A DNA stretch of 64,000 nucleotides from Parasitella parasitica NRRL 2501 (lineage: Eukaryota; Fungi; Mucoromycota): NCBI GenBank assembly GCA_025201805.1, contig MU619288.1, positions 1 to 64,000 of the forward strand, given 5' to 3'. This document shows, in pieces, positions 1-64,000 of this stretch; within the stretch, counting starts at the first letter, position 1, and the number at the start of each line of letters is the position of its first letter. A program made the translations under genes and the position numbers. The notes beneath the pieces are model-generated. The model ran no database searches. It was not told the DNA's origin and saw nothing but the letters and a program-made list of their open reading frames with translations.

Positions 1-657
1 TCAGATTTTTAGTATTTTCCAAGTCTTTCTCGATGTTTCTTTTAGTAAAGCTCTTTTATAAACTGCTTAAAAGATATTAAAAATAACCTTAGACAATAAA
101 AAATATTCAGTAGAAAATCTACTATAGTGAATATATACAAGAATAATCAATTAACAGTATAAAGACACCAGTATTCAATGCATTAGGTACACTTTCATGT
201 CAAATAACATAAGAGTTTATCCAATGATATCACTTTATTTTGTCAAAATCTGAATTTCAATTATTTTAAATGGGAGACCTCCAAGCTGGTTTCCCAGGCG
301 AGTTTCCCAGCATACTTTTTTTAGATAACTCTTATTTATTAAACAGCCTAAGCAGGCTGTCTTTTAAATGTGGGACTCTAACTAGTGTCCTCAGGGTGTC
401 TCCTGTACCCTATAAATGCTTTTCCTTTCAGATATATTTTAACCACAATCCTGTTTTAAAAAAAAAAAAAAAAAACTTGGTTATAGGCAAGGCGAATCCA
501 ACAGCAAGTGTCTAACATAGACTAAATGACATCTCAGATATGGTCATGATTGATAATATGTTTGAAAACAAAGAAGCTGCATAAACTTGCTTGTTTTATT
601 GAGAAAAAAAGGGACTGAGATGTGTATACGGGGGGGGGGGGTTCCTTGTGAGTCAAT

Positions 658-3280
658 TTACTTTCTCAAGTCCTTGATACGAACAGCAACAGCGTTGCGG
701 TGGGCATCTAGTCCTTCAATTTCAGCTAAGCGCATGACAGTGTCAGCTAAAAGGTCCATTCCTTCAGCTGTGCATTCTTGAGAAGTAATGTGTTTAACAA
801 AGCCATTAGTGTTTACTCCAGAGTACATGCGAGAGTAGCCATAAGTAGGTAAGGTGTGATTGGTACCAGAGGCATAATCGCCAAAGCTTTCAGGTGAATA
901 TTGACCAACAAAGACACTACCAGCGTTTTTGACCAAAGGCACGGCACCAGGTGCGTCCTTTAGATGCAAAATCAAATGCTCAGGAGCATAATCATTACTA
1001 AACTCCATAGCTTCTTCCAAAGTTTTCATACTCAAGCTGAAGGAATGAGGGATTGACTTGCGAATAATATCACAGCGAGGTAGAGCCATGGCTTGATCGT
1101 GGACTTCATTTTCGATCTCTTTCAAGTGTTGCTCAGTTAAATCAACAGCCAACAATACAACTTGTGAGTCAGCACCATGTTCGGCTTGTGATAGGAGATC
1201 AGCAGCGACATAAGCAGGGTTGCTAGTCATATCAGCAATTACGAGCACCTCAGATGGACCTGCAGGCATGTCAATAGCAACAAGGCAGGATGTATCGTTT
1301 TGTGCGACCATTTTAGCAGCAGTAACATATTGGTTGCCGGGACCAAAAATTTTGTCTACCTTGGGAACGGTTTCGGTGCCATACGCCATGGCAGCAACGG
1401 CTTGAGCGCCGCCCGCCTTCAACACATGAGAAGCGCCGACCTTGTGAGCAACATACAAAACTTCAGGTACAACAGAGCCGTCCGATCTAGGTGGCGTTGC
1501 AATTACAATTTCACGGCAGCCAGCAACCTTGGCAGGAATGCCAAGCATGAGAGTAGTAGAGGGCAAAATGGCAGTTCCGCCTGGTACGTAAAGACCAACA
1601 CGTTCAATAGGACGAGTGAAGCGAGAACAGACAACTCCAGGCATAGTCTCGACCACTAAAGTCTCTTTATCCAACTGAGCATCATGGAATTTGTAGATAT
1701 TATCATACGCTTGGTCGATAGCCTTTTTGGTAACGGGATCAAGTTCCATCTGAGCAGGATCAAATGGTGCAGTAATAATTTGGGTTTCTAGACTAACACG
1801 ATCGAATTGGCGAGTGAAATCCAATACAGCAGCATCACCACGGTGTCTGACTTGCTGCATGATAGGAGTAACACGCTTGATGATCTCAGTAGAGTCGATA
1901 ATGGGGCGCAATAAAAGCTCGTTTCGTTTCTTCACAGAGATACTCTCTAAATCAAACTTCATCATTTCAATACGGCCATTGTTGAGGACAGGCTCCGTAG
2001 CAGGGGCGGCGTTGCAGGCGGCTGGTAAAGAGGTCTTTTCTTCCCACTTGGGTTTGGCATTGCCCGCACGACGAGTAACTTTTCTGGCCTTCTTGTTCAA
2101 ATTGTTTTCGATATCAGCCAAGGAAACGCCAGCACTGACACATTTAGTCAGGGCAAAGTAAATCAAATCTGCAGCCTCCCAAGCAACATCCTCTTTCTCG
2201 GTAGCATCGCATAATTCCTCCGCTTCCTCCATTATTTTGGCACGCAATAATTTAGCATCAGTAAACAAGCGAGCAGTATACGACCCTTCAGGAGCGTTGC
2301 TTTTTCTTGCCCTCAAAGTCTTTTCAAGAGCGGTAAGGCCAGAGTCTGCGCCAAAACAGGTACGAGTATTCAAATGACAGAAGCCTAATTGAAAAAAAAA
2401 AAAAATAAAAAATAAAAATGCAATTCAATCATCCAAAGCGAATTAAACAAAGTGGGTGTTTCCTTTTACCTGCCCCATGTTGCTCTACGACAAAACGCAA
2501 CGCATCGCCATCGCAGTCGTAGTCAATACGCTTCAGGGTTTGAGTAGCACCTGACGTAAGGCCCTTGTGCCAGAGACCACGTTCACGGGACTGATATACT
2601 CCCTGTCCAAGACGAATCGACTCGGCGACACTTTGCTTACTCGAGTAGACCAAGCCGAGCGCCTTGTTGAATTCGTCAACTACGATTGTCGTGTAAAGCC
2701 CATCTGGGCGATCAGTCTTTGCAGTTGCTAAAAATGCTTCGGCAATGTTCAACTTGCTGGCATCGTCAGTGGCAGTCGTTAAAAGAGAAGCAGGAACCAA
2801 CACATCGACATGCTCAGCGCCCAATTTTGCGATAGTATCAATCGAGACACCACTACCCAATTGAATGGCAAATGTTTTTTTACCACCGTGTGCCAAAAGA
2901 CCAGTGCTTTCAGCAGCAATTCTTTTGACAGAGTCGACGTCGGATGTAGCGACGATAACAGTAGAAACGCCTTTGACCGAAACAGGGCTAGTGGCTGAAA
3001 CAGCGATACGGTCTTCAGAGACCATGCCCATCAGTTCTTGCTCTATCTGCTCATACACTTCCAGGTCGAAAATGACCTTGAACACACCAACGTCCCACAG
3101 CTGTACAGCTTCATCGATTGACTTGGCATATGCCCAGTAAAGAGTAGACCCAGTCTGGCTGATTAATGATTTGATTTGATCGACTTGGCCATTGCTGAGA
3201 ATCACAGAGCCAAAAAACGAGAGACAGGAATACAGAGGTGCTTGAGAAGCGTCACCCAAATCAATGGAAGGTACAAACAT
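658..3280 (-). CDS. HIS4: Trifunctional histidine biosynthesis protein (PR-AMP cyclohydrolase / PR-ATP pyrophosphatase / histidinol dehydrogenase); 2 exons, intron 2385-2469
   Basis: Motifs [20 protein letters not shown] (HisI), [17 protein letters not shown] (HisE) and [41 protein letters not shown] (HisD). A GT..AG intron joins ORFs 2429-3376 and 658-2373 in frame. ATG at 3280. Confidence 0.96.
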
Positions 3281-3783
3281 TGGTCCTTTTTTCTTAAAAT
3301 GTAAAAAAGAAGATGTCAAAGATCTATTTTTGTTCACAGATGAAAGTATGTCAGTTTTTGCCTCTTGGCCAGTCACGATGTGTCATGATAACTCTTTTTT
3401 TTTTTTTTGTTTCTCATATCATAGGAAATAGATCGTCTGTCAAATGGCCCTAACGACGCTCTGGGAAAGACAAAGGGACGTTTGATTAACCCTGTTTCAG
3501 GGTTTTTGGTTTTGGTTTTGGGTGACAATCACAAATCGGAATCTGCCAGGTCACAAGGGCCGTAGAGATATACTGTATCTGGCCTATGAGCCATCGAGTG
3601 TTTGAGGTGCCTGACAAACAATATCAAACATTTGACAAAGAATAGCCTTTGTTGAGAAATGTCTAGATGCAATTAAAAAGCGTAATCCTGAACAGATTGA
3701 TCAGTGGCCCCAAGTTATGCTACGGTATACGGTAAAAGATGCGCTTCATTGCGCAGTCAGAAATGACTTGTCCGCAATGTTGA

Positions 3784-3789
3784 ACGCGT
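3784..3789. promoter_or_regulatory. MCB-like element (ACGCGT) about 60 bp upstream of ORF 3849
   Basis: Exact MluI-box hexamer in an AT-rich promoter. Confidence 0.4.
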
Positions 3790-3848
3790 CGCTGTCTACT
3801 GTATTTTTTTTTTTTTTTTCACCATTCTTTCATTAAAAACATACTCAA

Positions 3849-4499
3849 ATGGCAACGCTAGATGCATTCCTCACTAGAGGGAAAAAGAAAGACCAGTTAC
3901 TTGCACAAGATACAAAAGTCAAGCATGCATTTATCAATCCATTTACAACAGCAGTGAAGAAGCCTGCGCCATCACTCAAAGCATCGCCCAAGCCGGCGAA
4001 AAGCCAAAGCAAAACTATAGCTCAGTATTTCACGCCTATGGATGTGGATGTAGAGATGGAAGAGCAGCCAGCAGAGGTCTGCACCATCCGACATAAGATG
4101 CCTGTTACGCACTTATGGAATTTGATGCAATACGAACTGGATCAAGATCCCTTCTACAGCCAGAATTTCGAACAAAATGAACGATCAATGAAAAGACAAG
4201 AGACCCCTATTCCAACAACAGCCTCAACACACTGTAGCCATCGTAGGCGACGAAGGCAAAGCGACACTGACCAAAATACAGCCCAAAAACGGCACAAAAA
4301 GACAGACAATGAACTATCTAGTATCATGACAAGATTTTTGATGATGGACACTGGTGTTAAACATCGACCTACTAGCATGGAGTTTATGGACGAGTTTTCA
4401 GAAGAAATCGAAGATTTAACAAGACCAATTCGTCATAAACAGACATCGCAAGAATCACAACTATTTGTGCATTACATAGCACAAGAATTACTTTACTGA
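3849..4499 (+). CDS. Hypothetical, largely disordered 216-aa protein with two PIP-box-like motifs and an NLS-like basic patch
   Basis: Single-exon ORF, AAAATGG start context, AATAAA at about 4586. Motifs MATLDAFLTRGK, SKTIAQYF and HRRRRRQ. Confidence 0.75.
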   Translation: MATLDAFLTRGKKKDQLLAQDTKVKHAFINPFTTAVKKPAPSLKASPKPAKSQSKTIAQYFTPMDVDVEMEEQPAEVCTIRHKMPVTHLWNLMQYELDQDPFYSQNFEQNERSMKRQETPIPTTASTHCSHRRRRRQSDTDQNTAQKRHKKTDNELSSIMTRFLMMDTGVKHRPTSMEFMDEFSEEIEDLTRPIRHKQTSQESQLFVHYIAQELLY

Positions 4500-4864
4500 T
4501 ACCCGTTATTTTTACTCACTTGGATTATTTACAATTATATATTTGTGTCAAGATTTACTCTTTTAAAATTGTATCACCCGTCTTGAATAAAGGTTTTATA
4601 TATGCATACAAGTTTATCTACTGCGTTACGGACATATTTATGAAGACCTCAGGCACAATAAAATTGAGCTGCTAAAATGGTTTGCAGAGAGCTTCCAACC
4701 ATCGAAAATAGGTGATAAACAGGATGCAGTCATTGACATTGCCCACGCTTGATTAAATAATTGGTATTCTTTATTATGCACTTTATTGTTTTCTTTAAAA
4801 TGTCCCTTGTCCTTGACGAGAAATCCTGTGATAGCGAACAGTGAGAAATAGACAGTGTTTTATC

Positions 4865-5755
4865 TCAAAATTGAAAATCCCAAATTTCCAGCTCTATACA
4901 TTCAAATGAAGGGTTCTTACTCAACATTGGATTATTAAAAGTTAGGCAAGGCTGGCTGTAGCCATGTGTCAGATCAGAATGCAACCAAAGCCCAAAGCAT
5001 CCTTGACCACCACCTATTGCAAAAAAGTCTTGATCCCCATAAATCAGGTAATCGTTGAGCATGGTCCAATGGTACACGTCTACTTGCTTTGTGGATTTGT
5101 TTTGTTTCCATAAAAAGCTAATATATTTGCAATGGTTTTTTTTTCTCTTCTTATTAGTACACTACGCTGGTAGGGAGAAACACTGAATTCAATCCTTACC
5201 ATTCACCTGTACCATAGCAGCTTGTATCAATGTGGACACCCTCTGACAAATACGCACCAAACACTTCATCCTGGCTATCTCGAATGACCAGCAAACATGG
5301 TCCATTGTTGAAACATTTCCGGTACAAGGTATTCAAACTTGCTCCATGCTGATCTAAGCTGTAGAGCAATGACCACGTTGATGCAACACTTATTCGGTTA
5401 GGTAACCATTGCTGAATCTAATGACAATGTGCGTAAGAAACAAAAGATTTTGTGTACAGCATAGTGAAATTTTACTCGTTCGCACGTTTATGGCTAACAT
5501 GTAATCAAGACATGCACTGGTTGCAATTGACCGATGGATGAACTTTATAGGGGGCGTTGATTTTATTAGTGGCGTCGATTTACTTTTTACCACTAAACCA
5601 TCCTTGCCCAAATACTTTTTCATTTCATACATTGAAGAGTAGCGCTTCATGCTTGATAATGCAATTGGAGAGGATGCGTTTGTGTAAAATTGGGTGCATT
5701 CGATCGTGGACGGCGTCAATCTTGAAGAGGGCGAATTGTTGAATTTTATCGACAT
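4865..5755 (-). CDS. TLDc-domain (OXR1/NCOA7-like) protein, multi-exon
   Basis: Spliced product contains WSLLYSLDQHGASLNTLY..GPCLLVIRDSQDEVFGAYLS..GTGECFLW..NDYLIYG..FAIGGGQG.FGLWL..LTHGYSQPCLTFNN..FECIELEIW. Confidence 0.9.
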
Positions 5756-6087
5756 TATGGTGAGTATTTTAGTGGGTTAAAGACAAAATGTACACAGTGT
5801 GTGTCCAAGAGCCTTTTATATTGTTTATTTTTTTGTTCTGTTTTTCTATAATAATGACGCTTTCTTGGATTTTCTGCCCCTTCCAATAGCGGGTTGAACC
5901 GATCTTATTGTTTAGATTTCACTGACCACCATCGCTATTTAACGTTTATTTATGACAAGGAAACATGCAAACATGCGCAAAATGAACTACGAATAATGAG
6001 CTATTATCTTTTTTGAATAAATAGCGCAGTGTTTATGTACCACAGCGAACGATCTTCTTGCTTGTTCCACCACCCCTTTTTAACGTT

Positions 6088-8600
6088 TCATTTCAAAGAA
6101 AGCACTTTGACCACACCTTTGCTATTTGCTGCTACTAGTTTCATAGTACCCTTTTTCCAGCAGACTGAGCTAATGAATATGCTTTCGTCCTCATGTTCCT
6201 AAGGACCGTGTTCAATGTACAGTTTGTCGAATAAAAATATCCAGAATCTTACATTACCAGGAAACGAGTATGTCGCAATAGGTTTGTCTGCATTTTTGTG
6301 GTACGTAAAAACGGTGTTGCATTCACTGCCGCAGGAAATCCAATCTCCATCTGTGCTTAAACCAACAAAATTCTTCTCATTTTGATGTCCTTCGTAGCTT
6401 CGTTTGCATGTTCTCGATTCTCTGTCCCATAATTTTAATGTACTGTCTGTGGATCTATAATCCCTGGTCAGCACCGATATCAACGTGTATTATACAGACT
6501 ATACTTGCGCAGACACAATCTCATCATCATTCAGCCATTTAACATACGACACTGCTTTCTTGTGGCCAATGAATCGGCTCATTGGATGCGCTGGATATCT
6601 CAAGTCATAACAAGAGATGTGGTGATCTAGAACACACAATCTTAGATCACAGAAAAGGGATGTCTCGTTTCCAAGACTTACCTGCACTACCGACGGCTAA
6701 ATAGTAGCTGTTGTTTGGAGCAAACTTAGCGCAGCATACGTTTCCTTTTTGTTCCAATGTGTGAACTGCTTTATTTTGCGATAATGACCAAACTCTCACT
6801 GTACTATCATCACTGCCACTTGCCAATAGCGTGGGATTGGTTTCACAATAGTCTACACTCCAGGCACGTTTTGTGTGTTCGCTAAACGTGTGCACCTTGC
6901 GCCCCGTGGAGCAATCCCAAATATCAATGAGGCCTTCATAATCGGAGGATGCAAGCTGTGATTTTATGTACGGCGACCAAGATAAACAACTAACTTTATG
7001 TCCACACATGAGGACCCGTAAAGGGTAATGGCCAGTCGAATATCCCATCATATTGAAATCAAACAGCTTGATTTCCTTGGTTACGCCTCCCACTGCAACC
7101 AGTTCTTGATCCCGATCGAAGCCTATTGTAGAGACTATAGAGCTGATTTGTCGATTGCCATCAGTGTAGCTAATCGTGTCTATAAGATCGAATTGGTTGT
7201 AGCGAGTCAATTCGTAGATCGAGGTGGATAATTCAGTCAATAGCTTTCTTCCTGCCAGACACAAGATTGGCTTTTGAGATTACACAATATTGGTCGAAAA
7301 TTACCATAGACTTACGTTTATTCATATTGTCATTTGGCGATAATAATGAATGATACATGCTGCGTAGATCGTCAAATCTATCATTCAGGCGGTGGTACAA
7401 AGGCGGCGACTGTTCATCTTGTATTTGGTAATGCCGACGTTCTGATTCGACTAGTTCGTCTTTTATAACACCTTCGTTCTCAACGCTGCCTCTTACGTCG
7501 TCCTTATCGTCAAGTTCGTCGTCTGTGCTTAATATCTTGACAAAAAAAAACCCCCATTAATTGTACGAACCCTGGCTGTAAACTGGCACTTACCAACTTT
7601 CGCTTTCTATGGTCGTGTGGGGGGCTGCTGTCTTGATAGACCAAATTCTGAAGGTCTGAATTTATGCAGTTGTTTTCATTCAGCAAGGAGCGAACAGTCT
7701 AGCAGAGGTTGTCAGAAATTCACAGCTGCTAAACTTCCACGAAGCCAATTACTGTTTGGTTCTTTTTCTCTAATTTCTCTAAAAATGCCACGAGCAGTTC
7801 TTGCTTGATCCTGGTTTCATCCCTTTCGATTCTTTGTCGCTGTGAAAGAGCTGTTTCAAACACTGATTTCAAATCTAGAGTGGAAAAAATAGCACGATTT
7901 TTTTTATTTTTTATTAATAAGACACAATCTCACCCGTGGTGAATTCACTCACCTTGGCAAGAGAGTGAATTGGCCAGCGTATTTGCGATTGAATCGTTGC
8001 TTTTATTGCTTGCTATGATGAGTTTTTCTATCGGGTCAAGATGCTGATTGACAGGTTGACTTTCTTTAATAGATCGAATTCGGTATGCTGCGAGTTTGTT
8101 TACTACGGCGCATTCAATATCCATAATCAGTAAGAATAACACACACACACACACGCACACACAAGAACGTAACCAACACTTACATTGAAAATTAGGGAAA
8201 ATATTGGTCTTGTTCAATGCTGAGCGGCATATTGGACAATCAGATTGATTGTCCAAGTGGAGCGAGAGGCATCCATGGCTTGGCTTGTTTTAGCGTCGTA
8301 TTTCCATAAATATCAAGTAACAAGAGAAAGAGCTTACCAAAACGAATGGCCACAATGGGTTACATATACCTCCTTCATCAGATCCTGACATATTGGGCTT
8401 GTGAATAAGTGTATTAGCCCTATTTCCAAGACAATGCATACATCAAGTTACCATGCAAGCTCCTCGTCTATCTTTCCTGTTTCCTCTGGCTTCTCGGTTT
8501 GCTGACGCGAGCCACCCAGCAGTGATAGGATAGATGGCCAGCGGTTCTGCTGACTATCGGATTCGGTTCTGTCAGTGTCTTCACCGCCGTCAGAAGACAT
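6088..8600 (-). CDS. COP1: COP1/RFWD2-like E3 ubiquitin ligase (RING-HC, coiled coil, WD40), multi-exon
   Basis: RING CPIC..CGHSFC..C..CPIC; coiled-coil exon at 7753-7876; COP1-type WD40 signatures IVSTIGFDRD.ELVAVGGVTKEIKLFDF, LASSDYEG, EHTKRAWSVD, LASGSDD, GHKKAVSYVK, GHQNEKNFVGL, CGSE, AANSKG.VKVL. Confidence 0.92.
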
Positions 8601-9242
8601 GTCTTTCAACGAGAATAGTAATAATAAGAATAAGAACAATAAAAAAAAAAAAAAAAAAGATATATTTGCATTTGTTTTGCCTGCGAATGTATGCCACTGA
8701 GGACTACACGCACAGGTTCTGAGTTTGTCCAAGCCTGGTTCATCCAATTTGCTTGACACATCAAGAAGGCTAATAAAAAAGCAGACTGTAGAAACAGTAG
8801 AAAAAAAAAGGGGGGGGGGGAGGAAAAAAAAAGAGAGAAAATACCAATTCTACTGGCAAAAACAAAGTGTTGATTTGTTGCAAATCAAATCAACAAACTA
8901 TTCCCTGGCAGAATTATCTTTTTGAGCTGAAAAACTATTGTTGGGAACTTGATTTCGCAGTTTTCATCACAAACGTTGATTGTAAAAAAAATGATGGAAA
9001 CGACTAGAGCAAATGAGCCTGATAGTTGATGCATTTGCCGTTATTTGCCTGTTTGTTTATAGCACTTTGGCCAGGGCTTGTTATTCCAGACATGTCTACA
9101 TTTCTAACCTTCAACTCGCCCAATCTACCCAAAAAGAGTAGATATCGGAAACTCAATGCGATATGGTCGGTTATCTTGAGAAACTCAATTTAAATTTCTT
9201 CTTTTTTCCTCCTTCCTTTGCGAACCGTTTAGTTGCTTACAA

Positions 9243-10331
9243 ATGAATCGTTTTTACAAGCTGATAGTCTTTACGTTGCTGGTTTCTCTTGTAAAAGCTC
9301 AGTTGGACAATCCAGTCGAAGAGGTATGTCCTTTTTAGTAGCTCCAGCTGGCGCAGAGAAAAAAGGGGGGTTTTTTTTTTTCTAAACAGAAATACTTCAA
9401 GCTTTTAGATGCCACTAATGTCGACCCAACAGAGCAACAGTCTGATATCAACTGGAGCCGCAGCGAGACATCAGAAGCAGACACGATTGAAAAGAAATCA
9501 TTCATCATTTCTCTGCTAATGATTATTGTCTCTGAAATTGGCGACAAGACTTTTTTAATTGCGGCCATCATGGCGATGAAACACTCTAGGCTTGTTGTGT
9601 TTAGTGCTGCCTTCTCTTCCCTGGTAATCATGTCGGTATTGTCAGCGTTCCTGGGCCACGTCGTCCCCAATCTGATCCCCAAGGAATACACTGATGCGTG
9701 TGCTGCCTTGCTCTTCTTGTGTTTCGGTTTGCGCATGATATACGAAGCCTACCACATGGAGAAAGGCGCAGAGAACGAAGAGATGATGGAAGTCGAAGCA
9801 GAATTGAAGACAGTGGAGGATCGTGATAGAGCCAGCAAGTTGGAGGAAATGGAGGTTGGGGGTTTAGAGGCTGCTGCAGATGCCAACAAAGGACAGCAGG
9901 CTAAAGAAGGGTTGATGAATTTGATGCAGCTGGTGTTCTCACCTGTCTTTGTGCAAACTTTTGTTTTAACCTTTCTGGGCGAATGGGGCGATCGCTCTCA
10001 GATCTCTACAATTGCTTTGGCGGCTGCTAATGTAAGTCTACTTTGAATCTAGCACCGTGTCGAAAATTAACATCTTGAGCATCAGAACGTTTACTATGTC
10101 ACTGCTGGCGTGGTTATTGGCCATGGTATGTGTACTGCACTTGCGGTTATCGGTGGCCGTATGCTGGCATCCAAGATTTCTGTTAGAACAGGTAGGGAAA
10201 ACAAAAGGGAGGCATGCTTTGTTTATTTATAGACTAAATGTTTGCGATTAGTTACTTTTGCGGGCGCTATCCTGTTCCTTGTTTTTGGCCTATTTTATAG
10301 CGTCAATGCGTATAATGGGCTTCAAGAATAA
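9243..10331 (+). CDS. GDT1: GDT1/TMEM165 (UPF0016) Ca2+/Mn2+ antiporter, 4 exons
   Basis: Two EhGD(K/R)(T/S) motifs (EIGDKT, EWGDRS), an N-terminal signal-like exon and an acidic loop. Confidence 0.93.
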
Positions 10332-10735
10332 CTATATATTTTATGTGTACATACATGGCATTTCCTCTTTGTTTCTATCCTTTAGATCCGCTCATTTTTC
10401 TATTTTATTGCAGCTCGCATATGGAATAAATATCCGATTTTTTATCTTTGCTGGTGTAACCTTTCTAGATTACCAACAATTCGCGGGAAAAGGCTGGTAA
10501 AACGTCTGCCTATCTATTTTTTTTTTAAAAAAGAGGACGGCATATCTATACCAAGTATTTTNNNNNNNNNNNNNNNNNNNNNNNNNNNNNNNNNNNNNNN
10601 NNNNNNNNNNNNNNNNNNNNNNNNNNNNNNNNNNNNNNNNNNNNNNNNNNNNNNNNNNNNNNNNNNNNNNNNNNNNNNNNNNNNNNNNNNNNNNNNNNNN
10701 NNNNNNNNNNNNNNNNNNNNNNNNNNNNNNNNNNN

Positions 10736-13648
10736 NTAAACATTTTTTTTGGCCATCCAAATACAGCGTGAGTTTACCTTTGGTTGTTTCAGCAGAATAG
10801 GGGCTGCATGAAATTGAAGAGTCATCCTCAAGGATACATAAATGAGTGCACAGTTTTTTAAAAGTGTCGACTTCTTCCTTGCTGTCGTGATCCACTATGG
10901 GGGCAACAAATGTTCTCAGGTAATCTAATGCTTGTATCGTAAATTGGCTCGTGTCTTTTCGGGACACTTGTTCCTTGAAAGTGTCCGCTTGCTTGCATAG
11001 CTCGTTTAACTTTCTAGTACGAAGATAAAATAAACATTGGCGAACAACCTGCTTTGAATCCGGTCTAAAAAAAATCATTGAGATCTACTTGCCATTTTTT
11101 ATTTTTATTTGCCAGTAACCAAAATACTTACTTTGCTAGCTTTAGTTCCCAAAAATCATCTAAGCGTTTCAATGGTTTTGAAATGTCGCCTGGATTTCCG
11201 CCAAACATAAAGTGCGATCTTGAATTGTAGTTGTAAACCAATTGGTGTGTATAGCGTGGATAAGGACTTATATCTTTCATGTGTTCCCAGTAGGTTGCTT
11301 CGTTACTTTCGCTTTCAAACACCTTTTCCCATTGATTCCGTTGGATATTATACACCCACAAGCAGTTTCTGACTGTGTTGCTTGGCTTTTTCTTCATAAA
11401 TCCTGATAATACGTATATTTCTTGGCTCTCTATGTCGATTGTTGCACGCTGTGTGTACCCTGAATCACTCCCGTATAATTTGCAAAAATCCTGAGCCACC
11501 TCGGTCAACTTGTCGGCTTCAATATCGTAGCAGTAAAGATCGGTTAAAGACTCTTTACCGCGTTGCCCCCCAAATATGTAAATACGGCGAGTCTTGGGAT
11601 CTATCAGCATAGAATGACCAGCCCTCGATTTTACAGTTTGTGATGCGTTTGGAGATGGCACGTATGAGCCGTTACTTGATCGTCTTCGTCCGACTGGAAT
11701 CTCACTCACTGCCAAAAGTGACGATGACGTTTGAGAAGGAACCGGTGATTGCAAATTTGAGACGTTGTTAATGTCGTGTCTCACAATATTCCAAGTAAAT
11801 TCGTCCATGTCATATGAATAGAATCCGCTATAAGTGTATGGTGCTGTATCCGGAGTAACTATACGGCCGCCTAGCACGTATAACTTTCTTCCTACCGAGT
11901 CGATGCACATTTGATGATCGCACAGCAAGGATGGCCCTCCATCAATCTGTATTGAAAAAGAAAAAAATGCTTAGAATTCGTCTTGGATCTATAAAATTAT
12001 ACATGTTATTTACCTGCGTATTTTCACTGATCTTGATCCACCTGTCTAAATCCGTAAAGTACTGGAAAAAATCCGAATCGTAGATTGTATGTGATGCCTC
12101 GGATGAAGATGCGCTGGACGTGCGAGCTTCTACGTATTTTCCAAGCACGTAGATTGATTTTCGTATAGGATCATAACACATGGAATGACAAGATCTTGGT
12201 GATGGTCCTCCCTGTCTATAAATCGCAAATAACCATTAACTTTTTTTGTCGGCCCCGTTTTCTACACTTTGACACATACAGAGTTGTATCAGCACTCAAC
12301 ATCCTCCAGCGGTTATCTCTAACATTGTAGCACCAGAAATCAGACAGATCTCTTTTACCATCCCAACCGCCAAACAGGTAGATTTTTTCACGCTCTGAAT
12401 CTATGCAAAGTTGATGGCCGCCTCGACCACACGGAGCATCACCGTCTAATTTTGGCTTTGAGTTCCAGAAGAATATTACATCCACAAGAAAAAAAAAACA
12501 AAATAAAAAAAAAAATAAAAAAAAAAACTAACCATCATTAGAGGCAAAAAGTTTTTGCCAAGTTGGGAGGTATTTTGCATTTTCAACGTAGGATGTGAAT
12601 ATACCTTTTCCATCCGCGTCCAGTATGATTTTTTCGGCAGCTTCAAAATCCCCATTCACCACTACAGACTGGTGCAGTCTTTCAACCAAGGGGTGCTCCA
12701 AGTCGACACTGCTTGATTTTTGTAACGCCGAGTAAACATCCATCATGTTCTTCTGTCTGAAATGCTTCAAGCACAATCTGATCGTTTCCATCTCTTTATA
12801 CTGTAAAATGATTCAGCTGTCAATGTGGGGTCCGATCCCACTAGTTTGCGGTTACACATATACCTCATTATATGCATCGTATACTTTGCTCATCAAGTCG
12901 TCATCCTTGACGCCTCTGACTTGGACGTACCAAATACTGTAATTGAAATTGGCACCAAATGTTGCGAGGGGAGTGATTTTTACGTATTGGATGGGAAAAA
13001 CCTGCCGCTTTTTTTGTTAGAAAAAAAAAAAGTGCTTTATTGACCCTTTTGATGTAATACTCACCAGATTGTTGTATGTATATCTAATCGGGAAACACTC
13101 GGCTTTGTTATCGTCGGTGAGACCTTCAGAGAGACAGCATGATTAAAATAAACGTTCAAAAAAACCCCCCCCCCAAAAAAATGGCTCCGTTCTTTCACTT
13201 ACCTTTGTGCGATAGTTCTTTCATATCACTTGGGTCCAGACCGCCGTATATCTTGAATTCCTTTAAATTGCATACGTGGCCTACCAGGTGTGTCATAGTT
13301 TTGCATTAATATTACGTGTTGGTGTGTGCGACAAGAGAGACTTACTACGATGGAATTTTCCAAACAGTATTTCACCTGTGCGTTCAAGTAAAAGTTTTTA
13401 GCAGCTATAAAGACTACGACATCGTCATACTTGCATGCCACAGCAGGTTGCTCGAGTTTGATTGTTATATACTGCGACTGATCGTGAGAGTTGGAGGACC
13501 AACGGGATGATTGTTCGGTAGGGTCGTTTACGCATATGTTTCGGGGATGATAAGGGCCTGAGAAAGATGAGTGGTCGTAAATATGGTATGGTAATGGTAC
13601 GTGGGGCGCATCGGCAATGAGCGTTTGTAAACCGTATTCTGCTTTCAT
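10736..13648 (-). CDS. MKLN1: Muskelin (discoidin-like N-domain, LisH/CTLH, kelch repeats), multi-exon; 3' end runs into the N gap
   Basis: SSFSGPYHPRNICVNDPTEQSSRWSS, HVCNLKEFKIYGGL, IRLCLKHFRQ, LEHP, PCGRGGHQLCID..IYLFGGWDG.RDLSDFW, SRAGHSM, PRYTHQLVY..FGGNPG..RLDDFW. Confidence 0.92.
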
Positions 13649-14157
13649 GTTTGCAAATGGATGAAGAAGGAAGGGGAGCAATTTCGTTGGAGGGCTTTGA
13701 AGCCGAAAACTTGGTCGGGGCTGAATTCTGCCTTACTGTGGATACCGTATAATAAGGCGTTTTTGATGACATTCCAAGGTTTCATGCAACGGAAAGTTCT
13801 CGCTTGTTGCTCTATTATATCATGTGCCCGACTACCAATCTGCACTTGAAGTGAAAATTGTGGTATATATGAGACAGCACCATTCAAGTGGCTTGTTGTT
13901 GTTACTCCAAAGCATTAATTTGGCAAGCCAGCAAGGGGGGGGGCGGATGCTGTACATCCATTTGGAATCATTCAACCGTACCCAATCACCAGTGTCTTGG
14001 CGATTTTTGCCTCCATTTATATGAATTAACCCACATCTTTTTTTTCTTTTTGCACCTTTTTCCTCTTGCTTGCAACAACCACAACACACCCATATAAATA
14101 TAGAAAACGAGTTTTTTTTTTTTTTTTTTTTTTACCAAAATAAAGCAATCAGCTATC

Positions 14158-14182
14158 AGAACCAGAACCAGAACCAGAACCA
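14158..14182 (+). repeat. (AGAACC)4 hexanucleotide microsatellite in the 5' leader of the Zn2Cys6 gene
   Basis: Sequence agaaccagaaccagaaccagaacca. Confidence 0.8.
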
Positions 14183-14215
14183 GGACTAAAACCAACCAAT
14201 CTACTGCTCCAAACA

Positions 14216-14812
14216 ATGCCTCTTGAAGAACAACATGCAACCGAAGTGCGTAGAAAAAGAGCAAAGATAGTGAGTGCCTGTGGAGAATGCAGACGTAAAA
14301 AGACAAAGTGCAACGGCGAGCATCCTTGCAGAAATTGCGAGAAATCTGGAGTTCCTTGTGTGTACCCTTCTTCTTCAACAAATGACGATAAACGCAACGC
14401 GCCAAGCAAAGCAGCCCTGGAGGCCATTGAAGAACGCTTAAAGACAATCGAAGACATGCTGCGTACGATAATCAAGGCGCAGAATATGATTTCAGTAGAT
14501 ATGGATCCCGTAGTCAACAGCTTTCTGCACAGGGATTCAAAGTCGTCTTCATCGTCTGTATCGTCGCCTCCACTAAACCAAACGAATACACCTCCGCCCC
14601 AGAATCTTCCTCCAACTTCCCCGTCTCTACAAAATAGATTGCCGTCTATTCGAAGTCTATCCTCGTCCTATTCAACAGAAATCAAACTTGAACCAAGAGA
14701 TCTTCCACCTTTAGGCTTTCAACCGTACGCTTATAACAATAATAATAACAACAATAATAATAGCAAATACCAGGCGGAGACCGAAGATTTCATGAAAAAA
14801 CGTAAAAGATGA
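14216..14812 (+). CDS. Short Zn(II)2Cys6 transcription factor (198 aa)
   Basis: ACGECRRKKTKCNGEHPCRNCEKSGVPCVY followed by coiled coil LEAIEERLKTIEDML. TATAAATA at about 14093. Confidence 0.92.
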   Translation: MPLEEQHATEVRRKRAKIVSACGECRRKKTKCNGEHPCRNCEKSGVPCVYPSSSTNDDKRNAPSKAALEAIEERLKTIEDMLRTIIKAQNMISVDMDPVVNSFLHRDSKSSSSSVSSPPLNQTNTPPPQNLPPTSPSLQNRLPSIRSLSSSYSTEIKLEPRDLPPLGFQPYAYNNNNNNNNNSKYQAETEDFMKKRKR

Positions 14813-15026
14813 TCCATTCTACATAACCGGATATAGCTTAACCATTTATAATTACATATATATTTCTTATCGCTTCTCTATTTCTTGCTTAATACTACTA
14901 TACTTTATCTGCACTACTATTATCTTCAATATTCATAACGTAAACACAAGCTTACAAAACAAATCTCTGCAATAAAATCCTTTCAATTGCTTTTAGAATA
15001 ATAAATATTAACATTTTTTTGTTTCT

Positions 15027-16810
15027 TTATTTTGCATAAACTTCCTTCATAGCTGCTTTGAGATGTTGAACAAAGTAAAAGCAATCTTTGAATGTGTTAT
15101 ACAAAGGCGCAGGAGCCACACGAATGACTGTGGGCTTGCGATCATCCACAATAACACCATGGGAATGAAGAGCACGAAACACTTTCATCATTTTAGTTGG
15201 GAACTCCAATGACAGCTGACATCCACGCTGTTCAGGGTCACTTGGTGTTAAGATGCGGATTAAATCTTGGCTGAATTCTCGCTTCAATTCATTCAAAAGC
15301 AGCTTCTCAAGATATCCGGTCAAGGAATAAGATACTTGACGTAGCTTTTCAATACCACCAGCTTTTTCAAAGATTTCAAGCGCTCCCAGAAGAGAGATTG
15401 TGGTGAAGACACTAGGATTGCTCAACTGATAGCCCGAGGCGCCTTCGCTGGCTTGAAACTCTGGAAGCATCTCAAAACGGTTCTCTTTTTGGTTGCCCCA
15501 CCAACCAGCCAATCTACAATTTTTTTTTTTTTTTTTTGCTTAGCAACAGATTTCAAGTGCATTACACTGATTGTGCTCTTACCTTGGGCGCTCTTTATCG
15601 TCATTATACTTTTCATGAATGAACAGTCCAGCAATACCACCCGCTCCAGAGTTCAGGTATTTGTAAGAACACCAGCAAGCAAAATCGACATTCCATGCAT
15701 GTAGTTGTAAAGGTACATTACCAACAGCATGAGCAAGATCCCAACCAACAATACAGCCCTATATAAGCAGTTACTACCTCCATGTTTGTTTGTTTTTTTT
15801 ACAAAAAAAATATATATATATATATATAACATACAGCTTCTTTACCAGCCTTTGTAATTTTTTCAATTTCAAAGAATTGGCCAGTATAGTACTGAACACC
15901 AGGAAGTATGACAACAGCGATCTCTGTGTCTTTGTTGATGAGATCGATAATATCTTGAGTGTGCAGGATATCTTCCCCTGATCGAGGAGCAATGGTCAAA
16001 AGGCCAACATTTGGATCAATGCCTCTAGATTGAATGTGGGAGCTAACAGCATACTGCAAGTTTGAGTTAAGTCGGGTGCATGAGAGTATCTTCTATTCTT
16101 CCACTAAAAAAAGCTTACATGGTCCGAAGGAAATGCTTTTTGTTCAATCAAGATTTTGAATTTTTTTTCAGTGGGTTGATAAAACGTGATCAGCATGCAA
16201 TGTATGTTGGAGGTCAATGTACTCATAGCAGTGACTTCGGATGGTTTAGCACCTACATGTATGCCCTTGTTAGTCGCAAGCATTTGCAAAATAAAAGCTT
16301 TTGCCTTGGTAAATTAGTTACCGACTAAATTAGCCAAGGGCTCCTTGACAAGTTCGTCAACGGTTGCCCATGGTCTATTATAAGGGTGGTTCCAATGGCC
16401 TTCTACACCTCTATTTCAATGACGACGAGTCAGGCAACGAATTAAACTGGATAGTATCATGATCAAACCTTTTACTCCAGACGTCCAGCTCCTCATTGAT
16501 GAGCTCCCGAGAGCGCTTGGGCATTAAACCCAGGGAGTTTCCACACAAGTAAGTACAGGGTTCGTCTAACTCTTCTTCTTTTTCTAATTCATGCTATCAG
16601 TTTCATGCCTTCCCCGCCCCCCGCCCCCCTATATTTTTCATTCAGGTTTTACTCACCAAAAATTGGATTTTCCCCAGAAACCATGCGGCGTGTAGGAATA
16701 GCGAACTCATCTCGGTATTTTGAAAGCTCGTTATTATCATCTAATTCATTGGCGAGTTTCAAAGAGTTTAATGCAAGCTGCGAGCTCTCTATGTAGTTTA
16801 AAAGAGCCAT
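15027..16810 (-). CDS. BNA5: Kynureninase (PLP-dependent), multi-exon
   Basis: [85 protein letters not shown]. Confidence 0.96.
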
Positions 16811-18436
16811 TTTTTGAAAGTAAAACAAAACAATGTCATACTTGTAAAATGGAACCATTATATACATTTTTCTCGGAGATATAATGACTTGCTCAAGACC
16901 ACATTCACCTTGGACTCGCTAATGCGGCAATAACAAGTAACTGCGTAAAATGGGCAATTAAACTACACTATGCAGTACAGAAAAGCATACAGTGAAGCCA
17001 AGAATAGTGATCATTCTTTAGTTTGGTTACAGGGCAACAATTTTTCACTTTCAAGAGAAAAATCTGCAACTGTCAATAAATGCTACTGATACCGATACGC
17101 TCCCAATGTAGGACAAAAACTGCTCTAATAATATCGTCATGAGGACGCCATAAACTAGTTACTGAGCTGATTTGATTTGTACAACTTTGAAAGTCTAATA
17201 CACAGACTCAAGTGCTCGATACCACACCAAACGGTTTCCCAGAGCTCATGGGTACAAGGGAAAATGTATATCAAATTATCTTACTTCCAATTTCTTTTTC
17301 TTGTATGCTTACTTTGTGTCAACAGGGTGATTCACTCGGTGGTGAGTTGTAGTGGTACAAATAGTGCTCAAAGAATCAGACTCAATCGTCGACAGGGCTC
17401 ATAGCCACAAACATGGAAGATGTATTTTTGGTTTCCTTGTCCATGTAACGCCCATTGATTTTCAATATATCTGTGTATAAAGTCCCACTCTGTTTGCGTC
17501 TCACTGACATGAAGGTTGGTGTTTGCTTGTCGTGTGGCTCTTGGTTGCTTTACTTTTGCCTGCGACTTTGATCAAGCGTTCTGTTCTCATCCGCTGATCA
17601 ATGCGGCAAAACTTTGAAGTATCTAGCCCTGGTCACTTCGTCCCAGATTCTTTGATAGCATCGTGACATAATCTTTCTCCTTCAATCTATACAATGAGTA
17701 ATCATGCCTTACTCCGTCGCAGATACACAAGCTAGAAAAATTTTAAACTTTAGATAAAGCAGTTTCCCCCCAGTAGCATATTATAATAAAGTGGTAGTCT
17801 GCCTGTGCTTTGAATATGCCAGGAAAAATATTTGATATACATTAGCACTAGTCGAAAACACCTATTCGACTCTACCTTTTTGACATACAACTACCTTTTT
17901 AAGTAATTTAATGCAAAATTTGAATAACAAACAACTCATTTTTAAAATTATTTAAAAAAACTTTATCAAAGATTAAACCATTTGGGTGTTCAATTAAGAA
18001 TCTGAAAACGTATTTATATTGAATGTATGATTTTTAATATGATTTAGAGTTACTTTTTTGAGGAGATGATAAAGATGACATAATAATACTCGCCTCTCCC
18101 AAATAATGTTCTAATGCCAACAAAGTCGCTCTAACTGTCGAAAATGGTCGTAGATTATGATAGCGTCAGTTTTTTTTTTACTTGAGATAATTCGACATGA
18201 ACATCATCAAGTAGTTTTCCTGGCTGTCTACATCCATTTGATGGTTCGTTATTTTTAATGTGAACGGCGAACAAACAAAAAAAAAAGCCAAAACATTAAT
18301 TCTCAAGTGTGTTTTGTTGGGTATAATTGATTAATATTTCGTACCCACTCCCATGACGTGGTACGAGTCTACATGGATAAATAACTCCCATTCTTTGCCT
18401 TTTTCTTCCTCTCACATCAAAACAAAAAGAACAATA

Positions 18437-19258
18437 ATGAGTGGTCAAAAGAAAGCTATCGTGTTTCTGTGTGAAGGTGCTGAAGAAATGGAGTTCACAA
18501 TTACGGGTAATTCAAAAAAATTCGCTGGTATTTCCAAGCACATTCAATTAAAATTGATTCATATGCAATAGTCGACATATTGCGTCGTGCTAAAGTTGAG
18601 GTCACTGTAGTCGGTGTAGAGATTGCTAACGAAGTTGCTGTCTGCAGTCGCGGCGTCAAGATTGCTCCTGATGTGAAATTCAGCAAGAGTTTGAACTCTG
18701 TACGTTGTTCAACAATATGTGTCAGAAGTTTGCTTACTGAAATTTAACGTCTACTGGTAGGAAAACTATGATGCAGTTATCATTCCTGGTGGTAATGGTA
18801 GCGCAAAGACTTTATGTAGTCATGAAGATGCCAAAAAATTGATTATGGATTTTTACAACAGCAAAAAAATTGTCGCATTTATCTGTGCTGGCACACTCGT
18901 TGCAGAGAAAGCTGGCATTCCTCACAAACACACTGTTACCTCGTATCCTGCCTTTAAGAAACAATTAGAAAAAGGTAACCGTTGACCCTTATCTAAAGAC
19001 ATGCATTGCACCAACAATGTTTCTCTCCATGTAGTCTATACTTACTCTGATGATCGTGTCGTGGTTGATGATAACGTCATTACTAGTCGTAGCCCCGGGA
19101 CAACATTTTTGTTTGCATTGACGATTGTCGAAAAATTACTTGATGTTGGGGTATGTACAGTATTCTTCCCATATATGAAACATTGAGCTAACGCTTTTCC
19201 TTATTGGTAGACTGCAAACTCGCTTAGAGATGAAATGCTCACTTGCTCTGCTCTCTAA
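18437..19258 (+). CDS. DJ-1/PfpI (ThiJ) family glyoxalase/deglycase, 5 exons
   Basis: [39 protein letters not shown] (catalytic Cys), ITSRSPGT. Confidence 0.93.
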
Positions 19259-19691
19259 AATGAAAACTAATAAAGTCATATTTTGAAATTCTGACATAGG
19301 CTACAAACTCATTTACTCGCTTTTTTTATGCTCGCAAAATCCGTCCCTGAGCGGAGGTGTAATACCAATGATCAACTGTATCACGGAAGGGCTTTTCATG
19401 TTATTTGTACAGTTGATCATTATGCCTTTTATTTTGTACATTTGCTCCAAGATCCTTCTAAAGCAACATTCTTCATCGGATCAGCACAAAATTAACGTAA
19501 GCATCCGAATGATATCCTGTGGTCCATAATTAAAGTATACATTGATGTTACTCAAGAAACTTGACAAGTGAAAAAAGGAAAAAAATCCGAGAAAAAACAA
19601 TACAATGTTAAAGAAATGAGCCAAGTTTTTGTTTCAGATATTTAATTATAATGAATAATAAAAAAAAAGAACGTTCAAGATACTACAACAT

Positions 19692-20456
19692 TTAAGCATC
19701 CTTGATCTTTTTGGTACCACGGAGGAGACCAGTACGACGAGCAGCAATTAAACCAACCTTTTGACCAGCAGGAGAATCACGAGCCATGGTAGAAGCCTTA
19801 CCAATATGTTGATGGTTACCACCACCGTGAGGATGGTCAACGGGATTCATGGCAACGCCACGAGTCTTGGGCCAGCTGTTACGCTTAACTCTATACTTGT
19901 GGAAAGCACGACCAGCCTTCAAGAGAGGTTTATCAATACGACCACCACCAGCAACGATACCAATGACGGCACGGGAAGTAGAAGGAATAACCTTCTTGGA
20001 GCCAGAGGGAAGACGGATACGGGTCTTGCCATCATCACCATGGCCAATGATAGTGACATAGTTACCGGAGGCACGGGCAATAGATCCACGATCACCAACC
20101 TTTTCCTCAACATTACAGACAACGGTACCTTCGGGCACAGAAGCCAAGGGCATAACGTTGCCAATGTTCAAGGTAGCCTTCTTACCGGCGTAGATGAATT
20201 GGCCAGTATACATACCTTCAGTAGCGATGAAAGTCTCGGTACGGAGCTTATACTTGTAGGGGTCACGGAAGACAACCTTGGCAAGAGGAGCGCCTCTTCC
20301 AGGATCGTGAACAATATCCTTGACAATACCACGAACATAACCATGACGTTCAGCGAAATCAAAGACTCTGAGCTTGGCAGCACCCTTACGACCAACGGTG
20401 TGAGAGCGGAAGATGCTTCCAGCACCCTTTCTTTGAGCACGAATAACACGACCCAT
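19692..20456 (-). CDS. RPL2: 60S ribosomal protein uL2 (yeast L2 / human L8)
   Basis: [45 protein letters not shown], with strong codon bias. Confidence 0.99.
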
Positions 20457-20471
20457 TCAAGATGATTAATT

Positions 20472-20899
20472 CTATACAAATAAACCTGTTAAATACGACG
20501 TTTTGTGAATGCAAGTGGAGATATCAATAATGAAAAGGGGTCGACAGGAGATAATAAATTGGAGAATCGAGTGAGATGTATGTTGCTATAGCGACATGAT
20601 GATGCTGAATTGAAATGTTGAACATGTGTAATTGAGGTAGCTTCACAAGTGAAAGTCTTTGTTTAGTGGGCTGATATGCAAGGTATTCCATCCGAATTAT
20701 TTCATTCTTCTTCCATATTCATTCATTTATCCATCCATCCATCCATCCATCCGACTAAAGCATCCATCCATCCACTCTCACTACTCGATTCTCAGCATAA
20801 TTCATATCGTTGCCTCTATATTTTCAATATTGAGATCTTATTGCTTAAAACATACCCTATTTGGGGAGAAGAGAAGGGAGCTACACTGATCAGTCTTAC
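20472..20899 (-). other. Probable 5'UTR intron of RPL2 (about 430 nt) containing (GGAT)n repeats
   Basis: Minus-strand donor GTAAGA near 20899. Acceptor TTTGTATAG ends at 20472, 15 nt before the ATG. Confidence 0.6.
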
Positions 20900-22049
20900 T
20901 TTACTATTTCTGCTTGATCAGGGAGCCACCAAATTTGAGTTTGAAACGGGTCGCGGTAGCAGAAGCACTTCCTGCAGTACATAAAAGATGGCAGATTGCC
21001 TCTGTTATTACAGCCTGAGGAAACCTTAATTATTCACAAAAGATGTGGGATATTTAATTTCAGAGAAGAGGAATAAATTTTTTAAAAAAAGTGTAATCTT
21101 TATCAGCTAAGCGAATTCTAGTAGGAATATGTATATTTTATGGTTGTAAACTCGATTAGTGCAGTATGATTGGCCAATTCCTATTTTAACGCTTTCTGAT
21201 TGGATGGTTCATCTAATTAGAGATTAACATCTCCAACTTTACAGAAAAAAAAAAGAATAAGCATGCAAGTAGACAATTATAATAATATGATAAAATTACT
21301 TTTTCTTTTTTCTGTAGTAGCGCATGTTATCTTCGTTCTACCATGAGGAACATAATTACTGCCTTCCATATGTGCGCGCTTTAGCTGCGTTTATTTTATG
21401 GACATGGAGATATGGCCCAAGAATTTGATAGTGAGTATCGTCCTCTCTTATGACAAATATTTTCATCAATTAACATCAAAGAGTTTGATGAAATGTCACC
21501 AGCTAATCCTCAAATACCTTTGTTGTTGTTGTATACATAGTGCTCATTTACTGCCTTCTACATATCTACATATTTCTGATATGCGCACCTGCATTACAGC
21601 ATCTGCTCATCAAGGCACATCTATCAGGAATAGCCAACCATAGCTAATAAAGGATTGTATATTAAATCAATGCAAGCTACTCTGAGACATGTCAAGTGCA
21701 TTATTACTCAGGAACAAGAGTCTTTATTATGAAAAAGAACGCCTTCCAAGCGTAAATAAAAAGGCAGATTTTATATACAGTGAGAAACGGATACTTCTCG
21801 TTTATTTTCGTTTGTTTATTTTTCAGTGTGCAACTTTACTCCTATATTGTTGAATACATCAGTTGTGTCAATCGCTACATACTGAAAATATTATATACAT
21901 TATCTTGCTATATAACTATTATTACTCCCCTTATGTTACCTCGCTTTATAGCCTAAACTAATATTCCACCGTAGTAGCCTCGCTAATATATATAATATGA
22001 ATTCCAAACTGTATACTACCTGACTTATCACAATTAGGAACATTTTGAA

Positions 22050-23056
22050 CTCTTTTTGGACCAAGCCAGCTTTAACATAAACATGCGTCGCTCGACAGCT
22101 TGGTCGCGTCGTGGAACACAAGCACTTATAGAATCACCTTCTGTGAGGAGTGTTTCTCATAATGTCATCAGTGCTGTCACCACATTTAGTACAGTAAATG
22201 TGAGCATGAGAGAGATAGGAAATGTTAAGAAAAGAATGATTGTAGGCACAACAAAACGAAAGACATCTGGAAATGCGGGCGTGGCTACTCCAAAAGGCAC
22301 TACAGCTGACCATTATCTACGGTTCATCAGTAATACGTTAGACATTATGGATGCATTTCCCAACATGAAGGGTTTCTGATCTGCTATAATTGTAGATAGG
22401 AGATTATGGCAATGTACTTCAATGGAAGATTGAAGGTTGTCCATTGATGTGATGTAATACACCTGTGTAGATTGGAGAAAAAAAAGTCTCTGTTTTAACA
22501 CGGATCTGTGCAATAGGATACAGGTTGGGGCACTGTCAGATCAAAGACGTGTAGCCTTTGTCGTATAATTTTACATCGTACCCTGTCAAGTAGATTGTTA
22601 CTGGGAATTAGTCCTGTCAATTAGTAATATCAATAATTCACAATAAATTTGTGTAGTTGTAAAAGGTATAGATAGCAGATGCAATTTCGATCTTAAAGTA
22701 TCATAAAGTTTTCGTATCTCGTTAGCCTCTTTTTTTTTTTTTGTTTTTGTTTCTGATAGTTTCCATATCGTCATGGACAATGCTCCAATTAATTTTCCTG
22801 ATGTAATTGATCCTATCATAAAGGGAAGAGAGTATAAACCTGTCTGCCTTTCACCCTACTCACCTGAGCTAAATCCGATCGAGATGTTCTGGAAAGTTTA
22901 AAAGATAGAGTAAAAAGAGGCAAGCCAAGCGACGTGAAAACCTTTACTTCTAGAGTTGTTAAAGGAAGTGATGATGTTCCAATTGAGCATTTGCAAAATG
23001 TCATCCAACATTCTATAGATAGTTTACCTAAATGGCTTAATAAAGAGCCTTTATAA
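22050..23056 (+). mobile_element. Degenerate IS630-Tc1/mariner DD34E transposase, split by a 382-bp insertion and frameshifted
   Basis: LDQASFNINMRR..KGTTADHYLRFI..MKGF | HIVMDNAPI..LSPYSPELNPIEMFW..KWLNKEPL*. The second D and the E are 34 residues apart. Confidence 0.88.
22377..22758. mobile_element. 382-bp insertion with 5-bp target-site duplication (GTTTC), probable solo LTR
   Basis: GTTTC at 22372-22376 and 22759-22763. Excision restores MKGFHIVMDN in frame. Starts with TG and has internal TATA-like and poly(A)-like signals. Confidence 0.6.
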
Positions 23057-23980
23057 TCATTTTGACATTTGACCAAAAATTGGTCAACTTGATAAAAAAA
23101 AAAAAAAAAAAAGATGGTGAATATACTCTCAAAAAGCTGGGCAAGTTGAATTCAAACACCTGGTCATTATTTTGGCAATTTACGAATGTCCAAAAGAATT
23201 CAAAAAAAAGAGTAGAAGCACAGTACTGTTTATTTGTTATGGTTTTGTAGGCAACAAATAATACTAAATGGGCTTTTCAATTCCGGGTACCGGCCTTGTA
23301 TATCACAGTAAATAGAATCAGTTACTTTGCTTGATTGTTTGTTATATGAGAATTTCGTTCAGGAGAAGAGGGGTAACTATAGCTATATGAGCAACCATCA
23401 AGTTCTATTCCCAATAAAGTGACTTGAGGCATTTTATATATTTTATACGATTGATTTTCTCGGAGATGTGGTCAAATTAGGTGTCTTTCAAAGTAACTGC
23501 ATTAATATTTTGAACATCTTAAATGGAAAAACAAGAAACAAAGAAAACGACCATGGCATATCTAAATTCTTTGCAGAATGATGTTATGCGTATGAACGTC
23601 GACGTGATATTATTATAACATACGGGTTCCAGCCCTGAGTCGCAATTACAGTCTTGTTTAGAATGAAGTTGTGTTCCAAATTGTTGGGAAAAATATAAGA
23701 AAATGTCGTAATTTGGTTGTGGGTTGTTGCTTGAAATATATTTTGCGGCGATGACTAAAAAATGCACTTGCCTGTCGTCATTTTTTCTTCATTGTACGTT
23801 AAGGCCATTTGTATAAAACTCGCCTCCTTACTTATATGATATAAAGGAATCAAGTAGAGCTTTAACAAAAAACAGTTTATAACTGAAAAAAAAATCTCTG
23901 TAAGCCTTCACCTTCTCAAAAAACATTTTATCAATATGAATTGTTCACCTTTCAAAAATGATACTTGGATGATAATTAAA

Positions 23981-24091
23981 ATGACGTAAGGGGTTGCCTG
24001 TATAGCCAATCACCGTGAAGTGCTACGCCAAAATGCTACAAATTATCTGGGGTTCAAGATCGACAGTTTCCTAAACGTAAAACATATAAAA
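23981..24091 (+). promoter_or_regulatory. CRE/ATF-like site (ATGACGTAA, 23981), CCAAT (24006) and TATA (24085) upstream of the ecl1-like gene
   Basis: Ordered, canonically spaced motifs. Confidence 0.5.
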
Positions 24092-24166
24092 GGAACCTCA
24101 ATCTGTCGCATTCTCGTACGTTAACTTTTTCTTTATCTTGAAAAAAAATAGTGTATGCCCTAAAAA

Positions 24167-24622
24167 ATGATATGCGATACAAATTGGTGTACCTTCTGTG
24201 ATAATGCCATTAGTCCTTACTCTGATTCCCTCTATTGCTCAGAGGAGTGCCTACGTCAAGACGCTCTGATGCATCATCCGATGCTTGGTTATGACTACGC
24301 AGATCTTGAAGGATTTCCGCATAGCAGAAAAATGCCATCACTTGTTGGAAGAAAATCATCTGTTCCTGCTTCATCCATCAACGGCAGCAATAATGATTTC
24401 ATTCAATTACAAAAAATCCCATCCTTGTCACCGTCATTGTCATCGTCAATTTCCTCCTACTCTTCAAATCATCTTTGTGATACAACTTCGAATATAGACA
24501 AAAGCAATAGCAACGATAACTTTGCTTCTAATGTCACCTACTTTCACCCAAAACTACGGAGCAAAATTTCCTCATCTATTCCTTTCATGGAACAGTTAAA
24601 TCAAGCATTACTTCAATCTTAA
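24167..24622 (+). CDS. Ecl1/2/3-family (life-span regulatory factor) small zinc-binding protein
   Basis: DTNWCTFCDNAI..SLYCSEECLRQD followed by a Ser-rich PSLSPS tail. Confidence 0.8.
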   Translation: MICDTNWCTFCDNAISPYSDSLYCSEECLRQDALMHHPMLGYDYADLEGFPHSRKMPSLVGRKSSVPASSINGSNNDFIQLQKIPSLSPSLSSSISSYSSNHLCDTTSNIDKSNSNDNFASNVTYFHPKLRSKISSSIPFMEQLNQALLQS

Positions 24623-26253
24623 AGAGCTCTTATTTGTTGACATTCGATCATATTACACATCATTTCATGCCATATATAAAAAAATCTCACACACAGACAC
24701 AGACACAATATTCATTAACATATAGCATATCTCTCCTTTTTTTTATTTTTTTTTATTTTTATTAAACTGTAAATACTAAAACTCTAAAAGAAGGCTAGTG
24801 AAACTTATGATGAAATTCTTCTAGGCAATTTCAGTTGAAATTTATAAATTATAAGACGTTAGTGTCATGTTAATTGAGTCATCATCACTAAGGAAGAAAC
24901 TGTTCTAGTGCCTTGAATTAGAACGCAACGAGATTTAGCCGAGATGTATCAAATCTGCAATAAATATAGATTGAACCGGGAACTGAGTTGTGCGTAGCTT
25001 TAAATTATCAACAACAAATATTCAGCCATGGCAAATTATTTCTGTTGCCATAGCGACCAATTGTCATGCAAAACACTTGAATCTCTCTTGGTATAAAGGA
25101 GAATAATGGGTCAAACAGAAATGAATCGATATCTGACAAGACAATCAATACAACATGGATCAACTTCTAAGGAGAAATACATAGCAAAGGAGGAATGGGG
25201 AAGAATCATTTTCTGTCCTGTAAGATGCGTGTTTAAAATTAAGGAGAAGGTGATCGCATTCGTAACGAGGAGAAGGAGGCTGAGAAGAAAGCGAGGGAGT
25301 GCCTCTATACCGTACATATTATTTTTGTGGCCATCTATTCGCGCAGATCAAGCTAATTTACGAGAAGCTTTCAAAACGATTAATAAATTGTAAGCTCATT
25401 CTAATTGAACATTATAGCTATCCATAGCAGATTAGTACTTACAGAAATGTAATCATTTAGAGTGTAAGGCTGCGATGTATATTATAAAATAATTATTGCA
25501 TTAGCCTTCCTTTGGACAGCTCAATAGTGCAGCGGCGCTTCCTCGTAAATTTCGTCGTACGTTTTATGTCATAATAGGTTTGTTTTAGCAAGACACATGT
25601 GTATTTTTATCTCTTCGAATTCAGGTAAAAATTGGTTTTATATATGCCATTACGTTATTCACTCAGCTCAGTCTTATTTTTAGCTTCAAGCATCAAAATG
25701 CAAATGTGTTTATCTATATACTCAATTGAAGTTGGGCGCAGCTTTTAGTATTTGGATGTTTTCACATAATGGAACAAAAGAAGGAACTATGACTTTGTGT
25801 CCCTTGCCCGTATCCAACTCTCCTTGAAAACACAACTTTTTTTTTATTTTATTTATAAGATAATAAACTAACAAAGCCTGAATAATAATAGCAGTTTCCG
25901 TTAAATGTGTTGTCCCAAATCAGTGACATTATTTTACAAAGTTACAGAGTACAAATGTTAAAAATAAATAGTTATAAAGTAGCACCGATGTAACAAACGA
26001 ATCCCAGCTTATTAACCAAGCTTGTTTATGCCGAGTGTAACTGCAGGTATTGTTGCAAATGAAGCAGTAGCCCACAAGCTGGTTGCCTGTTTTGTCTACT
26101 TCGTCTTGCATGCTTGTAAAAAAAAAAAAAAAAAAACCAGCTTATAAAGCCAATTCTCGAAAAACCTCATCCCTTTGATTTCTTCTTTTTATCTCGTAAA
26201 TTGTACATTTACTCTTGATATTTATTAATTGACCTTCCTTTAATACAACGATT

Positions 26254-27228
26254 ATGGTTTCATTCAAGACATTCCTCGCTACATCAGTTACTCTCATTCT
26301 CGCATTTGCCAGTGTGGAAGCTGCTGTTTCGCCTACCTATCCTTCTCCTGGGACAATTCAAATTGAAGGCCAATCCTATGATATTACTTGGAGTAAGCTA
26401 AACTATGTTAGCTACTGAGATCTATTCATTAAATGAACAATTGGTTATTTAGCTTTCGACGGAAAGGATCCCAAAGTCACCTATACTATTGGTACATATT
26501 ACAAGAGAATTTTACCAGAATTAACTTCTAACAAACAAATTTTATAGATTTCATGACAGGCTCAAATGATGTTCAAACTAAATTGGAAACTGTAGCCACT
26601 GTAAATTGTCATTATCATGCCATGTCAATCAAAGAGCTAACGAATATTTTATAACGTAGAATGTATCTGCCAGTGCTTTGAAATATACTTTTGTTACCCC
26701 TCAAGTAACACCTAATTCTGCAATCTATTTCTTTATGTTCACAAGTACAGTCTATAATCGCACAAGTCAAGTTAGAGTCATACTGACGATTTATTTCTAG
26801 GTTCTGATGGTGTCGCTTCCTGGACTACTCGTTTTGGTATTGCAGGTGCTGACGGTAAGCTTACCAAGGAGACTGAAAGCACTCAACCTAACGGTGATGC
26901 TATTCCTTGGGGTACTGGTAAGCTCATCAGTAGCGATGCCGCGGCTAATGCCACCAATGCTTCATCAAATGTACCTGCCACGGCTGCTGCTTCTTCCACT
27001 GCTGCTGCAGCCTCTTCAGCTTCTTCATCCGCAACCGGTGCCACCGATGTTGCTGTCTCCGTTGCCTCTTCCAGTGTTGTTGATTCAGATGTGGCTAAAT
27101 CTTCGCCAAACGCTCCCGTCCCCTCTGCCGCCCAAATTGTTTCTAAAAAGGACGCCAACAGCGGCTCCATGGTTAAACCGGCTCTTACTTTGGTTTCGGC
27201 TGCTGTCGCTGCCTACCTAAGTCTCTAG
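26254..27228 (+). CDS. Secreted, probably GPI-anchored Ser/Thr/Ala-rich cell-surface protein (Kre9/Knh1-like N-domain), 5 exons
   Basis: Signal peptide MVSFKTFLATSVTLILAFASVEA; PTYPSPG..YDITW..IDFMTGSN..IYFFMF..WTTRFGI; S/A-rich stalk; NSG omega-like site followed by a hydrophobic tail. Confidence 0.85.
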
Positions 27229-27875
27229 ATCTTGATCCTCTAACTTATTGTAACAACCCTACTATTATATCTCTTTTATTAAATCCCTGTATTTTTTTTA
27301 TAATATTTTTATAATTTTATTTGTGTCTATATCAAGACAATGTGGCATAAGTGTTATGTCTTCACAGCCACACTGCATTGTCAACAATAAACATTCCAAT
27401 AATAGACCAAGCTTTCTTGGGTCATTAGCATTGAAAAACATGAGGTTTAAAGGTGATACCGTACAACATTTGATCTGTGAAATCAAAACCTTGTGCTTCT
27501 TTGAGAATATTAAATTTTATAAATTTAACCCATACTGAGCTGATATATACTCATTGGCAATTTATCAGTGAGCTAATGATATAAAAAAAATAAATAGCAC
27601 AATAAAGAGGTGCAAAGTTTTGAAACGCTAAAGGTAGAATTAAAAACTTTGATTTTCGAGAGATTTTGTTTGCGCCTTGTCAATAAGCAGGCAACAGGAT
27701 TACATGTTGAGCGAAAATTATAAAAATGCAAGTTTATTTGAAATTAAAAGTATAAATATTATATGGGATTAAGATTTTCAAGGAAGTAATGATCTCTATC
27801 TATCTGTTCTATGCAGTAAAGTGTTCAAGTGTTTGCCAACGATCGGGTATATTTAATGTACTTGAGAAAAACTTT

Positions 27876-28139
27876 TTAAGCGCCAGTGTTGGTGGTATCA
27901 ATGCCATGATTATTACTGAATTTACAACCCATAGGGTCATAATAGTGACCGACAACGTCGGGATAATTACCACATCGCATGGGATCACGACTGTAAGCAC
28001 TACTGACAATGGAAGGCGCAGGAGACGCATAGCTGCTATAAAGTGAATTGGCGGGAGTAGATCTTTCGTCTTCTTCTTGAATTTGTTTTTGGGCAAATGC
28101 CTTTTTGATAAGCTTGGAGAGATGCATATGGAGACCCAT
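27876..28139 (-). CDS. Small hypothetical protein (87 aa)
   Basis: ACAATGG start context, TATATAAG about 62 bp upstream, flanked by non-coding DNA. Confidence 0.55.
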   Translation of the reverse strand: MGLHMHLSKLIKKAFAQKQIQEEDERSTPANSLYSSYASPAPSIVSSAYSRDPMRCGNYPDVVGHYYDPMGCKFSNNHGIDTTNTGA

Positions 28140-28743
28140 TGTTATACGTATGTTTGTAAATTTGAGAAAAAAAAGAGGGTGTTTCGTTCAATCTCGAGTC
28201 CTTATATAGCGTAAAATATTCTGTCAAAACTGTTAGCCGTGCTTTCCGTACTTTTCCCTAATCATGTTATAATTGGCTCAAACACCCTATTAACTGTCTA
28301 TATTTAGTAATCCTCGGACGTAGAAGATAATACGACACGCTTCAAAAGTGATTTACATCGGATCTGATCCTCATATCGAGGTAAAAGGCCCATTAGCGTC
28401 ATATGTGATCAATGAAGAGCCTTTATACCCATCCAATATAGCTGAGAAGACCTCTAACGCTCTTCAGAAATTTGCTAAGGACCACTTTTCATAGCTTGAA
28501 TAGTGTATTTTTTTGTTAGTAGTTTGATATATTTCTTCAATTTTGTATATTCCTGTTAAGGCATTATTTTTTTTGATCCCAAGGAATACTGAAATAGATT
28601 ATTCTCTTTAGAACTTGGCCAAAGGATAAACGTATATGCTCGACAAATATAATATATTTTTATTGGACAATCATGCTGAGGATTTTTTGGTATTGGTTAA
28701 ATATGCTATGATACAATGAATTTGGATATACACGGAATAATGT

Positions 28744-29926
28744 TTAGACTGTTGATGCAACTGGAACTGCTGCTGCCGGTGGGGGCGGGAGAGCACCTGC
28801 TCTTTGCAACCAGTTAGGTCTCCAAAGAACTGGCATAGCAGGCATGTATCTTCCAAAAGGCTGTTTAGTTATGTATCGAGGATCATTTCGAGTTGACATG
28901 ACCAGAGAATGTTGCATTCGAATATGCTTCAAGATTGTCTTGTAAGAAAAATAATCACAGCCACATATTTACAATGCTTACCTCTGAATGATGGCCAATA
29001 ACCTGAACTACAAAAAATACAATAAACGATATCACGATACAAGCCTGCATAATGTAGACACCACGATACATTTTGTACTCATGTTCTATATTCAATTGTG
29101 TTAATGAATCATGAACCATGAACCATACGTTATCCGATCTCTTACCATGATTTCTGTCTAGTGTTGTAGTAAGGCAATAATTAAAGCCAGTATGAAAGTA
29201 TATGTCTAATCCCATGAAAACAATGTAAGAGCCACCGAGTGCTGCTCCCAACTGGTGCCAGAAACACGAATAAAGCGATAAAATCATAAAGACCACGACA
29301 AGTACAGTGAGCAAGATAGCTCTTCCAGAATTTGATGTAATTGATAAATTATCCTTCCAGCCCAAAATCCACAGACCTATTGTGAGACCTCCGAAACCAC
29401 CGATCAACATGAGGTATAACTGGATCGTAACTGACATACACGTAGTTACCACTATTCCCACTATAAATGGTACAATAAAGTATATAGTTTCACGATTCTG
29501 CCCATAAGTTTGTTCAGGTTCAAAATTTGCGAGCATAATCCAGGTAACAAATCCCATGGTTATGAAACCTGCTAACTCTTGTGTACGAGTGCCAGCAGCG
29601 GTTTTATCCCACACCGGACGACATGCAAGTAATAAACCACATACAATCATGACAATGCCCCCCAAAACACCCTGGATACTTAGATTGTATCCATCATCTA
29701 GGTTTGAAGAGTAGATAAGTACACAATATGTATAATTGACAGGCAAGTTGCATCTACCTAAATTGATGGCTTTGTCTGGCAAATATAATACGCCTGGCTT
29801 AAATGTGGGTGTATCGACTGCTGGGGCTGCACTACAGCACTGAGCTACAAATACCAAGATTAACGTCAACAATATTTGCAGCATGCTGGCTGTTGTTGAT
29901 GCTGACAGGATATTTCTTGGAGGCAT
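28744..29926 (-). CDS. Multi-pass membrane protein, DUF4203 / TM7S3-TMEM198-like, 3 exons
   Basis: Signal peptide, 6-7 TM segments, GGFGGL..GLWILGW, ALGGSY.VFMGLD.YF..G. Two short GT-AG introns lead to a Pro-rich tail. Confidence 0.75.
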
Positions 29927-30733
29927 TTTTCGAAGAGAAAGGAAAAAGAAGGATTTGCAGCAGACATTCTATATAAAAAGGAAGCTTATAAACAATAATA
30001 ACAACATTTGAATCAAAAAAGTCAAGGTATAATAATAACCCTAAATAGGCAATTGTCAAAGCCTTGTTGTACGCCCTGTTTTTACTATACTAAAAGGAAT
30101 GTTTTGATTGTAAAGACCAGAAATAGTAGCTTTTTCGTTCGATCGACACCACCCCATGTCCACTGCCTTCTGAACGTATGCAGCTTTCACTCCTTTTTTT
30201 TTAAAAAAAAAAGAAAAAGAAAAGTACCCCAGATATTCTACCATATGTGGAGGCATCGACAAACAATAAAACAAGACATGCATAGACAGGATAACCAGAT
30301 ATTATGTTTCATACTTGACCATCTCTCACGTCTAGAATCAAAAAAACTTAGTAGATGAGGACTTTGTAGCAATATAATGATGGCCCCAATATCGTTACTG
30401 TTACAAGTGTTGCTGATCTTGTTGAGTTTACAATAGGAAACAAACTTGCTGCTCGACGGCATAAACGATAAGCAATGTCCGAAAAGATCTGTATGCCATC
30501 ATGACCTTGACTCTTGCACACAAATACACAGAAACTACCCCGAAAATAAGTATTTTTTACCTTTTTTTTTTTTTATTACTATTTCCTTTGCTTGTATCAG
30601 TATATATGTATATGTGATTGTGTGATATTGTTGATTGTGGAGGTGAGGGCGAGGGTGAGGGCGAGAAAGTGTATTTTTGTGTAAATGTGTATAATTTCAA
30701 ATTCTGAGGAGCATATATAATCCTTTCATGAAC

Positions 30734-32002
30734 TCATTGAACATCTTGCATGTGTGTATCATCTTGAGACTTTGATTTTGTATGTTGAGGATCAATGAAA
30801 AGAGTTTTCCAGCTTCTCATTAAATGCTGACAGCGATCCTTGATCACGGTATCGTCCTCAAATGGGTAGGAGCAGGCAGCTTTTACAACTTTACCAATCT
30901 TAGTATCCTAAAAGTGCGAATTAAGTGTTTGTCCCCCTCCCGTACTCTCCCTCTCCCGTATACACTTACTTTAAGAACGTTATAGGTCATTGGTGCCTCT
31001 TCGATCTCTTTGATGATTTGCAATATCTTGGGATAATCCTCATGTGGAATTTCACCCTAAGAATGAGGGTAAATTTCCTCTTTTTCCAGCGAGAACACAC
31101 ACAACCCAGACATACCTCTTTCTTGTTGTATACTAATCTTTGCAACTTGTGTCTAATATGATACATTTTCTTATATTCTGGTGATTTCTTGTTATCATCT
31201 TTTGAGGGATCATGAGTGATGGGAGATTCGTGGCCTTCTTCTTTTTCAAGTGACATGGATTTACGCTTCAAATAAAAATAGATTTTAGAACCCACAAACA
31301 ATACAAAAGAAAAGCACACTACTTACTCTTCTCTTTCTATCCAAACTATCGCCAACAGCAGTGTCGCCTACAGCATCTTCCTCGTCTCCCAACGCTAGCT
31401 TACGACTTTTTCTTTTTTGCGCTGCTGATTCCACTGTATTTACCTTTCGTTTTGTCGGCTTACCATTTGCCACCGGCTTCTTCCTGTTAGCCACTGGCGT
31501 TGATGCCTTTTTTCCCTTCCCTTTCTTCACCTCTTCCTCATCTTCCTCTGCATCTTCACCGTCTTTATCTTCAAGCATTTGCGCTACCACAGAAGGATTC
31601 AGCGCTTGACGTACTGCCATTTCCAAGTCTTTTGTTTTGAACTTCTTTGCTTTGAGGTCATTTTCGACATGTTCATTATCAAAAGGCCTAATAGCATCAG
31701 GACCAAAAAATCCACTGAACCAAAATAATCAGCACCTGCTTCTTGCTTTGTTTATAAGAGACTTACTAATCTCTTGAGCCATAAAAAAACACGGTATACA
31801 AAGCGTTCTTTGTCTTGCTCTTTTGCTTCAGTACTTTGGCTGGCACATTTGAATCCACTTCGATCTGTAAACTATTTGTAAATACATTTGGTTATGGTAA
31901 GGTAGCCTTCTTAATTACCCTGGCTGGCCACCAAGGATATCCTTTCAGCTTTGCGAATACAGTTGTTCCAGGTAAATACTCTGTTCGTCCTTGTTGACGC
32001 AT
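30734..32002 (-). CDS. PWWP-domain chromatin reader with C-terminal TFIIS-N/IBD-like helical domain, multi-exon
   Basis: VFAKLKGYPWWPAR..YTVFFYGSRDY; C-terminal IRHKLQRL..LKDTKIGKVVK..IKDRCQHLMRSWK. Confidence 0.88.
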
Positions 32003-34562
32003 GGTTTTATATAGTTTCTCTGTAACGACTCGTTTTTTTTTTTTTTTTCTTTTTTTTTTTTGGCTTGGGTTAATGATTGATAGAAGCAGAACGGTGAAAA
32101 GAAGAAAGGTGAAAATGCGCGTTTAGCTGCAAAGAAAGAAAGAAGGAAGAAATGTGGTAATCCAAACACTAAAAAAATATGGGAATTTTTTTTCAAACCA
32201 TCATATGATTTGCCGTCTTAATCTGGTTCAATTAGCTGCATTTCATTGCTTGCTTTTTCGCCTGGCTTGACAGCACCGACATTTGATTGCTGGGCTTTAG
32301 TTTTTTTAGGATTAGAGTCCATCCTGCTTTATTCTGTCAAAAAAAAACATTCCCCAAAAGCATCGTTTTTAAACGGAAAAATCGATGGTGGGGCGTGAAA
32401 ATGTGTGGTTTTATTTATGTCTTTTAGTGATGGTAGTACGAAATCAATTACAAGATAAATAATACAGAAAGACATGTTTTATTCGACAAGTAAAAGTCAT
32501 ACATATGATTTGCTTAATCTTGTTCTATTTACAGCGTATGGAACAGGCAGAGTGAGAGGCTAATGTTAATCTTGTTTCTTTTTTTTTTTTTTTTTTTTTG
32601 CTCTCACTTATTTTTCTGCTTGTTTGAAGATTGATGTTTATTTATAGCATTCTCAAAATGACGACATTTCTTCCAAATTCCATGCTTTTCATTATTCCAT
32701 GGAGGCATCTCTTGACAGATCAAATAGCCTAATATGTCACTATGCACTTTTGACAGCTTTGAATTTATTTTCTCCTTGGCGATACCGGAAGAAGTATCCT
32801 TACACTGTCAAAGACAGCCCCCCCCCAAGTCTCAAGCAGAGCTGTGATAGCCGGTAGCCAACAAATTGTTATAATCCTTGCATTTCCACGAATTTTTCTT
32901 TTACAGAATTTTGGTAAGACTAGAAAGGTTCAGCAGATATCAATATTGTTAATAAGCCTGTGTTGAACTTTCACTGGGTGAGCTGATGTTCCAATTTTCT
33001 ATGTTTTTATTTGTATCTTTTATACCTCTTTTGCTTTTTTGGCACGGCTGGGGTTTGTGGTGATGATGTCTGGGCTTCTGCTTGTGCTGGCGCTGGTGAT
33101 TGTCGGTTTGTATTCTGTAATTGAAGAAAAGAACGGGAAAGCATACAAGTAACTCATTACTTGTTTATAATAGTCTTCTGTATCAAGTACTTGAATTTTT
33201 TTTGTTACAATCTGCTGGTAATAGACAATAATATGCTTGTATTGAAGAGAATTTGCTTTCGCTTGAAAGTAGATTGAAGATGCTTTGTGTGTGTGTCTGC
33301 TTGATCTTTGGACTTGGAAGCTTATCCTAAAGCATCAACAAACGCTTGCTCTGTTATAGTATTGCTTACCACAAACTTTCTATTAATAAGCGAGTTAGTT
33401 AGAGATCAATATTGTCCTTCTCTCCCAGTGTGTATGAGGTCCTTTTCTTTCGTCCTATATTGGATTGTCTTGGTTTCTGGCTTGCATTATATCTTGACTC
33501 GATTGACATTATAAACTGATTTGGCTCCCTTTTAATGTCAAAATTACCCTGTGGTGTTCATCGTTGGTATGTATTGAAATCCCAAGTATATATCGAACAC
33601 GCTAGACATTGTAACAAGGTCTCACTAAGAATACTATTGGAAACAGAAGAGCTTTTGTTGTTATTGGAACACGGTCGATATCATTATTGCTGACAGTAAG
33701 GTGATGTTGAGATTTTTATCGATATAAACTTGACCAAGTTTTGCGTTAATTTATGAGGTTATTGTCGTCTATTTGATGGAAGTCAAGGCTAGGCAAAGAG
33801 TGTCTACAGTTCGATATTAAACGACTTGAAAGGAGAGAGAAAAGCATATGATTGCAAAGTTAGAAAGTCTAATAAACGTTTAATGCTTGAAACGGCATCT
33901 TCAACGCACTTCTCAGCCTGTTAAGAAAGAGCAATAAACAAAAGCATAACTAGTGTCTCTTTATAGAAAGTTACAATTAAGCACATCATGATAAAGTTGG
34001 GAATCTTTATTTGGACGAATTTTTATAAGCTCAAACGATTTACCTGATAGAAGATATGAGAACTGTGATGCTCTGTGAATAGGAAGGTAATGAACGAGGT
34101 GGGAGTACTTTGAGACTGCGGACACCAGTTTTATTATGCAAAAGCTCGAGCGAGAATTCTATTCTACAGCTGATAGATGTCATATACAAACAAGGGTGGC
34201 AATTGAAGATTATAAATGGCTTTGTTATTTGGCCGACAAAAAAGCTTGCCGCCTAAAATGCTTTTTTTTTTTTTTTTTTTTTGGCTTGTCCAAGTATTTT
34301 TCGGCTAGTCGCCCAGGTGTTTATTTTTTTGGTTTCTGAGTGAAAGACAGAAATTTGTCGCCCAAAAAAGCAATATTCAAACTTGGTGCTAAGCATCAAA
34401 ACAAAATTTCGAAAACACCAATGATTTGCCAGCACTGTACACTCACAACTTATTGATACACTATTATAAAGGTAGCCGCGCTGGTGCGAGTCGAGGAACG
34501 TGAATGTGGACAGATAGAATTTTTTCATGTGGCCCGCGACTCTTTTCTTGTACGGACGATAG

Positions 34563-35405
34563 ATGATGAATACAGTGCTTACCATATTAATTTTCATAGC
34601 ATTTGTATACCTAGGAAATGCACTGCCTGTGCAAATCAGCAACGAATTATCTTCAGAGCACGCTTATCGCTGGCCTTCTTTGCTCAGTGCTCCAATGGTC
34701 AAGTTGCTAGGCGATGTTTGTTACGAAAGTCTATTCGAAGAATTTAATATGGATGTTCCTTGCTTCAAGCTACTCATCTCGAAAGGGCTCGGAATAGGCA
34801 TTGTTATTGGAGGAGCCGTCGTAAAGATACCTCAGATCGCAACCATTCTCAAGCATCGTTCAGCACAAGGTTTATCGTTGACATCGTTTTTATTAGAAAC
34901 GTGCGCTTATCAGATTGTCATGGTGTACAACATGCGATTACATAACCCATTTAGTACTTATGGTGAAGTTCTATTCATGACGTTACAAAATATCGCTATT
35001 TGCATGCTGATTGTTTGGTATACCAGAGAAAGACATCTTTCTGGAGTTACGTGCCTTGGGTTTATCTGCATTTTTGCAATGCTGGTACTTGTGCCTAGCT
35101 GGTGTATGGCGCTTTTGTACGCGTTGCAGATACCTATTGGATTAGCAAGCAAAATTCCTCAGATTCGAGCCAATTATTTGAATCAGTCTACAGGGCAACT
35201 GAGCGTATTTGCGGTTCTAAATTACTTTGCGGGAACAACAGCACGAGCATTTACGACATGGGCTGAATTAAACGACCTCGTTATGTTGGGAGGTAATCTG
35301 TTAGCAAGCATACTAAATGGCATTTTGGTGTTACAGCTGATTATATATTGGAAAAAGCAGCCGTTGTCAGCTAATAATGGTAGTGAATGGACCAAAGCAG
35401 ATTAA
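34563..35405 (+). CDS. MPDU1: Mannose-P-dolichol utilization defect 1 (PQ-loop) protein
   Basis: LISKGLGIGIV.GG.VVKIPQI..SAQGLS..PFSTYGE..KIPQI..NY..STGQLS..ARAFTT. Confidence 0.92.
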   Translation: MMNTVLTILIFIAFVYLGNALPVQISNELSSEHAYRWPSLLSAPMVKLLGDVCYESLFEEFNMDVPCFKLLISKGLGIGIVIGGAVVKIPQIATILKHRSAQGLSLTSFLLETCAYQIVMVYNMRLHNPFSTYGEVLFMTLQNIAICMLIVWYTRERHLSGVTCLGFICIFAMLVLVPSWCMALLYALQIPIGLASKIPQIRANYLNQSTGQLSVFAVLNYFAGTTARAFTTWAELNDLVMLGGNLLASILNGILVLQLIIYWKKQPLSANNGSEWTKAD

Positions 35406-35577
35406 GAAGGCTTCCTGATCTTCCTTTTACCTGGTCTTTTGGGGGATTGTGTGATTACAAGAGAGGAGCGGCAAATCTCAAGCTGGCCTTGAACGTGAAA
35501 GAAGCTTACAAACCGTTTCTATAAATTTGTACAAAAAAAAGATTTTCTATTCTCAGTTTTTTCCGTAAATTAAACAA

Positions 35578-36359
35578 ATGTTACCACAACTTTTTTATAA
35601 AAAGCCAATTCAATTAGCTTCCTTTACCTCTTTTTTAAAACGTAATAAATTTGCTACCATGAGTCCTGCTGTGGAACAAGAACAACAACGGCCCGAGATC
35701 TCTGTCGAAGAGCAAATTAGACTCGCTGAAATTGAAAGAGATGATCTGGACATTGTCAAGATCAACCGTGCTGACCCTGCCATTATTGAATATGAAGCTT
35801 ACAGCCATTCATCTGAAAGCGAAAAGAAGCACTCTTTGACTGTTTCCGTAAGTAAGATAGACAAAGTCGGCTGGAAACCATGTATTAATTCAGGCACATT
35901 TAGACTTTGAGAGGTCCCGGTATGATCATTGTACCTCCTGTCATGTTCTACAACAAGACATACACAGAATTGACTTCTGTTCTCCATCTTGGCAAAAACA
36001 TTTGTGGCCACGATGGAATTATTCATGGCGGTTTGGCCGCCACAATCCTTGATGAAGCTTTGGCTTGTGTCGTAAGTATATTTGGCACGGTGTTGTGATT
36101 CAATCTTTTGACACATTTTCCCATATAGGCAGTCCCTGCGTTGCCCAATATGTTTGGTTTCACTGCCAACCTCAACATTAACTATAGAAAACCTATCATG
36201 TCAAATCAATGGGTTGTTATGAAATCCAAGTTGGATAAGAGCGAAGATCGCAAAGCATATGTTTCTGCCTGGATCGAGAGTTTAGATGGTAAAACTGTCT
36301 TTACTGAAGCAACTTCCTTGTACGTTTCTCCCAAAATGCCTGTCAAGAAACCCGAATAA
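35578..36359 (+). CDS. Hotdog-fold acyl-CoA thioesterase (THEM4/Fmp10-like), 3 exons
   Basis: HLGKNICGHDGIIHGGLAATILDE, FTANLNINYRKP, EATSLYVSPK. Basic N-terminal presequence. Confidence 0.9.
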
Positions 36360-36869
36360 TCTATTTAAACACTACACATTTATACAATAACATATTTAAT
36401 AATTATTAGCTTTTGTTCGGAAGAACATGCAGATCAGGTAATAATAACATTTTCCTTTTTCAATCATTAATAAAGACCCTACGTTCTCCGTGATATAATC
36501 GCTTGTAGTCTTTTTATTTAATTATGTTTGGAAATAATCGTTACTCACATTGAAATAACTCAAAGGCCACATGAAGGATATACCTTACGTAGTATTAACA
36601 AGCAAAAAAAAAAAAAAAAACAAACGACAGCTATTTCCACAACTACGTTAAAGAATCTTAGATCTAAGGGATCTTTACAAATATATCGTACATAGCGGAA
36701 GAAAGGCTAATTTTGACCAACTTGAGACTTTGTCACACGGAGAGAAGCTCTTTAGTTTTCTATTTCAAAAAGAAAAGAAAAGGAAAAAAAGCCAAATATA
36801 CCAGAAAACATGAAGTATCTTGGAGCTGCCATCACTAGATTACCTGACATTTGGAGATCTAAAAAAGAC

Positions 36870-37509
36870 TGAACGACACAAACGGCGAGGGTTGGTTGAG
36901 ATCAAATTTGTACAGCTTTATCTGGAAACTTTTCATGTAAAGAGAGCCGAATGCTATTCTTGCGGTAATCAAGAAGTTGTAGGACTACAATGAGAATTTT
37001 GCTCAGCAGCGTGTAGATTTTATCCTGCGTGGCAATCATGATGGAACGGACTATTTGGCCTTGGAGGAGAAGTCAAACAGATCAAGAAGCTCACTACGAC
37101 TTTAAAGAGGGGAAAAGAATGCAACAGCATATGCTTAAATTTTGGTTAGATTGGGTTGCTTCAGCAATGTTAGTTTGGGAGTTGGAGCCCGTAGCTTTGC
37201 CAATGGCAGCAAACAAAACTCATTGTGTTTAGAGCTCGCCTTCTTCCGTCAGGCCACTTTATTGCCTACGAAAACGCAACTGCCTCCGGTCATTATGCTG
37301 CTGCTGCCCGATTGCTTCATATCGTACTCTTTACCAAGCGCCTCGTCAATTTGAACCATTTGAAGCTAATAGCCATGATCAATGTAATAGAAAAGTACTC
37401 GAACGAACGTCTGGATTTATCGATCAACACCGACCAGCCCTATGTCGCCTTCTACGGATCAAGCCAGGAATCGCAAAAGAGCACGAAAGGAAGGGAAAAA
37501 TTACGATGA
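36870..37509 (+). pseudogene. Degenerate lineage-specific ORF with PD-(D/E)xK-like motif (Crinkler/REase-like relic)
   Basis: RVDFILRGN.DGTDYLALEEK followed by frameshifted helical segments (KRMQQHMLKFW.., RLLHIVLFTKRLVNLN); several stops and frameshifts. Confidence 0.4.
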
Positions 37510-38011
37510 CAACTGAATTGAAATATAATGATAACCATGGTTATTCTATGGATGCAACACTAATATGCGATAATATTTGTTGAATTCGATCAGGAACGGT
37601 TGCCATGACAACTGAGTCCTAGCTATGGAATTCTATGGATACAGCATATACACACTACAATAAAATTTCATTTATTTTGGAGACTGCAACCTCGCAGAGC
37701 GAGATGGACCCCGCGGAAACAAAGGTAGCGTTGTGAAGGTGCAAAGATAACCAGGGTGGACGGGGTTACCAGCTCGTTATTACATTATATTAAAAAATTG
37801 AATACTTGCTATTACTCAATCTGCCATGGCATTTGAAGCATTTTATTTTGATTGATTTCTAAAAAAAAAAAAAAAGTAATAGTGAGAAACCTTTATGATT
37901 GAGCTAAAAATAATTTGATTGGCCAGCAAAAAGTTTGAACACTATAAGAAATTCTTGATTGGCCAAATCAAAAAATTGACCTCTACTTAATGCAAATCGC
38001 TGTATTTGAGA

Positions 38012-38992
38012 TTATAAAACAGAAGCAAAGAAACCAAGAGTTTCTACATGCTGTCCAAGCTTCTTTTTTTCTAAAACCCTATTCTCATCGCTCACTAACT
38101 TTGAATCGATGCGCTCTATCAGCGGTTTTGCTAATGCAGTGGCTGTTCCAATCATTTCATTCAGTAAACTAGGCTCGATACTGCCAGTTTGACCTTTCTT
38201 TATGCCACACACAAGCCCTTGCTTATTCACACCAACTGTCAATGTAACTTGAGAGCACAATTCTTCTAAAATTGTGGGATCGATGATATAACGCTCTCCA
38301 ATTTTATAGAGTGTCACGCTGATAGGCAGATTCTCCCAGCCTTTGATGGGCACAGCGTCGTCTACGTCGTCCACAACCTCGAATTCGAATTCTCCATCTC
38401 CCAAGTCTTCGATTTCGGTTTTAGGAATGCGTGTATTGTAAAGTGCTGCTCGAGCGGTCATGATGATGCAGTCCAGCAAGTTGCCAGCTGCATCCATGAC
38501 CATAGCATCGATATAAATGACCCAGCATTGCTGATCTGGAATGATACATAGACTCTCCAAATCCAGTCCACTTTGTGAGCCGTTGAACAGTCGATCCATA
38601 GCAAGCGTAAGTGAATTATTCAAGTCATCCGCGCCACGGCCTTCAAATTGCTGTGAGGCACTCGGTGAGCTAAGGAGAATAGTATCAATACATGCTCATT
38701 TTCTTGACGCATTTTTTTTTTTTGCCATGGATAGTTACCACTCGACATTACAGAAAACACGCCCTTGTCTTGGTTTGGCAGGTTCAACCTGGCCAATTTC
38801 AACCTTAACACCTACAAGGACATCACTGTCGCCTAAACGACAGCGAGCGCTTCCAGATGCTTGTGATAAAAGGCCGTTTTCCAAAACGACATGGCGGTAC
38901 TCAAGACAAGCTCTTCCGTCAGCGCGACAGTCTTGCGCAACGCCTTGTTCAATGTAATTCTTTTCTGCTGGTGATATGAGAGGTGCTGGCAT
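38012..38992 (-). CDS. RRP42: Exosome complex RNase PH subunit Rrp42, 2 exons
   Basis: ISPAEKNYIEQGV..RADGR..YR..QASGSARCRLG..VLVGVKVE..SPSASQQFEGRG..LCII..CWVIYID..GNLLD..AL.NTRIP. Confidence 0.93.
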
Positions 38993-39265
38993 GGTTTTAT
39001 AGCAAAATGTTTGGGAACAAGAGCAAATTTATTAGGAATTCCAAGTCTTTCTTTCAAGCCGAGAGTGGCTTTTCAACGAGACACGACTGGAAGATTTTAA
39101 AATACAGAAGACAGTTTGAGCAAAAGGTATGATTATAGTGGGATTAAAATCAATGAAAGCAAAGAAAAGAAATACTATTTACTATTATAAAATGGGAGAA
39201 AAGAAAAAGAAAAAAAAATAATACTAGATATATTAATGGAAAACGACAGACTACGTAGTAAAAAT

Positions 39266-40991
39266 TTATGCGTTTGATGAACTAACAATCAAACCATTAT
39301 TGTCACCTCTAAATAACTTTTCTGATGTGATATACTTTTCCTGTCTGTTCAATAAGCGTTTAACACATGCCAAGGTCGACGGCAATGTCATAAATAGCCA
39401 AGCAGCTACTGGCAAGTTGATGTAATCAATCAAATGAGACCATTTGCGACTTTCTTGTTTGGATTTAAACAGAAATTCACGGTCAATGGCACGATGCAGT
39501 TGCTCGTAAACGGCCAAGGTGCCAAACAACGGCAAAGGCAGACATAGTGTAATAATGCGAATTAGACTCCATAAATGTCCAAAGAACTCACTGGTTAAAA
39601 TCGGGTTATCAGAGGGAGCAATCAAAGCCAAGGAAGCAAAAGGTGGGAACAAGATGAATTGCATCAAGGGGACAGCGGCAAACATGAGCCAGCCGGAAGT
39701 AGCAGGAACCATGTGAGCTTCCAGAATAATAAAACAAACTTTAAGACGTTCAAACAAACTGATTGAAGAGGAGGACGATTGGAATGCATTCTTGAGAGTA
39801 TAGGCAACATCTGCCACTCCGTTGTAGTGGCGCTTGGCCTGCACGTAACGAGCGCTTACATTACTCAAGTAGCTTTCGGTCTGAACATTGGTCAAGTTGA
39901 TGGGTACATAGATGGGGGCAGTACGCACTTGACCTTGCGTTTTCCAGAAGCATTTCAACCACATATGCATATCTTCACCTACTGCATCTGCATCTGTATC
40001 CCAATAACCTACTTTATCTGCCAACACCATAGAGAGGGAATAATTGCTGCAAGGAATACACATGCCTCTGCTGTTGCTCAAGTTGGACATGACCATGGCA
40101 GACCAAGTAATGTCTGTAACACGCACAGCAGCGGGTACGTCAAAGCAGTTGCGAGAAAAGAAGATGGGTGGGGCACACAAGAGGTGGTAGGGATCTTCAG
40201 CTTTGTTCAACGCTTCTTCCACTTCACGAATATACAGCTCGGGAATAGCTGAGTCCGAATCAGACACTGTGATGATGATTCTGCGACGATCGATACCTTG
40301 CTCAGTGAGCTCCATACAGCCATGACGAGCAGCATAAGCGACGTTGGAGCCCTTGCCGCGACTCTCACCAGGAATGTCAGAGGGATGGCCAGTGATGACT
40401 ATATGAGCAAAGCGATCGCTGAAATACGATTGGAGACGACGAGCCTTGGCTTCCCAACCAGGTTCAGATTGCTCCATGGCAAGGATCAGACCATAATGAG
40501 TTTGAGCGGTACTAATGAGGTAATTTTAATATGCTGACTTTTTGTTTTTTTTTTTTTTTTTCTAGTTACCTATGGCTTGCAATGCGCTCAATTGTATCCT
40601 TCAAGAGGCCCTCTGGTTCAGAGTAGTTGGGCACAATAAAAGCATGAAAGTAATGTGTGCCTTGGTAATATTGCAGCTTTTCTTCTACATCTTCCAGTGT
40701 TTCATCATCACTGTTGCTATGTGTGATGATCTCCGTATCCTGCTTCTTGTTGCCAGTGATAGTTTTATCCAGTCTTTTGTTCCATTTGCGAATAGTCATT
40801 CTGATTTTGCGAGATGTTAGAAAGAATTTGCAGACATGGTTAACTTGAGTGTACAGGAAGACTGTGAAATACAGAAACAGAACTACAAGATAAGTACGGG
40901 GAAAGAAGAGTGGGCCCAAAGGAAGCACTGCTAATGAAGCTATAGGCACTAGAGGTGCGACCCACTCTGAGGGTGACAAGAGACGAGACAT
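39266..40991 (-). CDS. Membrane-embedded GT2-like (processive-type) glycosyltransferase, 2 exons
   Basis: IVPNYSE, ILAME, HP...GES.GKGSN, DSD, GEDMHM, QAKRH, and flanking TM helices. Confidence 0.85.
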
Positions 40992-42099
40992 GCAAAGAAG
41001 AAGTGGTGAAAAAAAGTGGGCGATGGAAAAAAAGGGAAAGAATTAGTCTAAAATCAAAAAATGCGGTTTATAATGATTCAACCACCTTTCGCCCCACATG
41101 TAAATCAGAGTATCGACACACCCACACAGGGTAACACACATGTCTTTTTTTTTTTTNNNNNNNNNNNNNNNNNNNNNNNNNNNNNNNNNNNNNNNNNNNN
41201 NNNNNNNNNNNNNNNNNNNNNNNNNNNNNNNNNNNNNNNNNNNNNNNNNNNNNNNNNNNNNNNNNNNNNNNNNNNNNNNNNNNNNNNNNNNNNNNNNNNN
41301 NNNNNNNNNNNNNNNNNNNNNNNNNNNNNNNNNNNNNNNNNNNNNNNNNNNNNNNNNNNNNNNNNNNNNNNNNNNNNNNNNNNNNNNNNNNNNNNNNNNN
41401 NNNNNNNNNNNNNNNNNNNNNNNNNNNNNNNNNNNNNNNNNNNNNNNNNNNNNNNNNNNNNNNNNNNNNNNNNNNNNNNNNNNNNNNNNNNNNNNNNNNN
41501 NNNNNNNNNNNNNNNNNNNNNNNNNNGTACACAGCTGACTGCAATTAGCAACTCCCTGGCCATTATGCCATTATGTTGATTTGACTCGATTGTGTTGCGT
41601 ACTATTTTTTTTTTTTTTTTTCTTTTTTTCCAAAACTTTTATATCCAATAAAAAATGTCTGCTACTTTGATTGTTCGATATCGTTAATAGGAGAAAATCC
41701 TGTACGATTTAGTCAATCAGTCTCTCTGTGATAGTGTACAAGACATCCTTCTTTTCTTTTAAAAGCATGTTTTCTTAACAATTGTACACTGAGTGCATCT
41801 CTGGTTTTTTTTTTTTTTTGATTATTTTGTTTAATGGAATGTACAGTGTTATCTTGAACTGCTGACAATTGAGAATGGCATCTCTTCAGTTCAAATTCAA
41901 GACAAAAGCATTACATACCTTAACAATGCTTTGCCCCTGGTTAGATGTATAGCCATCGCACTATGCTGTTTATTGACGTCTATGGGCAATGCCTACAGCA
42001 GCAATAAAGAAACAACTCTGTTTTTGCTTTTTAAAATAAAAGAGCTCTGACAAAGTATTAATTACCTGTGTTCAAAGAAATTCAAGGCAACGAAAGCAT

Positions 42100-43100
42100 T
42101 GAACACACCTCAAACCAACTGGCCGAATACAACAGGACAGCCGATCACAAAGTGGTAGTCGTCTGCATCAGCACTACAAATAGCACATAACCGAGTAGTA
42201 ACCTTGTCAGGAACAATTTTATGCAGCCAGGAGCAGACAGCAATGCGGCTGCGTAATAACCGCCACCAGGGCGTACACGTCTTTGGAGAATAGCCGCCAG
42301 AAACGAGATAGAAAACGCAAATGAACAGGAAGATTGAGGGGGGGGGGACGCATACGAGAGGTAATGGTAACCCGAGAGGGATGCCAATATCGACGTAGAC
42401 CACCCAGAGAAACACGAGCAAGAGGAGCAACAGAACGAGGCGAATTAAAAGTATTTCAATGATTACAATTGGGCACCCAAGAAGTGGCGCCAGTAGACCG
42501 AGACAAAGTGGCAATCGCATTGTCAGCCAGCGCAATCTTGGACTCAATAAGAGGCAAGACCGAGAGACTGGGGGGGGGGGACAAGGCCCCATGGCATGAA
42601 CCCCCCCCCACTGAAGAGTGCAAAGGGCTGGTGACAGTTGATCATACCAGCCAGCTACCTCAACTACTCCCTCAAAAACTAACCAGGAGTTGATAGCAGA
42701 GGGGAGGAAGAGACACAGGTTTGGTAAAAGCAGCAGCAGGGCGAGGAACCAGAATACAACACAGAGGAACACCCAGGAACCACCGAGAGGACCAGCAAGA
42801 GGCTAGTTACAAGAATGACAGCTCCAACAACAATTTGGACGAATGGGAACAGCACAGAAACAGATCAAAGCAAAGGCTAGATATATATATCCGGACGGAC
42901 AGTGAGCGAGAGACGCGAGAGTGAGGCATGAGTTAGATGGAGAACGGCTGTGGTAGTTATTTAGAGATGAAGAAGTATCCCAATGTTCGTGGGGGAACCG
43001 TGGAGGCTGGTTGTTCAAAGAAGTGATCTAAACTAATGCTTTAACGATGTAATCATTCTCGGCCTGTTGAAGGTTGGCACGCCATAAACCTGGTCCCTGT
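42100..43100 (-). mobile_element. Decayed, internally deleted L1-like non-LTR retrotransposon (ORF2 C-terminus with zf-RVT)
   Basis: Frameshifted LRRYWHPS..RFWRLF..TPWWRLLRSRI..WLHKIVPDK...CAIC..DDYHFVIGCP. Confidence 0.75.
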
Positions 43101-43379
43101 TGGGGAATTAAAGAACTGGGAAAGCATGATGAGAACAGAATGTCGATGGAAGAGGAATGGCGATGTCAGAATAAGATGGGAAAACAGAACAGGTACAGTA
43201 GCTAATGGTGGATGTGGACATGTCCTGCCGAAAAGTTGGAAGGAATTGTCCCTCATGTTGAGTGTGAGTACACTTGGATAAAGTGTTCATTGAGGAGTTG
43301 ATGCCACTGCTGTTGTAATGTCTCTGCGGAATGTAAGGTCACTCGAAAAGGACTTGAGAGATTACAATATAAATCCATC

Positions 43380-43740
43380 AAATGTTGCCGATCCTACTGA
43401 GACATCTGATTTGTATTTAATTCAAGTATTCAATGAATAAGGCTTATGTGGTGGTTGTATCTGGTATTGGATAATGTAGCTATCCATAAGCCTGCTGTTA
43501 TCAGAGCATTAGTCGAAGCAAGAGGCTGTTGGTGTATTTATTTGTCTGCTTACCCTTCCTGTCTCAATCCAATTGAAGTGTTCTGTGGCGTAAAAGTAAG
43601 GTTGGAATCAAAGAAACTCATGATCGTTTGGCCCCTTGGTGTCGGTTAGAAAATGTAACACTGCCGGATTGTTGTGAAGGGATTTGTCGCTCGGCTAACT
43701 TTTTCCCTCGACGTTTTGCCATGGAAACAATGGTTTGACA
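43380..43740 (+). mobile_element. Second degenerate Tc1/mariner DD34E transposase fragment
   Basis: YLVLDNVAIHK..VEARG..CIYLSAYPSCLNPIEVF, with D-34-E spacing. Confidence 0.8.
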
Positions 43741-44179
43741 TTAGCCTGTCTTTTAAGAACTCTCTGTGTACCCTACTCCTCATTTGAAAAATGTAGGTCT
43801 CACTTGGGATCTTGATAAATATGATCAGGTAACGGGCTCCATGAATCAACCAGATGTCGTAATGAACGAAACCTTTGATATTACAGCAACGAATGGACAA
43901 ATACATCCAACTAGCTGCTTTGATGTAATTTGAGTTTTAGGGATTACAGGCCACTAGACAGCAACAACTGCCCAGAGTACCCGGAAGGCATTGGTTGATG
44001 CTCATTGTTTTTTTTTGCTTATCCCGGCGTTTTATCAAGTGAAAAAGAGGTGGTCCGAAAAAATTTGAAAAAGGTCCGAAAACCAAGTAAAAACACTTTC
44101 CTTCCCCCATCTTTTCAAATAAGAAACCCCCTTCTCTTTATTGCATTTTTTTTTTTTTTCAACATTGCGATATTTACCC

Positions 44180-45613
44180 ATGTCTTTATTACGCTTATTC
44201 ACAACTCATAAAGTCTTTAAACCTAATCACATCAACTCTATCAGAAGCTTTTCGGCTGCTCCCGGTAAATTCGAGATTTTTTTTTNNNNNNNNNNNNNNN
44301 NNNNNNNNNNNNNNNNNNNNNNNNNNNNNNNNNNNNNNNNNNNNNNNNNNNNNNNNNNNNNNNNNNNNNNNNNNNNNNNNNNNNNNNNNNNNNNNNNNNN
44401 NNNNNNNNNNNNNNNNNNNNNNNNNNNNNNNNNNNNNNNNNNNNNNNNNNNNNNNNNNNNNNNNNNNNNNNNNNNNNNNNNNNNNNNNNNNNNNNNNNNN
44501 NNNNNNNNNNNNNNNNNNNNNNNNNNNNNNNNNNNNNNNNNNNNNNNNNNNNNNNNNNNNNNNNNNNNNNNNNNNNNNNNNNNNNNNNNNNNNNNNNNNN
44601 NNNNNNNNNNNNNNNNNNNNNNNNNNNNNNNNNNNNNNNNNNNNNNNNNNNNNNNNNNNNNNNNNNNNNNNNNNNNNNNNNNNNNNNNNNNNNNNNNNNN
44701 NNNNNNNNNNNNNNNNNNNNNNNNNNNNNNNNNNNNNNNNNNNNNNNNNNNNNNNNNNNNNNNNNNNNNNNNNNNNNNNNNNNNNNNNNNNNNNNNNNNN
44801 NNNNNNNNNNNNNNNNNNNNNNNNNNNNNNNNNNNNNNNNNNNNNNNNNNNNNNNNNNNNNNNNNNNNNNNNNNNNNNNNNNNNNNNNNNNNNNNNNNNN
44901 NNNNNNNNNNNNNNNNNNNNNNNNNNNNNNNNNNNNNNNNNNNNNNNNNNNNNNNNNNNNNNNNNNNNNNNNNNNNNNNNNNNNNNNNNNNNNNNNNNNN
45001 NNNNNNNNNNNNNNNNNNNNNNNNNNNNNNNNNNNNNNNNNNNNNNNNNNNNNNNNNNNNNNNNNNNNNNNNNNNNNNNNNNNNNNNNNNNNNNNNNNNN
45101 NNNNNNNNNNNNNNNNNNNNNNNNNNNNNNNNNNNNNNNNNNNNNNNNNNNNNNNNNNNNTGCTAATGGCACTAAAAAAAGACAAATCTTTGTCCAAGCA
45201 GATGAAAACCAATAGATCAACTTTAAAGGAATAAATGTACATGAATATGATTACTTTGGTTAAAACTTTTCAACTTCTTAGGTATCCACACATACCATTA
45301 GATCCAGTTCTTCCTTTACATTTGATTGGTGTGGTCATCTTTTGGAAACAGATACATATATCACATTGATGGTGCCTGGTGCAAGGCACAACTGCGAACG
45401 TTTAACTCGGCTATGTCAAATTGATGTGATGTTGAACAGTACAAGAAAGTAATAGGTTCTAGGTATTTTGCATTAAGCAATAAATTCTGTATCGATTATA
45501 GGGCCAAGTATTTCTTTCAGGTATTAAATCTTGGTTTTTTTATTCAACAGTAAACATTGCGTTCAATCATAGATAACAAAGCAGCTTTACACAGCTTCAA
45601 GCAGCATTCACTA
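44180..45613 (+). CDS. Partial gene or genes spanning the large N gap: a mitochondrial-presequence-like first exon and unassigned 3' exons
   Basis: MSLLRLFTTHKVFKPNHINSIRSFSAAP|gtaaat before the gap. After the gap, open GT-AG-bounded exons (45283-45448 VSTHTIRS..FDWCGHLLETD..) end in TAA at about 45613. Confidence 0.45.
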
Positions 45614-45907
45614 ATTTCGATTCGGTGTGCCATTGTTGAACATGCTGCTCGCATATCACTTGTATGTAAAACATTAAATTTCATGAAATCAAACGATTTA
45701 ATAACTGTGCTTATACTTTTTGAACTATCGGAATAATATTAATAAATAAAAAAAAAAGACAATGATAGTATATTATTCGTAAATTCATTATAGATCTGCT
45801 TTGTTTTTTGTTTTGTTTTGCTTGTCATACATTTCAACGAGAAGAAAGAGAAAATAAAGTATATATATAAGGGGGGGAGCGTGTTGGAAAGATAATGAAA
45901 AAGCGAC

Positions 45908-47709
45908 CTAATGGATGATTTGAAGGCGAGAATTACTGACTTGCCAGACATCTAAACCAGCGTATTCACGAACAGCTTCATCCCATTGAGCTTCAGTATA
46001 ACCTTTGGAAGCAACGCGACGTTTAATTGTAGATAAAGCCAAGCTGCTCTCACCACGTTCCTGAGCCATTTCTCTTACGATATTAAATATGCCAGTCATG
46101 GGAGATGTATCATGACGACCGCTACGTCTTTGGCTGTCGTCGTTCAACGACGATTTAGAAACGTCAATCAATCTCAATGCTTCGTCTACATCTCTAGGTT
46201 CTACGACATCTGCTAAGCGAATACGAGCCAAAGCCTGGGCCATACGGATTATACCCAACAAAGTACGCGCTGAAGCATAGGTGAACTGTTGCTGGCGGTC
46301 CTCATCGAGTTTATACTGTCGTCTTAATCCAACATAAGCACTTGTAACATATTCTGAGACTTCTGATGTGAGAACAGGGCGTTTGGTTCTGGCATGAGCA
46401 ACATAATGTCGGATCATATGAGGCTCTAGCGCATTGAAATCCATTCGAGGTGGCTTGTTGTGTGTATGAACATAAGTGACATGCTCAGCCAGAAGACGAT
46501 CCATCTCATCTGAAGGCTTGTCCAACATCAGATAGAGGATATCAAAACGAGAGAGCAAGGCAGCAGGCAAGTTGATATTTTGTGTAGGAGAAATGCGGGT
46601 ATTATAACGTCCATACAGAGGATTAGCAGCAGCCAGAATGGAAGCACGGGCATTCAGTGTAGTGTTGATGCCAGCCTTTGAAATACTGATAGTTTGTTGT
46701 TCCATGACTTCGTGAATAGCGGTTCTATCGGAATCGTCCATCTTGTCAAATTCATCGATACAACAGATGCCGTTATCTGCTAGAACCAAAGCACCACCCT
46801 CCAAAATCATTTCGTCGGTAACGGGCTCTCTCATCACAGCAGCTGTCAAACCCACCCCAGAAGAACCACGGCCGGTTGTATAAACACCACGAGGAGCCAC
46901 TTTGGCAATGAACTTGAGCAACTGAGATTTGGCGACACCAGGATCACCCATCAAACAAACGTTGATGTCACCACGGATCTTCATACCGTCACCGACCGTC
47001 TTGTTGACACCACCTACCAGCAAGAGCAACAATACTTTCTTGACGTCGTCATGGCCGTAAATTTCAGGGGCAATACTACGAGCCAAACGACTATAGGCAT
47101 TGGAATCTTGTTTGAGTTGATCGATAACCTCTTGATCGGCAGGAGTAATTTCGATTTCATCGTATTGTTTTTTGAGACGGTGCACATATTGCACCTCTAA
47201 ATAGGTGTCTGTCAAAAGTCCAGCACGGAGAGCTCTGAAACCTGTGTACGGCATAGGCAGGAAGATGCCTGTGACATTGGCGACATCGCCAGGAGTTAGC
47301 TGACGGCAGGCAGCACCATACATGTGCAGCGTCATAGTACGAGGGATATGGCCAACAGGTACTTGGTCAGTTAATTCCTGCAGCTTTATTTCCTGGAAGG
47401 CCAGAAATTTAGAAGCTCGAGTTTGCATGTATAATCTGCCCTTGGTCTGGTTCTTTCTGCACTCTTCAGAAATACATTCAGTCAAAGGTGTGAACTGTCT
47501 CTGTTTGATCTCCTGGAAGATTTCGTAGCCGCAAGAATCGCAACTGTAGGTGTTGACTTGAAGGAAAGGCTTGACATCAGAGACACGGGTAATGATACCA
47601 CGCACGGTGACAAGGTTGCCCAATGAAGACCCCTTTATTTCACGAACAGCGAATCCAGTGGCGGTGCGTAATGGCTTGAAGAAGACCTCGCTATAGGCAA
47701 CTGTTAGTA

Positions 47710-47774
<65 letters not shown>

Positions 47775-48387
47775 GCATATTTACTATCGACGTGTTAACG
47801 AAGGGGGGAAATGCTCCTCAGCGTCATTTGTTCTGTTGGCGTCACGGTTGCTTCTTTGACGGATGATAACATCAAGCACACTGTCCTTGTAACTCAAGTC
47901 GGCATTTGTAGGCGTCTTTTCCTTGCAGATATCATCAATGACGGAGCAGGCGATATCAATGTAGTGTTTGGTATTTCGGATGATGCGTGCTACGATGCCA
48001 GTGTCGCTGTCGTAAAACTACAGGCTGCTTGTTAGATGACTGAGTGTACGCGCATGTCGCTACTCTGAAACAAACCTGTGCCAAATCATCTAATTCAATG
48101 ACAACAACAGATTGCTCTCTATCGACTACATTTTGCTAGATGAACGATTAATGTGTGCTGTGTTTCTGTCTAAGTGCGCATATGTACCAGTTTGCAGTCG
48201 TATTTTGCACTGATTGCATTTTCGCCTGTTGCACTAGTTACAGTCTCCTTGAAATTTCTAAAGAAATCGCTGAGAGAAACTAAATGATTTGCGTTAATTC
48301 TTTTTTCGTCAGTAGGGCTTAGGGGATAATACCCTTGTCTGCGTCATAGTCGACATTGGTAAGGTTTACAGGTAAAAGAGCTGCCAT
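45908..48387 (-). CDS. MCM7: DNA replication licensing factor MCM7, multi-exon
   Basis: Zn finger CDSCG..C...[45 protein letters not shown]. Start MAALLPV at 48387. Confidence 0.97.
47716..47773 (+). repeat. Poly-T tract of about 58 nt in an MCM7 intron
   Basis: Homopolymer read directly from the sequence. Confidence 0.9.
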
Positions 48388-48964
48388 TTTTTGTTAACGG
48401 AAACAAGCAAAGGAAAGAAAAGGGACTCTTTTGCTCGGCAAAATTTTGTGTTCCTTTTATTCAGGATCGCGTCCACAGTCGCGAGGGGGGAAAAAAATTT
48501 CTCCAAGAGCAAGATTCCATTGGACATGTGGATTCAGTGTTTGGTTGCAATCAAGCAAAAATCATTAGGATTAAGCCATGTACACAGCATGAGTTTCTGG
48601 CGTGTCAATGTTCAAAGGGAACGTGGGCAGTTGCAGCAATTTCGTCCAATATTTACTTGATCAATCACTCGGTCAGCAAGCCCAGTTGTTCTGTCAAATC
48701 AAAGAGGTTTGATATGCAGATTGCAAGACATGTACGCATCGCTTTGGTCACGTATACTGTGCTGGTATTAAGAGTAAAAAGAGGCGAGTTTTTTTATTAT
48801 TATTATTCTTGTTCTTATAGTTGATGTTGCTGTTTTTGCTTGGCATGGCCTCTATTTTGTAAACTCAAGCAAGAGGTTTACCAACAACATGCAAACTATG
48901 AAAGACAGCAACGAGGATCCTGATTTTGTATATAAATCTCCAACACTATATCCCTGGTTTGAGA

Positions 48965-49021
<57 letters not shown>

Positions 49022-49780
49022 NNNNNNNNNNTTTTGTACATAGACGATGAGCAAGTTGGTTGGCATTTGGTGACGAATCAGACTTACAAGCTTTTTTGTG
49101 GGGTATTGAGAGTCGTAATTTGTGTAAATTGTAGTTGTTGTGTGGGCATCATTCGCCGCAAGCTGTGAAAATCGATGAGTAAATAATAGCAGGTTACCGT
49201 ATATTTTCTCTCACGTTAGATTTTACAGTTTCTATAATGCTTGCCAAGGTCATTTTTTTATTTTTTGAAAAAGGAGCGTCAAGAGGGATGAAAAAATAAA
49301 AATTAAAAATAAATAACAGAGTCTGCACCCCCTCTAGTCAACTTGAATATGCGACATCATGTGAAGAACAGACCCAGGGATAAATGCTTTAAGCTTATGA
49401 TGTGATGTAGAATAAATTGACACGCCTGCACACGGTACTTTATCAAGAGATACCGCTCAATTAATGCTACATTGCTCTCTGGAGGGGCTGCAGGGTTTGG
49501 AAAGCGAGAAAACAGCATACACAAATATGAACACTTTAAAATAGTTGTAACTCAATCGGCTGAAATTCCAGATAGTAGTAAGTTTTATTCATTTTTTGTT
49601 ACAGATTGTCAAGAAACAGCATGTTGACTGAATCATGTGTATTGCATAGTAGACGGCATATTTAATACATATAAACAAATTTCATAAATGTAGCATAAAG
49701 ATTACAAGTAAAGTATGAAAAAGTAAGGAATGGAATTGCAAAATGGGGAATAACGTGTAAATGTTTTTCAAGTCAAATCC

Positions 49781-51171
49781 CTAATAACGTCGATAATTGT
49801 GGTTTTGATAATATCCATTATTTGACCCTCTTCCATGGTCATCACCCTCTTCTTCTTCCTCGTCGTCGTCTTCGTGTTCACCATCTTCTTGGACTCTTTT
49901 GTAACTATTACTGGGCATCACTAGATAGTCTTTGTTTAGCAATGAAGAGGGAAAACTGGTGGTGGCGGGAAGGTCTGTAGAGGTGTATGGTCTTTCACCC
50001 ACAAGTTGCTCGATTTTGGCCTCGCTCTTTTCCACAACCAATGCCTTTAGCCATTTAATCTCTCTTTCTAACTCATGCACTCTCTGCTCCATACGCTGAG
50101 CTTTCTCTGTCATTTCAGAAGCGGTATTTTGCAGTGCTTGTTCACGCATCTTCTTTTTAATGCGGAACCGTGCTGATGCCGCTGTGTTGCGACGTCTTTT
50201 ATCATCCCTGCTTAACGGCTGCGATGTGCGACTACTGTTGCTGCCGATGCTGCTATAACTCTGAGCCCCATCGCCAATGACAGGCACATCGTCATCATTG
50301 TTATCATCGCCGTCCTCTTGTTGTGCATCTCTATCGAGCTCATCTTCGAATGTTAGTGTCTGTTTCTTGGTCGTCTTGTTTTTACTTTTAGGGTGCTTTA
50401 ACCCAGATAGTTTGTTCTGCTCCCTGTTGTGCTGAGACAGTATTCGTGAATCTAAGGGCTGTTTATCGTCTTTGAATCGAAACTTCTGCGCATTGTTCTT
50501 TCCTTTACTGTTAGAAGCGACAGCAGCTTTGGGTGATGCGAACAAGGACGTGGTTTCAAATTTATCCGCTTGTGCACTGTAGCTGCCAAGAGGCTGTTCA
50601 AAATAATTGTGGTGGAAATTCACAACAGGTGAAGTTGGCGTTGAATTGGCAGGTGTGCTACTACCCGAGTAAAGCGATTGAAGTGATCTCTGATGCTGTT
50701 TCAGCGATCCTGGCTCTATGAAGTACACAACAACATTATGCTCATGTCCGTACTTGTGCAAGAAAATGTATCTTTACCATGTGCTAAAAGCAATGAGCCA
50801 TCATTTGATGTTTGCTGCTGGTTGAATAACAAGGAGGCATAATTGCGATCGTTTAAATACTGATCTGTACTGTATTCCTGATGATGGCTATTAGAAATAT
50901 TCAAGCTGTCAAAGAAGGGCGGGTCTGCATTGGTAACAATTGGCGTGGCTGCAGTTGATGCTGTGGTCGTGGTGCTTGGCTCATTGAGCTTCATCTGTGC
51001 TGTAGTATAAAAGCTCAATTCTTGTTGTAGTGAACCGTCGTTTATCATTGGAACAGGTGTCATGATTTGATTCAATACGTCCAAATGAGACCATGTTGAT
51101 CCTCCTGCTGCTGTGGTATTAATAGATGTCGGTCGGTTCTTTCCGCTTCCATTACTCTTTAGCTTGGCCAT
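49781..51171 (-). CDS. metR: bZIP transcription factor of the CYS-3/MetR/Zip1 sulfur-regulator family; 2 exons, intron 50716-50778
   Basis: Family-diagnostic basic region DKRRRNTAASARFRIKKKMREQAL..LEREIKWLKALVVEK. A GTAAAG..CATAG intron joins the two overlapping ORFs in frame. Confidence 0.85.
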
Positions 51172-51402
51172 TTAAGCATCAACAACCAATAAAAAAAAAC
51201 AAAAAAAAAACAAAAAAAAAAANNNNNNNNNNAAAAAAAAACAAAAAAAAAACAAAAAAAAAAAGAAAAGAGAAAGCTGCTTTTATTTGCTCTGCATACG
51301 GTATATATAAACAGCTTATTGTAGATCAGTTACAATATAAAGAGCATCGTAAACAGAATGTTACACCAAATGTCGCAATAAATGCGAGATAAATGCTATA
51401 AA

Positions 51403-52283
51403 TCACGTCATTCGTACAGTTCTGGCTTTACATCCAAAATCCCAAATCTTCACTTCCCTATCATCTGAAGCTAACAAGATCTTACCATCACTTAAAGAAG
51501 CTAATGTTAATGGTCCATTATGGCCTTCCGAAGCATACAGACAGGTTGCAGTTTCTGTGGCTATCCCAAACAAAACTCCCATGTGTTTGTCGAGGAGTCA
51601 GAAATAATGCAAAGCTTATCAAAAGTAAGCTCCCAAATTCCTTGAACATGACCAAGCATCATTTTTAAACATGCGCCTGTAGTTGTATTCCACATTTTGA
51701 TGTTATTATCCAGCGTGTTTGAGATGATGATAGGGTCAGATGCTTCTAATGTTGCTTTTGCGGATGAGAATGGCTAAACGCATTTGTATTGTAGATCAAG
51801 TATTTATTTGTATTTGTTATGGATGCCCAGTCTGAGCGTTGTAATAAAACGGGTACAATAGTAGCAATATTAGTAACAGCATTTGTTGTAGAAGAAGCCG
51901 TTGACGTTGGTAGCAATCAGTCCTTATTAGACGATGATGTACCGGCAGTCGATGAATGAGGTGATGACTGATTTTCCAGCTTGCTTCGATGAGCACTGAG
52001 GCGATTTGTAGAGTCATGTGGACTAGAGAGTGTGCCTTGAGCTTGGCCAACATGACCACAATAGACTTGGACACAGGAGAGACTTTAAAAATCTCAGTAA
52101 CGTTGATTTCTGATAATGCAGCTTTTTTTTTTTTTTTTTTTTTTGAGAATGGCTTGGCCATGTTACAAAGGAAATTGAGAATTGAAGCAAGCAACATGTT
52201 GATACTACCTCCTACATTATGAGGGTTTTCGTTCGACCGATGCAGCTGTAAATGGTGACAATATGTGAGATGTTGCTACTTTG
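51403..52283 (-). pseudogene. sconB: Frameshifted, internally deleted relic of a Met30/SCON-2/SconB/Pof1 F-box WD40 gene
   Basis: Reconstructed across frameshifts and stops: QSSNISHI/SPFTAASVERK/TLIM*EVVSTCCLLQFS (pre-F-box region); *DF*SLSCVQVYCGHVGQAQ; IISNTLDNNIKMWNTTTGACLKMMLGHVQGIWELTFDKLCIISDS..VWD/TATCLYASEGHNGPL..LSDGKILLASDDREVKIWDF. Confidence 0.8.
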
Positions 52284-52589
52284 TAGTAGCTAATTAGCAA
52301 AATAATGCGTATTCCTACTAAATCTCACATCTTGTATTTTTTGTGCATTGATTACCTCAATTTTAAACCAAGTCTCGTTGATGCCTGTAGCATTCACATG
52401 TTTAAAGCTATAAAAAAAAAAAAAAAAAAAAAAAGGATGAGCAGTAGGTAACATTTGTAGCAGAATTTCATATATAGGCAAAGATAAACAACGACATGTC
52501 GAGATAACTAAAGGAGTTGATCACTTGTATCTTTGTGTTATGAATCCAAATGTTGCAAAGAATCAATGACATGGTATTTTATTGTCATT

Positions 52590-53847
52590 TTACAAGAACG
52601 AGCTTTTTCCGTAACCAAACTTGGAACCTAGTTCAGCCGATTTTCTCAAGAACTCGTCTTTGTCCTTTTTGTTAATTTTTTTATAGCTGACCAAGTCTTT
52701 TTCACGATCAAATGCACGTTTGGTGACATCTTCCTCTGCACTAAGGCCATTTTGTCTTCTATCTTTTTTCTTCTTTTGCTGATGCATCTCCAACAGTGTT
52801 AATGGCCTTGTTTGCATCTAGTGGAAGAGAGTAAAATGAATTAGACTAGGATTAAACTTGGTATATAAACTGAAACCTACGTTATACTGTTGAACGTTGC
52901 GATGTCTCTCTATATCCAATTCAGATGGTCCGCCAGTATCTTCAATGGGCGCCTTCCTCTTCCCTAAACGTTGTTCTTCTAATCGGCGTTGTTTTTCAGC
53001 GGGTGTCTCAGTCCAACCAGAAGAGTCAAGGTCTTCAGGGGCCATAGTTTTGTTTGTGAATTGTCGAGATTTACCAGAACTAGCATTTTTTAGATAATCA
53101 ACTTCGGGAGGCACCAACATCCATGCAGGCCGTTCAACTTTGTTTTTGTCTGCTTCTTTCTACAATGCCTTGGTCAGTATTTTGGTGTTTTTTTTTTTTT
53201 TTTTTATTTACCTGCTCCATTGCTTCCTTTGTTGAACGGGCACGCTCTTCAATGGCTTGAATTGCAGAATATTTGGCCTCTTCTTCCACGTTATAGTCCT
53301 TTGGTAACGCTGGTCCAACTAGAAAATCATCGTCATCGGTAGAGGAAGGTATTGGTCCTGATGGGAGGCTGGGACCAACAGGTCTGCGCCTTCTACCGAC
53401 TGCAGGACGCTGATTTGGTTGTTGTTGTTGTTTCTGACGCTGCTCCAAAAGATCTGGAGGAAGTGCTGGCGCAAAGTCATTTGGATCCTCTTCCTCTGTG
53501 GATTTCTTTTGATCCACAATGTGCTGGGGGATCTGAGGGCCTGCTTCTATATCTTCGTCATCAGAGATAGCGATTTCGTCAGTATTTATGGTGGATGTAG
53601 ATTTCTTTTGTTCAAAAATATGCTGAGGTATCTGAGGGCCTAAGGATAGAGGCATTTGAGGACCAATTGCCTCAGAATCAACCTCCTCACTGTTACTTTG
53701 CCTCTTTTTTTCTAACAAATGTGCAGGGATCTGAGGACCAGCAGTGGGCATGTGTTCCTCTTCTTCATCGTCAGAATGAAAAGTGGTGACCTCAGCTTCC
53801 TTTTGGGGTTTCTTCAATACAGCTTCGGGTATAGTAGGCCCTATCAT
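52590..53847 (-). CDS. GPALPP1: GPALPP-motif-containing protein (DUF3752), 3 exons
   Basis: Repeated GPQIP/APALPP/GPALP motifs; RPAWMLVPP, SGWTETPAEK, LLEMHQ, RAFDREKDL, LGSKFGYG. Confidence 0.85.
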
Positions 53848-54008
53848 TGTTGCGAGTTGAATTTAACAAAAAAAAAAAAAACCAAAAAAAACGAGCCTTT
53901 TCTCGTTGTGCTTCTTCTTTGTCAAGTTTCTAACCCCCCTCGGCATAAAACATTTGAGCAGTCTTGTTTGCTTCAAATTTCAGTTTTCCACTTGTTTTAT
54001 ATATTTGC

Positions 54009-55966
54009 ATGGCACCTCGAATATCACAAGCAATTTTAGTCATCTCAGGTGCGCTTACTGGACTCGCAGCTGTTGCAGCATTGTCTTATTTCAGAAATAA
54101 GCAAGACGCCAATTCGAATGGGTCCTCATCATCTTCGACAGTCCACAACAACAACAATAACAACAACAACAGCAGCACATCGACAAATGTAGCAACCGAA
54201 AGCACATCCGCAAACAATCGACCAAATAGACTGCGACGCTCTCGCACAGTTCGTAGACGACGCAACAATAACAACCGAAACCCCGTAGAAAACAGCGATA
54301 TAGATCCAAGCGCTCTCATGTCAGAAACTGAAGAAGACGCTGATAATCGAAAAATGCTATCATTATTCAAAGAGTGGGGAGAAGATGACAATCGAAATCT
54401 ATTAAACTTGCTACATGCTATATCTGAAAATCAATCACGCAAAGGTATAGAAAAAGAAGAAAAGCTAGGCTATGCTTTAAAACTAAAACTGCACATTTAG
54501 AAGGATTCATTCATCGTAAGTTGCGAGCGTTTGTCCAATTTTACGGCATAACAAAAAACTGTCTACAATAGGGGGTATTACTTGCAATAAATGCAACATG
54601 TCACCTATTCGAGGCGTTCGATACAAGTGTGCGAATTGTGTAGACTTTGATCTGTGTGAAATGTGTGAAGGTACAAATAGTCATGTCAATACGCATGTAT
54701 TCTTGAAAATACGGATTCCCATTCCACCACTTGCGAATCCGAGAAGTGCATTGCTACCAGCATTTTATCCTGGAAAATACCATAATAAACCCCCAATATC
54801 AGCAGAGAAATATCGAGAGTTGCAACACACATCACATTGTAAGTTTTTTTTTTTTTTTTTTTTNNNNNNNNNNTGGGCATGTAACAATGCAGATATTAAA
54901 TACTTTTTCATACAGTTGATCAAGTGGAATTAGAGGCTTTATATGAGCAGTTTAAATCGCTTTCGACGGTGGATAAAGACGAGGGTGGCATAGACAGAGA
55001 GACATTTGAGCAGTGTTTAGGACCTTTGGGCTTGGAAAAAAACCTCATTACAGAACGAATATTTGCATTTTTTGATCAGGATGGGGATAATATCATCAAT
55101 TTTCCCGAAATCGTAGCGGGGTTAAGCGTGCTGTGTAAAGGAAATTTGGATGAAAAGATAGGGCGTAAGTTTCTTCCATGCTAATATGTTGGGCATAACT
55201 CAAATTTTTTTTTTTTTTGCAAATAGATGCATTCAAGGGCTATGATTTAGATGAAGATGGGTATATTTCTCGAGACGAACTATATCGAATGTACAAATCG
55301 TATTTTTACCTATCAATGGAGTTGGTTAGAGATGTTGTGAGTGCTATGGAGGATGAGATGATGGACACTTTTGAGTTTTCTGCATCTCAGCCAGTAAGCG
55401 CTGCATTCAACGTAGCCATGCCATCAACGCCCACTGACAGGAATTCAAGTGAAGATGAGGATGATGACAGCGAAGAAGAAGCGACTGGTAGTCAAAGCAA
55501 TCAATATGTGGCAGAAGCAGGGCCTTCCAATAGCAAAAAAATCAAAAAGAAGCGATATCCGTTAAAAGAAGATCACTTTTTACGACAGTATGCGATGGAA
55601 GCTGAACAAGCACAAGCGCTCTCTACTGCCTCGCATGCTCAGGTAGATGATATGGCAGATAATGTGTTGCGTTCAGATAGTCAGCGACTGTCAATGTCCT
55701 CAAAGTCCAACGAGTATGAAAGACCACCAGCAGCGTCGCAACTCTCGTTAGAACAGCAACAACCGCAAGGCAAAAAAGCATGGGAGGAGAAATTTCCCAT
55801 TATGGAAACCATGTCTCAAGGAGCTATCAATGAGATGGTCGACAAGACATTTAAAAGCATCCAAACGGAAAGAGAAGGATATATCAACTTTGAAGAGTTT
55901 AAGGAATGTGTTCAAAGCGATTCAAGTATTGTGAGTTGGTTTGAAGCTTTAGGCACAGTATTTTAG
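54009..55966 (+). CDS. N-terminally membrane-anchored ZZ zinc finger / EF-hand (frequenin-like) protein, multi-exon, including a 15-nt micro-exon at 54501-54515
   Basis: HRGITCNKC.MSPIRGVRYKCANCVDFDLCEMCE...H...HVFLKIRIP; EF hands DQDGDNIINFPE and DLDEDGYISRDE; hydrophobic residues 8-27. Confidence 0.88.
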
Positions 55967-55994
55967 TGAATAATAAACAGACTATCCAAACATC

Positions 55995-57274
55995 TTATTT
56001 TTTGTAAACTTGGCCGCTTTGATCTTCCTGAACTGTTTCTGAGACATCACCATAAAGGTCAAATCTACGCTGATGATAAAGAGGGATGTGTTGGCGGGTA
56101 CTCTTGATCAATTCGGGGTCTATTTTTGTTACATGTTAATTCATGTATATTATCGATTTGGGTATTTCTCACCGATATCAGCATAAATAATAGTTTCCTT
56201 CTCATCACAGCTAACAACAACATTTCCCTTTGGATCAACAACGGTGGAGTGTCCCCAAGCTACATAATCAGCATCTTTATCACGAGCTGGAGCACAAGCA
56301 GCAACATACATTTGGTTATCAACAGCTCTAGGCGAAAAGATATGAATTCCAAATTGATATCATGGCGTTTTTTTTTTTTAGTGTTTCACCTTGCACGCTG
56401 CAATAATTCCCAGTGCAAGGGCCCTGTTGTCATGTTGAATGCACCAGGATAAATCATTGCCATGCAGCCTTTACGAGCAGCAATAGTAGCCATCTCAGGA
56501 AATCTCATGTCATAGCAAATGCCAACGCCCAATTTACCGTATTCTACCATATTGTGCATGTAAGTTTTAGTCGTGTTTTACTCGAGCATTTCATACTTGT
56601 ATCGATATGAGTAAGCCAGTCGCCTCTAGTTAGTACATCACTTTCCTGTTAAATACAATGAGCGTGTTTTAGAGGGCAAGGATTTTTTGCATCATAAATA
56701 CCTTGAAAGTAACCCCTCCAGGAATATCGATGTCAAAAAGATGAACCTTGCGATGCTTTGCAATCATGTTTCCTGAAGGATCGTAGGCCGTCAGCGTATT
56801 AAAGATTTTTCCGGCCGTTCCTCTCTCAGGGATTGAACCTTTGTAAAAGCATTAATTCTAGTGATTTCGTGCAAGACTTGGCACACACATTACCACCAAT
56901 AAGGTATACATTGGCTTCCTACATGCAATCAGGTTAATGTCATTCATATTTCAAATTTTAATATGCTAATACCTTCGCGGCAGCAGACAACATGCTAGTT
57001 GAGTCTCCTCCCTCCAAAGGCTCGGCGTATTCGGGAAAAAATTTTGTGCCATAGGGTGAGTTGAAGCATTCCTGCAGTAATGTAAAATCAGTAATGCATT
57101 GAAAAATAGCGCTTTATTACACACAGGCAACACAACAACTTGGGCGCCATTTTTAGAAGCTTCCATAATCTTTTCGTGGGTATGCCTCAAGTTTTTGGAT
57201 TTATCAGCACCAGCGCCGATTTGAATAAGGGCAAGCTTGAATGGAGAGCATGCGGACAAAACAGCTTCAGACAT
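55995..57274 (-). CDS. NIT3: Omega-amidase, nitrilase family (Nit2/Nit3), multi-exon
   Basis: [80 protein letters not shown]. Confidence 0.95.
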
Positions 57275-58891
57275 TTTTCTTGAGAAATTCAAGGACATGA
57301 GAAAGTCGTGAAAGAGAAGAATAAAACAAGTTGTATTGGAGACCGGAAGAGCGGAGATGGTGCACAAAGATCTTCCACCTTATCCAATGTGCAGGATTTT
57401 GGTCTTAATGGGTACGCTTGGAATTTTTTTTGTCAGGTTTGATCACGGCAAGTAAAGCAACCACTCTTTTTATGTTGTCAAAAGACATTTTTGTTTTGTC
57501 TTTATTCTGAAAGGAGTCAGATGTTTCCAATAATAAAATCTCCCAAACCACACTGTATCATTTAATTACCCCTGGCCGCGATAAATGTGCCTCCAGCAAC
57601 AGTTACCTTATCTCGTTCTCTGCGAAGTCTACCTACTTCTACTGCTTATAGCATTGCTATTGATACTCTATGTCTTTGTCCAAAGCTATTTCTGAACTTT
57701 GTTGCTCTCCTCGTTTAAGCCGTCGTTTTCTAGCATTGATCCAACAGAATGTCATCCATCTCCAAACTTTTTTTTTGTCCGAGCTTTCATCCCCTCAGAA
57801 CTGGCTAGCGTAGGTCTCAACCCTTTTACTCGGGTTGATTACAGGCTGGTCAATGTGGATCTCTTTGTACGACTTTTATTATTCTCCTTTCCAATTCGAC
57901 CTTAGTCTCTGCTATACTCTATGGCCAATTTTGAACTCGTTATCAAAATCAATTCAGAAGACCAAGTTTTCATTGGGTGAAAAGAGATTAAAAGCTGTAT
58001 CACCATGGTTAAATTGCCACAGATTTACATCAAAAAAATCAAGTCATATGCAAATCAATAGTTCACCAACTAGATCAGATAGCAGTAGTTAAATAATTAG
58101 GGCATATATATCGCTTGTCCTTTTGAAGCAAGAGAAATTGTCACAAGCTAAATCAAATTGACCTAAATAATAGTTCTTTCTTCATTTTGAATTCTAGACA
58201 ACTTCTTTTATATTTTTATACTGAAACTATGGCAAATACTTTTTTTACGAGAACTTCAATCATTCAAAGAAGAAGTGTAACTACTCAGACAAGAAGTGCA
58301 GCTGCTATGGAAATAAGACAAATAAGAAAAATACAGAATATTTTATTATTTATTGTGTGATTGAGAATTCCATAAAAATGAGGGGAATAGGTAAGTCTTA
58401 TTTATATTAAATTGAGAGTAAATAAATGTTGTTACTGCTATGAATATAATTGATATCTTTGTCATTATTTATTCTTGTTCTGAATGATTATTGTGTAAGG
58501 GAAAGCGCTTTGATCAGGAGTGTTTTCCTTCACACGACATTCATTGCTAAGGTCTTAAATTGTATTTGTAATGTGTTTTGATTTATATGACTTTATACGT
58601 TATGCGAACTCGAATGGCATGAATTGACTCTGCGTGACATTTGAGTCTTATTTTTTCAGTTATGCGCTTTTAGCTATACTATTTCATTGCAAAGGGCAAA
58701 ATAGTAAATTATTTTGGACTAGGTCAGAGAGGAGAGAGTGCTGCTTTCATGTTCAGACATAACTAAATAATTTCACTCGACGCATTACTAAATAAGAGCA
58801 TTATATGAAAGCAAAGGTTTATGTGCTAGCTTATTTAGAATACAGAATTTACAAAGTTATAAAGTGCTTATAGCTGAATGACAAAGTTAAC

Positions 58892-61022
58892 CTATTCATC
58901 ATCAAGCTTCAGCAGGGTTACAGTCGGTTCAAATTTTTTGTAGTTATCGCTGTAAAGATACGGCTTTTCAACATCAGAAGTTGAAGCAATACTTTTGGCC
59001 ATCAATTTCTAATGAAATTAAAGGCTTAATCTAACCCATTTCCACCTTAACTATAATCCCTATTTTTTTTCCTTACCTTGAAATGAACTAAAGATTCTAA
59101 TGAAAGTGACATGTGGCTAAAAGTTTTGGGGAAAGTGGGAAGAATCGAGTTTTTCAAAAGCCGAAAGGTATACTTTTTTGCGTTGTCAATTCCATCTCTG
59201 CTTGCCGCTGTTGATTCTTGAGGCCTATACTCATGGATAAAATATTCAATATCATTGCCTATTTGTAGAAGTGTCAATATAGGGCAAACCTATATAATAG
59301 AAAAAAAAATCAGCATTTACTTGCAATCATAATGGCAAAGGTATTTAACTCTTTTTCACTCTTTGCAGCTAAAATCCTTTTATGAAGCATTTTTTTGCTG
59401 ATCTCCGCAAGTCGGATTCGATCTGCTTCAACTATGTGTTTTACACAACAAAAACATTGTCAGTAATATAACAGCTTACCAATAAACAACTAATTTATCA
59501 TTCACATCAAAGCAGCATTCACAAATGGGACTACATATTTGATTTTGAAGTTGTTCTCCATGTTTTTTAATTCCTCAAGTGCTTCATAGTACCAGTAGTT
59601 ATATTGGCAAACGTCGCTTTCTTTACAGTTGTTAAAAAGGCTACATATCATCAAAAAAGAAGAATGGGTCATTATACATTTAATCAATGTTCCAACGTTT
59701 TAAATATTTTGCAAAGAAAATATTTTACCATGTGTTAAGCAGAGAAACAATGTTGATATACTCAATTTTGGTCGGTAAAAGAAGCATGTCCTTCGTGTGG
59801 TATTCAACAGCCTATAAATATACGTAACCAAACTCTTTTTAGTTTACTTATTTATTACTGTAGCAAAGTGCGGCTTACGCGGGTAAACTTATTTATCATA
59901 TTTGTAACATCATTATCCAATGCGTCAGGTAAAAATCAACTATCGTTGGTGCTGTTCGCAAAAGCGATACCAGATATGTTCCTAAAAAATAGTAAATGTT
60001 TATTAGCCATCATTTTGCAGCATAAGAATCGGTGTGTCAATAAAATGTTCCTTACAATCTTTCAACAATTGGTAAATTGCTTGATATGTATGCCATATTA
60101 AAGAGGTTTTCTTCATTGATTGGAGATAGTTCATCGAAGCTAGTGATGTAGGCGAGAATTGGACTATCGCTCTTCTCAACAGAGCCACTTTGATATTCGT
60201 ACGTTCCACCAGAAGTTGTTGTTATAAAAGAAGTGTCTAATTGAGAAAAAGAAAAATGTTACTTACAAATGACACTACTTAGAACAGTTGGAGATTGACC
60301 AAACCATTATCCTCTTCTTCTAATGGTGCCGGTGACACTGTTTTTGCTTTTGTTCTTCTTTTGCCTTCTTCTTCTACTGCTCTTTCTTTGCCTTTTCCTC
60401 TTTTTCTTCCCGTTTCTTGAGATATTTGGGTTTGTAAATCGGCTTGGATTTCGGAGAAGCCTTTTTCAGCGGCAAGGTAGGCAATCATTTTTCCATTATG
60501 GAGCATCTTGGCATTTTCTTCTTTTACTTCTTCCTGTCTTCTGATTCTCTCTCCTTCTTTTCGCTTTACTTCTCTTGCTTTGGCATACTGGAATAAAAAA
60601 TTGCCTTTTATCGTTGGGCTTGGTAAATATGCTTTCGTACTCCTGCAATAATCCATGAGTAGCTTTGCTTGTGAGACCACTATGATTAAATCATTAATCT
60701 AAACCAGGCGATCAGCGCCACTTTTCTTTTGCTGTTTTTTGTTTTCATCAATCAGTTTTAGCTCGCTGAGATCATCGAGAGTACTAAGCATAGTATTGAA
60801 TAAATCATTTCCTTTCAAGTTATAATCCTCAACTTGTTCGAAGTATTGATTAACAAGAAAATTTATATTATTCCAATTTTTTACTTCCCCAGTCAACACT
60901 CCTTCATATATTCCTAATGCTTCTCTGAGGTGAGGCGAAATTACTGTGCATCCTTTGAGAGAGTTTAATTTAGGCTTTTTTGGCAGCTTCATTTTAAGTT
61001 TCTCGAATGCGCGCGAAACCAT
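58892..61022 (-). pseudogene. Multi-exon lineage-specific hypothetical gene, probably degenerate
   Basis: Chain of same-strand, charged, helical ORFs with GT-AG boundaries. Apparent in-frame stop at 59502. A LINE fragment abuts its 5' end. No family recognised. Confidence 0.45.
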
Positions 61023-61059
61023 CAGTTAAGAATTACAAAACCTGGGTCCAAAGGCACTG

Positions 61060-61410
61060 TAACTTGTTGAAGCAAAGAAATCTCTCCATTCGGGGAGCTG
61101 GACTTGTGGCTAACTCGTTGCTTTTGGTTGTCCAAGGTTTATTATGTGTTGTGTCTTGTTCCTGGTGGCCCTGCTACTGAGTCGTGGGTGATGGCTCTCA
61201 AGAAAGTAGTTCGGGAGTATTTGGTGTCGTTTCGTCCTGGTGTTGCTTGGTCAACTTTATATCTTCCTCGCAAATTTGGTGGTGTTGGTTAGGTGGATAT
61301 AACAGATCAGAGCTTGGCTCTGTATCTTGTCTATTTGCAACGCCTGTTGCGTCCACCTTCTCATTCTAATTTTGTCACTGCTTGGTTGGTTTACGCTTTC
61401 CAAGTACCGG
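61060..61410 (+). mobile_element. L1-like non-LTR retrotransposon ORF2 fragment (post-RT region)
   Basis: QRNLSIRGAGLVANSLLL..VAWSTLYLPRKFGGVG*VDITDQSLALYLVYLQRLL. Confidence 0.8.
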
Positions 61411-62065
61411 TATACCACGCCAGCAAGTTTAATAATTAACCTTTTGCCTCAATATCATTCTTTTTCTTTTTACTATTTTTACAAAAAAACAAAACAAAAA
61501 AAAAACTTGATTACAACATTAACACGCTTATGAGCGATATGCATATTCAAAAGGGAGGAGAGGAATCAGCTAAAGAGGTTTATGTTAACTTACATCAAAA
61601 GCACAGAGGAACCGCCGAAGAAAACGTCAGTACAGCAATTGAGTGTGACGAAGAGCTAGCTGATGAGTAGCTAATTGTTTCTTTCTCAATTTTAAGTAAT
61701 AGGTACCAAAAAAAATTTCCAAGCGTACCAACTAAGACTAAAATCCTATAGCAACAAAATTAATGCAAAAATAGCTATCCAACCTGTATTCTCTTATCTT
61801 GAAAGTAAAGCATGACTGCCACCGATATCAGTAATAGCAAAAATAATCGCAGAAACTGCAAAATTGTATTTACCAATATGCATAAACTAAAAATGAACGA
61901 CCTTGAAATGCATTATGTAATTCATTCTTGATGAAAACTGTTCACAGCAGGATATGATTGGCTCCAGTTGGGAGAGAGAGGTCATCACTGCATGATTCAA
62001 TTTAAGAGATACCACTCTTCTCTTCTCTTTTAGTTTTTTTTTTTTTTTTTTTTTCTCATTCTCAA

Positions 62066-64000
62066 ATGCAAAAATACGATGACCGTTTAACATTCCTTTT
62101 ACCGAGACCTGTTTGGGTCAACGACATGGATGTTACTTACTGCTCTTCTTGTAATAACGCTTTTGGGCCATTAAAAAGAAGGGTAAGGAGGAGCTATAAA
62201 AAACGTATCTATTTTAACAAAATCTCATCTACTTTGTACAGCATCACTGTAGAAACTGGTAAATCATGATTGCGTTATATACTGACAACTAGCAGCTAAT
62301 ATTATTTGCGACAAGCGGAAACATATTCTGTCATGATTGCTCAACTCGCAAGGTTCCCTTACCTCAACTCGGCTATGGCACAAAACCAGTTCGAGTTTGC
62401 AACGGATGTTTCGATGTTGCTTACCTTGTAACTTATGCTATTGATGAAGATCATGGATTAAGCACTCAGGTAATGCTACGTCGATTAATCATATATACTG
62501 GTATTCATATCAACGTTTATAACATGCTACCATAGATGCACGGTGTGCGAGGGTTATTAGAACTAACCGAAAAGGATGATGGTAACAAACTCCAAAAATC
62601 AAGGGGAAATTTCGTTTCACTCAACGTTGATAACTAATAGAAAAAGATTTACACAACATGGTGGCATATGGTGGTGTTGATGCTCTTATTTGGCTGTGTC
62701 GCTCATCAAAAAGCATCCAACTCCATCATTTGACTACGACTATTTTAGCCATGCTGGCAGAAAAAGGTTCGAAAAAAAAAAAAAAGAATGCAACACCAAG
62801 CTATTAAATTTACTGACATTTCCCAATGTAGAGTCAATCCGACCTGTAATTATCACCAAATGGGCTCTACCCCCATTACTATTCCTAATTCGATATTATA
62901 CCAATGTTGAATCATCTCTAAGGAACAAGAAATCACCTGCAAATTCAACTCACTTAAGCATCAAGACACCCAGTCTAACCAGCAACCCATCGTCCATCTC
63001 TGCTGCAGACGAATCCACTGCTACCAGCCCAGTTGAATCTCGTCAAAGCATCATCTTGGAAATTGTAATCAACTGCACACACATTTTGTATCAACTTTCG
63101 AGGGCTGGCATTCTTAGCTTAAAAGAAGTAGTTTCAGATGGTGTGTTCGATACACTGTTCATGCTGGCTTCTTTTAATATCCATAATTTACAATTGGAAA
63201 AGGGTACTTGCTCTGACGAAATTCCTTCAACAGTAGAGGACGAGCAGCAAGTGCTGGATAGAGTTGTTATCATACAAAATCTTGCTGCAAAGGCGATATC
63301 TGCGATTAGTTCACTGGTTTCATTTCAAGCGGATATTATAGAATTAATCCAAAAAACAAATCATTTATCAAGTTTGCTGAGATACTCTAATGACGAAGTT
63401 TGCAAATACATGGCAAAGACTGTAGCTTATTTGTCACTTCGCAATGGTAAGGAGGACAAGTTCAATAACTGGGGCTTTTTTTTTTTTTACCAACTTTTGA
63501 CTATTTTGCGTCTTCACAGATAAATACAAACCTGTTCTTTTGTGTGGTGATGGGGCCAAGTCCCTTGTTTCAATTCTTGTAGTCTTACCGCAGAAAATCA
63601 ATGGCAGCAGCAAAGGAAAAACAAGAGCTGCTGACCTAGCGTATTATTTATCAAAGAATGTAGCAGATGTTGAAAAGTTTGATGATGATAAAAGAAAGGA
63701 GCAAGAAGGCAAATCTCAAATACAGGCCTTGAATCCAGCAGCAGTTTCACATGCATGTTGTGCATTGGTAACGTGCAACAAGTTGTCAATCTGATACGGT
63801 CTTGACTTATTCTTTACTTTAGGCAAACTTCGCTACAAATAGTGAGTTTTGTTTTGTATCAGCATGAGCGAAACATTAATAATGTATCATTTTAGATGAA
63901 TCACAAATTAACTTGATGTCGCAGCCTCACCTCCTTGAGTATATATGTAATGTGTGCCATGTTTTTCCGCAAAACATTGAAATACATCGTCATGTAGCTC
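62066..64000 (+). CDS. FYVE zinc finger plus armadillo-like repeat protein, multi-exon, runs off the window end
   Basis: WVND..C..C...F...KRR|HHCRNC|GNIFCHDCS..RVCNGC (the HHCRNC segment is a micro-exon at about 62242-62258), then ARM-like repeats (GGVDALIWL, ALPPLLFL, HACCALANFA). Confidence 0.88.

Follow-up and report, generated by a model that had tools for sequence, protein, structure and literature searches.

In the pin-mold parasite Parasitella parasitica, a pseudogene of a Met30/SconB-type F-box/WD40 protein lies upstream of an intact bZIP gene on the same strand, and the stretch that holds both is very probably the decayed member of a duplicated and conserved unit, composed of a Met30-type F-box gene and a CYS-3/MetR-like bZIP gene. 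The relic occupies approximately positions 52392-51403, on the minus strand, of the window (i.e., the whole stretch of 64,000 nucleotides of contig MU619288.1 that was analyzed).

Feedback in the SCF(Met30)/CYS-3-type circuit is textbook knowledge. In N. crassa, CYS-3 is degraded through the SCON-2 route, and scon-2 is in turn induced by CYS-3 (PMC8550094). Like SCF(Met30)-Met4 in S. cerevisiae, SCON-2-CYS-3, SconB-MetR in A. nidulans, and Pof1-Zip1 in S. pombe, the genes described here associate a Met30-type receptor with a bZIP protein that has a CYS-3-type basic region. The features of the locus are the following:

52354..52392, minus strand: exon-1 remnant (CYRHQRDLV, 52392-52366), with two stops
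52176..52282, minus strand: pre-F-box segment (ISHI..FTAAS..TLIM..STCCLLQFS), split between two frames, with one stop inside
52123..52144, minus strand: poly-A run of 22 nt, deletion junction (~904 nt lost relative to the Mucor ortholog)
51774..52102, minus strand: WD repeat remnant (..CVQVYCGHVGQAQ) and the low-complexity insert of the propeller, with stops inside
51403..51773, minus strand: last WD repeats, in two frames (51773-51564 and 51558-51433)
51406..52112, plus strand: transcript contig overlapping the relic, with a 58-nt intron at 51625-51682 (GTAAGC...TAG)
51172..51402, no strand assigned: 231-bp spacer separating the relic from the bZIP start, poly-T-rich, containing an N gap at 51223-51232
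50778..51171, minus strand: bZIP exon 1, 131 codons plus 1 nt, with the N-terminal motif (..LQQELSFYTTAQMKLNE) at ~50980-51027
50716..50777, minus strand: bZIP intron of 62 nt, GT..AG on this strand, removed in an RNA-like contig
49781..50715, minus strand: bZIP exon 2 and stop codon, with the bZIP_2 domain at ~50042-50209

Identity of the relic and of the linked bZIP gene

An earlier note, made from the sequence alone, had described three collinear blocks of a Met30/SconB protein at 51403-52283, and all three were recovered by translation of the minus strand. The blocks lie within that span; its 5' limit was too short, as the exon-1 remnant, with a degenerate trace of intron 1 after it, reaches 52392. 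In tblastn comparisons with the intact paralog on contig C6, residues 340-374 corresponded to 52102-51998, residues 421-490 to 51773-51564, and residues 492-528 to 51543-51433. The block that had been read as the pre-F-box segment of SconB/Met30 (ISHI..SPFTAAS..TLIM..STCCLLQFS) also aligns with the C6 sequence. With the Mucor circinelloides ortholog P0078, the WD pieces share 62% of their residues over 68 aa and 79% over 42 aa (linked E-value 2.4e-42), and the last piece is recognized by Pfam as WD40 (E 1.8e-5). The last repeats of the C-terminal WD40 propeller are thus present and collinear with members of the Met30 family; the two frames in which they are read are separated by a 1-nt deletion and a 9-nt insertion, and the original stop codon is found at 51403-51405.

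Met30-type proteins share with Fbw7/Cdc4 and beta-TrCP the order of an F-box and then a WD40 propeller. The Met30-type copies differ from these families by the pre-F-box segment CC(M)PQLS and the post-F-box segment CxKCGWGLP. The proposal that the relic belongs with Met30/SconB rather than with Cdc4 or beta-TrCP was upheld: its nearest proteins carry the JGI name 'F-box/WD-40 domain protein MET30', and one close relative is named SconB-like by NCBI. In addition, the P. parasitica genome has separate Fbw7/Cdc4-like genes on C83 and C125; the propellers that these encode align to Fbw7 and Cdc4 as a single collinear stretch. No Met30 structure was found in the Protein Data Bank; Fbw7 was the best solved-structure match, which does not settle the family. 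In a phylogenetic tree, the relic falls into the Mucor 'copy 2' clade with P0078, P0079, P0082, and P0074 (support 100). The branch length of the relic is inflated by one 15-residue piece of its row that was taken out of frame; the position itself is consistent with the identity and synteny evidence. Named Dikarya Met30 sequences were not part of the tree, so that database names and motifs are the basis of the Met30 assignment. From its sequence, the relic is identified as a Met30-type pseudogene orthologous to the intact copy 2 of Mucor because of the collinear blocks, the best identity, at 62-79% to that copy, the tree support of 100, and the shared synteny.

The relic had been said to end approximately 230 bp before the ATG of the bZIP gene; the measured distance is 231 bp, with the ATG at 51171 on the same strand. 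This spacer is likely the bZIP promoter region, and no RNA contig was found over 51279-51405. The joined bZIP ORF encodes 442 aa with no internal stop (searches were made with the separate exons, and the spliced join was checked for frame by script), and splicing of the intron was seen in a contig from run X7. The gene is intact, spliced, and expressed, the run being presumed to be RNA. Its domain is a Pfam bZIP_2 (E 1.4e-11), and the sequence of its basic region, DKRRRNTAASARFRIKKK, is the same as in ascomycete proteins that carry the name 'Regulatory protein cys-3'. An N-terminal motif, (D/E)LxxFxNxxFxxD, occurs in ascomycete cys-3-named proteins and in Endogonales, Geosiphon, Umbelopsis, and Mucorales; in the window bZIP it reads ELSFYTTAQMKLN, where the central residue is Met instead of Phe. 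Classification of this protein as CYS-3/MetR-type is therefore borne out by a basic region and an N-terminal motif that are common to it and the ascomycete cys-3-named proteins. A search of the ESM Atlas returned generic bZIP clusters only.

Six bZIP paralogs of P. parasitica scored between 78 and 102 bits against the cys-3-named proteins, and the unlinked paralog on C21 had marginally the top score in three of five cys-3 queries. As all six are about equally CYS-3-like, and C21 is marginally the best, the main sulfur regulator may be a bZIP other than the linked ones. Sites of the N. crassa CYS-3 type (ATGRYRYCAT or ATBRCGCCAT) were absent in and near both the window pair and the C6 pair. For ATGRYRYCAT-type sites, none was found in the window, where 1.1 would be expected by chance, and none at the locus of Mucor pair 1; single matches to CYS-3-type sites at three other loci are uninformative.

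The tandem in Mucorales and Umbelopsis

The earlier note suggested that an ancestral activator and its ubiquitin ligase might be encoded by a linked pair of genes. In support of this, an intact, same-strand tandem in which an F-box gene is followed by a bZIP_2 gene was found on C6 of P. parasitica, in both pairs (pair 1 and pair 2) of M. circinelloides, in Phycomyces blakesleeanus, and in Umbelopsis nana. Consecutive F-box and bZIP locus tags are also present in M. bainieri, M. flavus, and Apophysomyces ossiformis. The two genes of a tandem are on the same strand, 0.15-0.85 kb apart. The Met30-then-bZIP tandem is thus conserved, and usually intact, across Mucorales and Umbelopsis. It was absent from the genomes examined of Linnemannia and Lobosporangium (Mortierellomycotina) and Basidiobolus. 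No Met30 neighbor of the bZIP was found in Endogone or Geosiphon, where the bZIPs may be paralogs, and in Jimgerdemannia the contig stops at the bZIP gene.

Within this group, the order and orientation of the pair are kept while the flanking genes change from lineage to lineage and from one paralogous pair to the other. At the locus of the relic, synteny with Mucor and with a second Parasitella assembly is orthologous: the relic or F-box gene is followed by the bZIP gene and then by MCM7. The bZIPs of the two pairs were co-duplicated with the F-box genes. P. parasitica has a third Met30 copy, intact and unlinked, on C17, and four other bZIP paralogs (C21, C205, C9, and C60), which are also unlinked and have no Met30 remnant within ~4.5 kb. 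Comparison of the flanks of the window pair (38-64 kb) with those of C6 and C17 (approximately ±10 kb each) showed that only the pair is shared, with no larger duplicated block. The idea that this copy lost its repressor after a duplication is supported: the F-box gene of pair 2 is decayed and that of pair 1, on C6, is intact.

The earlier note knew of no such linkage in model Dikarya, and NCU03536 and NCU08563 of N. crassa are indeed not adjacent. Compared with this SCON-2-CYS-3 system, the genes of Mucorales and Umbelopsis are tandem neighbors that have been duplicated as a unit. The Met30-type and bZIP genes are likewise not known to be linked in yeast and Aspergillus. Our literature search returned nothing that links Met30 with Mucorales and nothing on sconB-metR linkage.

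For the intact C6 pair, complex prediction gave a score of 0.68 for the F-box and bZIP proteins, against 0.00 for the best of three controls. In the benchmark of this score, 51 of 78 solved complexes attained the mark, as did 2 of 108 mismatched pairs. At least 46% of the contacts agree among three runs; the partner is largely disordered (pLDDT 41-42), and a passing score cannot tell which family member binds. The modeled interface consists of bZIP residues 32-61, which correspond to the conserved N-terminal motif (ELxxFxNxQFxxD). The model supports binding of the intact Met30-type protein to the linked bZIP by means of this motif.

Adjacency could also be devoid of functional meaning, with a linked bZIP that is no F-box substrate and a gene order kept by slow rearrangement. 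We regard this as unlikely. Such a reading would account for the lack of CYS-3-type sites near the pairs, for the equal CYS-3 likeness of the six bZIP paralogs, for the unlinked third Met30 copy and four unlinked bZIP paralogs, and for the separation of the genes in model Dikarya such as N. crassa. However, the order and orientation of the pair persist in Mucorales and Umbelopsis while the flanks change, and the complex model favors binding through a deeply conserved motif.

Decay of the F-box gene

At least seven in-frame stops in the ancestral frame and several frameshifts were counted in the window relic, and no ORF is able to give a Met30-type protein. The F-box and early WD repeats, most of which had been described as absent, are missing: codons ~107-425, which cover the F-box and WD repeats 1-4/5, are lost (~904 nt relative to the Mucor ortholog), and the junction lies, as had been proposed, at a poly-A tract, namely the 22-nt run at 52123-52144. 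No stray copy of this missing middle was found anywhere in the assembly. The second Parasitella assembly carries a full-length Met30 copy with at least 13 stops (L035, 5852-7808); its F-box is interrupted by a stop, and that of the intact paralogs and orthologs is present. In both assemblies, a TGA (52357-52359 in the window) replaces Arg40. Since the L035 copy is also riddled with stops and shares this nonsense codon, the inactivation of the gene is old and not an assembly error; and since the codon-40 nonsense occurs in both divergent Parasitella lineages, it predates their split. DNA identity between the two assemblies is 73.4% in the relic, 74-75% in intergenic DNA, and 87.9% in MCM7, and the relic therefore diverges at approximately the intergenic rate.

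These features are those of Mucorales pseudogenes formed by fractionation after gene and genome duplications: nonsense codons, frameshifts, and a deletion in one duplicate, intact paralogs, and a neutral rate. Compared with ordinary fractionation, this case differs in that a ligase-substrate pair is broken, with the partner gene left intact and expressed, and in that two further states of the locus are available for comparison, full-length but decayed in the second Parasitella assembly and intact in Mucor.

A transcript contig (51406..52112) crosses the relic. The ends of its intron, GTAAGC...TAG, are on the plus strand; the transcript thus runs antisense to the relic and diverges from the bZIP gene. 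It is conceivable that the relic has been retained for a new use, either to control the bZIP, as its promoter or as other DNA upstream of it, or to template an antisense RNA with a regulatory role; the spliced transcript begins at the border of the bZIP's promoter spacer, the best-preserved part of the relic is the 3' WD region adjoining the bZIP, and the remnant is still present in both Parasitella lineages. We consider this quite improbable: the relic (73.4%) is no better conserved between the assemblies than intergenic DNA, the contigs carry neither strand nor level and come from a run presumed to be RNA, and divergent promoter transcripts are common and mostly without function.

The sequence of the locus is collinear between the assemblies on both sides of the N gap (window 52084-51254 with L035 7143-7980; window 51210-49636 with L035 7963-9535), which lies inside a poly-T run of the spacer and touches no coding sequence. 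Regarding the raw reads, on which the earlier note had proposed a check, contigs from three DNA runs agree with the window over 51279-52112, whereas read-derived contigs span neither the poly-A junction nor the N gap, because they end at the homopolymers. That the gene is intact in the organism, and that its stops, frameshifts, and missing 0.9 kb are homopolymer errors of sequencing or assembly, is scarcely credible: N gaps do adjoin poly-A/T runs in the assembly and the read contigs break off at 52113-52152 and 51175-51278, leaving the junction unbridged, but the contigs of the three DNA runs (which may be source data) match 51279-52112 without difference, stops included, the divergent second assembly is also broken, and the missing part is found nowhere else in the assembly.

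Proposed history and significance of the pair

The preferred reading, a decayed member of a conserved and duplicated unit, implies the following history. The tandem would date back at least to the ancestor that Mucorales and Umbelopsidales share, and would have been duplicated as a pair within Mucorales. P. parasitica would then have kept pair 1 (C6) and the unlinked third Met30 gene (C17) intact, and pair 2, in the window, would have lost its F-box gene. Decay probably started with the codon-40 nonsense, before the split of the two Parasitella lineages; more stops and frameshifts would have followed, and then the deletion of ~0.9 kb at the poly-A run in the window lineage. The pair-2 bZIP would have survived as a protein of 442 aa next to a relic that evolves at approximately the intergenic rate and is crossed by a spliced antisense transcript from the bZIP promoter side.

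By homology with SCF(Met30)-Met4 and SCON-2-CYS-3, the WD40 propeller would bind the bZIP and lead to its ubiquitination when sulfur is ample. Compared with those systems, the Mucoromycota pair is known here from sequence and modeling, with no CYS-3-type sites found nearby; its role in sulfur control is one that we infer by analogy. The orphan bZIP may be under the control of the remaining Met30 paralogs or may escape control. The alternative offered by the earlier note, a loss of feedback control in the organism as a whole, is not supported, as two intact Met30 paralogs (C6 and C17) remain.

A broader hypothesis, which we advance tentatively and to which we give somewhat less than an even chance, is that the tandem is an old, selected ligase-substrate pair of Mucoromycotina and that the Met30 propeller docks on ELxxFxNxQFxxD, a motif common to CYS-3/MetR-type bZIPs from Ascomycota to Mucoromycota. 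In the literature on the circuit, we did not find the mode of CYS-3/MetR recognition by the F-box protein defined; if the hypothesis is true, this motif would be the recognition element so far missing for SCON-2/SconB. Parasitella would then be a natural experiment: one of its pairs lacks the ligase, and in the bZIP left behind the motif's central Phe is replaced.

The pseudogene in itself is ordinary, and its value lies in a dated series of three states: intact in Mucor, full-length and dead in one Parasitella lineage, and truncated and dead in the window. More generally, a tandem kept in two early-diverging fungal orders and duplicated as a unit suggests co-regulation or co-inheritance of a ligase and its substrate, and it offers a way into the sulfur regulation of Mucorales, an order that includes agents of mucormycosis and the genetically tractable Mucor lusitanicus.

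A Met30-type pseudogene

Parasitella parasitica is a mucoralean mycoparasite, and the window belongs to contig C52 of its 32.8-Mb assembly. All of the minus-strand blocks that an earlier note had assigned to a Met30/SconB F-box repressor are visible by three-frame translation, and a whole-genome search with the 70-aa WD piece at 51773-51564 found two intact Met30-type paralogs, on contigs C6 and C17. The C6 paralog is 100% identical to an NCBI protein of Parasitella parasitica, and the C17 copy matches another Parasitella protein. Comparison by tblastn with the C6 protein placed three stretches of it collinearly along the relic, whose main features are as follows:

52392-52366, minus: exon-1 remnant CYRHQRDLV (CYRHRPDLIK in C6, CYRHSPELIK in C17)
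52357-52359, minus: Arg40 replaced by TGA
52123-52144, minus: 22-nt poly-A run, then 26 unalignable bases
52102-51998, minus: match to C6 residues 340-374
51773-51564, minus: match to C6 residues 421-490
51543-51433, minus: match to C6 residues 492-528
51223-51232: N gap in the 231-bp spacer from relic stop to bZIP ATG

The first block of the note corresponds to the upstream open frame of the C6 gene, matched across one frameshift and one stop. The blocks thus stand but the 5' limit does not, since the exon-1 remnant puts the start of the relic at least 110 bp farther upstream. For the last piece, Pfam reports a WD40 match (E 1.8e-5).

When the relic pieces were compared with 120 relatives of the C6 protein, similarity was highest to P0078 of Mucor circinelloides (62%, 79%, and 51% on three pieces), followed by other Mucor "copy 2" proteins. 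Similarly, in a maximum-likelihood tree of 54 rows, the relic groups with P0078, P0079, P0082, and P0074 (SH-aLRT 100). One short piece of its row is in the wrong frame, which lengthens its branch; the placement itself is not due to this piece, since identity and synteny point the same way. Three Mucorales clades are distinguished: copy 1, which includes C6; copy 2, which includes the relic; and a divergent copy 3, which includes C17. The C17 gene (84841-86301, minus; L020 841-2301) has no bZIP neighbor; together with copies from Mucor, Choanephora, and Blakeslea, it forms a clade on a long branch.

Many of these relatives are named "F-box/WD-40 domain protein MET30" by JGI, and one "SconB-like" by NCBI. 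The Protein Data Bank holds no Met30 structure, the best match being Fbw7. Separate genes on contigs C125 and C83 have propellers that align collinearly, in a single stretch each, with Fbw7 and Cdc4, and orthology of the Met30-type copies to Cdc4/Fbw7 was therefore rejected. The window contains another WD40-repeat gene (6090-7200, minus), not of Met30 type, with weak matches to the propeller of the F-box protein. The relic is genuine and old: a Met30-type paralog that became a pseudogene.

Lesions, assembly, and age of the relic

Lesions were read from an alignment of the intact Mucor gene, the second Parasitella assembly (GCA_000938895.1, locus L035, LN719964.1), and the window. Read in the Mucor frame, the window relic has at least seven stops and several frameshifting indels, and it lacks about 904 nt (codons ~107 to ~425), corresponding to the F-box and early WD repeats; the junction falls at the poly-A run, as the note had proposed. 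L035 has the same gene order (pseudogene, bZIP, MCM7), with a full-length pseudogene (5852-7808) that carries at least 13 stops and at least four frameshifts. The Arg40 to TGA change is common to both copies, which most likely places the inactivation before the split of the two Parasitella lineages; the large deletion most likely came later, in the window's lineage. Identity between the two assemblies is 73.4% in the relic, which is the intergenic level (74-75%), and 87.9% in MCM7.

Both assemblies are labeled Parasitella parasitica, and they are 12% apart in MCM7 coding DNA and ~26% in intergenic DNA (L035 vs. window 44000-52100), far above what is usual between strains within one species. 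The L035 annotation places a 95-aa protein-coding gene (7542-7829) over the pseudogene's WD remnant, probably as a false gene model.

The spacer N gap is inside a poly-T run, so no reading frame rests on it, and the two alignment blocks of L035 abut across it. Contigs from three DNA runs, which end at homopolymers and whose source sample may be the same as the assembly's, show no difference from the window at 49500-51174, 51279-52112, and 52448-52700. None of the contigs of the read runs bridges the poly-A junction, and searches of the whole assembly with the P0078 protein and the L035 DNA of the missing part found no third copy of that part. The deletion is taken as probably real. The 10-N gaps at 49022-49031 and 51223-51232 both lie inside long poly-A/T runs, and they suggest homopolymer-limited assembly, not missing genes; a third 10-N gap is present at 54864-54873.

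The bZIP gene, transcripts, and predicted binding

The downstream gene proved intact, as had been claimed: its exon-joined frame gives 442 aa without a stop, with a bZIP_2 domain (E 1.4e-11). A contig of the RNA-like run X7 skips 50716-50777 with GT..AG ends on the minus strand, so X7 includes sequence derived from RNA, and splicing of the gene is as expected. The 442-aa protein shares 64% identity (92% in the bZIP region) with its 438-aa counterpart in the second assembly. In the basic region it matches, residue for residue, ascomycete proteins named "Regulatory protein cys-3," with which it also shares an N-terminal motif. On this basis, assignment to the CYS-3/MetR family is sound; the genome's six CYS-3-like paralogs are all roughly equal in similarity to the ascomycete proteins, and this copy is one candidate among them for the one-to-one ortholog. 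The paralog on contig C9 (L023 4983-5252) has at its 3' end, at 5259-5517, eight copies of TTCAACAT, an array absent from both Met30-linked bZIP genes and their Mucor orthologs.

Another X7 contig covers 51406-52112 and skips 51625-51682, with ends GTAAGC...TAG on the plus strand. X7 contigs carry neither strand nor level information; these splice signals indicate that a spliced transcript crosses the relic in antisense. Beginning at the edge of the bZIP promoter spacer, it runs away from the bZIP gene and looks like a divergent promoter transcript.

In Neurospora crassa, CYS-3 switches on scon-2, whose product SCON-2 brings about CYS-3 degradation (PMC8550094). By homology, the Mucoromycota Met30/bZIP proteins would act like this known circuit. 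The complex of the C6 propeller (residues 165-532) with the C6 bZIP was predicted along with three controls; the pair scored 0.68, a mark reached in 51 of 78 solved complexes and 2 of 108 mismatched pairs, and the best control scored 0.00. At least 46% of contacts agree among three runs. The bZIP partner has an uncertain fold of its own (pLDDT 41-42); confident contacts fall on its residues 32-61, the conserved N-terminal motif, centered on two Phe residues. The model supports binding of the C6 bZIP by the C6 propeller and is blind to which paralog binds. The central Phe is kept in Mucor copy-2 bZIPs and replaced in both Parasitella orphans (Met in the window, Ile in the second assembly). No conclusion is drawn from the replacement, since degeneracy there is also seen in other copy-2 bZIPs whose neighbor is intact. 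No N. crassa-type CYS-3 DNA sites were found near the pairs.

The Met30-bZIP tandem

The earlier note had also suggested, as an alternative, that feedback control of the bZIP may have been lost in this organism. This is not supported: two intact Met30-type copies remain, and F-box function is thus still present. Its other proposal, an ancestral activator-ligase gene pair, is borne out by intact tandems. On C6, the best paralog of the window bZIP lies 755 bp downstream of the Met30-type gene, on the same strand. Similarly, in M. circinelloides a bZIP_2 gene follows on the same strand, 157 bp downstream of copy 2 (L025) and 778 bp downstream of copy 1 (L026), and the same order and strand are found in Phycomyces blakesleeanus and Umbelopsis nana. 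Consecutive locus tags give the pair in M. bainieri, M. flavus, and Apophysomyces ossiformis, and in many other Mucorales both proteins are on contigs of equal size. Around the Met30 gene of Linnemannia, Lobosporangium, and Basidiobolus, no bZIP occurs within 8 kb, and none lies beside Met30 copy 3. The N. crassa counterparts of the two genes are NCU03536 and NCU08563 (PMC8550094).

The window bZIP is orthologous to the bZIP next to Mucor copy 2 (59% over 290 aa, plus exon 1), and the C6 bZIP to that next to copy 1; the bZIP orthologies therefore follow the Met30 copies, and the pair was duplicated as one unit. The window and C6 pairs have no flanking genes in common. No published report of the linkage was found in the literature searched. 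The new element is this tandem of Met30-type and CYS-3-like bZIP genes, which Mucorales and Umbelopsis have conserved.
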